DNA from: Kondoa subrosea
Lineage: Eukaryota
DNA: 64,000 bases
Direction of reading: 5' to 3'
Assembly (NCBI GenBank): GCA_039545335.1
Contig: BCIN01000001.1
Location: 798,208 to 862,207 of the forward strand
The translations under genes and the position numbers were made by a program. This document shows, piece after piece, positions 1 to 64,000 of the stretch; the first letter of the stretch is position 1; each line of letters begins with the position of its first letter. The notes below the pieces were generated by a model. It had not been told where the DNA came from, did no database searches, and worked only from the letters and a program-made list of their open reading frames with translations.

Positions 1-2348
1 CCTTCTTCGGAGTGTTGGCTTGCCCTACGAGAAGGTGGTATTTGAAGAGGTAAAGTAATGTTGGTTTGTCTCTTGTCATTCAGCTGGTTGATATTGTGAA
101 GTGAAGACTGTTTCTGATGATGAGGATGCTGGTAAATATTAGATTGCGGACGACGAGAAACAGGCGGAGTAGGGTTGCTTTGACTTCGAGCCATAGGCAC
201 CTGCTCGACATATTGCGGTGTGCGAGAGAAATTCCCAAGTACCGGACCAGAGCTTGTCGGTTGTGGCAAGCTGATGCCCGATCTGGATACCGTCTGTTGT
301 ACTGATGTCGCAGCTTTGGTATTGGCTGGTTGCAAGTCGACAGGCGATGACGATGATATGATATGAATAGCTTGTAGGGGAGGTGAAGCGAAGGAAGAAC
401 CAGGTGCTGAAAGACCAAACGGATCAAGAGACGGGTTAGATGGGTAAAACGAGGGCTCGAATCCCATTGCTTTGAAATCGCGCTGGACTTCTGTTTCTGA
501 AAGTTGCCAAGTGTCATCGATAGGTGCACAGTCGGCAAGCAACGATCGTTCGTCTGCCCTGTTCGTTGCATCGATATCTTGCTCGGTCGACAGAAATGGC
601 AGAAATGAGGGCGCTTTGTCAACTGGAAGGTACAGTCGATCTATAATGGTACTCAGTAGGTAGTTTGGTAGCACAAGCACGATCTGACCTTCGTCACGAT
701 CCCAAAATTCCGAATAGGCAACGCGCATGCTTGACTCGGCACCGCGTAGAAGACTTGCGCGCAAGTCACGCTTGGTCTCCTAGAGTCGATTATTAGGATT
801 GGCCTTATTCAGAGGTAAGGCACTTACCAGCCAATGAGCCACTACATCACGTTGGTCCGAAATATTCAATACATCGAGCTCCTTCAAGCGGAAGCCGAGG
901 TATGCTTTTGCATTATCTAGCCTTCTCTGCCTCTCGCTTGCCAGAGTAGTCAGTAAGCTGATGAGAATTGGATGAGTATCGTTCTCTAATAGATCCTTTT
1001 CGATATGAACAGTTGCCGATGCTCTGTGCGACAGTACAATTAACTCAGTAGATGACTATAGATGTACAGCAGATATCTTACCTTTGCCTGATTATGTCGT
1101 TTTCTGCTCTCTTTCTCTCTCTAGCCGTTCGCGTTGTGACTGAGACAGCAGCTATCGCGGATATTAGGCAGTGATCAGCTTCAAATGACCAAACTTACGA
1201 GAGGGCTCTCGACTACCAGCTTTACTGCTTCCAGCTTTTGACGAACCTGCAGGTCGACCTCTTGCGGTCACAATGATCTCTGGTACGAGTAAAGTCTGCC
1301 TGACCGAGTTGCTGGAAGTCGTAGAGGTAGGTGTGATCTCCTCTGCTTGGTCATTGTGCTGTTCACTCTCTTCACTCGAAGACAGATCAGCTACTGCTTT
1401 TCGTTTACTTGAAGGTCGAGCTTTCCCGCGTCTGTCTGATCCGGAGGGAGGTGCAGGGCTTGGTCTTCTACTCGAAGTGTTGGATGCTCGACTTCTGCTC
1501 GTCGTCGCTAACTTCGGTGGAGCCTTTTTATTGACAGCTGCGACTCGTTTCGATCTACCGCGCGTTGCGACTTCCGGACTTTCAGAATCGCGTGAATTGG
1601 TTGTTTTTGTTTTCTTTGGCCGCGAGCGGTGATTCGTCTTTTCAATGATAGGCGGAGCAAGACTTATCACAGGCGGCCGATTGGCAGAATCCGACACAGC
1701 GTCATCGGAATCAGATGCTTCTTCTGAAGAGCTGGAGATGTCTGACATGCTGCTAGTATGATCAGGATCTATCCTTTGACGTTTGGTGGACGCAGAAGCT
1801 GATTTAGCCGGTGAAGGTCTTGCGCGAAGACGACGAGGTGAAACCTGCCCATCTCCATTGTTGGTATCACCTTCAGCGTCGCTTCCTGCAGGAGATGCTA
1901 CTGGTGAAGGAGATAATGCTTTACGCTTTCGGGCGCTCCGGCGAGCAGAGGAATCAGCGTTGGGAGTTGGCCCTCGGGAATTTGCAGGAGTATTCTTCGG
2001 TTTGGATGAGCTAGGAGCCATAGAAGTAGCTTGGAAGAAAGATTGCGCTGGAACAGCTTCGGAGCTATCGGTCGCTCCATCCTGAGCCATCTCTTGATCT
2101 GATATTTTGCTTGTATTCGTTACAGGCGAAGGAGAGCGCGCATCGCCTTGAAACATATCCACTACCACTGCAGGAGGAGAGACAGCATTCGAGAGCCTGA
2201 GCGATCGCGATCTTTCTTGTTCCAATGAGGAATCTAGATCTACTGGCTCTGCCTCTTCGGATGCTGGCAATTCGATGGCTGATAGCTTTGACACCTTCCT
2301 CGGTCTGCCCCTGCCGCGCTTGACAGGTGAAGCAGTTTCGCTGTTCAT
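1..2348 (-). CDS. AT-hook + Sds3-like domain protein (putative Rpd3L/Sin3 HDAC-associated), 3' end runs off the window
   Basis: ATG 2348 (MNSETASPVKRGRGRPRK, AT-hook GRP motif). Splicing introns ~1153-1198, 1025-1081, ~780-827 and ~623-689 gives one continuous frame: ...RERKRAENDIIRQRASATVHIEKDLLENDTHPILISLLTTLASERQRRLDNAKAYLGFRLKEL...HWLETKRDLRASLL. This resembles the Sds3-like coiled coil (THP..L..L...R..RL). The frame stays open to position 1. Confidence 0.7.
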
Positions 2349-3428
2349 ATTGGAATACTGGCAAAGGATTGGATAAAGACAGCATAAATTTGACTTTAGC
2401 TTACAGAGATACAGCTCAAGTCTCGGAATAACGAGAACGTCGTCGAACAAAATGAGAAGGCAGAAATGGCCTGTACTTCGAAAGCCGACAATGATTAGAA
2501 GGTGTACTCTTATCAGACAAGCAATAAGTGAAGATATGAAGGAGATCTCTGTTAGAAGTAGTGTTGAATCTCCGGATACATCGCAAGCTTGCATGAAGAG
2601 AGACACAGCGAAAGTCAATGACATTCACAAATCAATAAAACGGCAAAGCAAGAGAAAGGGAGTATAGACTGAAGAAAATAGAACGAGAAGGTGCGCAATA
2701 GGCCACTTACTGTCTCTAGGCGGCTGAGCAAGCGCCAGAAAATTTACTGAAGTGACGGTAGGAGATCAAGAGTGGAAATTGCTATGTTGATTTTGGGCCG
2801 TCATATCGGGAGTATCGCTTTTTCAGGTGACCTCTATCCAATCATAAGATGGTGCTACTGTTCCAGAAAGCTTCATTCATAGGCAGCGCGCACCGCGGAA
2901 TTTGCGAGGCCAAAGCGCGTTTTAGATCTGCTCAAAGACTCCTCTTTTCAAGCCTACTTTGATCCGCAGACTCTACGAGATGCATTTGCTCCACGAAATA
3001 TATATACTCGGACTGCACTGATTTGAAGGGCTCTGGCAGAGTACTTATTTCCTTTGTTGAAAGATAGGTATGGCCCGTCTAGACTTCATTGATTCTACTG
3101 CTATGCTATCACTACAACTGGCCAACAAGGTATGCACTCTTCGCTTCGCTTCGCTTCAACTGGTCATCGGATGGGCCAGGTGTCAGAAGCAAGCACGCGA
3201 CGCGTTTTTATTTCTTCTTCAGTTCGTTCAGTTCTTAAATCTTACAGAATTCGCGTTGCACTCAAGGGAAGAAAAAGATTAATGGGAGCCAGTAGTGATA
3301 CTGCTGTAGCCAAACAGATACGGCCTGCGTAGACGTGCAATGAATCCAGTCCCTAGACCAGATACTAACATCGACATTATGTTGTTTTCTGCCAACAGTG
3401 ATATACCCAAAATTGCACTATATCCAGC

Positions 3429-5183
3429 ATGACCGTTCCAAGCTTAAAGCAGGTTACACGCTTAGTCACAAAAATCTGTAAAGAAGCGCTCGAGAATGGC
3501 GAAGAGCAAAACATTACTGTTCGAACTCTGCTAAGCTCTCGTAACTCGTTGATCCGCTGCGCAAGCCTCTCTGACGAAGTCTGTGACAGTTTGCGAAACC
3601 TACGACTGTAGCAAAGAAGATGTGGCTCAACATCGCAATGCAATTCGCGATTTGGCTGCTACTTTGCTTGTACGGCCCTTTCATAGTGTTTAACTCTTGT
3701 GATCTCACCCAAGATCTTCCAATAGAACGAGGATGCAGAACCTTCCGCAGAAATGCAGAATGAGCCGCAGGAAGTCGAGATGGAAGAAGCAGGTTCAAGC
3801 GAGGTCGAAGCAGTCGTTAGCTTACCCGCATTAAAGGTACGTATCCTGTTTACAAACCCCTTTTCCTTCTAATCGTACACCAGTCTAAGAAGCGCAAGTC
3901 AAAAGGCCTACCTGAAAGTTCTTCGGATGCTGAACAGGCGGAAGTTGAACCTTCGCCCGAGTCTGTCAAGAGCAAACAGAAAGGCAAAGCAAAAGCCATC
4001 GTGCCAGGCAATGAAGAAGAAGTAGAGGAGCCAGAAGAGACCAAAGCACCACCAAAGAAGAAAAGAAAGAGTTCAGAGAAGCCAGCTAAGACTACAAAAG
4101 CTAAGACTGCTTACAAGGTATGTTGGTCGGTCAAGTTGGCTCCTCATTTGAGGCTCACTCCGTGCGGCTACATCACAGAGTGCAGAGGTACTTTTACACT
4201 TGACCGCAGCCTGATCTCGATTCACTGATATTGTCTCTTGTACAGTTTATTAACAGCGAAGGCGATCCAATCAGGTACTTTACTATGTCTTTCTATCTCT
4301 TCAGTGTCTGACTTCGTGATCCAGTGCTCCAGCTGCTCCATCAGATGAAGAAACCGCAGCACCTCCCAAAAAGAAGAAATCCTCTTTCGGTACTGCTAAG
4401 CCTAAGGAATCGAAAGAGAAGGCCACTTCGTCCAAAGTCAAAGCCAGCACAACGGAAAAGAAACCTAAAGGCAAGAAAGATGCTAAAGTTGATGGCGAAA
4501 GTGAAGAAGTTACCAGGTTAAAGGTCTAGCTCCTCGTCGTCCGAGAGTCGGACTGTTGTTGATGACTGGCTTAGGGCTTTGTCAAAGCTTGCGGTGTTCG
4601 ATTTCTGCAAAAAGAAATTGCAGACATGAGCCAGAAAGAAGCGGAAAAGTACTTGCGGAAGAAGTTGGCTGACTTGGGCATGACTGGTCGTTTGGTACAT
4701 TGATCTGTACTTCCTCTTATGACAGCATCAGCTAACACCTTTGACAGAGTCAAGCACAAGCGAAAGATATCAAAGCCAAGCGAGAACTCGAAAGTGAGTT
4801 GGCAAAGCTAGTTTGTTATTTGCTGACTGATAAATTTGCCTTGCAGAAGAGATGCAAGATCTAGCTGCTTCTGGTGCCCCGAATGTCGATACAGCTGACA
4901 AAGGCCGCAAGACACGTGATCTTAGACAGAAAGATGAAGATGCAGGCTGGACACGTAGAAAAGCCGGAGCTCCTCGAGTCAAAGACAGCGATGACGAAGA
5001 CGAGGAGAGCGAAGCTGAAGTACTCGATGAAAAGGAGCAGCGAAAATTGGATAAGAGAGCGAAAAAGCAGGTTGAAGTACGCTGGAATCCTGACAGCTTA
5101 GACAAGTGATCTCTAATTTCCATTGCTACCAGTCTTTTATGGCTGCCGCAGGTGGAGTCAAGGGAATGATGGGTTTATTCTGA
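3429..5183 (+). CDS. HIRIP3-like histone chaperone / chromatin protein (multi-exon, Lys/Glu-rich)
   Basis: N-terminal MTVPSLKQVTRLVTKICKEALENGEEQNITVRT and a long K/E-rich linker. The C-terminal block GFVKACGVRFLQKEIADMSQKEAEKYLRKKLADLGMT...QAKDIKAKRELE resembles the HIRIP3 family. Many GT-AG introns; stop TGA 5181-5183. Confidence 0.6.
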
Positions 5184-5262
5184 TGTAACGAGGACAATGC
5201 ATAAAATTGAAATTCCATGAATTGTGCAATACAAGAAGAGCATGATGCCAAGAAGTCTATCT

Positions 5263-7313
5263 CTATAGTTTTGACTGGTAACCGTCGAGCTCTACAATTT
5301 GCAAGAGAGAGAGGAGAGAAGAGGACAGGGCATGAGCCTCAAGTCTTTATAGACGAAATGGCAATCAGATACCCATTTTGGAAACCTTTTCATCCAACTT
5401 TTCGCGAATGTGGTCGAGGAAGCCCTCACTGTAGCGATGGTCAGAATGGACTTGAAGCAAGACACCAGAGACTTACGTGGTAACATAATGTTCGCGCTTC
5501 ATGTCCTTTCCGTAAATTGCAAGTGCGAGATCTTTTGTCATGCAAGCATGCACGTCTACCGCTTCCTGGTAGCACAACAGAACATTAGATCAAACATCGC
5601 ATCAATGTAAAAACCGTAAAACGCACAACACAGCATGCTTCCAGCGCTTGCGCGAACTTCAAGAGCGCTTCGTTGTTGTCAGTCTTTGCTCTGAAGATGA
5701 GACCCCTTGTCCAGGCGAAGATGGAAGCGATCGAGTTTGTTGAGGTCTCTCGACCTTTCTGGTATTCTCGCCAATGCCTTTACAACGGGATCAACGATTT
5801 AAATAGGAAGGATAGAATTTTGTCTCACCTCGTTACTGTACCGTGTGCGGCTTCAGATTCCATAATCTTTCCGTCAGGAGTCATGAGTTCAGATGACATC
5901 AACCCCAGACTTCCGAAACCTTGCGCGACGACTAAGGGTAGAGGTAAGCACACATACTTGCTACTGAGGAGACTTTTAACGTACTATCACTGATAACATC
6001 TCCGTCGTAGTTCTTGAGAGCCATCAAGTATCCACCCTTTGACTTGATCCTATAAGTCAGCGAATATCAGCATCTGTGCAGACTGTCAGGAGGGCAGACC
6101 CACATTTGTGCTACCATGTCATCAATCAAACGATGTTCATACCAGATTCCAAGTTTTTCAAACTCAGGCTTGTACTCGTTGTCGTAGATTTCCTGGAAGT
6201 TGTCCTTCCACACACCATCGTAGCCTTTGAGAATAGTGTTCTTAGTTGACATGTACATTGGTACTTTCTTTGCGATAGCCATTTTGAAGGAAGCATGAGC
6301 GAAATCGCGAACGGATTGAACGGTGTTATACATAGCCAACCCTTGACCGTTTGCTGGGAAATCAAAGACTTCTAATCTTGTAGGTTCTCCTCCAGATTTA
6401 GGAGTGAAGACCAATTCAAGTTTGCCAGGTTCTTTAGTGACAATATCGGTTGCTCGATATTGATCACCGTGAGCATGACGACCGATGATGATGGATTCTG
6501 TCCAGCCTGGTACAGATTTAGGGACCTTCTGTACTAGAATAGGTTCACGGAAAACTGTTCCGCCCAAAATGTTTCGAATAGTTCCGTTTCTGATGCACAA
6601 ATGAGTATTCGCAGCGAGATAATTGCCGATTGCATTGCGTACGGTGACTTCCACATCTTCTTGAGCTTAAATTCTATACACAAACCATCAGTATCTGTGC
6701 TCGGTAATTCCCGAAAAAAACAATACTGACCTTCCACACGCTGCTCATCGGGAGTAATGGTAGCACACTTGATACCGACACCATACTTCTTGATAGCCTC
6801 TGCAGCATCGAAAGTAACTTTGTCGTCCGTCTGATCACGGTATCTTTACATTTTAGTCAGCCGTCAATATTGCCGGACACAACAAAAAGACAGCCAGACT
6901 CACTCTAGACCTAGATCGTAGTACTTGATGTCGATATCAAGGTAAGGCAGGATAAGCTATGAGCATTATGCGCATGAGTTATTGGGGAAATAAAGTATGA
7001 GAGGCTGTGCTGACTTCTTTCTTGATCTTGTGCCAGATCACTCGCTACACAAAATCGGATCAGTCCAGTCTTGCATGGATCAGAGCTCTGCATACAGTCA
7101 TTTCATCTCCATCGAGCTCTGGACATTTATATGAGATGCCGTCTACCGCTTAAAAGATCAGAAGGTTTACGAACCTACAACAGGCTGCTCGACTTTGATC
7201 TTCTTGCTGAGGGAAGTAGTAGTAGAAGCCATTCTGTAAGGTGCGGTAGTAAGAGGGACAACAGAAAACCTTGCAAATGTGGTGGTTCGGAGGAAGCTTT
7301 TGACTGGCAGCAT
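5263..7313 (-). CDS. IDP1: NADP-dependent isocitrate dehydrogenase
   Basis: Spliced motifs [90 protein letters not shown] at 7313 and a second in-frame ATG at 7232. Alternative stops at 5365-5367 (unspliced) or 5263-5265 (spliced, SKL). Confidence 0.97.
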
Positions 7314-7605
7314 TCAGCGCGAAGACTCCGTTTCCTTAGCTTGCACCGTTTAAGCGGATATAGGGATGGAAGAGGAGATTACTGTAGCTGAAAGAAGCAG
7401 GTGTGCCTAAGCCGTATAACAATCGTTGCGACAGGTCAAGGAACTCTTGCACAAAAATCATGCGGGCTTGACTTGTGACCATATCTCCAGAACGGTAGTG
7501 GAGCGCCGCAAAGTCATTAGCAGTGAGGCAGCTGTTTGTTCCGTTCCTGAGCCATATCAGCTGTCGCTATAGCCCGGCGCGAGCGAGTCAGCTCAGGTCA
7601 TTTGC

Positions 7606-8398
7606 ATGTCAGGCTTATCATGGCTACATTTGCCCAAACTTCCTCCTCGAGTCTTCAGTCCAAAGCGTCGAGCTCCTGTCATTAAATCGCGACCGAAAGC
7701 GAAAGCCCAATCCAAGTCTGTCTTATCTGATCTCAAAGTGCATCTCTTCACCTATTTGTCATCTCTATGTTTTCTCATCCATGTTTCGTTAGCCCGTTAT
7801 TACTCCCTCCTTAATACCGCCTAGTATCTATCATGGACCTTTACCTCGCATCAAACCACAACCAATTCAAACTTCCATGATGATCAAAAGCAGGATCAAA
7901 GACCGTCAGAGAAGATTGGACGAATCAAGGAGGATCAAAAGCTGGTTGGAAGATCATTACCTTGAAGTAGCTCTCGAGAAACGTTTGGAGAAAGAGGTAA
8001 AAGGTTTTCGAGTCGCTCCTGAATTACTTGCTGCAGGTAAAGTTTCTTTGGTGGAACTCTGAGTTTGATGGCTAACGTGAAGGATAGATGAACCATTCCG
8101 AACAAGATTGCAGGCTATCAATGAGTGTCGAGCTCGGGAACAAGCTCGAGAAAGGGTCAGATCATTTTCCACTCATTCTGTGATCGCTTTCCTCATGAAT
8201 CAACAGATACCCTACACGCCGCAACTACTTGAGCTAGTAGCAAAAGCCAAGAAGAGAAAGATTGTCAATTTGACACTCAGAAACAAACGTTTGAAATCGG
8301 CTTTGCATAACAAGACAAACGACAGTATTCCACCAATCAATGAACGAACACCTCCGACGGAACCCCAAATCATGAAAAGAAACAATACATCTCGATAA
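7606..8398 (+). CDS. Basic hypothetical protein, probably mitochondrial
   Basis: Three exons join in frame (introns ~7738-7791 and ~8037-8087): MSGLSWLHLPKLPPRVFSPKRRAP...PPSIYHGPLPRIKPQPIQTSMMIKSRIKDRQRR... The Arg/Lys-rich N-terminus lacks acidic residues. Confidence 0.6.
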
Positions 8399-8445
8399 CC
8401 CATTCATAATACCCTTTAAACATAACGAGAATAGTAATACAAAAA

Positions 8446-10902
8446 TCAACTTGCAAACCGAATAGCTGAAGCTTTACTTGGCGGGGCAGGGAAAGAGTAC
8501 TGAGGGAATTCGTCATCTTCCTCAGTTGATCCGGATTCTTCATCCAACCCCATGGAACGCATTGGTGGACTTTTCGCAGATGCACTTCTTTGCCGAATAG
8601 GTAAGCTGATTGATCCAGACACCCAATTAGTTGATTGAGCAGCGTTGGAACTAGTCGACTCATGGGATGGGAGTGCAGGCAGCGGTTGCGACATGAATGC
8701 ACGAAGTTGGCTGGCATGAATAGAGGGAGAGGTAGCTGCGGAAGAACCAGCGGAATGTGATCCGTTTGACAGTCTGGTCATGGCCGAAGCATTGGAGGAA
8801 CGAGATAGCGATGTATCAGTAGAATGAGAGCTGTACAGACTATTGCGATACAGTTGCTTTCTTTCGCGCTCCGCGGTAGAAGGTCGATCAGCTGTGGAAG
8901 GTCGTCCAACATGGAATGAAGAAGGAGGAGGAGGTAATGGACCAGAAGGTGGAGCTGTAGAGGGTCTTTGAGTAGATGGAGATCGAGTCAGCCTTGTGAC
9001 TGGCGAAAGGGGCCTTTCAAAGCTTTCTGTTGCCAAATCACCATAAACGTCGGCAGCAAGCTGCGCGCGTGATTGATCTCCGTATAAATTGTCCTCTTCG
9101 GCACTTGTTGTCGATAAGAAGGAAAACCGTCTAGAACCGCTTGGCTTAATATCATTGCTTGAATGCCCTCTCTGACGTGACGCTGAACCGTTTGTCCCTA
9201 CTCTTGGCGAACTTGTTACACGAGGAGGTATGAAATCAATGAACTGCTCGTCTGCCACAGACATCGCGGAAGCGGCTGAGAATGGATGACTTGGAGTTTC
9301 CCTGGAAAAGGTTGAGGTTTCGGATCGAGTTCGACTTCTTTGTGATCCAGGTCTTTCAGTAGAAGCCAGTGAAGACGACGTATCGCCGCGTAATTGTAGT
9401 ACCAAGGCTTTGAGCAGTTTCATCCAATTCGTGAGATCTGGTACATCGTTCACTACAACGAAAATTCAGCGTTGATCTTTATTTCTTAGCCTTGCTCAAC
9501 ATACTGGAAAAGTACCAGCATCCTTTTCTGACCGCACCGGGCAGGGTATAATCCGAATCACCAGCACTGACAATTCCGCTAATCTTTAGCACATAGAGCT
9601 TTTTGTCCCTATGCAAGAGATCTCAGCTACGGAAGACAGCAATACACAGCTGTACTGACGCCAATTCATCCGTGACGCATACAATCGAGTCCTTTGTCAA
9701 AACCAATCGATCAAGTTCTAGATCGGAATGCTGATTTGACTTGAAGGTATGTAGAGCATGTTGCAAGAAAGGTTCGCGTCCATTTTCGCTTTGGATATCG
9801 ACTTTGGTCAAGGTGATAAAGCGAGGACGCCAATTGCCATGTTTATTGCGCAGGGTGAAGGCCCCGACGACTTGATGCTTGAGCAAGAATTCTGCCTTCC
9901 TTCACACGTGAAGAGCAACATCAGATCCATGCTGGGCTCGTTCAACAATGCCACGTACTGTTGAAAGCCAATCATACTCTGTCTCGAAGCTGGGAAATGC
10001 GGCAGCACATTGCGGACAGAAGAGCTCGAAGCCAGGGACTCGGTTCGGCTGAAAGAAGAAGCAGTACTGCTGATAGACTGCGATCGCTGTGACATTGCTG
10101 TCTGATTCTGCTGAAAGTTGTTTGTTGATCCTGAGGCGGGTAACGATGCAGACAGAGGAGAAGTGGGTTTTTCTTTCTTGCGGAAAGGTGAAAGACCCAT
10201 GAAGGATCCGCGCTTGGTCTTGGATGCGTCTTTGCCTGAAGCCAAACTTGACAGACCGCTCGAATTCGATGGTACCCGATAGCGGGAGCAAGCTGCGGGC
10301 ATGCTTGGCACAGAAGTGGAGCGCATCATCAAGCTTGAGGCATCGGAGGAAGAGTGAACTGCTGGAGAAGGATTGTAAGAATAGCCTTGGGAAGAAACAA
10401 GCGAAGTAGTGCTGGCGGTGGATGATTGAACCAAAGTACCGTAAAGATTTGATTCTGTAGATGCACGAGGCATGCTTTGACGACCAAGCGATCCAGAGCG
10501 TTGAGATTCTGCGGGCTCCTTCTTCTCGGCAAAGAGGGGTGATTCCAAGCCAATCTCAGCCGCTTGTCTTTTCAATTCTATAAGGTCCAACTCTTCGTCC
10601 AGTCCAATTCCAGTACTACGACTTGATGGGAAAGATCGAATAGAAGCTGCTCCGGCGGAAGGCTGTAGCTTAACCCTTCCAGTGATGTGCTGGACTGGTT
10701 CTTGAGTTTGACATTCGTCGAGTATTCCGCAGACAGAGGACAGTTTTGAATCTTCTGGTGTCATGTCAGAGCGATAAGAAGACCTAGGCGTCGCTATAGA
10801 GAAAGACGAGGCAGGTGATGTACAATCCGAAAGTGAAGGATTTGGGCTGGACTGAGCAGGGCTTTGCATCGTCTGCTCTTCTGTTGCTACTGAAGCGTCC
10901 AT
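8446..10902 (-). CDS. PH-domain protein with long Ser-rich disordered flanks
   Basis: Central exons encode GAFTLRNKHGNWRPRFITLT...LHTFKSNQHSDLELDRLVLTKDSIVCV...YVLKISG...DLTNWMKLLKALV, which fits a PH-fold pattern ending in a Trp-containing helix. Flanking ORFs 9808-10929 and 8446-9453 are joined by GT-AG introns. Confidence 0.75.
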
Positions 10903-11328
10903 TTTGAGCCAATATGAGCAGCTGATCAATCGCTAGCCTTCCTTTCAAGACCGCTTAAATTCCTGTTGGTCGGGCGTATGGACTTTGACTTACTCGTCAA
11001 CACTGGCAGGACTACGCGCACGGCACGGATCTACGAGTCGAGAGGCCAAAGGACGCAGGAGCGAGCGAGCACAACTTGAACGAAAAACGCCTTTCCTTAA
11101 ATTGCTTCCTTCTGTTCTTTGATCTTTCCGCACAAACACGCGACCCGCTTAAGCTTGGCTTAGGTTGAGAGGTAGTGAATCCAAGTGGTATCAGGTCGCG
11201 AAAGCGAAGATCTCGTTCGAAGTAGCAAAAGAAGAGTCAGTCAGTCGCGATCGCTTAGAGTCTGACTTTGGGTAAACGGGATTTTGAATTGCATGAAATG
11301 CCCTTTCCCTGTTCCCATTGCCCCTATT

Positions 11329-14300
11329 CTACTCTTCCATTGCTGTACTGGTGGTATTACTCGGTTTGGCTCCAAGCCCGAGTTTGGTTCCGCCTCGACC
11401 TCTACCCCTACCTCTGCCGCGCTGAGTTATGCGAGGCATGAAGCCGCCGGCAAGAGCAGCTGCAGGACCTTTGACGGGCGCATTGGAGCTTTCTGTTGCA
11501 GCAACTCCAGAAAGGGCCAAAACAGAGACAGGATTACCGGAGATTTCGATCGTCCCCTCAGGAAGCAGCAGAATCTTGCCTACGTCCTATGTTGCAAAGG
11601 AACGTTCAGAGATTGCAAACGAACCAACTCCCAAAAAAGACTTACCGCGGGATTGTGTAATTCAACAACAGCTTCTGACCTTTCCGGGAAGACAATGACT
11701 TTCTGTACTTTGACATGCTTCTCGATTTGTTGTTGGATGAGTGCTTCCTGTGTACCGGTTGGTAGCTTGGTAATCTTGAAGCTTCGATCCCGAGCTGCTT
11801 GCTTTTCTTCAGCAGCAGGTGTTGTTTGCCTATCAAGGTGTGAGCATCTGCTATTTTACAGGAGAAACGAGACGTCTCACTTTGCTCGCGCTCTAGTGCC
11901 AGCTGCTCGAGCATCCGCTATCGTGACAGAGATATTCCTCTTTTTGAGTTCTGTACTGTTGAGCGCCAGCGCTGATCGAGCAGAGTCCTGGACCACCTAC
12001 TTAGATTTCCACTATGGAACAGCCAAGTCCTGACTTACCTCTTGCTCATACTCGACGAAAGCAAAGCCCTTGCATTTCCCTGCATCGTCTGTTATTAGAC
12101 GCACGCCTTTCAATGTTCCGTACTGGTTACAGTGATCTCAGTCAGCCTTTCTGTCACGAGATGGACCAGCTCACAACTTCAAACGCTTTCCGCAGATCTG
12201 CTTCGGTGATCGATCGAGCCAGATTCGCAACGTAGAGTTCCTTTTGATTTGCGTTGACATCGGTCCTTTCTTTCTTGCGCGATGGATCGGAGATTAGCAC
12301 ACTCATTTTCTGACCAGGTGACGTTTCCTTCTCATGCAATTCCGTAGCTTTTTGTGCAGCAGCCTGTTTGTCTTTCTCAGGTCAGACTCTGAAGAAAAGA
12401 AGAGGCTTACCTGTGATGAATACTGAATGTAACAGAACCGTCTTGTCGACTTGAAGCGCTTGCTTGGCCATCTCATGTCCAAAATTGTGCCGTACTAACA
12501 AATGTGTCAGATGCATTGTGGAAAGCATGCTGTAAGTACGGACCGGCTCGAACATAGCTCGCATAGCTTTATCGTCCATTTCTCCAGGGAAATTAGTGAC
12601 AAACAAAGTCGCTTGCCACACCGCAGTAACATCGATTTCTTGATCATGAACGCGCTTCTTGTCTTTTGTCTTTGCCATAGGTACACTCTCCTGTCATATT
12701 CAAGCACGGGATGAGATTCATCTCAATTTCCGGCAGTGGGTGCTGACTCTTTCTTTGAACTCTATACTTGCTATCACTTCCGATGCCTGAGGGAATAATG
12801 TAAGTTCTCTGATCTCTCCACACTACAAGCAACTCGTTAGATTTATGTCCATGTGTAATGGTCATGACTTACATCGCCAAATAGTTTGCGTAATTCTGCT
12901 TCTGTTGTTTCCGCTGGTAAGTTGGCAACGAGCATCGTAGTATTCTCTCGGTCTCTCTTAGTTTTGTCACCAGCAGCAGGTGCTGTAGCAGGTGTCGCCG
13001 GAGGTGCCGAAGACATTGTAGCTGCTAGCGAAGCGAGGGCTGAAGTGGTTCCATTTGTACTAGCTTCGTGCTCTGCAAGTGATTTTAGTCGAGCAAATGG
13101 CTCAAATAAAAGGACAAACCAGTCTTTTGTCTTTTGCCCTTGCCCTTTTCCTGGTCCGTCGTATCTTCTTCAGCTGGTCGTTTGCTCGATGTAGACGCTA
13201 CAGGTGGTACTTCTGCTTGCATTGGCTGAGCAGCTTGAGCAGCTTGAGCAGCTTCGTACTGAGCTGCTGCGTCCTGTACGGAGTTGAACGTGGTGAGACC
13301 CAGGAATGGCTCTCCTTCAGATCACAACGTACTCTAGCTCTTTTCGCGTTTACACCTCGCATCTGTTTACTGACATTGGCCAGAGCGGCTTCTAGATGTG
13401 TAAGAGATCCATGCTGGCTTTCAAATGTAGTCCAAGCATCGAATAGGTATTCAGGGTATTCGAATCGATTTTTGACTGCTTGTTCGAAGACTGCTCGAGC
13501 TCCATCAATGTCGTTTCTCCGTCTGATGATGCATAGTAAGTATCAGCATCTCCTGCCTCGATGCAACGTGAATGCTTACATGTTGAATTCTGCAAAAGAC
13601 AGCCAAGAGAGATAATCTGCCTTGCGAACTTCAGTAGCTTTCTTCCACATCGCTTCAGCTTCTTCGTGCCGGTCGTTTTGTTCCAACTGTGTGTTGTAAG
13701 TTGTGTGTAAGCTCTGAATGGCCTTGTAGTGTCCACCGAACTTACAAAGCGTGTGAGGTATTTTTCTAGCTGATAGTAATATGGATCGCTCTTCTTCAGT
13801 ACTGTCATTTCCGCCATGTATTTAGCGACTACGGCCGCTAGGTAGTATCCAAACTGACCTTTCCGAACTTTCTCGATGCCCTCAGGCAAGACTTGCGTTA
13901 GATCGAGCAGACCTTCAGGGGGATCGATACCCTTGGTGACGACAAGTTCGAAAGTTCTACGATGATAGTCTGCTCGAGCGGTATATAGCTTGATCAATTC
14001 TTCGACATTCTTATCCATCAAATGTGTTTCTATCGCTTGTTTAAAAGTGTCTGTTCGTCTCTGTTAATCCTAATATCACGAAGTGAAAGGCAGAGAGAAG
14101 CAACGAACCTTCAGGAGTGGACAGTCCGGCTCTTTCTTGGATTCTCATCAAAGCAATCCAAGCATCCGCAAGATAAGGTAGATATTTGGTAGCCTTTTCA
14201 GCAACTTCCATCCAATTGACAAGAACGAGTTGTACTTCTTCAGGCATGATTTGTTCTTCTTCCTCATCTTCTTCAGCGGGTAAATCCACTTCTGCTAATC

Positions 14301-15492
14301 GATCCCTCCAGAACTGAATATATGCTTCCCAGACTGTCCAATCGGAAGAACAATCTTTAATAGCTCTTTCGAGAACATTGCGGGCGAGCATAGGATCAGT
14401 AGTACTGGCTTTCTTTCCCGTTCGAAGCCAACCGACGTAAGCTAAGTAAGCTCGAGCAGAGTAAGAAGCTTGAGCTAATTCACGTTCTTTAAGGTCTGTT
14501 CGATCCCAAGTCTCCTTGGTAGAGGAATAAGAAGCGTTGGCTTCGATCATTGTATCTTCGTAGATCGAGGCAGAGAAGTTATTTGAAATAAAAGTAGAGT
14601 AGGATTGGAAGGTTTCGTCCATATCTATAATCGCATGAGAGCGATCTGACAATCACGTAATGATGGGCTTACGATCATGTGGTTCTTCAACTCGGGCAAT
14701 GTACATTGCTTGCAAACGCTCTTTCTGTTCTTCGCTGTGAGATCGCTTCGAACTAAGAACAGAGCATGCCTGATGTTGAACAACAGCATTCACCTCGTTT
14801 CTCTTCGCAGTAGATCAGCTTCGAAGTTTTTCCATTGATTCCAAACGAGGTAACCCTGAAGGATACGTGAGCCTTGGATATTCCTCGACGAGGAATCTAC
14901 TCACTTGTCCAACATGTTGACAAGCTCTATCAGAGACCAATTGCAACTTCTCTCTAGTCTGTTCTTCGCTCCAGAAGCCAGCAAGCAACTCATTGACTCC
15001 AGGACCAGTGTAAGCATCTTCTTCTGGCTCTTCTCCATCATGTTGCGGTAGTGGCAGACCTCGAGAGTAGCAATAGCCTTCAAGTATGAACTTCGCATAC
15101 GATTGACAGATTGGAATAGCTGCCCTTTCATCAATCAGATCACAATTTGCATGATATAAGTCAGTCAGTATACACGCACATAGCATAGTATTCAGAGCGC
15201 GTTCATACAATTCCAATACTTGTATCAAAGCAGCAGGATCTTCTGATTTCTCTCTCGCTTGCTCTTGCTTCTCAGCTATCCATTGCAACCGAGTAGTTTC
15301 AGGTAAAGGAAAGTACTGAGCCAACATGTTCCTCGCATCATCCACGTCTAAACCCAGAGAACGAGTTAATTCAATGTTTCTTGCATGCAACGCATAGTCG
15401 TATGGCTTCTTTTGCAGTTTCGCTAGCAATTTGGAGAGCTCGTCCAACTGAGCGGACTCGTCTGGAGCTGTTGAAGTGGATTCCACTTCCAT
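11329..15492 (-). CDS. PRP24: U4/U6 snRNP recycling factor Prp24/SART3 (HAT repeats + RRMs)
   Basis: HAT-like repeats (LELYERAL, RNVLERAIKDCSSDWTVWEAY, ARAVFEQAV) are followed by RRMs (TILVANLPAETTEAELRKLF, WQATLFVTNFPGEMDD, KELYVANLARSITEADL) and an RG-rich tail. Confidence 0.85.
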
Positions 15493-15633
15493 TGTTTGAA
15501 AGTCAAGGTCAAGAGCAAGCGATGCGCATAATGATGAGATTCTCGAAATACTAGATACACGCCATACTATATACTGATCCACGTACTCGACTGATCCTGC
15601 AACAACATCTCCCGCTCATCCGCTCCGCTTGCA

Positions 15634-17251
15634 TTATTGGGTCGAAGTTGAAGATTGATGAGCTTCATTGAAAGCACCCTTAACAATACTAGTGGGCACT
15701 TGTTCCCTCGGTGGTTCAGGAGTGGAAGGCGGAGCTCTGTATGCAGGTGGCGGAGGTAAATCATCTTCTTCTTGGAAAGTAATATGAGAAAAGATCGATT
15801 GTGAGGAAGTAGCGGTAGGCGACAGATGCTGTTGACTGCTAGCAGAAGAGTAAGATAAAGCTGATGATGTATTGACGGAAGGGAGGTATTGAGAATGATT
15901 ATGCGAAGAACGACCTGGAGAAGACGGCGGAATGGACGATTCGGGAATAGACGTGGGAATGCTCAGTGACGGAGTGTGAGTGACAGAATAAGCTTGAAGT
16001 ATGACTGGAGGTAATTTGTCTTCGGTTTCTGTGTCGCCATGATCAATAACAGCTCGATTCTTTCTTGCCTTGCGTTTGCGTCGAAGAAGAAAGGCGATCA
16101 GAGCAGCAAGCAGGATTAAAGCTATAGCCCCTCCAACTGCTCCACCAACGATTGCGCCCGTTGTAGAAGATCCGCTGGATTCAGGGTGGTTGGAAGAAAT
16201 GGTCGAAGGTGAGCTTGACGAGGAAGAGACCGAAAGAGGCATGCTCGCCATACCGGGACAGGTGGTATTTGAAAATCCACTTGTAGTAATCAGAGGAGAA
16301 GACAGGGCATAGTTTCCCGTTGCATCCTGGATTGAAACTGTATCTGCAGATGAGACCTTTGGAAGTACACTCTGGCTTGGACATACTGATAATTTGAGAG
16401 CCTGGAGCGGCTCGATTGACCCAATTATAAGCATTGAATTGAGAGTCTATGGGTATGACAGTTGGACCTGCGGAGTCTGCTGATGCGATCGTGATAGTAT
16501 GTGCGCCGGAGCTGGACGTGAACAATGAGCATACTTTACTTTGAAGCCAACGCAACATACCCTGTCCAGCTCATCAATAGATTATCGCAAGTCTGTAATG
16601 CTGTGGTGTTGAAATTTGCTACGAATGTCGGTTTCGTTTCATCAAAATGACAGGTATCGCCAGCTTGTGGAGCTGTACCACAATTAATGTCTACATACAT
16701 GCTCAAGCATGGCAGACTTACGGGCGAGAGTATAGATTGGCGATAGTCCGCCGCTCAGACCAGATCCATCAGTCATGAAGAACATGACTAGAGCTGAAGC
16801 AGCTGAATTGATCGTCACGTTTCCTGTCGTCGATCCTCGAGTTTGCCATTGCCACACTTGCCTAACAGGTACTGTAGCGGGCGAGAAGGTCGTAAAGTAA
16901 TAAGGCGCAGAAGTATTGACACCACTTTGCGCTCTCTGCTGTCTCGAGACTTGAAGCGAGGAGCACGCTTTCACGCCATTCAAGAGATCTTGGCCAGGGA
17001 AACTGTAGGTAAAGGCTGGAGTTTGCGACATTGCAGCAGAAGACAATCAGTAGAAGCGGACGACAGTCAGCAGAGACAAGCTGGAAGCCAGAAACCAGTT
17101 GTGCAGGTAGGCTACTGCTGTATTGATCTACTGAACGCAGATAACCTGGTTCGTGGTCGGAAGAGAGAAGAGAGAGAGAGAGAAGGACAAGAAAAGAAGC
17201 CAGCTTAGACAGGTTTCCATGCGACAAATTGCTTATGTAACGAGATTCCAT
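15634..17251 (-). CDS. Type I single-pass membrane protein (signal-like N-terminus, Cys/Trp-containing ectodomain, Ser-rich stalk, Mid2-like TM, PPPAY tail)
   Basis: Hydrophobic LASFLVLLSLSLL, ectodomain exons 16684-17046 and 16181-16558, TM GAIVGGAVGGAIALILLAALIAFLL followed by RRKRK, and a cytoplasmic PPPPAY (PY motif). Confidence 0.7.
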
Positions 17252-17549
17252 TGATGGTCAGCGCTAATGAAGAAGGGTGTCTCAGATGCTTTCATCCTGT
17301 ACTGTAGCGACCACGAATAGCAGGGACAGCGAACAGCGAGTGTCTATGGCGATCCTGTCCGCTTGACAGACAATGACAGCCTGTATTCCATTGCATCGTT
17401 TTCTGCCTTGGACATGATCCACGTTGGGTTGGCCAATTGCATATCTCTTGATGTGCTTCAAACGAGCGCTCGTGAATATTCACCAGCGTCCCTTCCTTCG
17501 ACTTGCTTGAGTTTTGGCAGCCTGATTTTTGAGTCTCTTTTCTTTCGTT

Positions 17550-17683
17550 TTTGCACCATGCAGTGTTCTAGATCCCATGTCCGCGTGTTGCGCCAGTTCT
17601 GCTGCTGAAGGCACCATGCAAGGATCTAGGCCATGACTCTTTGCTTAGTAAACGTTCCTTATCAATTCGTGCTATGGCGCGAT
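17550..17683 (+). promoter_or_regulatory. Repeated GCACCATGCA elements / uORFs / Cys3-like sites upstream of sulfate permease
   Basis: GCACCATGCA occurs at 17553 and 17611, and ATGGCGCGAT at 17674. uORF MQCSRSHVRVLRQFCC* spans 17558-17608. Confidence 0.35.
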
Positions 17684-17756
17684 CGGCTAAACTCCAAAGA
17701 AATACTTCGACAATTTCAAGCAGAACTGGTTTTTCCCTTGTCCTGATTCGTTGAAG

Positions 17757-20498
17757 ATGGGCGCCTTCAGGTTCTTCACCGAGAACATACTGCGCATCAC
17801 GCCAGAGCGCCAACCAGAAAGTCGCAATGACCGTGTCACAAGAGGAGAGTCTATCATCTCACACTACTCTGAAACGAATGCCTACGTCGAGGAGGAACCT
17901 ACTTCTTTGGGATGGATTAAAGAAACATGGCCTAGCAGGCAGGACGCCTTGCGTTTTACGCGAAATTTGTTCCCCTTGTAAATTGCATCATTTCCGCTTA
18001 CTTGCATCAGAGCTGATACGGAAATGACAGCACGCATTGGATCCGCTTCTACAATAAGGATTGGCTTGCTGGCGATTTGGTAGCAGGAATTACTGTGGGA
18101 TGTGTGGTCGTGCCGCAAGGAATGGCCTATGCAGTTCTCGCTCAATTACCTGTGGAATATGGTCTCTATTCTTCCTTTGGTATGTGCCCCTGTCTCTTTC
18201 ATCAAAGTGAACTCTAATTGAGCGGTTCTCAGTCGGCGTGATCATCTATTGGTTCTTCGCAACTTCAAAAGATATCACAATTGGACCGGTAGCAGTCATG
18301 TCCACCTTAGTCGGCGATATTGTCATCAAGACGCAAGAGCAAAGACCAGACATACCTGGGCCTGCAATTGCTTCCGCTCTGGCGCTCTTAGCAGGAGCAA
18401 TCATTTTCGCTCTCGGCTTCATTCGCGCTGGCTTCATCGTCGACTTCATCCCTCTCGTCTCGATCGCAGCCTTCATGACGGGATCCGCTATCAGCATTGC
18501 AGCTGGACAAATACCTACCATGTTCGGTATCAATAAGCTATTCGACACTCGAGCGGAAACGTACCATGTTATCATGTACGTGCGTTCAGTAGTTGGCTGA
18601 CACTGGCTGACTTGTAATATGTAGCAATACATTGAAGCATCTGCCAGACACGAACCTGAACGCAGCCATTGGCCTGACAGCACTTTTCATGCTTTATGCC
18701 ATTCGGTTCACCTTCAACACCTTGGCCAAGAAATACCCTCAGAAAAGACGTCTATTCTTCTTCATCAACACGCTCCGAACCGTCTTCGTCCTTTTGCTCT
18801 ACATCTTGATCTCTTACCTAATCAACCGAAACCATCGTGCAAAACCTCGAATCTCAATCTTGAAGACGGTCCCAAGAGGATTTCAGCATATGGGCGTACC
18901 TCGTCTTGATGGCGATATTATCGGTTCTTTCGCATCACAATTACCGGTTACTGTCATTGTTCTGCTAATTGAGCATATCGCTATTTCGAAGTCATTCGGT
19001 CGGGTCAACAATTATCGCATTGATCCTTCACAGGAATTGATTGCTATCGGGATAACAAACATCATTTCTGTGAGTCTTCGCGCAGCCCTTTGGGGATTCT
19101 TTGGCTAACGATTGTTGCAGCCTTTCTTCGGCGGTTATCCAGCTACAGGCTCCTTCTCCAGGACAGCTATCAAGTCTAAAGCTGGCGTAAGAACACCTTT
19201 CGCGGGTGTAATAACGGGAATGGTGGTTTTGCTTGCGCTATACGCCTTGCCAGCTATGTTCTTCTACATTCCGAATGCAGCCCTCTCTGCCGTTATTGTG
19301 AGCTGCGCATTTACATCTACCTTCTGTGCTGATCCCGCTTTTTCAGGTTCATGCCGTACTGGATCTCATTACACCTCCAGCTGTAGTCTATGGCTTCTGG
19401 CGGATTAATCCTTTCGAAGTCATTATCTTCTTTGTCGGAGTCTTTGTCACCATCTTCTCGAGCATCGAGAACGGAATCTACTGCACAGTAGCATTAGCTG
19501 GAGGACTGATGCTTTGGCGAATTGCAAAGGTTGGTTTCTCGCGAAACACCTGCTTCAACGTGCTAATGCATCATCATAGCCTGCCGGTGATTTCTTGGGT
19601 CGTATTCGAGTAACAATGGTCGCCACTGGAGAAGAAAGGAGTCTTTTCCGATCGCTCGATGCTGGTGACGGAACGAATCCTCAAATTCCAATCGACTCGC
19701 CGCATCCTGGTGTTTTCGTTTTCCGTTTCAACACTGACTTCATCTATCCTAATGGTGAGCTTGACTTATACAATTATTGAGGTTTTGTCTGACTATTACC
19801 TAACAGTCAACCACTATGCGGACAAGATCACTGAAACCATTCTAGCATCTACTAGACCCACAACAATCAATCGATTCGCAAAACCAGGAGACCGACCGTG
19901 GAACGATCCCGTCCCACGATCAATCGACGAAGAAGATACAAGACCAACGCTCAAGGGTATCATTTTCGACATGTCATCTGTTGCCAACATCGATGTGACC
20001 AGTACCCAAATCCTAGCCGATATTCGAGAACAATTCGAAAGGCATACAGCACCTGATCCAGTGTACATTCACTTCTCTGGTACAAGATCAGCTTGGACAA
20101 GGAGAGCTCTTGTTTCGGCTGGATTTGGCCGATCATCAGCCGAGGTCAAGCCTGTCTTCTCTGTCGCGCCAGCTACTAGTGGACCTGTAGTAAATGCTGA
20201 AGGTCCCCATGAAATGAAGAGATCAGATGTCGAAAGAAGGTTATTGCCCGTCAGCTCGGTCGACCGACGTAAGCTTCCTTCCTATCGTTTACTTACACAT
20301 AGCTGATACATTCTCCCCATAGCGACTTTCAATACCGATATAGATGAAGCCCTGACCGCGATCTTGCTTGCCCTCAATGTGATACAAGATAAGAGCTTGG
20401 AGTATACGCCTCCTTCATCGAATGTCTCTCAAGAGCATCTACCAAATGATGGCGTTAAAGGGGTGATACCGGGTTTAACGGAAAAGAGTCAAGCATGA
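17757..20498 (+). CDS. SUL1: SulP/SLC26 sulfate permease with STAS domain
   Basis: GDLVAGITVGCVVVPQGMAYA, YGLYSSF, SKDITIGPVAVMS, EHIAISKSFGRVNNYRIDPSQELIAIG, GYPATGSFSRTAIKSKAGVRTP, and STAS IIFDMSSVANIDVTS. Stop TGA 20496-20498. Confidence 0.95.
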
Positions 20499-20759
20499 GA
20501 TTGGTGTATGATAGGGGTTTGTCGTTTTAGATGAATACGAGATGTAACGAGTTGAAGGGAACAATGTACTATAGTAGAGCAAGCAACACAAGATGCGAAA
20601 ATAGAAGTCATTATTTGAGTAATGCAAAGAACGACATTTGAGATGTATTATACAACTCCCTTTAGTGCTGTACGACAGTGCCAGACTCTCGTTGTTCCTT
20701 CTCAGCCCTGCTTTGACTGCAAAGTCAGCTGCAACGAATGTTGCAAGACTGAGGAGAGC

Positions 20760-22562
20760 TTACGCATGCAAATCCCCTCTAGTAGACCAAACAAACTCAT
20801 CCGCTCCATCAAATATTCCTCGCTCCTCTGCAGCTAAAGTAAATCTATGCTTCTTTCGCTCAAACTTGGGTACAGGCGACTTCTGTAATGAATTCAGTAA
20901 ATCGCTCTTTGCCGGAGATAGACTTGACACCTACCTCGCACATTGTGACGCTCTCGATCATTAAACTGACACCATCATGACCATTACCCCAACTTCGACT
21001 CTTGATGCCACTTTTCATAGTACCATGATAATTGATCAACTTGGGAAGTACTTTCAACCCAACAGTCAGCCAATCTGTTCCCGGTAAGCTCTTCTTCTTC
21101 TCTTGTTGATTCTGATCAGGTGACATCAGGTCTAAAGTGAGCCAACCGGAATGAACAGCCATAAGTAGGATATCGGAATCATCAGTACAAATGTCTGTTC
21201 CCCAAATCTTGCGTTTTCTGAACGATAACGTATCGAAAAGGGTCCAATCTCTAACTTTCCTCTTCTCTCCATCAACATCAACGTTCATACTTGCAGAAGA
21301 AGGAGTAGAATTGGTTGAAGAAGAAGAAGGATCTTGTATCGACCAAGATAAACCTTGCAACCATTGTGAATTTATATAGACTTTCAACTTGCCTCCAATA
21401 TTGTTCGCCAGATTCTCTCCGTCCAATAAGTTAGATGAATCGGTATTCGGGTCCCAGAGGAAAGAACCTAGATAGCTCTCATTTGGTTTCGAGATTGGTT
21501 TCTTGCCTGATCTGATTGACGTTAAGACACTGTTTGATCGAATGACTAGGTTTGGAGGGAATGAAGTAGTTTGTTTCGCTTGTTCCAGAGTAAAGAGAGG
21601 TCTTTGTTGCGTTGGGGCAGGAGATGTGATTCCTTCTTGTTGGTTTGGAGTAGCATTAGATGTAGGTGGTTGGAAAGATGGGTGAGGAATATGATGAATG
21701 TGATGGAAATGGGCAGATGATTGCGGAGGCGGATGCAATGGCTGAGCTTTACTTTCTAGTTTTGGTATTTTATTAGCAGAAGTTGGTTCGACGACGTGTT
21801 GTTGCTGTTGTTGAATAGATTGATTTGGACTATTATTGTAGGATCCGTGAGCTCGATGAACATGGTGGTGGTGATGATGGTGCAAATGAGATTTCGGATC
21901 TGCATTTCCAGGCGAAGGAACAGGCTTATTTGACTCCATAGCTGGATCACTCCGTTTCCTCTTGATGCCATTCCCTGGGAAACCGCTACTTTGCTCCTGA
22001 AATTCCATAGACCTGCTTTGCTGTTGCTGTTGTTGAGATTGAGCGGCATTACGCGATGAATCAGATTCGCGTTGAGGCTCGTTGACAAAGTAACCAGGTC
22101 GCAGAGAATTCTGACCAGGTTGTATTGGAGGATTGAGCTTGATCCCAGATTGCAAGCCAGTGCTAGGACTAGCCGAAGAAGAAGGATTCGGTGCGGAAGG
22201 TGAATGAGCAGAAGCTTGCATAGCCACACCAGCATTGGCGCGTTGCATCCAAGAAGCAAAGCCTGGATTAGGTTGCTTGTTGCTCATTTGCATCATAGGA
22301 TAGCTGGGCGAATTGTTGGCACCATTTTGCTTTGAAGTCATTGAAGAATTCGAGCTTGTTCTCGGTGGAGAGCCGAAGGGAGGTGGTGGTAGACGACTGT
22401 TGCTATTGCTATGCTGCTGCTGATCAGACTGCGACTCTTGCCTTGGTTGCTGCTGTTGCATAAAGGACGGATAATTGTTCATGGTTTGACTTTCCTGCGA
22501 AGGCAAGCCATTGAAGCGAGTAATAGGTTGTGACACGAGCTGAGGTCGGCCAGTATTCTGCG

Positions 22563-22599
<37 letters not shown>

Positions 22600-22986
22600 T
22601 TGTTGCTGTGACGCGGTCGGTGGGTAAGCATTATTGTTAGAATTTGATGAGCGGTTTGTAGAATTGCCCGAGAGTAAGCTGGACATGCTCATCGGGTTCA
22701 CTCTAGGCGACACTTGAGCTGGAGCAGGTGTCAGAGCAGGACCCGGTGAAGATGTTGCGGTTGAAGGAAAAGAAGATTGCGTCGTACTCGTCGGTAAATT
22801 GTTGTTTGCATTATTGTCGATAGGGCGATTGACTCCAGCAGCTGTGTAAAACAGAAGACACCATGTCAGTCAGTTGTGTCTCCTTTTTCTTGCATTCGCT
22901 GACACGCCCAAAGCTCAAAGTTCATGACATCCGGGGAAGCCAACTTCTTAATGCAAGGCAAGGTACTCACACTGCGGTTGTGTCAT
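20760..22986 (-). CDS. RXT3: Rxt3-domain protein (Rpd3L HDAC subunit) with polyQ/polyH low-complexity N-terminus
   Basis: RKIWGTDICTDDSDILLMAVHSGW...VLPKLINYHGTMKSGIKSRSWGNGHDGVSL is the Rxt3 signature. First exon MTQPQ (ATG 22986) precedes a GTGAGT intron. The 3' end is uncertain because an intron follows 20934. Confidence 0.85.
22564..22608 (-). repeat. (CAG/CAA)n trinucleotide repeat encoding a polyglutamine tract in Rxt3
   Basis: The + strand reads ctgctgctg...ctgttgttgttgctg, translated as a 15-Gln run in ORF 20860-22713. Confidence 0.9.
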
Positions 22987-23194
22987 GACCAGTTATGGAG
23001 TCTGCTCGATAGTAGCGGTCAGAGAGGCGGCTGCTCGCGGAAGAAGCGAGGCCTTGCGTCGATCAAATCTGCCTGAGCGGGACGCGTGCCTGATTCGACA
23101 ATTTTAATTACAGGGGTGTAGACACAAGATTGGTTCCATCCCTCGATGCTGCGAAGCTTATTCCGAATGCCGATCATCTTATCCGAGAGCATGT

Positions 23195-24060
23195 TCAGAC
23201 TCTTCGGTCTTTAACCCTGGACTGCTCTTCTTCAGCTTGCTTCGTTGTGGATCTACCTTGCTTCGAGCCAATGATTTGAGACCTCCCCTTGGACTCTTCA
23301 CTAATTTCCTTTGAGTCTTCCCATTGCAACGCGAATAGAACCAACTCTGCTTCTTTCCCAGGCCTGTCCTCTTTGACGACAAATTTCTCTAGGAATCGAT
23401 ATCCGCAAAGTTCGAATACGCGAACGCTAACCTCTGTAGCGATGATTCCGACAGAGAGTTTGCTTTTGCTAGCCAAAGTCTGAACATATTGTACCAACAT
23501 CTTGCCAATTCTTTAGATACAGAATTCACGAGCCTGCTCATGACAAAGAAGCGAAGCACTTCAGACTCACCCTTTACCTTGATATTCAGGATTGACAGCC
23601 ATTCCTTGACCAAGTACATAGCCGCCAAAATACTTCTTTTCCCTTTCTTCAGCTGCTTCTTGTTCGATACATCTTCTATAATTATCCATAAGACCTTCAG
23701 GCACTATCAAAGACGTCAACACAGCGAAAGCCAGATCCAAGGTAGCATTCGTACCTGGTTCTACAGCTCCTTTGCGCGTTTCTTCCTTCATTTGTTCATT
23801 TGAAGAAGAAGGCAGTTTTCAAGCCGCATATCCAACAGCGGTTCCATCGCAGTCAGCAACTACAATTCTTTCTTCTTCTATTAGATCCTTGAATCGATTC
23901 TTCGCTTTTCCAACAAGATACGCTTTGTCGCTTTGCAAGCAATAGCCCTATTGCCAGGATTGGCGGATTGTTTATATGCCGTTTCACCGAAAGAGGGGAC
24001 GTGCAAATTGGTCAGAGAGGAAATATCTGAAGATTGACCCGGACGTAGTTTTAGAGACAT
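23195..24060 (-). pseudogene. GNAT-family N-acetyltransferase, disrupted (frameshift + in-frame TGA)
   Basis: GNAT motifs LRPGQSSDI, IVVADCDGTAVGYAA*KLP, MAVNPEYQGKG|IGKMLV, VFELCGY. The start frame stops at 23881 while the homologous frame is shifted near 23940-23955. TGA at 23819-23821 sits where Trp is expected. Confidence 0.75.
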
Positions 24061-24262
24061 TTGCTTCGGCAATGGTAGAATCAAGATAACCGAGTGCGAG
24101 AGTGAGAGTAAGATCAAGAGTCAGAAGCAACGGCGAGAGCAGGTAAGCGAGTGGAGACGCTTCGAGTCATAATCTGAAAAGCAAAGATCGGAAGCGCGAT
24201 TCTGTATCGAATCCGTCGCTTCGTGTTGGGCAATGACAACGAGCAGTCCGTTGAATATCCTC

Positions 24263-24595
24263 TCATTTCTGTTTACCAAGCGAAGGTGTAGAGTCGAGCG
24301 TCTCCTGAGGTTTCATGCAATCGAGCGTATTTGCCGCGATAGCGATCTTCTTCCGATGTCTCTTCCTTATGAATAATAGCAGAAGTAGAATGACTACTCC
24401 AACGCCAGCTGAGACGCCTATTGTTATTGCCATTCTGCGTCCGTGATCGTAAATAATCGCAAGTATACGAAAGATAAGAAGCTGGACTCGCCCTTTCGAA
24501 ATCGCATCTGGCAAGGGTTTCGCTGGAACAGGAGGCGCCAGTGACTGAGCAGGTATGGAGATAACGAAGGAAGGGGTGTATGAAGGCAAATACAT
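24263..24595 (-). CDS. Small single-pass membrane protein
   Basis: MYLPSYTP...MAITIGVSAGVGVVILLLLLFIRKRHRKK has one TM followed by a basic stop-transfer cluster. A possible in-frame GC-AG intron starts GCGAGT at ~24491. Confidence 0.5.
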   Translation of the reverse strand: MYLPSYTPSFVISIPAQSLAPPVPAKPLPDAISKGRVQLLIFRILAIIYDHGRRMAITIGVSAGVGVVILLLLLFIRKRHRKKIAIAANTLDCMKPQETLDSTPSLGKQK

Positions 24596-24898
24596 CGTAA
24601 AACGGATGATTGAAGTCAAAGTTCAGAGCTAGAGCGGCGACTCTGTCGAGGCTATGTGAAGGGCTGTGAGCTTATCTTGTCGGGCAATTCAGCTGAAAGG
24701 CAGCATGCTAAGCTAAGCAGATCAGGGTGCCGCTGACAGGAGAATACATTCGAGGAAAAGAACGACAGTGAAAAGAAATAGGACGATCAACCAACAAAAG
24801 AAACTCGATAAGAAGCGTTCAATAGACCCTATGGCTCGCCTAGCGCCGCCATCCCTTGATCGGTTCGCAGGCATGACGCATATCCTGCGCTCAAGAAG

Positions 24899-25212
24899 CT
24901 ACTCCGGTATCGGATCTATCATCTGTTTGCGCCTGTTTCTTCTTCGGAGCCAGAAGAAGAGAACAAGACCAATGATGACGACCACGACAGCTATTGGTAC
25001 GAAGATCATTGCATAGTATTGACTATCGAGAAGTACAAGCAAATTAGAAACGGGCAATAACAAAGAATGGAATACACCTACGAATCAGAAAAGCAGCGCT
25101 TGAACTTGTAATGCGGACACGCGTCTTTCAATATTTCCAATGCAGTCGGTTGACCCGAATATGAACCTTGGCCGTTGACGGGAGCGGTATTGGTGATAGG
25201 CAGAGCAGGCAT
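24899..25212 (-). CDS. Small (~84 aa) single-pass membrane protein, two exons
   Basis: ATG 25212 gives MPALPITNTAPVNG...CPHYKFKRCFSDS. A GTAGGT...CTAAT...GATAG intron (~25023-25082) is followed by QYYAMIFVPIAVVVVIIGLVLFFWLRRRNRRKQMIDPIPE*. Confidence 0.65.
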
Positions 25213-25609
25213 AGCGAGTTTAAATAGGGTTAAGACTTGGATCAGGACCAGCCTGAGGGAGTAGAAAAAGAGCGAATGAAAAAGAAGAGTTATAGGCGAA
25301 AGAGTGAGCAAAAGGAGGAAGACTGCTTTGGTGAGGCGAGAACGAGGCGAGGTTTGCTATCGAAATCGATGCAAGGTTCGCGCATGCCCAACAGGCGGGC
25401 GAAGAGAGAAGCTGTTGACCAGTACCAGGGGAGGCTGGATGCTGAAGCGAACTAAGCAGAGACTACAATAGGCACCAATAGCATTTCAAGAAATTATGCT
25501 CAAATACGATCTGTCAGGTTACTCTCATGTAAGCCGTGTCAACCGGCAGCGCATAAGACATCGACTGACACTTTCAATGCTTTCCCAAAAGTTTACAATC
25601 TTGACTAAA

Positions 25610-27236
25610 TCAAGCATCGCCGGCCGAAGCAGTGTAAGCTTCCATCTCCGCATCCAGTTCAGCTTCAGTTTTCTGTTTGTAAAGACCAGCCAGATCAGAT
25701 CCAAGTCTGAAATTGTACAGGCGATCTACAAACCTGAGGTCTGCTTTCACCACCTCTTCTACCACCTCTGCCTCTTCCACGTTTCCCGCCTCTACCACCG
25801 CCGCTCTTGCGTTCAGTAGTACTGTACATTTAACAGGTACATCGTCATCAGTCACGAAACTGATTAGACTGAACTCCATAAACGTACGTTGAACCTTCAG
25901 CTTGTACGACAACCACAGGTGCAGCGGCCTTCTTTGGTGGTGCCAATCGAGATGAAAGAGGTGGAGGAGGTACGCGGGATGGGTCGACAATGATCTCAAT
26001 CTTCATCGGTCGTTCTATTCATGTTTCAATCGAGATTAGGTTGAATTTGATATTGATGTAAGATGGGAGGAGAGATGTTGAGATATGGGACAGGGTTGAA
26101 GTGTAGTTGAAGGGATAGAGAGGTGGAGATGAAAGTTTGAAGTAATGTCGAATGGATGTGTAATTTGAGTTGTTGAGGGGAAATGTAATTGTAGTAGTAG
26201 TGAGAGAGTAAAGGGAAAAGGGCGAGAACGCAAAGTCAGATCGGGTTCTTCGTAGACTTTGAGAATTCGAGGGAGATGGAAATCGACATCACTTGAAATA
26301 TCAGAATAGCGCTCAAGGCTAAGCAAGTTTCCAACCATCTGCGAAAATGGAATGGGAATAGTCGTCATTACCACAAGGTAAAGCTTGCGATTAGACTGGC
26401 TGGAAAAGGCTTTGACAAGTTGACCAAGTCAAAGTCTTCAGAAGAGCTTGCTTGCGGTGAACAGATCGAATGTTCAGACTGCTTCTAATCCACCGACATA
26501 CTGTGCGACAGTACCGGACGAGCATAGCCAGATCCCAAACCGCGTGTCTTTGACCGCCCAAGCGGAAAAGGACGAGTAGAGCAAGCAGGAAAACCAAAAG
26601 GATCTAAAGAAGAATTACCACGAACTTTGATCGATGAGCCTGCCGTTGTAGTCGGCGTAGGCTTTTGCACCATCACCGGCTTTCCTGAATTCAATAGTCG
26701 CAATACCGGTAGGTTTGCCTTGGGAGTTGTATGCCATATGAAGAGTCTTGATCTGACCAATGGTTTGCTCAAAGAGATCCTTGAATAGACGTTTGAGTTG
26801 AAGGATTCACACAACGAGCAGACGCTTGTGAAGCGTGCGAAGAAAACTGACTTTGACCATTGCTTCGTTGACATCTTGAGGCAGGTTGCTGACCACAATC
26901 TTGGTACCATCACCAACGAGAGCTGCAGCAGGTGAAGGTACCATGACGGCAGCTACTGGTCGACCGTTAGAAGCGGGAGCAGCGCCTGCATATCTTCCTC
27001 TAGGATCGCTTGCAGAAGCAGTCCTTTTCAGGTTGCCTGCACCACCACGACCACGGCCTCTCTGGCTACCTTTCCTGCTGCCCTTCTTTGCGATGACCTA
27101 TTGTTTGACGAGAGATAAGGCAGTGCTTGTGGAATTCAGCGAGTTTGCAAGCCTCACTTCGTCGAGAGCGATATCAATCTGTTGCACTACTGATTAGCGT
27201 ATGCCGTCACTGTCTGCACTGTACACGCACATCCAT
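25610..27236 (-). CDS. YRA1: mRNA export adaptor Yra1/ALYREF (REF family)
   Basis: N-box MD|IDIALDE|V, an RGG region, RRM TKIVVSNLPQDVNEAMVK|DLFEQTIG...GIATIEF...YNGRLIDQ|KRPMKIEII, and C-box KTEAELDAEMEAY. Confidence 0.93.
26294..26375 (-). ncRNA. Candidate intronic box C/D snoRNA with two guides to 25S rRNA
   Basis: Minus strand shows box C-like ATGACGA (26368-26362), guide TCCATTTTC before D'-like CAGA, guide CTTGAGCGCTAT before box D CTGA (26304-26301), and an imperfect terminal stem TGtGGTA/TATTtCA. The guides are complementary to the conserved LSU segment GAAAAUGGAUGGCGCUCAAG (recalled sequence). Confidence 0.5.
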
Positions 27237-27645
27237 GTTGTAGTAAGTGAGTGGTTGGGAGAAGGCAACCTTCGGAGGCACGATTCCTTCTCAAGCGCTA
27301 GCCGGTTAATCCGAGTCTATCACTGGAGCTGTAAGGCTTCTGCTTCCTGCCTGACCTGCTCACTGATCAGCTTGGGAGCCTGTCACCAAATCCTGAGCGA
27401 ATCTGCAGCCTCGACTTGTTTTCTGTTTGCAACCGTTGTACATTTCGGTCGCGGTCCAGCTTGTTTCTATATCTCTCGCTGCTTGCGGCACAGCATCTCG
27501 CGACAGTGCTCTGCGATTCTTCTGTGTAGCCTGAAGAGTCTATCCAGCTTTCTCCTCAAAATCTGCCATTTCTACTTTCCATCAGGGCAATTTTTATCAA
27601 CCTTGTGATCAAGCGTTGGACACCTCATAGAAGACCTCTGCAACT

Positions 27646-29487
27646 ATGTCTCAACCCAAATCCTACACAATAAATTCCACGACGCCTGCAACAAGTCCAA
27701 TGTTGGGCACCTCATCTTCCAGCTCGCGCTATCCACCAGATAAGCATGATTCGGACGCCACTACCGGCCTTATGAATGATCACAAGGGAACGGATCAAGA
27801 TGGACAAGCGAGAGAGAAGGAAGATTATCGTTTGATGGTAGACGATCAGGAATCTGCAGCCAAAAACAGCTTTGGGATAGCGACAAACGCTGGAGGTGGA
27901 CAACTTATCGAGCAAGTCGCTTCACATCCTGCTTTACCTGTGGCCTGCTACTGTGCAGCGAGTATATTGATGACTGTTGTCAATAAAGTAGGTTAGATCT
28001 CTTTGGTTGGCTAAGTGTTGCTAATCCAAGTGTTTGCATACAGTTCGTTCTATCTGGAAGTCAATTCAACATGAACTTTCTTCTGCTCACAATTCAATCT
28101 GTTGTTTGCGTTTCATGTGTAATAGTAGCGAAACACTTCAGGGTTCGTGAAAGTCAAGAGAATCAGCTTTCAGCTGATCCTTGGGGCTTTTTTTCTAACA
28201 GTTGCTCACCTTCAGAGATCTTGATGTCAACGATGCCAGAAAATGGTTCCCTATCTCATTTCTCCTAGTTTCAGTTATCTATACTGGATCAAAAGCTCTG
28301 GTAGGTGTGTCTCCAAGAGTTGAGAGTATTTCTCATGCCTTTTGCGACCAATCTACAGCAATACCTCTCTATTCCTATTTACACAATATGGAAGAACATC
28401 ACCATTATTCTGATCGCTTACGGAGAAGTACTTTGGTTCGGCGGCAAAGTGACTGGTCTCACACTTATATCTTTCGGTCTCATGGTCTGCTCTTCTTTAT
28501 TGGCCGCTTCATCAGATATCAGCAGCGCACTCGGTAGCATGTCTGCTCCAGCATCCGAAGCTCAAGCTTTACTTTCAAACTCTGCTTCTGAAGCTGCGGC
28601 TGCCAAGCTTAGTCAACTCAATGCTGGCTATCTTTGGATGATGGTCAACTGTTTGTGCTCCGCTGGATATGTTTTGGCTATGCGCAAAAGAATCAAGATT
28701 ACTAATTTCAAGGTGTGTTGTGCCAATATGAGTATTCTTAATTATGCTCAAAGCCCTATTTTAGGACTGGGATACTATGTTCTAGTACGTCTAACCGTCA
28801 TACGGGTAAACTGAAGACTAATATGTCGACAGCAACAATCTGCTCTCTATTCCAGTTTTGGTCATTGCAAGTTTGGTAGTGGAAGATTGGTCTTCCGCTT
28901 CATTGCAACGTAATTTGTATGCTTGCTCTTCCCCTTGTCAATCATCAGTCAAGCTAAACGATGTCATGGCAGCCCGGAAGAAGGTCGAAGTTTCTTGCTG
29001 TTCGCAATGTGTTTCTCCGGTGCTGCGGCAGTCGGTATCTCGTACACTACTGCTTGGTGTGTACGAACAACTTCTTCCACTACATACAGGTGAGATATAG
29101 ATCAGGCTGTTAAGTCAAATCACTGATTTGAGCTGTACCAATACTCACAGCATGGTCGGCGCTCTGAACAAATTACCTGTGGCTGCTTCGGGAATGATCT
29201 TTTTCAGTGATCCAGTCACTTTGGGCAGCGTCAGCGCTATCACAGTAGGATGTGAGTTGACTTTATAACACACAAGACGCACAAGGAAAGAAATGCTAAT
29301 TACTCCTATCTCAGTTGTTGCTGGCCTGGTAAGCTTCTCCTGAGCATGCCTTTCTGTGAAGATTCGCTGATGAGTCGGAACAGGTGTATACTGTTGCAAA
29401 GAACAATCAAAGCAAGCAGAGTAAGTGAGAGATCTGATACGAGCTATCCTTAGCTTATCAGTTGGGTCACTTACAGGCGGCAAGTGA
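27646..29487 (+). CDS. GMT1: Golgi GDP-mannose transporter (Vrg4/Gmt1)
   Basis: [53 protein letters not shown], and [13 protein letters not shown] (GALNK motif). Confidence 0.95.
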
Positions 29488-30099
29488 AGGACATCTTCAC
29501 AAGTACTTAGAAGTAGGCTGTAAGCCGAGGCAGAAGAGGTGTTATAGTATTGCATTGTTCAAGCATGATCTCGTACAGAAAGGGAGCAGATCGATACATA
29601 GAGCTTAGGGCGTGGACTATGTACAGTGTCATGTCGTAGAAATTTCATCGTCCGCTTATCACCCCAACTTCTAATCTCGAGAGACCGGTGACTTCTTGCT
29701 TCAACACTACCGTTTCTAGTTGCAAAGGTCGTCACAGATTTACAGCGGAAGCAATCCTAGAAGCTGCTCCACCGATAAAACGCGAGCTGTGTTCCGACCC
29801 AAACTCGGCTATTTATTGGATTCACAATCCAATTGACACTTGAAGCGCTGCAAGCACGACTCTCTGAGCAGTACTACTCCTTATCAGTACTCCGTGTAAG
29901 CTGTGCTTTGTGCTCTGAACGTGCAGTGCTGACGTTCTCGCTATTCCCTTTCTCCATCTATCTACATTCTGAATACTCGCTGCTGCTTGCTTCCTATTTC
30001 ATATTATCTCGCAACATGGTCTTCACACATTCAGAGTTATCGCCTGGGCGCAACAACCTAGCATTAGATCCACCTTCTCTAGTCTCACAAAGCATAATC

Positions 30100-33000
30100 A
30101 TGGCTAACCGAGCCTCAGGTCTGAAGACTCCAGCAACGGAAACAGGCAATCACACGCCTAGTGTTGGAGGTCTGCGTCGTCAGATTGCCGGTCATAAAGG
30201 AACACTCAAGAAGCTGCTCGTTGCTAATCGCGGTGAAATCGCTATTCGTATCTTGTGAGCAGAGGCTCTTTGATACTTCGATTCGAAGTTCACGAGTGGT
30301 TTCCTGCTTCACAGCCGAACTGCTCATGAATTGGCTATGCAAACTGTCGCTATCTATTCTCACGAAGATCGTTTTTCAGCTCACAGAAACAAGGTGCGTA
30401 GGAAAGGCAAGCTGAGCGAATGACGCTTATTTGGCTTTCACAAACGGCACAGGCGGATGAAGCCTATCTTGTTGGAAAAGGATTAACTCCGGTTGCTGCT
30501 TATTTGGCGCAAGACGATATCATTAAGATTGCGCTTGAGAACGGAGTGGATATGATTCATCCAGGGTTCGCCAGCATGCTGCTTTGGCTATTTCTAGCTT
30601 AATCAAACCATGCTTTGAACAGATATGGTTTCCTTTCCGAAAATGCCGAATTCGCAAAGAAGGTTGAAGATGCGGGCATTGCTTTCATTGGTCCGCAGCC
30701 AGAGATTATTGATGGCTTAGTAAGTCTCTTGGTCTCGTTGCGCAGAATCAGCTGATGTGCCAATGATAGGGAGACAAAGTCAAAGCTCGTACTGCTGCTA
30801 TCAAATACGGAGTCGCTGTTGTACCTGGTACGGACGGCGCAATCGAGAACATCCAAGAAGCGGAAGCTTTCATCAAAGAAGCAGGTTTCCCAGGTATCTC
30901 TCTTCATTCCTAATCTATTGGCAGTCTGATTTAGCCCTTTTTTCTCCGCAGTCATCATCAAGGCTGCAATGGGTGGAGGAGGCAGAGGTAAGCACTCAAC
31001 GCGCTCTGACAATCTGCAAACTGAGACAACTATCCGACCAACAGGAATGCGAGTTGTCAGAAGTCAAGAAGAATTCGCCGAGGCCTTCCAACGTGCTACA
31101 AGTGAAGCAAAGGCAGCTTTTGGTGATGGAAGCTGCTTCATCGAGCGCTATTTGAACAAGGTCAGCGACTGGACCGTTTTGTTTCTTTGAGCAACTTAAC
31201 GCGTCTTGCGCTTGACAGCCTCGTCATATTGAAGTTCAGCTACTGGGTGATTCGTACGGAAATGTCGTCCATCTCTTCGAACGTGATTGTTCTGTACAAA
31301 GAAGATACCAGAAAGTAGTCGAGCAAGCTCCGGCCCCTGCTCTGGACGAAGATGTTCGCCAGCGCATTCTTGCAGACGCAAAAAAACTAGCAGGATCAGT
31401 TGGTTACAGAAACGCTGGTACTGCTGAATTCTTGGTCGACGATCAAAATCGACATGCTTTCATCGAAATCAACCCTCGTATCCAGGTCGAGCACACCATT
31501 ACCGAAGAAATCACGGGCATAGATATCATTGCTGCTCAAATTCAGATCGCTGCTGGTGCATCATTGACTGATCTTGGATTGACCCAAGAAGCGATCACCA
31601 AAAGAGGTTTCGCTATCCAATGCCGTATCACTACAGAAGATCCAGCCAACGGCTTTGCGCCTGACACCGGAAAGATCGAAGTATACAGATCTGCTGGTGG
31701 AAATGGTGTCCGTCTGGATGCCAGTTCAGGTTTCGCCGGTGCTCAAATTACTGTATGCCCTTCGCAACAAGTATAATAGACAGCTTCTGATAACATTTGC
31801 AGCCCTTCTACGACTCTCTTTTGGTCAAAGTCACTTGTCGAGGAGCGTAGGTTCAGTTCAATATTCCCTTTCTGCCGTTTGCTAACAATTGTCACACAGC
31901 ACTTTCGAAATTGCTCGTCGAAAGATGCTTCGAGCTTTGGTCGAGTTCCGCATCCGAGGTGTCAAGACAAATGTTCCGTTCTTGTTCCGAGTCTTATCCC
32001 ACCCTGTTTTCATCCGAGGTCAAACATGGACAACTTTTGTCGACGATGAACAGTCTCTCTTCGCTCTTGTCACCAGTCAAAACAGAGCTCAGAAAGTCTT
32101 GTCGTACTTTGGTGAGATGGTTGTCAACGGTAGTATGATCGCTGGCCAACAGGGCGAACCTGGTCTCAAGGAGGAAATTCCGGCTCCTGTTATTCCAAAT
32201 CCTGAAGATCTTACCAAAGCTCTGGATGTTTCTCAATCTTGCACAAAAGGATGGCGCAACATTCTCGTTGAGCAAGGACCTGAAGCGTTCGCCAAAGCTG
32301 TTCGAAACTACAAAGGCTGTTTGATCATGGACACCACATGGCGAGATGCTCATCAATCTCTCTTTGCTACTCGATTAAGAACAATCGATATTCTCAATGT
32401 TGCCAAAGCAACCAGTCATGCCCTTCAGAACGCCTTTGCACTGGAAGCATGGGGCGGGGCAACTTTCGATGTCGCGATGCGCTTCTTGTATGAAGATCCT
32501 TGGGAAAGACTCAAGGCTATGCGCAAACTTGTACCAAATATTCCTCTTTCAGCGCTCGTTCGAGGTGCAAATGCTGTTGGCTATACTTCTTACCCTGACA
32601 ATGCGATCTACGAGTTCTCGAAGAAAGCTGTCGAATGCGGTCTAGACATCTGTAAGCAAGAATCGATTCGTTCCTCTCGTATGAGCTAATACTGGACTCA
32701 GTCCGTGTCTTCGACTCGCTCAACTATCTTGAAAACATGAAGCTTGGTATCGACGCCGCTAAGAAAGCTGGAGGTGTTGTTGAGGCAGCAATGTGCTATT
32801 CTGGCGATGTGGCAGACAAGAAGAAGACCAAATATACTCTTCAATACTATCTCGACTTTGCGCAACAGCTTGTATGTACTTTCTGCTCTTAGTCAAGGAT
32901 CTGAAGCTGAATTAGATATGCAGGTCGATGAAGGTATCCATATTCTGGCTATCAAGGATATGGCAGGTTTGCTGAAGCCACAGTCCGCGACTATGTTAGT

Positions 33001-34633
33001 CCTCCTTTCATCCGTCTAGGCGCTGCTGACGACTGTACAGCTTGATTGGAGCCCTTCGCAAGAAATTCCCTGATCTACCAAGTAAGATTTCTCCCAGTAT
33101 AGCGAGACCAAATCTCATATTTGAGTAGTTCATGTCCATTCGCACGACACCGCTGGTATCGCTGTAGCTTCGATGCTTGCCTGCGCTGCTGCTGGTGCAG
33201 ATGTAGTCGACTGTGCTATCGACTCAATGTCCGGAATGACTTCTCAGCCAGCTATGGGAGCTATTGTCAGCGCTTTGGAGCAAACTGAGATGGGCACCGG
33301 AATTAGCTACGACTCAATTCAAGCTCTCAACCTGTACTGGACGCAATTGCGTTTGCTGTACGCACCATTCGACGCAAATGTGCAATCGAGCGACAGTTCT
33401 GTCTTCCAGCACGAAATGCCGGGCGGTCAATATACCAACCTGATGTTCCAAGCGCAATCACTCGGTCTTGGTACGCAATGGGTCGCTGTCAAGCAAGCTT
33501 ATATCTGGGCGAACGAGCTGTGCGGCGATGTGGTCAAAGTCACGCCTTCCTCGAAAGTGGTGGGAGACTTTGCGCAATGGCAAGCTCCTTTTCGCTTCGC
33601 CCAAAGATACCGTTAATCAATTACCACAGGATGGTCTCGAACAAGCTCAGCAAGCAAGATGTCATTGATCGAGCTGATAAGCTTGATTTCCCCAACTCGG
33701 TCGTCGAATTTTTCCAAGGCTATCTTGGTCAGCCAGTAGGAGGTTTCCCAGGTGAGATGCTATCCAAATTGTTATGCTGTATACTGAAATGACTGGTACG
33801 CAGAACCGCTTCGCTCGCAAATCATCCGAGACAAGCCAAGAATCGATGGACGACCTGGCGCAACTATGCAGCCCTACGACTTTGAAGGAGCACGCAAGAA
33901 GCTGCAGGAGAAATATGGCCGATCAAGCATCTCTTCGACTGATGTCCTGTCTTATTGCATGTGTAAGTGGGGCCTGTAGTCTCTTGTCTGTTTTGTCCGT
34001 TGAAGATGCTCTCTTGTAGATCCTAAGGTATTCGACGAGTACAGAACTTTCCTTGACAAGTATGGAGATCTGTCTCAAGTTCCAACACGTCACTTCATTG
34101 GCAAGCCAGTTGTAGGCGAGGAGATGAACAGTGAGGCTTTTCAGCCTCTTCTCATTGATCTTACATCATTATTGACATACATTTTTGCCAGTTCCGATCG
34201 AAGAAGGAAAGACACTGATCATTCGTCTATTGGCGATCGGAACAGTGACTGCAGAAGGAAGTCGAGTTGTTTGGTTCGAGTTGAACGGTGAAACTCGAGC
34301 TGTTCAAGTACAAGACACCAACGCTGCTGTCTCTGTCGTCACACGTGAAAAGGCATCAAGCGATCCTGGTTCTGTTGGTTCGCCGATGAGTGGTGTGGTT
34401 GTGGAAATGCGTGTCAAGGAAGGCCAGGAAGTGAAAGCTGGTGATCCAATTGCAGTGCTCAGTGCCATGAAGGTCAGTGTTATAGGTTGTCGTCTGAATT
34501 GTGCTGATGGGACTCTTTGTAGATGGAGAACTCTGTTTCTGCCCCCGTCGGAGGCAAAGTATCGAAGATTGCTACCCAAGAGGGAGATTCTTTGGCTCAA
34601 GGGGATTTGATCTGTCTCATTACTTCAAAGTGA
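30100..34633 (+). CDS. PYC1: Pyruvate carboxylase
   Basis: [68 protein letters not shown], and the biotinylation motif AMK|M split by the last intron. An upstream in-frame ATG also exists at 30016. Confidence 0.98.
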
Positions 34634-34783
34634 GAAAGTCAGGGTTAGTATCGAGACGGGAATAGATTTGAGAAATTCGTGAAAACAAAACAAGGGAAAT
34701 GCAGTGAAATGCTAATGCAATAGAAATTTTGAAATGTATAACACTTGGCCGTGTGCTGTCATTAATTTTTGCTGCCATCTCTT

Positions 34784-35940
34784 TCATACGTTCATCGTTT
34801 CGTCTCTCGTTCGCTTACTCGGTACATTCTCAGCTGCACCTACGATTTTGACCAATTGTCTGAGTGAAATCTGTAATTGGCGTAAGATAGGCATTCTGTG
34901 GATCTATGAGTGGAACTTACATCATATACCACTTGCTCGATCTTGGCAGCGTCATATTTGATGGCATCGAATCTTCGACGAAGAGCTGGAAGAACATCTC
35001 GTCAATAGCAGAAACCCTTAACACAATACCTGTACTGACAGTCATTTTTCAAGTTCAGCAAGCTGAACGACAGATGACGGTCAGCACCTCGAACAAGTCA
35101 AAAAAAAAACAGAGCTTACGAGAAACCACTTGCAAGTTCTTTGACGAATTTCGAAATACGCAATGGCATGTTATAGCTACCTTGAGTTACCGCATTCTGA
35201 CAAAGCCGAGACTAATTCGAGGTACAAGTCAGTCGTGCTCGAAGATCAACGTTGAGAACTCTACTAGTTCAGAAACTGCACCAAATGATCTCAGTCGCCA
35301 TCAAAGATTTACTTCGGAGAGAGAGACCCACTCATAGTAATGATTCCATGTAAGAAATCTTCCGTAGTCAGTTGCATACCACTTTCCGACGGGGCGACTG
35401 GATGTCATACTTTGAGCTCGATCAATCACAGAAAGGAGGGACTGTAAACTGACTACCAATCTGTTGCATACATTCCTCCTTTGTGATCAATCGATCTGAT
35501 TTGAGCCAACCAATAAGGACAGCGCAGAAACAAAGAGCTTGAATAGTTCGACTGAACATGTCATTGCTGTACTTCCTACAACTCACTTTCTATCCTTAAT
35601 GAGGAGAGAGAGCAGAAGACGTACTACTTGTAGTATGCGAATTCAGGGATCAATTCAGCCAACGTAGCTAACTTTCTACCCTCAGCCCACAAAAAAGCAC
35701 ACTAAACTTGATGGAAGCAGACTAACCCATCAAAGGTTTAGCATCGTTCAATTGACTCTCCGCAGTGCTCAGTATAGTCCCATATTCCGATTCAGGCAAG
35801 CCATGGATCCCATTCAAGGTCGCTTGACATTTTCTTTGACATGCTTCCAGATTTCTGGTAGCGTCTCTTATTGAATCGCGAAGAGCTGACTCTTGCTCAA
35901 GCGTTGACGAGAGATCAGAGAAGTTGAAAGAAGCAGTCAT
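34784..35940 (-). CDS. TSN1: Translin
   Basis: LEQESALRDSIRDATRNLE, LTTEDFLHGIITM, ELSRLCQNAVTQG, LLNLKND, LRRRFDAIKYDAAKIEQVVYD|ISLR are translin-family motifs across short introns. Confidence 0.9.
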
Positions 35941-36181
35941 GTCTGCAGATACAGTGCGGTTTGAAAGCGACAATATATTCTTAAAATTGGAACGCGTGAC
36001 GACGTGCCTTCATATACCTCAAGGGCCATGAATTTCAGCAGAAGAATGGGTAGCGTTCATCTACTTTTTGTCAATCTCAATAATGTGATTGCTAAAGATT
36101 TGGGAGCTAAGCATTCAAGTCGAGGGGAAAGAAAACAAGAAGCCAGTATCGATAGCTCGATCAAATGCTTTGCATACTCTT

Positions 36182-36933
36182 TCACTGCTTCGGCTCAGTC
36201 TTCTTCTCTCTACTCTTCCATTTCCTCAACAATTGTAATCGTTTCTTGATCAGCTTCCTGCGCTTCATTACCCCGTTCCCTCTCTTCGGCCCAATGATTT
36301 TGGGCAGCCTGTCATCCGACCGTCGTTCCTCAGCGTCCAAGAACGAAGAAAAACATTGGGAGGCTGACCTAGTAGCAAAGATTTTCTTATCCGCTTTCAA
36401 TCGTTTCTTGTCTTTCTTCTTCATTGTCCTCGCCATAGAGGTCTTCAATAAAGTTCCATAAGCTTCATAGAACTTATCCAATTCATCAGGCTGGACCTGA
36501 GCGAATGACATGTTCAGCTACAACATCCGACTTGCAAGGTTGAAAGTCGAAAGGCTCACAAGAGTGGAAATCTTAGTCTTTAATTTCTTGTCCGTTAGAC
36601 CATCTGTAGCTTTCAGTATTATAGGATAAAGTGTATCTTGGACAGAAGATGTAGAAGCGACGGGTTCAGACATTTGTACATCATCTTGTTCGTTGGTAGA
36701 TGAGTCTTTGTGGGTATCTGTCCCATAGAGAACTGCGCATCAGTACATGACAGAGACGCAGTCATCCTACGGACAGCGCTTTTGAGTCAGGAAGACTGTT
36801 CCTTTCGTTTGAGTCTTGTCGAACAGAACTTGAAGTTGCGTGAGGAACTGTCAGAGCGAATCGAGGCCTAAGCTGAATACTACAGCACTAGCTTCGTCCA
36901 TTTACTGACATCTTCATTCGAAAGTAATGGCAT
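36182..36933 (-). CDS. SRP14: Signal recognition particle 14 kDa subunit with basic C-terminal extension
   Basis: MPLLSNED|FLTQLQVLFDKTQTKGTVFLTQKR, YPIILKATDG, KTKISTL|VQPDELDKFYEAYGTLLKTSM..MKKKDKKR. Confidence 0.9.
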
Positions 36934-37039
36934 CCTGGTTGTAGATGATCAACCTCGTATTCGGGCACAATTATTGTCACCTCAAGCGATCTCTCTGAAC
37001 ATTACTACAAATAAATAGAAGATATTATATATATATTAA

Positions 37040-39762
37040 CTATCGCTTATTAGCTTCTTTCAACCTCTTCAAATCTTCTTTTTCCCTTTTAGCCCTTTCT
37101 TTAGCTTCATCCTTTTGCATCTTTTCAATTTCCTTCAACTGTTTCTTTGATAACACAGGTGAAGTTTGTCCTCCACCATTCATATATTCTGAAGCAGGTT
37201 GGTGTGGTGCTTGATGTTCTTCTATTCCAGGTGTTTGCGAAGAAGAAGAAGGTAATTCAAATCCACCAGAAACGGATAAAGGTCTTTTGAAACTCTTTGT
37301 TCTTCCAAACAGACGACCAAAAGTGCCTGTCTTCGTGCTAGAAGATTGCGAAGTAGAAGGTTTGAACGAAGAAGAAGAAGCACCAGCAGCGAAATCGGTG
37401 GAATATTGTGATTGGGATAAATTGTTGGAAGAAATAGATTCATCATCTGTTGCTGGATCACTCAAATCCATGAATGATTTCTGTTGTTGATGAGAAACTT
37501 GATGAGGATCTGCACCTTCTGTTTGGGCCCGAACATGGCCCGTCGGCGATAAGAGGTTGGCCGATGAGGTTTCCTGCAAAGGGCTTGCAATGTCTTCCGC
37601 TGTCCAATTTGCTGGTTTTTGGGATAAACTGCGTCGATTGGCAAGAGCGAAGAGACCTCGTCGTTCTTTCACAGGAGAAGGTACATTTGGCGAAAGGATA
37701 CGTTCAGGTGATGGAGGTGAGCTGTACTGTGAGGTAGTAGCTTGAGATGGAGTTCTGGAGATATTCGATCCAGGCAAAGCTAGATTCTCGGATGTGTTCA
37801 GCGATAGCCGAGGCTTGGTGATAGTGAGACCTGAGGGAGTATTAGCAGAAGATGAAGGAGGTGAAGGAGATATCGGAGCAAGAGTAGGGAAAGGTAGAGG
37901 AGGAACTGGCGGTATTGTCGGAGAAGGTATCGGCGGAAGTTGAAGAGATATAGGCCGCGGCGGTTGCAAGTCAACTGCTTGATAGAACAGCACGTAGCCA
38001 CTACCCATGCCTGGTGTATCGCCAAAGTATTTGTAAATATCTGATTCTTCTATTTGCTGAACTGTATCATCGTCGAAAATAATCCATCTTCCGCAAGATT
38101 TGATTATAGCTATATAATGGCCGTGATGAGCACCACTATACAAATATCAGCCTTGGAATGTCTATGCCAAAGTGAGAACTTACGCTCCAATATGTACTAC
38201 TATGGCCCATAATGAATATAGTCGATCTGGGTCTGGTGCAGAATCCACAGTGTCGAAAAGGCGGAGCTCGAACGGGAAAACAACGCGATATGAAAGCTTA
38301 GTGAACCTCTGAACATCTTCTTGCCATTTGAATCGTTTTAGGTGTAGTGCCAGTACACCTGGAAGATGCTTGATTTTCATTCTTTTCTCGGCTTCTTGTA
38401 GTCCACAGCATGTGTCGCAAGAGAACTTGTTCCGTGAGCCTAGATAACAACTCAGTCATGATCTTTCATCGATTGGATTGGACCAACAAAGCATCTCTCT
38501 TGCACTGAATTGCCGCAAGCAAGATGTCAGAGAAGTGTTCTCTTCTATGTCAATCGACAAATCGAGGAAGCACTCGTCTCGACTTGTGACCTGTGAAATA
38601 ACGAACCCGCTGAGCAATGAAACGTTACACAACTGCCTCGTGACCCACAGTTTCGCATGTCAGACATTTTGTTTCGCTAGTCAAAACGCCTTCAAACAGT
38701 TCATGAACCCAAGTCTTCCCTTGCGACAGTCCATTCGCTTTGCCTTTGTTTGTCTTTTCCAGATCTTCAGCAACAGCATTCAAAAGGTAATTCAAGAATT
38801 CATGAGCATCTTGATGCATTGTGCTTCGAAACAACTCGTTCTCTTTCTTGAGTTGCGTAACGAATGCTTGCGGCGCTACAACGCCTGTCTTTTCACTATG
38901 ATTCGAGATAGCTAAGAAGAGTTCTTTCATTGTTGACATGAGCGTCGCATTCTCGTCTAATGGCCCATCGAGATTTATGGATGGATGGAGATCGGATGTA
39001 GGTGCAGCTGCTGGATTCTTGGAAGGTCCAGCATCAAGAGGAGAAACAGGACCGAACTTGCTAGCGGCTGCCGCACTATTCGCTGAAGTATTGACTTGTA
39101 ACCCATTTGACTGAACTACTGTTTCTTCCTGCTGCGATTCAGTAGAAGGAGAAGAGCTATCTCTCCATTTGAAAGCGTTGGCTATCCTTTCTTTCCCAGC
39201 TGAAGTCCCAACGGCTCGACTTTTGCCTTTGTCTGATGGAGATGACTTAGGTCTGCCGGACAGATCTGTTTTGGATTGAGCTGAAGATGATAAAGGCCTG
39301 GGTGATCCCATTGCTGGAGAGACAGGTGCTGAAGAAGCGATTTGAGGACCAATGACTTTATCCCGAAAAGGCGGACAGAAGTAAAGCGCTTGAAGGACAG
39401 AGTTGCACTGCAACTTATATATCAGGTGATCTTTTCGTAGAAATAGTGTCTAGAAACTCGCATAACATGTATTGCCAAACTGGTCAACCGAGATTTCAGC
39501 GACAGACAGAGATTCTTGAGCAGATGGACTCTTACATTCTGCATTCCAAACAAGCGTTCTACATGCGACAGATGAATGTGAACCATTGCCCATCAGGATG
39601 CACATGTTGAGACTTACCAGCAGCTAATTCCTCTTCGGCCCTTCTCTGCTGTATCCCTGGTTCACTTGCTCCAGCTACAGGTGACACATCCGATCCATTG
39701 ACCAGTGTAGCCGCCCCATTACTGGTCGCATTGCCCGCTCCTCCGCGCCAATTCTTAAACAT
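37040..39762 (-). CDS. Ubiquitin-specific protease, USP12/46 (CreB/Ubp9-13) type
   Basis: Cys box [65 protein letters not shown], and His box HGHYIAIIK...FDD...GYVLFYQ. Confidence 0.93.
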
Positions 39763-40057
39763 CGGAGAGCCGCTTGTCTCGCAATGAACGAGGTATAATG
39801 CCTTATAGGTATCTCAAAGCGCGCTCTTTGGAATGGGTCAGCCACTACTCTAAAGGGAGGGGTATCGACAAGTCAATCTTGCATGAATCCTTCAGCTCGG
39901 TGGTTAGTCCGAGACCGTAATTGAATTACATGTCAAGCTTTGGGTCTCTCGGCAGTGCATTATCGCAGCCTGTTACATGTTATCGGTCTTTATACTATCT
40001 TCCGCTTCTGTGGAACCCTTTCATTCATTAGCCTGTGTTTGCCAATCGGACTGTTCC

Positions 40058-40785
40058 TCATGCTTTTCTGACTTCTGGCTTGAAGCACGACGAAGCAAGA
40101 GGTGAAGGGAGAGAAAAGAGTTGCTCTAGAGCTGGTGTTAACAGGCCTTCTTGAGTCGACCAAGAAGGAGGCAGATTATGGTTCAAGTAAAGAGACAGCT
40201 TGCGTGAAGGCGAACAAGGTTGAGTATCAATTGCTAAAAAAGAGAGTGTGAGTGTTGACCTTTCTCAGAGAGAATCGTTGAATTTACCCAGCGGTCTAAT
40301 AATGTCTGTCGGACGAAAATGTTCCCCTTCCGCTGAAGGCAGAGCAATCGTCATGTTCAAGTCATAACCTCTATCAAAGCATGAGACTGCTGCTGCACTG
40401 TATGCTGAGCTGTATTCGGAAGGAGCTGAACTGTATGCTGAGCGAGACTTGTTCGAGCTGGGCATGCGTTCATAAGCTTCGATAGAGGTCGCTGATATTG
40501 GAGACTGTTCAGCAGAAGCAGAAGGAGAATAGCCGTAGGGCATTGGCGGTAAGTGCGTAGAGTGATTGTTGAGTTGTCGTGGCTGCCCATGGGCATTGTT
40601 GATCGTTTGATAGTTATGCAACGGCGGAATAGAAACTTGACTTAAAGATCGTCCCTAGCACAGCAAGAATCGTCAATTGTCAGTATCAAGGATGGAATTT
40701 AGCTCACCTTCGGGACTATAGATGGTACAGGAGAAGAAGAAGCAGCATTGGAGACAGGTTGAGGTGAGAGGTACGCTAAATGCAT
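40058..40785 (-). CDS. Ser/Pro-rich hypothetical protein, three exons
   Basis: ATG 40785 (MHLAYLSPQP..). Introns with GTGAGC (~40707) and GTAAAT (~40287) donors join three stop-free exons ending KPEVRKA*. Confidence 0.5.
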
Positions 40786-40966
40786 TTCGCGATCGCGTAA
40801 CCAAGGGTATCTAGAGACAGCAATGGTGAAGAAGGAAGAAACAAGATTCGCAAGAGTCAATCGACCTCTGAAAAGAAGAAAGGGAATTTGAAGTTTACTT
40901 CTGGAAGCAAGAAAAACAAGAAAGAGATCAAGACGAGCAAGCAAAGAGCCTCTCAATATTTGAGAC

Positions 40967-43900
40967 CTATGCGTTATCGACAGTAATTTGACTAGCATCC
41001 AAACCCAACGCTCTTAATAGTAGATTGGCATTGTTCTAATCGAGAAATATCAGCCTTCTGAAAAGAGCCGGGATATGATGAGACTCACGATTTTGAGTGC
41101 TCCAGCTTCTGGTGAGGTAGTTTTCCGACTAGCTGCTGTGACTAATTCCAGTACTTTCTCCCTTGCACTGAAAACAAGAGCTTGTTGCTGTTCCATATCC
41201 GAGCCAACTGCTAAGGCTGCCAAGAAGGACCACACAGGTTGATCTTGCAGATCGATATCTGGCCGCAAACCTGATCCAGTTGCCAAATATGGCGCAGCGC
41301 CAAAAGGCAGATTTGCAATAGCTCGAGTCGAAGGGAAAAGGTTTGGTATCTGATCTTGAAGTTTGCTGAAAAGATTGTTGAATACCACAGTCCTAGATGG
41401 CCTGGTCAGTATCGGACATTTTTAGTGATATTGAGCAACTTACCAATTCTGTAGTTCGTCTTCAGTTGGAGCAGGAACTTCTGGTGCTCCATCTCCAGCC
41501 TGTGCATTCTGCTTTAGCAACTCCGCTCGACTCAAGAACATAGTCAAGAAAGCTATTCCAGCTTTTGTTTGTGCAAGCTGAACAAGGTTGTTTCGTTCAA
41601 TCATTAGACCAAGCAGCCCGCCAACCATTCGAAGCGGCTGTTTGCTTAGCATATTCAAGAAAGGTGGGATGATAGTGCTGAGGAACAAGTCAGTCTCGTT
41701 TTCAAGATCTTTTGCTGTGCTGGAACTGGATTTATTCAATAGACTTGCTTGATCGAGAAGCGGTGCTTTGTGTACGACGTCGATTTGAGTGAAGGTAGCA
41801 ATCATAAGAGTGAAGAGAAGTAAAGTTTGTTGCTCGTTGATCTGTCGCAAGATTCTAGGAAGAAGCTTCTTGCCTTTTGAAGGTGCCAGAAGGGAAATGA
41901 AAGGATGAGGATTGCTGTGAGTACCGTGCATGAAAATTAGGAATATAATTGTTCATGAGCACATGTGAGCTCACCTGATGTCGACCGGTTCTCCAACCCG
42001 CAGATTTGTCCACAGAGATCTTAACAACTCGTCAAATTGCTGTTTCTTCGTTTCAAGCTCTTTGATCGAATCTTCAGCATCAGGTGCTCCACTTAATGCA
42101 TGAGCATTGAGGTGTGGTAGAGCACGTTTGAGCTGTTCCATCTCAAGAACAATATCGTAAAGCTTTTCGACAGAGACCAGAACTTTCCATCTAGATAGAG
42201 CTGGTTGTTGACCGGATGCATCATTCGTCGAAGCCAGACGAGCGAGTTTGGGTGCCGCTGAAGAAGCATCTGCTTCATTTGTTTTTTCAACTTGCAAAAG
42301 TTTCCTCGGTGCAGCTCGAGTGCGAATAGCGATCTTGCCCAAAGCACCATCAAGTGATACTGTGATACGTTTCAGAGCTGATTGGTAGTCTTTCAAACAT
42401 GCGAACTCACGCTGGGTAGCTCTTGGCTTCTTTCGAGCATCATCGACAATTCGTTGAACCTGTTGTGCCATCTTCATCATAGCCTGTTGTCTTCTCTTTC
42501 CACCAGTTTGCAATGCAGCTTGCTGTTGTTGCTGATTTCGAGCACCTCGAATCGCTTGGTAAACCGTATAATAGAAGTCGTTGATCAAAGGATCATGATC
42601 CCCTCCTGGACCTAGCGTATTGAGCAATTGACTAAGTTGGATACGAGTGATGAAGTCTTTCTCGCTCGTGGTCATTGCATTGTTGTGCGTTGCCATGGAA
42701 GCGATCTTGAGTCCTTTCCTTCTTCGACGAGCTTCTTCCTGTTCAGCTTGCATAATCATTGTTTCTAGTTGTTTCATGGCTTCATTGTTCTCAGCTGATG
42801 GGCGAGATATGAGATTGATCCGAAGAGCATGCATTTGACCCAGAGACATCTGTCCAGAGGGAGTTGGGCCATGACCTCGTTGAAAGACCTGAGGAACCAC
42901 AGGGCCTTGAGTTCCAAGAGGAGGAAACATCGCAGGATCGCCTCCGTCACGAAGCAATTGTTGGAACACCTCTTGCGTGACTTGTTGAGGTTGCTGCACT
43001 TGTTGCTGTTGAGGCTTCTGTGGAGATGCAGAGCGAGGCTGCATAGGAATGGGAGGAATCTGCTGATTTGGTAATGGCTGAGGAGCAGGCATTCGCATCT
43101 GGGATTGACGAGGTCCCATCTGCTGTTGAAATTGCTGAGGCATCATTCCAGGCGGTAATGACATTGGTGGACCCTGCATGAAGCGCATATTTGGATCATG
43201 CTGAGGAGGCATACCCATCGGAAACTGCATTTGCTGAGGAGGAGGTTGCGAGAACGTGCCAAAAGGGGAATTATTGCCTTGCATCATATTCTGCTGAGGC
43301 ATCTGGGGAGCGACTTGAGGTGAAGACGAGCGTCCTCGGAGCATCTCTGCTTCTATCTCTTCCAATGTCTTGTGAGTCGGACGTGCTGGCTGAGGGTGCT
43401 GAGGCTGAGGCGGACCGGCTGATACGGGCTTTGGTGATTGGCGAGTCGCAAACATTTCAGCTTCAATTTCAGCTAGAGTCTTATGTCGACTTTGCTGACT
43501 CGTTGGCACTGGTCTTTGAGCTGAGGCGGAGTTAGACTGAGCTGGTTTCGACATGCCACCTCCCAATAACGGATCAGAGTCCCATGATGAAGCATTCCAA
43601 GATGTCAAGGAAGGTTGATTAGACTGATGCGAAACTTGCGAAGGCTGAGATATAGGTTGTTCAGGCTGACCAGGAATTCGACCTCCAGTGCCAGAGAAAT
43701 CAAAATCACGTTGAACAGGCAAATCGCCGCCGAATGTATCGTCGTTGAGCTCATTGAGAGACTCATCCAGACCAACTACAAGCTGGACTCAGCTAATAGC
43801 CAGCTGTCGGTGAAATCACTTACGACCCGTCTCATCATTGAAGTCGTATATTTCTGTCAGTCGCAAACTTGGTGAGCTCTGTGTCAAGCGTGATTCTAGC

Positions 43901-44036
43901 TACCAGCTGACCTATGTCATGACCTAGAGACTCGAGCTGCCCAATGATTTTCAGCTTGACAACAATCTCGCTGGTAAATGAAGCGAACCTTTGCATCTAG
44001 CGAGCTGAAGTCGCCCAATGCACCAGTCGAGAACAT
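40967..44036 (-). CDS. PAT1: mRNA decapping activator Pat1
   Basis: ELNDDTFG, KTLAEIEAEM repeats, MTTSEKDFITRIQLSQL, DFYYTVY, GALGKIAIRT, PFISLLAPSKGKKLLPR, and C-terminal LLRALGLDASQI. Confidence 0.93.
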
Positions 44037-44233
44037 CTCTGTGACCAGGACCTCGTTGCAGCGATGCTCAAGCAAGCGATAATCCAAGCGCTTCGGTAGT
44101 TTGCGACGAGAGACTGTGGACCACAAAATGGACTTGACTAGCTTGTATGGCACAGACAGAGCTTGTATGGCTCAAAGGTTTGCAGCCGAAATGCACATTG
44201 ATGTACAAGGATTATGTTTATCTTTTCAGCTCA

Positions 44234-47096
44234 TCATTTCGCTGGAACAGGGTCCTGCAAACCCTTTGCTCTCCTTAGACCCCAGCTGCGACAGATCATT
44301 AGACAGACAGACGAGCGAGTATGGTACGACTCACTCTCCGTGAACATCGAGCAGGATGCGCAAAGCTCTTCTTGCTCTGACTTTCGAAATGTCCTCTTCC
44401 GATCTCACTTCCTCTTTGGTCTTTTTGTCGAACGGATATCTGTACCATGTTAAGATAAGCTTTCGTGAGTATACAAGCAAAAGGGAAACAAACGGTAAGG
44501 CCGTTTGAAGAGTCTAAGAACAAATCAGCAACAGGTTCAGTCCAGAACGAACAGGTGTTTACCTCGTAAGCAACCAGAGTCACACCAAACTGAGGCGAAC
44601 TTCGCAACACACGAGCTGGTCCTCCTTTGAACAATGCTTGGAAACCTTCCTCGGCTGGAATTTTCCTGAAAGCATCAAAGACTCCCTTGTAATGCGTGTC
44701 TCCTTTCCTTGCTTCTGATTGCAATCGAGTCTTGACTACATCTGCTGGTGTTGTGAGGTAAGCTGAAGGCATACCAGCGATCGAGGCTGCTAGAAGAGTT
44801 TCGCCATAGCCTGCCCAATGACAAAGATGAAAATCAGCAAATGCTGAAGTCCCCTTGCCGCACGGACCTAGCTTTTTCCCATTCTTGCCTTCGCCGAAGT
44901 AATCCTTCTTCAAGTGATTATATGCTGTGAAGTAAATTGCCTATGTACAAGTTAGCATTATGCAAGTACCTGGATATGGATGACTTACAGAGAAGGGCAC
45001 GTCTCTCATGAGGCTGTCATGATTCCAAAAGCGAGAAATCAGCATACAACTGACAATAGCTCTGGACGACTGACCATGCTGTTGATCCTTTATACAGACC
45101 AAGAAGACCAAGCTGCTTAACAATATGTACTGCTCCTCGCTTGATCGCGTCAGAGCCTTTCACTTTGGCTGCTTCTCCTTGCATTTGCAGTCGAATTTTA
45201 ACAACTGTAGAACATTCCCGAACGACGTATCAGCCAACGCTGAAGTTGCCAGGGTTCTGCCTACTCTCAAGAGGATTCGTAAACACCTGGAGACAGTCAG
45301 CTAGAAGTTCAGATGAAGGAACGGATGCGACTTACCACTTGCGAAGCTCCCGCAGAAGCACCAGCGGCAAATTCCCAAGGCAATTTAATCTTGCCTGTCT
45401 CTGGATCTGTAGCTCTCCCACGAACGAGATCGTTCACAGTAAGTTTGATGGCTTTTTCGGGTGCCACTCCCTGAACATCAATGTAAGGAAAGCGGTATCA
45501 CTTAATTGAGGACTTGACAAACAAGTAATTGTGGAGGAAGACCTCGATAAAAACCCATCAGACCTTCGTTTTTGTACACTTTCGATACGCAATCGAGGGA
45601 ATTGCGGTATAAAAGTTCGCCAACGACTTTACTCCTTTGATTCTGCATACGAGTCTTGACCTGTGCATCATGAACGAGAGCATTTAAGTCATGGAACAGA
45701 CTAAGCCGCATCGTTTGCGCACCAGATCAATAGGATATACTGCTGTTGCTCCTAATCCACCTGCCAAACCTCCCAAACCAAAGTTATAGATCGCTTTTCC
45801 CAAATCATGGAAGATGCTCGGTTTGCCATCTTCAGCTTGAGAGTAAGCTTCCCATTTCGCATCAAACAGTTGGTTGAAATCGCTCAAGCGTAAACGAGAT
45901 GATTCCTGATTTGCAGTAAAGTGGAAGATGATGTCTGCTTCTAGAGGTGTGAAGACTCCATAGCGAGTGAATTGGGCAGCTGCGTTGAGGAAATCGTCCC
46001 TCGATATTCGGGAGTCTTTTGATTTGTTGATTGCTTGTTTTACTATGATTTCGACGAGATCGATTTCTTTTATGACCTGGGATAAATTTGAGAATTGAAT
46101 TTTAATAATAAGTTGAGGTGACAAACATTGATGAAAGCGCGAAGTTCAGAATAAGAAACCCGACCACTAGCGGTGAGTTGACAAAGAGTAGGTAGTCTAT
46201 CAATAATGCGATCGTTGAGCTTATGCGCAGCCATTTCCTTGATGATTCGCGAGAAGTCGCCTGGTGAAATGTAACCAGATCCATCTTTATCTAAATGTGT
46301 GAAAGCTTGACGAATGCGTTCGCCTTGCAAGCCTTTCATGAGTTGAGTGAATTCGCTGTATCCCATAACATGTTGGCCAGTTCTTTGACCCATATACATC
46401 TTTAGCCATCTAGTTTCGAAATCGAAAGGTAATGACTTTGGTCCCAAGTTGCGAGAGAAGACTTCTTTGAACTCGTCGAAGGTAAGTTCTCCGTTTCCAT
46501 CTACATCGAAAAGAGCAAAAGCGACGCGGAACTCCGCATCAGGTTGTTTAAGTAGAGTTTCGAAAGCGACGAATTCGTCAAAGGTGATTTGACCTCGTCG
46601 TTTTGTATCTGCAACTTGAAAGAGAAGGCCATATTGACGTTTGCCGATCTTGATAAAGTCCTCTCTTGGTGCGATGGCATTCACGAATTGATCCTCGTCC
46701 AGATCTTGCTCGAGGTCAGACACATTGTCATAGAATCGTGTGAACCTATAGCTCACATCTGACACCCTCCTGATCTATTTCCTGAGCGTTCGTATTGAAA
46801 GTCCTCTCCCATTTCTGCAGGCTGAATAAGCAGCGCTGTCGAAACCCACAAGAAGCGACGCACCAAATATTCTGAATCCATTCGAGTTGCAGGCAAGGGT
46901 ACTCCAACTTTGTGCGTCAGGTCTACAACCTTCTCTGTAGCTTGATGCACCTTCTCTGAAGCTATAGCTGGCAGCTGCTTGGCTTTCTCTGCTATTGAAG
47001 GTTGTTCATCGCATTGAAGCGCGCTGAAAGCTGTGGAAAGTGAGGCTTAGAATTGTCTGAGTCTGTGTATGCGTACTTACCTGCCCAGAACGACAT
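44234..47096 (-). CDS. AGC1: Mitochondrial aspartate/glutamate carrier with N-terminal EF-hands (Aralar/citrin)
   Basis: EF hands ([39 protein letters not shown]) and carrier signatures [50 protein letters not shown]. Probable start [14 protein letters not shown]. Confidence 0.96.
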
Positions 47097-47557
47097 GAAG
47101 GATAGCGGGGTCCACACACAGCGAGCTCCGAATGGCAGTTTCAAGCGAGCGAGCGGAGATTTCGGCTGGAGCAGGGTTGCTCTCAACAGCCATGACCGAG
47201 AGCTGTAGAACGTCTTCGCAGAAGAGTACACTGTCTGCACATGAAGGCTGCATCTGTATTGATGCGCGATCTTTCGAGTGCAGTGTCGAAATCGGCTTCA
47301 TATGATTTATAGTCTCTTTTGTTGTCTTCCGCTAGTGTCTTCAACGTTACTTGCCTATCTTACTTCTGATGCATGCTGCTTATCATTTATCTTTATCTTT
47401 ATCTTTCGTCTCAATTGTGAATGCCTGGTACTGCCGCCGGTCTTATGGGTCACGCTTTTTGCAGATGACGGACACTCGGCCCAGGTAATAAGGATGGATG
47501 CATCTCGGAATTCATATACACAGCACGCAATCTAGCATGAAGCTTATGAGCACAAGG

Positions 47558-49077
47558 CTACCTCTACGTGCTGCATTAGCTCCGATACATTTGAGGTGTC
47601 AGAATACTTACCGGAGCGCCCGGAGCAGCATTAACTGGGCCTGCCTCGGTAGATGCTGTTGTTGGTGCATTCTTCTTGATGAACGGATGCGTGGGAGGCA
47701 GGACTTTGTTGTGATGGAATACTTCATGATGTGCCTTGAATTGCGACTAACGGGCTATGATGTCAGCAATCTTGGCAGCACACAGCTGTTACGTACGTTG
47801 ACTGTGAAAATCGCACCATAGGCGCACTCTCGCCACGTTCCGTTATTCAAATTCTTTTGAATTTCTTCTTTCGAGAACTTTTCGTTTGTAGGCTTCATCC
47901 CTGCGTTATATCCACCCGGTGTGTAATATCTACACAGAGCTTTCTCCGTCTTGACCGTCTTGACCTTAGAAACGGGAGCAGAAGGATCTCCAGTGATAAC
48001 GTGCCAGCTTGTGTCAAGCAGAGCAGGGTGAAACGATTGAATTGACTGTAGTATCGTGTGTCAGTCGCGCCGCTTTTGTTTAGGTCGACATCATAACACA
48101 AGAGGACATACCCTGATCGGCACATTGGGAGTTTGCCCTACAACGGGATTCTGACTTGAATGAGGCTCTTCAAGGTGTTCTCCGCTTAAGTGGTTCACCG
48201 GCTGAATGGCGTGTAGTGTAGGATCGCTACCATGGATCGGAGTATGGCCAACAACTCGTGCAGGCGACAGCTCGTGTTCAGCAGGCTGAGGTTGTACAAG
48301 ATACGGAGAACGTGGATGACTTGCATCCGAAGGGAGATCATAAGGGAATTGGTCGTATTGAATCCGGGATCCAGTCTGTCGCTTGCACGTCAGCGTCTCA
48401 AAAAGGATTTTTTTGCCGACTTACAGGCTGCCGGGCGATGGGCTGCTTCCCACCAGAGCCAGAAGCGAAGTCAGGCTTAATGTAGACTGGCGGAGATCCG
48501 ATGATCGAGGGCGGATGGTTTCTTGAAGGGCTTGTCTGCAAGTGCGCCAGCTCAAATTAATAACGAGGCTGGAGTACACCATAAAACATACCCGCAACAA
48601 CTCGTTCATAGGTATAGGTTGGTTCACGTGGCGGATTGTTTCATGATTCACGCCAAATGCATGGTGACCACCGGCGTGCGCAGACTGGAGGGCGGGATTC
48701 GGCAAGCGGGCCTGAGCATGAACCGAGGTTTCGGAGGACGAGATCTGCACGGGACTGTTAGTCACTACCTCGCCCCGGATCGGATCATAGAAGGCTCCAG
48801 GTTTTGAAACTTCTTGGGCTGGCTTGAGTTGCTTCGCCATTGGAGGACTTGCGGAAGGAGGGCTTTCTCGAAAACGCTTGTCACCAGTGGCAAGAATAGG
48901 TTGGCTGTGCAGAGAATGAGAAGGCAAAGCAGAAGTGGGCTGGCTGGCGTGAGGAACAAGAGGAGCGTGCGCCAGAGGGATCTGAGTAATGCTGGTGTGG
49001 TTGGCAGGATGAAGAGGATCGAGAGCAGGGTCTGGCTGTTTTCGTTTGCCAGAATTGGGGGGATTAGAATGAGACAT
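47558..49077 (-). CDS. Pro/His-rich hypothetical protein with possible atypical C2H2-like finger near the C-terminus
   Basis: ORF 48421-49077 continues through GT-AG introns into SIQSFHPALLDTSWHV...LCRYYTPGG...WRECAYGAIFTVN|SQFKAHHEVFH. The exon model is tentative. Confidence 0.5.
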
Positions 49078-49503
49078 GATGGCGATTGAATGGCAAGGTT
49101 ATAGAAAGTTCGAACGAACAATGAGGTTCCTAGAAGGATCGAGGAAGTAGTTTGGAGAAGAGAGGAGAGAGAGAGAAGGCAAAGAGAGATCAAGAGCGAC
49201 ATAAAGGGATACTGTGAAACTAAGAAGCCCTTGGAAGATCGCATCTCATCACAAGAGACGTCATAGCAAGAGTTCCTGGCCAGCAGAACTGAGCATTGGA
49301 AAGACCATACACCATTCCTCGTCAAGCCAGTCTGAAGCTCTTCCAGGCTCAGGATTCGCAATTCTAGCACAGCCCAGCATCAATTCTAGCCTGGGAGCCG
49401 GTGTACGAGAGCGTATGATCATCACTAGCGAAGACTCGCCGTACCTGTCCGAGCAACAACCCAAAATCTGTCGAGATTTGCCTCTTGTCCCAAGCCGCCG
49501 AAC

Positions 49504-50374
49504 ATGTCTTCCATTCCAGTGCTAGTCAGCTTATTCAGTGGTCATCAACGTACTCTCTCCCTCTCGCTTGAACCGAGCACGCCTCTCTCCTCTTTACCGG
49601 ACCTCTTATCAAGTTATGTACCAAAACCGCAACAAACGCTTTCTACTTTCTCTGGCAAACCTTTAGCTATAGCAGAAGGTGATCTAGCTTCTTTGTATGA
49701 TGGGAAAGGACCTGTATTGCTCAGATTGGGTGTGAGACTATGCGGAGGAAAGGGAGGTTTCGGAAGTCAATTGAGAGCTGCTGGTGGAAGAATGAGCAGT
49801 CGCAATAAGGAAGAGAACAACGATTCGTACGGTCCTTTTAACTGCCATTCTAGAAGAAGGCTGAGTGAGCGAGATAGATGTCGAGATTTGAACGGAAGAA
49901 GATTGTCTTCGGTCAAAGAAGCAGAGAAGCTAAAGAAATACATCGAATCTGCTCCAGAGAGGGAAGCGGCAAGAAAGAAGCAGCTCAAGGATAAATTGAA
50001 AACGCTCAACAAGGAGATTGAAAGAATGGACAGTCAAATGGTCACGTCTACTTCTGCTACACCTGTATTGAGAGATGGAGAAACATTGGCAGAGAAGGAT
50101 AGGGTCATAATTGGCGTAAAACGAAAGGCAGGAAAAGCGGAAGATGAGTTCATTGAGCAGTCGAAGGAGATTGTTGGCAATGTCAGAAATGCTGTTCAGG
50201 CAGGTGAGTTCAGGTCATGCTTTTCCATAGGTACAGAGTTGACATTGTGGTCCCACAGCCATGCTCAAGAAGCGCATGAAGAATGCTGCTGCTGCACCAT
50301 CGACTACAGAACCTGTGGCTGCTTCACTCAAAGGCAAAGAAAAGGCTGTTGCTGAGCCTGTTGCTGTCGCCTGA
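49504..50374 (+). CDS. SDE2: Ubiquitin-fold splicing regulator Sde2
   Basis: A UBL domain ends in RLCGG|KGGFGSQLRAAGGRM (conserved cleavage site), followed by S|CRDLNGRRLSSVKEA. Confidence 0.93.
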
Positions 50375-50761
50375 TCAGGTGCTGATACGTTTGTGTATAT
50401 GTATTACTCATTTCAGATATTTATGGCATGTGTTCCGAGAGTTTGTTAACATCTTTCCGCCAGTGTTTTGGCTTTCTATTCTCTCTGGCTCCTTGGTCTA
50501 CTGTTGTCTACTGTTTCTTTCCTTTGTGTTTCTCTTGTTCCTATGTCTTTCTCTTATACAGGCTAGTGCTGAACTCGACGTCGAGCTTGAAAACCCATTG
50601 ATTCGGTTCTCATTTCCAGCCTGCTTAGTAACTTCGATGGATGTACGGGCACACGAATACAGACTTCAGGTCTGCCGGTCCTCTGCTGATGAAAACGACA
50701 TGATAATTACAGATCCAGCTGTAAATCGTTCTATCTTGCCAACACTACTTTTCCCTTCACT

Positions 50762-51410
50762 CTAATCTGACGACGCATCACCTACATCTACCTCATTGTC
50801 CTCCGTAGCAATGTTAGACATATCAATCTCTAGCTCCGCTATCGCAGTTCGATTCCTCTTCCTAAGCGTTTCTTCCGCTTCGCTTTTCCCTCGCAAGTAA
50901 TCAACAGGTAATTGATTCTTCTTATTCTTTATCCTAATCATACAGCCTCAGCACCTATAGTATGAAGAGGAAGGAGGAGAGATACCTCGGATCAGCACCA
51001 GCATCCAATAAAGCAACAACGCAGTACTCCCTCGCTTGAATATGACTAATCTGATAAGCTAAATGCAAAGGAGTATTCCCATCTATTCGATTAGGTAGAT
51101 CCATATCCGTATGTTCGCAATCCAACAATGCATCCAATGCATCTGGACTAGGTGTGCTTGCCCTATTTCACCGAATGAAAACAAGATTTGACACGGTAGC
51201 AGGAATGGCATACGCATAGTGTAATGCTGTATTGCCTAGACCGTCCTTCTTGTTTACTGTTTCGGCGTCTGCTGTGGAAAGAATCGTTTGACACAATTGC
51301 TCGTCGTCATTCTTGCAGGCGTAGAAGAGTTGCTCGCCTGGATAGGAGTCAACAAGAATGGATGCTGCGGTATGGAAGCCCTTACTCTGGGAAGCGCCGC
51401 CTTCGGACAT
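50762..51410 (-). CDS. Small ankyrin-repeat protein with acidic tail
   Basis: EQLFYACKNDD, KDGLGNTALHYA, DGNTPLHLA, LLDAGADPR|IKIRKNQLPVDY, and an acidic C-terminus. Confidence 0.85.
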
Positions 51411-52421
51411 GGTTCGTGAGTGAAATGCTCGAATTGCAAGTTGGAGAGCAACGCCGAAATCGAGTGGGTGAGCGTACTGTTTAATGCTCCACTCCCTTGC
51501 TGCATTGTGTCAATAGTAGCGCTCCAGTCTGGAAAGCTAGTATCACGCTGTTCTTTAATTGAACTTCTTTCATGTTTCGTTCTCGGGTGGTAGAGTTGCC
51601 TATCTGTTTCCTTTCTCATTCCATGCCTCTGACTTGCTACTTTACCATCGTATCATTTTCTTCAGCCGGCGATGTCACTCTTCCTTTTTCTTGCCCTAAG
51701 CCCGAACGCAGCTCGCGACGCAGATATGATGCAGTTCGCTAAATATTGTTTCATTACTTGGATAAAGCGGTCTCTCGATTCAATGGTGTTACACCGCAGC
51801 GTCTGTCGTACCTCTTCTCGAACGCTACTTCTGGGCCAAAGACGCACCAGAAGTGCGAAAGGCGACAACGCTGCACATGAATAACACAAACAGGCGTCTG
51901 CTGAATGCTATAATGCTCACTACAGTTGACTGGGAATGTTATGGCTGTTCAATGTTATGGCTGGCCCTTCTTCTTCTTTCTTTCTGCTTGTGTAGTGAGA
52001 TTAATGCCTCCCCGAGCTGAGGTAATTTCTTATCCTACTCTACTGACTGACTTCTTCACCAAGCAACATTTGAATCATGCAAAGAAGGCATGACTGCTGA
52101 GTTCAACCAGGCTGTAAGTCTGGCTCTTGTTCTCCCGCAGAACTTAATGAAGACATGCTTGGCATCGGAAGTGAAGATGATTTAAAGAAGACTCGCCTGC
52201 TTTATGAATGGATGGAAACAATAGCGAGGCAGCGGTAGAAAAGAGTCATACTGTAGACATCTCTGATTTGGATTGAGATTTAAGTGAAAGTGGCGTACCT
52301 GGACAATTGCTGACGACGGCATTCGAGCGCTTCTTCTGGAACAAACCCTCGACGTGATTTACTTCTCGTTGACCTTTGATAACCTACTACCAACCTACTT
52401 ACAGCCTTACACCAGCTCAAT

Positions 52422-55859
<3,438 letters not shown>

Positions 55860-56065
55860 ACATCGGATGCACTGAGAGAGAATTGGAATGATCTAGACGG
55901 TAATCTGTATTTGAAAAGGACTCAATGAAAAACGCTACGGCGCATTTGCAACTTGTGATCACACGAGGCTATATTCGAGCTGCCCAGGATCACTGAGCGA
56001 GCTTCATTGGTCGCTAGATGATAATATCATCTTTAAATAGAATACATTTTCTGTATTGCGGTTCA

Positions 56066-58626
56066 CTACGCAGGGAACATGACCAGATGCTCCGCAAACT
56101 GTCTACACAAGCTCTTGACTTCCTTTCTCGACAATCCCGATCGGTAAGCTATTTCTTCCAGATCCTGCTCGCCGTTGAGGTGTACCAGGATCTTTTCGAA
56201 TTTTGCAGCATGTTCCGGTTGACTAGCCAGTATTTGGTTAAGCCATCTTCTCTCCCATACATTTGGTATTCCAGGTTGTCCAATGACGTTACTGAGAGGT
56301 TCTTCACTTGCTGAAGAAGCGAATGCTGCTTTGCCATTGCCTTTTGGTAGGGAAGCAAGAGAAGACTTAAGTGGTCTAGCTGTAGCAGGTTTCCGAAACA
56401 ATTCAGGACTTGGTTCAGGCGTAGATTGAGGTGATCTTGCTCTGTTCTTGTAATCAACTTTCGGGAAAGACATAGCTTCACCATCTTCATTGATGCCTTC
56501 AAAGAACGGTTCGCTCCTGAAAGAAGACCCTGCACCGTCGTCAGTCCGATCTTGACTATCTGCTCCTTCGTCAGAAGAATTATTCAATCTTCTCGCTTCT
56601 CTAGTTTGGCGTCGAATTTCAGGCGTAACAACTATCCGGTAGCATTCTTTCTGTTGCACTACGAGATTCATCTTCAGAAGCCAAATCAGAACTTCGATAT
56701 GGTAAGCTTTGTTTTGACCAGGCGGTATGATAGAGGAATACGGTTGACTTCGGGATAGCTGAGAAAGCACAGAAACCAATGTCTCATGTTCTGGAAAGGC
56801 ATCTGCAAAGTCTGCAGAGTGAGTCGCTACGTCTGCCAGATTCTTGGCTGGATTGAGGATATAGGTATTGCGGATATTAATGACGTTGATGATTCTTGCT
56901 TTTCGCCAAAAGACGAGATGATCCACTAGTTCATTCAGGTCTTCGTATTCCATGTCAAGCAATGTAGTGTATTCTTGAAAGCTGACCTTTGCATCAGATT
57001 AAGTTATCACAGGCGCGCATGGCTTACTTCACCGTAGGTGTCATGATCTCGACAAATTGAGCCAAAGGACCAGCTTGATCCAATTCAGCTAGCATTTCTT
57101 TCGGATCCTCAAGCGGAACCAAAGTTTGCCAGGGCTTCAGTCCATCTTTCCCTTCCAATCCCATTTTCCCGTTGGCGAAAGAAGTTCCAACCCGTTGTTT
57201 CTCTATCCCATAAGGAGATTCCAGAAAAAGTTCTTCAGGTAGCATGATGGACATATCGAGATCATCATTCAAGTTGGAAAGTTTGGCTATTTGATGTGAA
57301 GTGACGCAATCGAAAACTTTAGCTAATGCTCTACAGAGTGAGGAAGATCGTTTCAGGTCTTCTGTATACTCTGCAAAAGGTTGATCTAAATACACAGTCA
57401 GAGCAATGAAGAGTTTAGAGCGGCAACGACTCACTTGAATCTTTGGCTTTCTCTCTTGCTCGAAAGATTGTAGCAGCTTCTCTACTTAACCACCCATCTT
57501 TAAGTTCCTCGAATTTGATGGCAGCAGTGAGTTTGACCACAAGAGATTGATAGTACACATCCAAATGCGAACTGAGGTGTTTGTCGCTAGGTGTATCGAT
57601 GATGAGATTCAAAGAAAACATAGTCAAATCACCAAGGTGATGATTACTTGTATTGTTTTTGATACTAGGAGGTTTGGAAGGTGGTAAAGGTTTGTTCATA
57701 GGTAATGGAGAAGGAGGTTCAGAAAATTGAGATTTAGGTGGTTTAGGTAATTCGGGCGAAGGATGACTTGTATTTTCTGATGCATCATATTCAGCTTGAG
57801 ACTCTTGAGCTGTAGTAGAAGAATCAGGTAAAGGTGGTGAACGACCTCTGTTGGATGCAGAAAACACTGAGGCGGCATCGAAACTTCCTTGTCGTGATGC
57901 GTTGGCTGTTGTGATCTTGTCTAGTTCGTCTTGTGCACGCTTCCGGCCTCGATCTAGCCAAACTGGATGACCAATGAAAGCAAGGTAATCAATGACCAAT
58001 TCCAGTTTACTATCCTTCAGACTTCGCTTCAGTAAACAAGAGGACAAGATGTCGACGTCTATGCCTAAGAACTCATTGTAAGAAGCGTTATGAGGTGCTG
58101 GATCTCCTCCAGTAGTTTTCGGTTGGTGCGCCAGACGAGGATGGAAAAGGGCTGAGATAGGTGAAGGAGAATCTTGACCTTCTTCAGGTTTATCTTCGTC
58201 TTCCGATCCATTGACCCAATCTTCATCTACACTCCCATCTTCTGATGAAGTTTCCGATGATTCAGAATCATAGCCAGGCATTGGAGAAGGTGAAGATTGT
58301 CTTAGACCACCCTGAAGAATAGGTTGATGAGCCGCAGAAGAAGATTGCCTCCGACTTTTGACAGAAGGCTTCTTAGTGTCAGTCGCATCTGAATCACTTG
58401 AACTAGAAGATGAATAGGAAGCGACAGAAACCGCTGCTCGAGTGGGTTGAAGTGGTTTCTTCTTGCGTTGCCTGTGCTTCTTGATGACTGGTTTCTCGTA
58501 CACAGGTCGGCTTAGACGAGGGATTGGCTGAGGATTGTGAGGATACGAGAAGACGACTTGATTTCCATTGTCTGGACTAGCGACTACGAGAAGTAAAGCT
58601 AGCAAAGAGATCTCGGGCTCTTTCAT
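56066..58626 (-). CDS. NPR3: GATOR1/SEACIT subunit Npr3 (NPRL3)
   Basis: LLALLLVVASPDNGNQVVFSYP, LELVIDYLAFIGHPVW, LTMFSLNLII, KLTAAIKFEE, LKPWQTLVPL, LVDHLVFWRKARII, HLNGEQDLEEI. Confidence 0.9.
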
Positions 58627-58821
58627 CGTGCTACAGTGGTATCATGAGTCAAAGGTATCGATTTGCTTTCGAGCAGTGTTTGGATTGGGTAAAGGGATGG
58701 AAAATCAACAACACCAAATTACGCGAAGGAAGGGATAGTGAATGTAATGTGCTTGGTTCTCTCATTCATCGTGATCATCTCATTGCTGCTATCTATTGTA
58801 CAAAAGTTTCCAATCTCTGAT

Positions 58822-59710
58822 CTAGTCAGACTTGGCCCATTTTGGTGCTTCCTATAAGGTCAAATATTCAGATCGCGACACAGAGCTTCTTGTGAGCAGA
58901 TGGAACCTACGTCCTTGCCAGCATCTTCGAGCTCGTCACCTTCTTCCTTGGTCTTGTGTACAGTCTGAGGGTCGTGTTCAGCAGGAGCATACTGTCCAAT
59001 GGCGACCGATCAGTGAATAATAACAAAGACGGCACATGAGACACGTACGACGGTAGTCAAGATCAAAGGCGTTTCAGCAGTGTTGATGAAGTTGTGCTGA
59101 TTCGATAGATTCAGCTAGAACTCTAGTTCACGACAAGGGGACATACTTTTGCGCCTGCCGGGACAATCACCATGTCTCCTGCAGTGACGGTGTCTTCTTT
59201 GCCATTGACGATTGCCTTGGCGCTACAAAATCGATAAGCAGAATTGACCTTCGCATTCGATTGACCTACGTTCCGGACAAGAAGACAAGGTGCTGAGCAT
59301 CAATATGAGTTCAGCGAGTGTTTGAACAAACAACGAGAAAATTACCTGGTCCACGGTGTGAGTCTATAAAATGGTCAGCACTCAACCCGTAAAGTCAAGA
59401 CAGGCGAACTGACTTCTTCGCCGATGTCTCCCCCCTTTGGAATTGTCATCAAAACCAGCTGAGAATGTTTGCCAGTCCATAGAACGCTGTTATCGGGAAT
59501 CAATCAGCATCGCTCCCTCTCGCTCAGCTTGCAGCCAAGTTCAACCCACGTTCGGAAATCACTTGTGGACGAAGCGAGAGCTGTCATGTTCTTGAAAACA
59601 GCCATATCCTTTGGTGGCTCGGTATTCTACGCATGAAACGCGATCAGTTAAACACGTTGCGATATTTGCGGACGGACAGGCTTGGGAAGCTGTGCTTTTG
59701 GAGTAGACAT
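58822..59710 (-). CDS. Small RmlC-like cupin (Cupin_2) protein, many micro-exons
   Basis: Spliced DFRT|VLWTGKHSQLVLMTIPKGGDIGEE|THTVDQ|HLVFLSG..GDMVIVPAGAK|HNFINT...YAPAEHDPQTVHKTKEEGD...|EAPKWAKSD*. Confidence 0.85.
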
Positions 59711-61377
59711 GAAGGCTCTTGTGGATGAGATAGATGTGATTGGTCTGAGTAGAGTAGATCTGAGCAGGACTCGTTGCATCGGTGCAAGAGATTCGATTTA
59801 TGTCATCGATGTGTTCTCTTGTTCCAGACCGTGACCTGAACCATACATTCGTGATAACATCGCTACACAATGGAAGATGTCTGATGCTCAGATCCAGCAT
59901 TGTACACTCTAGCCTCTGTTCACCGGCTGTCATTGCTTACTAAGCAGCTTTCCTTGCCCCTCCATGTTCTCGCTTTCTTCAATCTGGCCCTTTGTACAGT
60001 TCTCGATCACATCTTTATGACTGTCTGCTTTACGCGGACAGAAACCGAAAGCCTTCTTATTACAAGAGGACTAGGTTATTTCCATATCTCGCGAATTGTG
60101 TCATGCTCTCGTATGCTTCGCAGTGTCTTCTCTTCCAGTCATTGTACACGTGGACAAGCTACAATCTGTTGCTATGTACAGGCCCTCTCCGTGCTTGCGA
60201 CTGCTTCAGAGAGATCCTCGACTCGATAGGTTCGTCCAATGTCTGTCAATTCAGATGTCCAGCTGCAAGAAGTGCCCCTCAAACAAGTGCGCCCTTTGTC
60301 AGCCCATCCTCTTGCTTGTTCTTCCCCAAGTCGCATTTCGATATCAGAACCTTTGCGCGGGAGAAAAGATCGCTTGTCTAACAGTGTCTATTTCGTTTCA
60401 TGTACTCACATAGCAGCATCTTCTATCCGCAGCTTAATATCAGCACGCTCAGCTCTTTTGCTCCAGCTTCGCAATGACAAATCTTACAAAATTGTTCCGG
60501 TTCACTAACCGACCGAAAGCCAGAAGTGAGCCAATTCTCTCAAGGCCTTTTCCTCACTCGGAACTCTACTTCAAGTCGAAAAGTAAGCTGTCGTATCTAG
60601 CCGCCCTGCTATCAACGTCGCGACGATCCTCGACCTCGCTGAATTGCAACGTTGAAACTTTCACAACAAAATCATGCATTTTTAGAGAATCCAATACTCA
60701 TTGAAATGTCGCTACAGTGAGAGCCAAGTGGAGAAAGAAGAGAGTACGCAGGTTGAAGCGAAAGAGGAGGGTCAGTCTTATCATCCTTAAACTTTTCGCG
60801 AGTTTCCCGCTGACATGACATTTTTCTCTCAGCGCATGCGCTCTAGGTCCAAGTAAATGGTAAATTCACCTTCTTCCGATCAACATGGGTACCGTCTCAT
60901 GCAATGTGTGCGCAGAAGGATCAGCTGGGAGTATTGTGAAATGTCAAGAACACTTTTCCACGGCAACATGAATGTCAAGTGCAGCTCCCTTCTTTACATC
61001 AAACTTCATATACTCCCACTACCTTCATCAAACATGGTCTGAACGAATATCACAAATTTCCCTTCTTATTACAAAAACTTTTGCAAGCATCCATATCAGC
61101 TCGACTGCTCTTCCACTTCCTGACTTCAAGGCATTCGCTTCTACATCGCAGTACCATGTCGGCATTCAAGTGATTCAATCGCACGGGTCAACAGACTAGG
61201 GACTGTAGTTGGTTATTTAGATTGCAAAGGAATCCCGGTGCTTTCTTTTCTGGCTTGAGACGCGTTCTGTCTCGAGTTCAGGTAATAGAAAGTAGTCGGC
61301 TGTTATATGCTCGTACTCTGTTGGGACTTTGTGACACTTCTGTTTTTAGCGGTCCTCCACGCCTGCCTGACGCGATC

Positions 61378-61449
61378 ATGAAGTTTGTCAAATTTTTGCA
61401 AAGGTCTTTTTTCTGGCTTCCTCCTCGACGAGCACCATGGCTGAACTAA
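61378..61449 (+). promoter_or_regulatory. Out-of-frame upstream ORF overlapping the URA2 start ([23 protein letters not shown])
   Basis: ATG 61378 in ATCATG context lies 59 nt upstream of the main ATG 61437 and ends at TAA 61447-61449. Confidence 0.45.
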
Positions 61450-64000
61450 TAGCACCTCCTATACAAGCAGAAGGAGGAACAGCAGCACAATCTAGCACGG
61501 CCAATCCTGATTCTTTGGCTTTGCCCGCAGCAAATCCAATAACCAATGATGCTTCGGAACCTACTTCACCTGCTTTGAGCAGATCTCCAAGTTTAATAAG
61601 AACCAGTCGATCTAAAACTCGTCAAGGAGAACTTGGTGCTATGGCTGGTTGCCCTTCTTTGGCTTACATGAGAAGCGAGTTATCTTTACTTGAAGACGGA
61701 GGAGGAAAGGGACAGAATGACTCAAGTAGTCAAAGAAAGATGGTCTTGGAATTGGCTGATGGGACAGCTTACGAAGGAATTGGATTCGGTGCTGAAGGAA
61801 AGAGCGTTTCTGGAGAATGTGTTTTCCAAACTGGTCTGCCTTATTCATGTTCATACACAAGTAGAGGATCTATGCTGAAATTTGTGATGGTGAAGGAATG
61901 GTTGGATATCCTGAATCACTCACAGATCCTTCCTATGAAGGTCAAATCTTGATCCTTACCTATCCCTTGATTGGATCTTATGGTGTTCCCGATCGTTCTT
62001 CTTTACTCAATTCCGAACAACTACCTGCCTATTTCGAATCTTCTCGAATTCATATCACCGCTTTAGTCGTCGCTTCCTATTCTGGAGAAGGATCTGACTT
62101 CTCTCATCATTTGGCTAAATCGGAATTAGGGACTTGGTTGAAAGAAGAAGGCATTCCTGCACTCTATGGTGTTGATACTCGTGCTCTTACCAAGAAATTA
62201 CGTCAAGGTGGTTCGCTCTTAGCTAAAGTATTGGCAAGAAAAGCTACTTCTGCCAGATCATTATCGACTCGCAAAGGTCCAAGAGGATGGGCAGAAGATT
62301 ACGCAGATATACCTATGCATGACCCAAATGTCGAGAACTTGGTAGCAAAAGTCTCAAGATCTCAACCTAGACTTTACAAACCCTCTGATCTGTCTTCCGA
62401 TATCAAAACACTTTTACATCCAGAAGGTCGACCACTTCGAGTTGTTGCAATAGACGTCGGTATGAAATACAACCAAATCAGATGTTTCCTGATGCGAGGT
62501 ATTGAATTGAAATGCGTCCCTTGGAATTACGACTTCACTTCCTCCAGCGAAGAAGCCTTCGACGGTCTTTTCATCTCCAATGGTCCAGGTGATCCAACTT
62601 CAGTACAAGAAACCATCAAACGTATTGCGACAATGATCGAAAGGGCTTCTGTACCCATTTTCGGTATTTGTTTAGGTCATCAATTGTTGGCTTTAGCTGC
62701 CGGTGCATCAACCATCAAAATGAAATATGGTAACCGAGGTCAAAATATTCCATGCACGGATTTGATTTCTGGAAGATGTTACATTACTTCTCAAAATCAC
62801 GGCTATGCTGTCGATACTTCTTCTTTACCTTCTGGATGGAAAGAATTGTTTGTAAATGCAAACGATGGTTCAAACGAGGGTATCTACTCTACAGAGAAAC
62901 CTTACTTTTCTGTACAATTTCATCCGGAATCTACTCCTGGTCCAAGAGATACTGAATTCCTCTTTGATGTCTTTATCAACAATATTGTTACCTTTAGAAA
63001 AGAAGGAAGATTAGTTCCTGTGATTATGCCTGGTGGTCTTGCTAAAGAAAACGCTGCGAAAAATCCAAGAGTTCATGTTAAGAAAGTACTCATCTTGGGA
63101 AGTGGTGGTCTTTCTATTGGTCAAGCTGGTGAATTCGATTACTCTGGCAGTCAAGCTATCAAGGCTTTGAAAGAGGAAGGGATCTATACTATTGTACGTG
63201 GTGGTGATGTTGTGCTGGTTCTCTGCTAGATCTTCACTGCTTCGTACAGCTCATCAATCCCAACATAGCAACCATTCAGACCTCCTCTGGTTTAGCAGAC
63301 AAAGTCTACTTCTTACCCGTTACACCTGATTTCGTTCGCAAAGTTATTCAACATGAGCGTCCTGATGGTATCTATGTCACTTTCGGTGGTCAAACCGCTT
63401 TGAACGTCGGTATCAAGCTCAAAGATGAATTCGAAGGCTTAGGGGTCAAAGTTCTTGGTACTCCAATTCAAACCATCATCACTACTGAAGATCGAGAATT
63501 ATTCGCAAACGCAATGTTGGAAATCAATGAACGTTGTGCTCAATCTGCTTCAGCTACTACTATTGAAGATTCCATCAAAGCAGCAGAGGAAATTGGTTAT
63601 CCTGTTATTGTCAGAGCTGCTTTCGCTTTAGGTGGTTTGGGTAGTGGGTTTGCTCAGAACACGCCTGAGTTGGTAGAACTTTGCACCAAAGCGTTCGCTA
63701 CTAGTCCTCAAGTTTTGATTGAGAAGAGTATGAAAGGCTGGAAGGAAATCGAGTACGAAGTCGTACGTGATTGCAGAGACAACTGTATTACGGTCTGTAA
63801 CATGGAGGTGAATATCTTATCTTGTCGTGATGAATTTGCCTTTTGACTTATGTGCATACAGAACTTCGATCCTCTTGGTATCCACACCGGTGATTCAATC
63901 GTTGTTGCGCCCTCTCAAACGCTATCGGACGCAGACTACAATATGCTTCGAACAACAGCAGTCAATGTCATTCGACATCTCGGAGTTGTCGGTGAATGCA
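61437..64000 (+). CDS. URA2: Multifunctional CAD/Ura2 (glutaminase fused to carbamoyl-phosphate synthetase), 5' part
   Basis: [45 protein letters not shown] and VQFHPE run directly into [29 protein letters not shown]. The fused architecture is the pyrimidine-specific type; the gene is truncated by the window end. Confidence 0.95.

Follow-up and report, generated by a model that had tools for sequence, protein, structure and literature searches.

A candidate box C/D snoRNA with two neighbouring 25S rRNA complements in a YRA1-type intron of Kondoa subrosea

U24/snR24 (SNORD24) is a short intronic box C/D RNA with two antisense elements directed at neighbouring sites in domain II of the LSU rRNA, namely Cm1437, Am1449 and Gm1450. 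A related layout is seen in snR75, snR76, snR70 and snR69, where the main guide is joined by a second element that pairs beside the target, comes from the other guide region and overlaps the first duplex by 1–2 nt; such extra base-pairing elements, as described by van Nues 2011, measure 4–11 bp, are often located in the other guide region, enhance methylation by as much as five-fold and were defined by conservation (PMC3116282). Two rRNA-complementary elements are likewise present in snR190, S. pombe snR107 and SNORD12, which pair with domains I and V of the rRNA, and the intronic snR107 is credited with roles beyond methylation (PMC11971394). With respect to hosts, snR59/snR39 in RPL7 and snR191 in NOG2 are described as residents of widely position-conserved fungal introns (Lim 2021, PMC8476143). 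The fungal snoRNA catalogue was seeded from five ascomycete surveys (PMC5824354) and a basidiomycete inventory found only 7 snoRNAs by means of Rfam (PMC5040776), so that guides specific to basidiomycetes constitute a blind spot.

In a 64,000-nt window of the genome of the basidiomycete Kondoa subrosea (contig BCIN01000001.1), we examined a box C/D-like element of ~80 nt on the minus strand (26375–26294), which lies within intron 4 of a YRA1/ALY-type gene. Like U24, it would be a C/D RNA of small size, encoded in an intron and equipped with a pair of antisense elements for neighbouring LSU domain II sites, but its predicted sites, G1311 and A1303 (numbering after L038, a 25S that resembles that of S. 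cerevisiae and has the U24 target C at 1437), lie 126–147 nt upstream of those of U24, and it has no Rfam match. With the extra base-pairing snoRNAs it shares a second element of matching dimensions (9 bp, with a 1-nt overlap between the duplexes, against 4–11 bp and an allowed 1–2 nt); it differs from them in its target, in that its second element abuts a D′-like box, as in that set is described only for snR69, and in being known from the sequence of one genome rather than by conservation (PMC3116282). Both of its elements fall within 25S 1300–1319, unlike the domain I and domain V pairings described for snR190, snR107 and SNORD12 (PMC11971394), with which it shows no sequence match. Its host specifies an mRNA export adaptor, whereas the RPL7 and NOG2 hosts (PMC8476143) are ribosome-related. 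The nearest LSU prediction listed for a fungus, Gm1338 of A. fumigatus Afu-513, lies ~29 nt downstream of G1311 after a 2-nt offset and belongs to an entry of 129 nt in an intergenic cluster (PMC2377427, Table 1).

The host gene (25610–27236, minus strand) is modelled with seven exons, and its spliced 234-aa product is open throughout, with an N-terminal box, an RGG region, a single RRM, a second RGG region and a C-terminal FoP-like box, an architecture shared by fungal homologs. The RRM matches PF00076 on one exon (E 2e-6), the match of the C-terminal box to PF13865 is weak (E 0.04 over 20 aa), ALY/THOC4 is among the PDB matches, not at their top (E 0.008), and the Protein Atlas returned only generic RRM clusters for this protein; named Yra1 homologs include those of Leucosporidium, Phenoliferia, Mixia, Malassezia and Kwoniella. 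The location in a YRA1-type intron proposed by the sequence-only reading is thereby borne out, with the candidate lying in intron 4 of a gene with Yra1/ALY layout, in sense orientation. This intron (26015–26625, minus strand), of phase 1 and 611 nt, with GTTCGT as its donor and a branch site near 26036, is the sole long one of the gene, the others being 52, 60, 72, 66 and 61 nt. Its junction is supported by a contig from a relative that runs the RRM exon directly into the next exon (X4 record 3), and a contig identical to the window, which by our guess represents RNA, is without intron 3 (X3 record 2). The X3 and X4 contigs contain none of intron 4 itself and so weigh neither for nor against the candidate. 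Towards the 3′ end of intron 4, a stretch of 191 nt that extends to the branch site (26040–26230, minus strand) is G-poor (2% G) and nearly unstructured. Elsewhere in the window we observed a PAT1 gene (41974–43788, minus strand), whose cluster was matched in the Protein Atlas, a URA2-type carbamoyl-phosphate synthase (61865–63843, plus strand), an exon of which is 62–69% identical to its best 120 matches, mostly from Agaricomycetes, and, at about 30000–32700 on the plus strand, what we take from the translations to be a pyruvate carboxylase-like gene.

At the start of intron 4 (26625–26612, minus strand), the weak donor GTTCGT is followed at a distance of 7 nt by another GT. Either use of this second GT or retention of the intron leads to an immediate stop, which upon retention is codon 146. 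Three related database ORFs end alike (SSW-stop or SPW-stop) and the first ~11 intron bases therefore look conserved; the intron start is possibly an unproductive-splicing switch. Intron retention in YRA1 is described as NMD-sensitive in C. neoformans (PMC5006051) and as NMD-linked in Y. lipolytica, and hemiascomycete YRA1 genes are noted for a long, poorly spliced intron (PMC2911113). Since YRA1 introns are thus long and retention-regulated anyway, the length of intron 4 speaks only weakly for a snoRNA within it. We also surveyed the intron position across ~165 proteins (149 homologs, 12 partly redundant cluster members and P0001–P0004). The end of the RRM was recognisable in 137, among which 62 continue as in the spliced product and 75 diverge at the intron 4 codon, 71 of the latter with S or R (phase-1 GT), while 22 of the 137 stop immediately at this position; named cases include Marasmius, Wallemia, Leucosporidium, Atractiella and Hermanssonia. 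Judged from these proteins, the position of YRA1 intron 4 looks old, and its maintenance fits a conserved cargo, as in RPL7 and NOG2, and autoregulation equally. Numerous YRA1 gene models from basidiomycetes break off or stray at intron 4 (e.g., P0170, P0221, P0128), an indication of non-consensus donors and widespread mis-annotation.

Re-reading of the minus strand recovered every box, guide and closing arm that had been listed for the candidate (26294–26375 with its closing arms; predicted mature RNA ~75–80 nt). Box C, ATGACGA (26362–26368), has one mismatch to RUGAUGA, at position 5, with both GA steps intact, and box D is a canonical CTGA (26301–26304); by inspection, the two would form a kink-turn core of tandem G-A pairs, a C-U pair replacing U-U, a G-C and an A-U. 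Directly upstream of box D, and separated from it by a single T, lies the D guide CTTGAGCGCTAT (26306–26317), and a single G likewise separates the second antisense element TCCATTTTC (26343–26351) from a D′-like box, CAGA (26338–26341). No convincing C′ box was found in the element by inspection, the best candidate being the poor TTGCTTA (26320–26326), which is without both GA steps, and the second element can fold back on 26340–26335 (−7.6 kcal/mol). The closing arms (26375–26369 with 26300–26294) form six of seven pairs by inspection (four Watson-Crick and two G-U, with one mismatch); this stem is absent from the minimum free energy fold, and the regional folding z-score is −0.69. As reported for the fungal catalogue, known snoRNAs match the RUGAUGA consensus almost perfectly and variants of the ATGACGA type are uncommon, and the terminal stem is missing in more than 40% of C/D snoRNAs (PMC5824354). 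A search with the Rfam 15 covariance models gave 0 matches at gathering, with only two irrelevant matches (E 7.9 and 9.3), and so places the element in no known family. Just upstream of box C there are two hairpins (26445–26370, minus strand; 120-nt windows with z-scores of −2.2 and −2.5 against 60 shuffles), which may act in processing or splicing. A 12-nt micro-exon entertained just upstream of box C (26383–26372) had no support whatever and was dropped.

The D guide forms 12 pairs (one G-U) with 25S 1308–1319, within the 10–21 nt required of the class, and the second element forms 9 Watson-Crick pairs with 1300–1308, both as computed on the rRNA of other eukaryotes and fungi (e.g., L027 and L038). 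By the +5 rule, counted on L038, the D guide points to G1311 and the second element, behind the D′-like box, to A1303, in agreement with what had been predicted. At −20.8 kcal/mol, the D guide duplex is the best site in the rRNAs tested, the next best beyond this segment reaching −13.5 kcal/mol, so the 12-nt pairing claimed for this guide holds as a unique and strong one. The adjacent 9-nt pairing holds as well on these rRNAs (−14.8 kcal/mol; with one bulge, and beginning at 26355, it reaches 1311). The two pairing cores share A1308 (a 1-nt overlap, which becomes 4 nt when they are extended) and jointly cover 25S 1300–1319. Insertion of an rDNA fragment was rejected as a source of these complements: compared with the antisense strand of the rRNA, the two pieces have exchanged places, and a box directly adjoins each of them. 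A third complement, of 10 nt (one G-U) to 25S 1312–1321, occurs in the same intron at 26564–26555 (minus strand), not adjacent to a box; matches this short arise at background level, as do the remaining rRNA complements of at least 10 nt in the intron, none of which adjoins a box.

The fungal LSU segment named in the sequence-only reading is real: it is present in the Rfam eukaryotic LSU consensus (model 1310–1333), the same target occurs unchanged in the S. cerevisiae 25S, and the exact 22-mer was found in at least 37 eukaryotic-contaminant loci of prokaryote assemblies, at least 35 of them with LSU context by eye, a count that gives no frequency because the scan queried the exact form. At three further eukaryotic loci the C of CUCAAG differs, which makes the last three D-guide pairs lineage-dependent. 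In the Rfam consensus structure the target stretch is drawn as a 19-nt linker (model 1314–1332), and 25S 1310–1315 can pair with 1171–1176 (−10.4 kcal/mol), a pairing that we take to be helix 41. The source of these loci is an observation of its own: at least 35 (L010–L046) represent eukaryotic rDNA contamination in prokaryote species representatives, one being a 24-kb contig whose rDNA units are arrayed in tandem and whose LSU is interrupted by a group I intron (L027, L031, L036); the plasmid sequences searched contained no eukaryotic rRNA. Human 28S Gm2050, once assigned from cryo-EM, is presumably at about the equivalent position to 25S G1311; a literature search for this name returned nothing relevant.

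The compared lists of guides and sites show a gap at this segment. The N. crassa table has a gap in its 26S targets from 1114 to 1418 (PMC2780460), the A. fumigatus list comes no nearer in the LSU than Gm1338 (PMC2377427), and the S. pombe high-confidence list has no entry at the equivalents of 1303 and 1311, its nearest being the equivalent of 1295, which is unconfirmed by mass spectrometry. For S. cerevisiae, the sources compared report no methylation at 1303 or 1311, and the sites given for Arabidopsis, tomato and tobacco include none between 1278 and 1377, an interval in which the candidate's sites would fall at ~1313 and 1321 (PMC11542601). A cross-eukaryote table, which does not map to exact positions, is empty for Ustilago and Cryptococcus between its Arabidopsis 1209 and 1374 rows (PMC3511168). 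The literature that we searched on YRA1/ALYREF as snoRNA hosts, on basidiomycete snoRNAs and on rRNA modification described neither this RNA nor the site and offered no basidiomycete rRNA modification map, and the name YRA1 is absent from the available text of PMC8476143, PMC8216456, PMC5640933 and PMC5040776; the family tables of the fungal snoRNAome may include a family with this target. The suggestion of the sequence-only reading that the snoRNA may be undescribed is thus consistent with the outcome of the Rfam search and with the N. crassa, A. fumigatus, S. pombe and plant lists.

Overall, we consider the element very probably a real snoRNA. For its precise function, we give an even chance to the reading that it is an undescribed intronic box C/D snoRNA that methylates G1311 and uses its second element for extra base-pairing. 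The latter role is more likely for the second element than that of a second methylation guide, because there is no clear C′ box and the target sites overlap. The RNA would be co-transcribed with YRA1, released once intron 4 is spliced out and debranched, trimmed to ~75–80 nt, and, as expected of the class, would be loaded with Snu13, Nop56, Nop58 and fibrillarin. Its D guide would then pair with 25S 1308–1319 and direct 2′-O-methylation of G1311, and the second element could serve on the A-rich 1300–1308 as a toehold that helps the guide to invade a strand otherwise paired with 1171–1176. Methylation of A1303 is possible on this reading and is not required by it. Several observations count against the extra base-pairing snoRNA: the variant box C, the weak closing stem, the failure to locate a homolog in the collections covered, the absence of methylation at the equivalent sites in S. 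pombe, S. cerevisiae and the three plants, the possible leniency of the chance models described below, the position of the second element beside a D′-like box, which the extra elements of van Nues 2011 other than that of snR69 are not described as having (PMC3116282), and the existence of long, retention-prone YRA1 introns for which the accounts report no snoRNA (PMC5006051, PMC2911113).

The sequence-only reading had called the candidate a double-guide box C/D snoRNA, of which the C/D anatomy and the strong D guide stand. A true double guide, forming Gm1311 from the D guide and Am1303 from the D′ guide, would have to act sequentially because the two duplexes overlap, and we regard it as rather unlikely. 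In its favour, exactly one base separates the 9-bp element from CAGA, as would be expected for the register of a guide, divergent C′/D′ motifs are reported to be capable of activity (PMC3116282), and U24 provides a precedent for the targeting of two neighbouring LSU sites (PMC11542601). Set against this are the lack of a recognisable C′ box, a pairing of only 9 perfect pairs and the potential sequestration of the D′ element in a hairpin, with the weak C′ and the fold-back arguing against a second active guide; moreover, the D′ element is not uniquely best at its site, comparable duplexes of −15.7 and −15.5 kcal/mol being available elsewhere in L027, and strict double guides are a minority of 8 among the 68 fungal families tallied (PMC5824354).

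The intron could also owe its length to regulation (Yra1 autoregulation by retention and NMD), with the element in it being either a chance look-alike or the decayed, unexpressed relic of a snoRNA. In a snoscan-like scan of both strands of the window against the 18S, 5.8S and 25S rRNA of L027, five C/D-like sites had a D guide scoring at least 9.5, and the candidate alone had a second adjacent element. We defined the paired arrangement by thresholds that are the candidate's own scores, as a D guide of at least 11.5 with a second box-adjacent element of at least 9 within 30 nt on the rRNA. Among 2,299 block-shuffled windows, there were 486 D guides of at least 11.5, 13 with a second element of at least 7 and one with at least 9; the real window (88 box-pair sites) searched against 17,074 decoy rRNA sets gave 3,307, 67 and four at the same three levels, and reversed and opposite-strand rRNA gave 0 paired arrangements. 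These nulls may be somewhat lenient, as three single guides of at least 11.5 are observed in the real window against ~0.2 expected. The resulting frequency of 2–4 in 10,000 per window is well below the rate that we would expect of real C/D snoRNAs in a fungal genome, and the element is intronic, on the sense strand and directed at an invariant core segment of the rRNA; yet with ~250,000 windows surveyed, some paired look-alikes were bound to occur.

Further points on the side of a look-alike or remnant are the variant box C, poor C′ and weak stem, which are features of snoRNA pseudogenes, the NMD-linked retention of YRA1 introns in C. neoformans and Y. lipolytica, and the outcome of the homolog searches, which located none in the viral, metagenome and prokaryote collections covered. 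The two-guide pattern had 0 loci in viral contigs and six in metagenome contigs, all attributable to chance and none with a placed C box or YRA1 exons; box C with the D guide had four loci in viral contigs, all by chance and within open frames of 84–372 codons. The RRM exon was found neither in viral contigs nor in any of 34 rDNA-contaminated prokaryote genomes, and a search of read-through gene models for the translated D guide and box D, which is of low power, gave no credible match. As these collections contain few fungal genomes, the blanks weigh little, and overall we judge a look-alike or remnant to be improbable.

A non-methylating rRNA chaperone of the snR190 type, which would cover the 1300–1319 linker and delay or order early 60S folding with little or no methylation, accords with the tiling of a continuous 20-nt stretch that Rfam draws as a 19-nt linker, with the absence of 1303 and 1311 from the methylation lists compared and with the 60S role of S. 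pombe snR107 described as separable from methylation, but is very improbable given that box D is canonical and the D guide stands exactly in +5 register to it, and given that snR107 and snR190 are described as pairing two distant domains, not adjacent sites (PMC11971394).

Taken at the level that the sequence supports, the locus probably represents a new box C/D guide family, hosted by a notable intron and aimed at a target not reported so far, and its mechanism would be an ordinary one. As its release would depend on the splicing of intron 4, Yra1 splicing would be tied to ribosome modification, as the sequence-only reading had supposed, and any Yra1 feedback would form part of this link. A bolder version, which we hold to be quite improbable, is that of an undescribed, basidiomycete-wide snoRNA family in the position-conserved YRA1 intron, the splicing of which is the gene's own feedback switch; the RNA would methylate and/or chaperone the 1300–1319 linker beside the GTPase-associated centre, and its output, along with a step of 60S maturation, would follow Yra1-controlled splicing. 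If true, such a family would couple the assembly of ribosomes directly to the capacity for mRNA export. The candidate may be one of the basidiomycete guides that fall in the blind spot of current catalogues, with a predicted site, Gm1311 and perhaps Am1303, that is absent from the lists compared, and a snoRNA cargo could explain why the position of this YRA1 intron has seemingly been retained across Basidiomycota.
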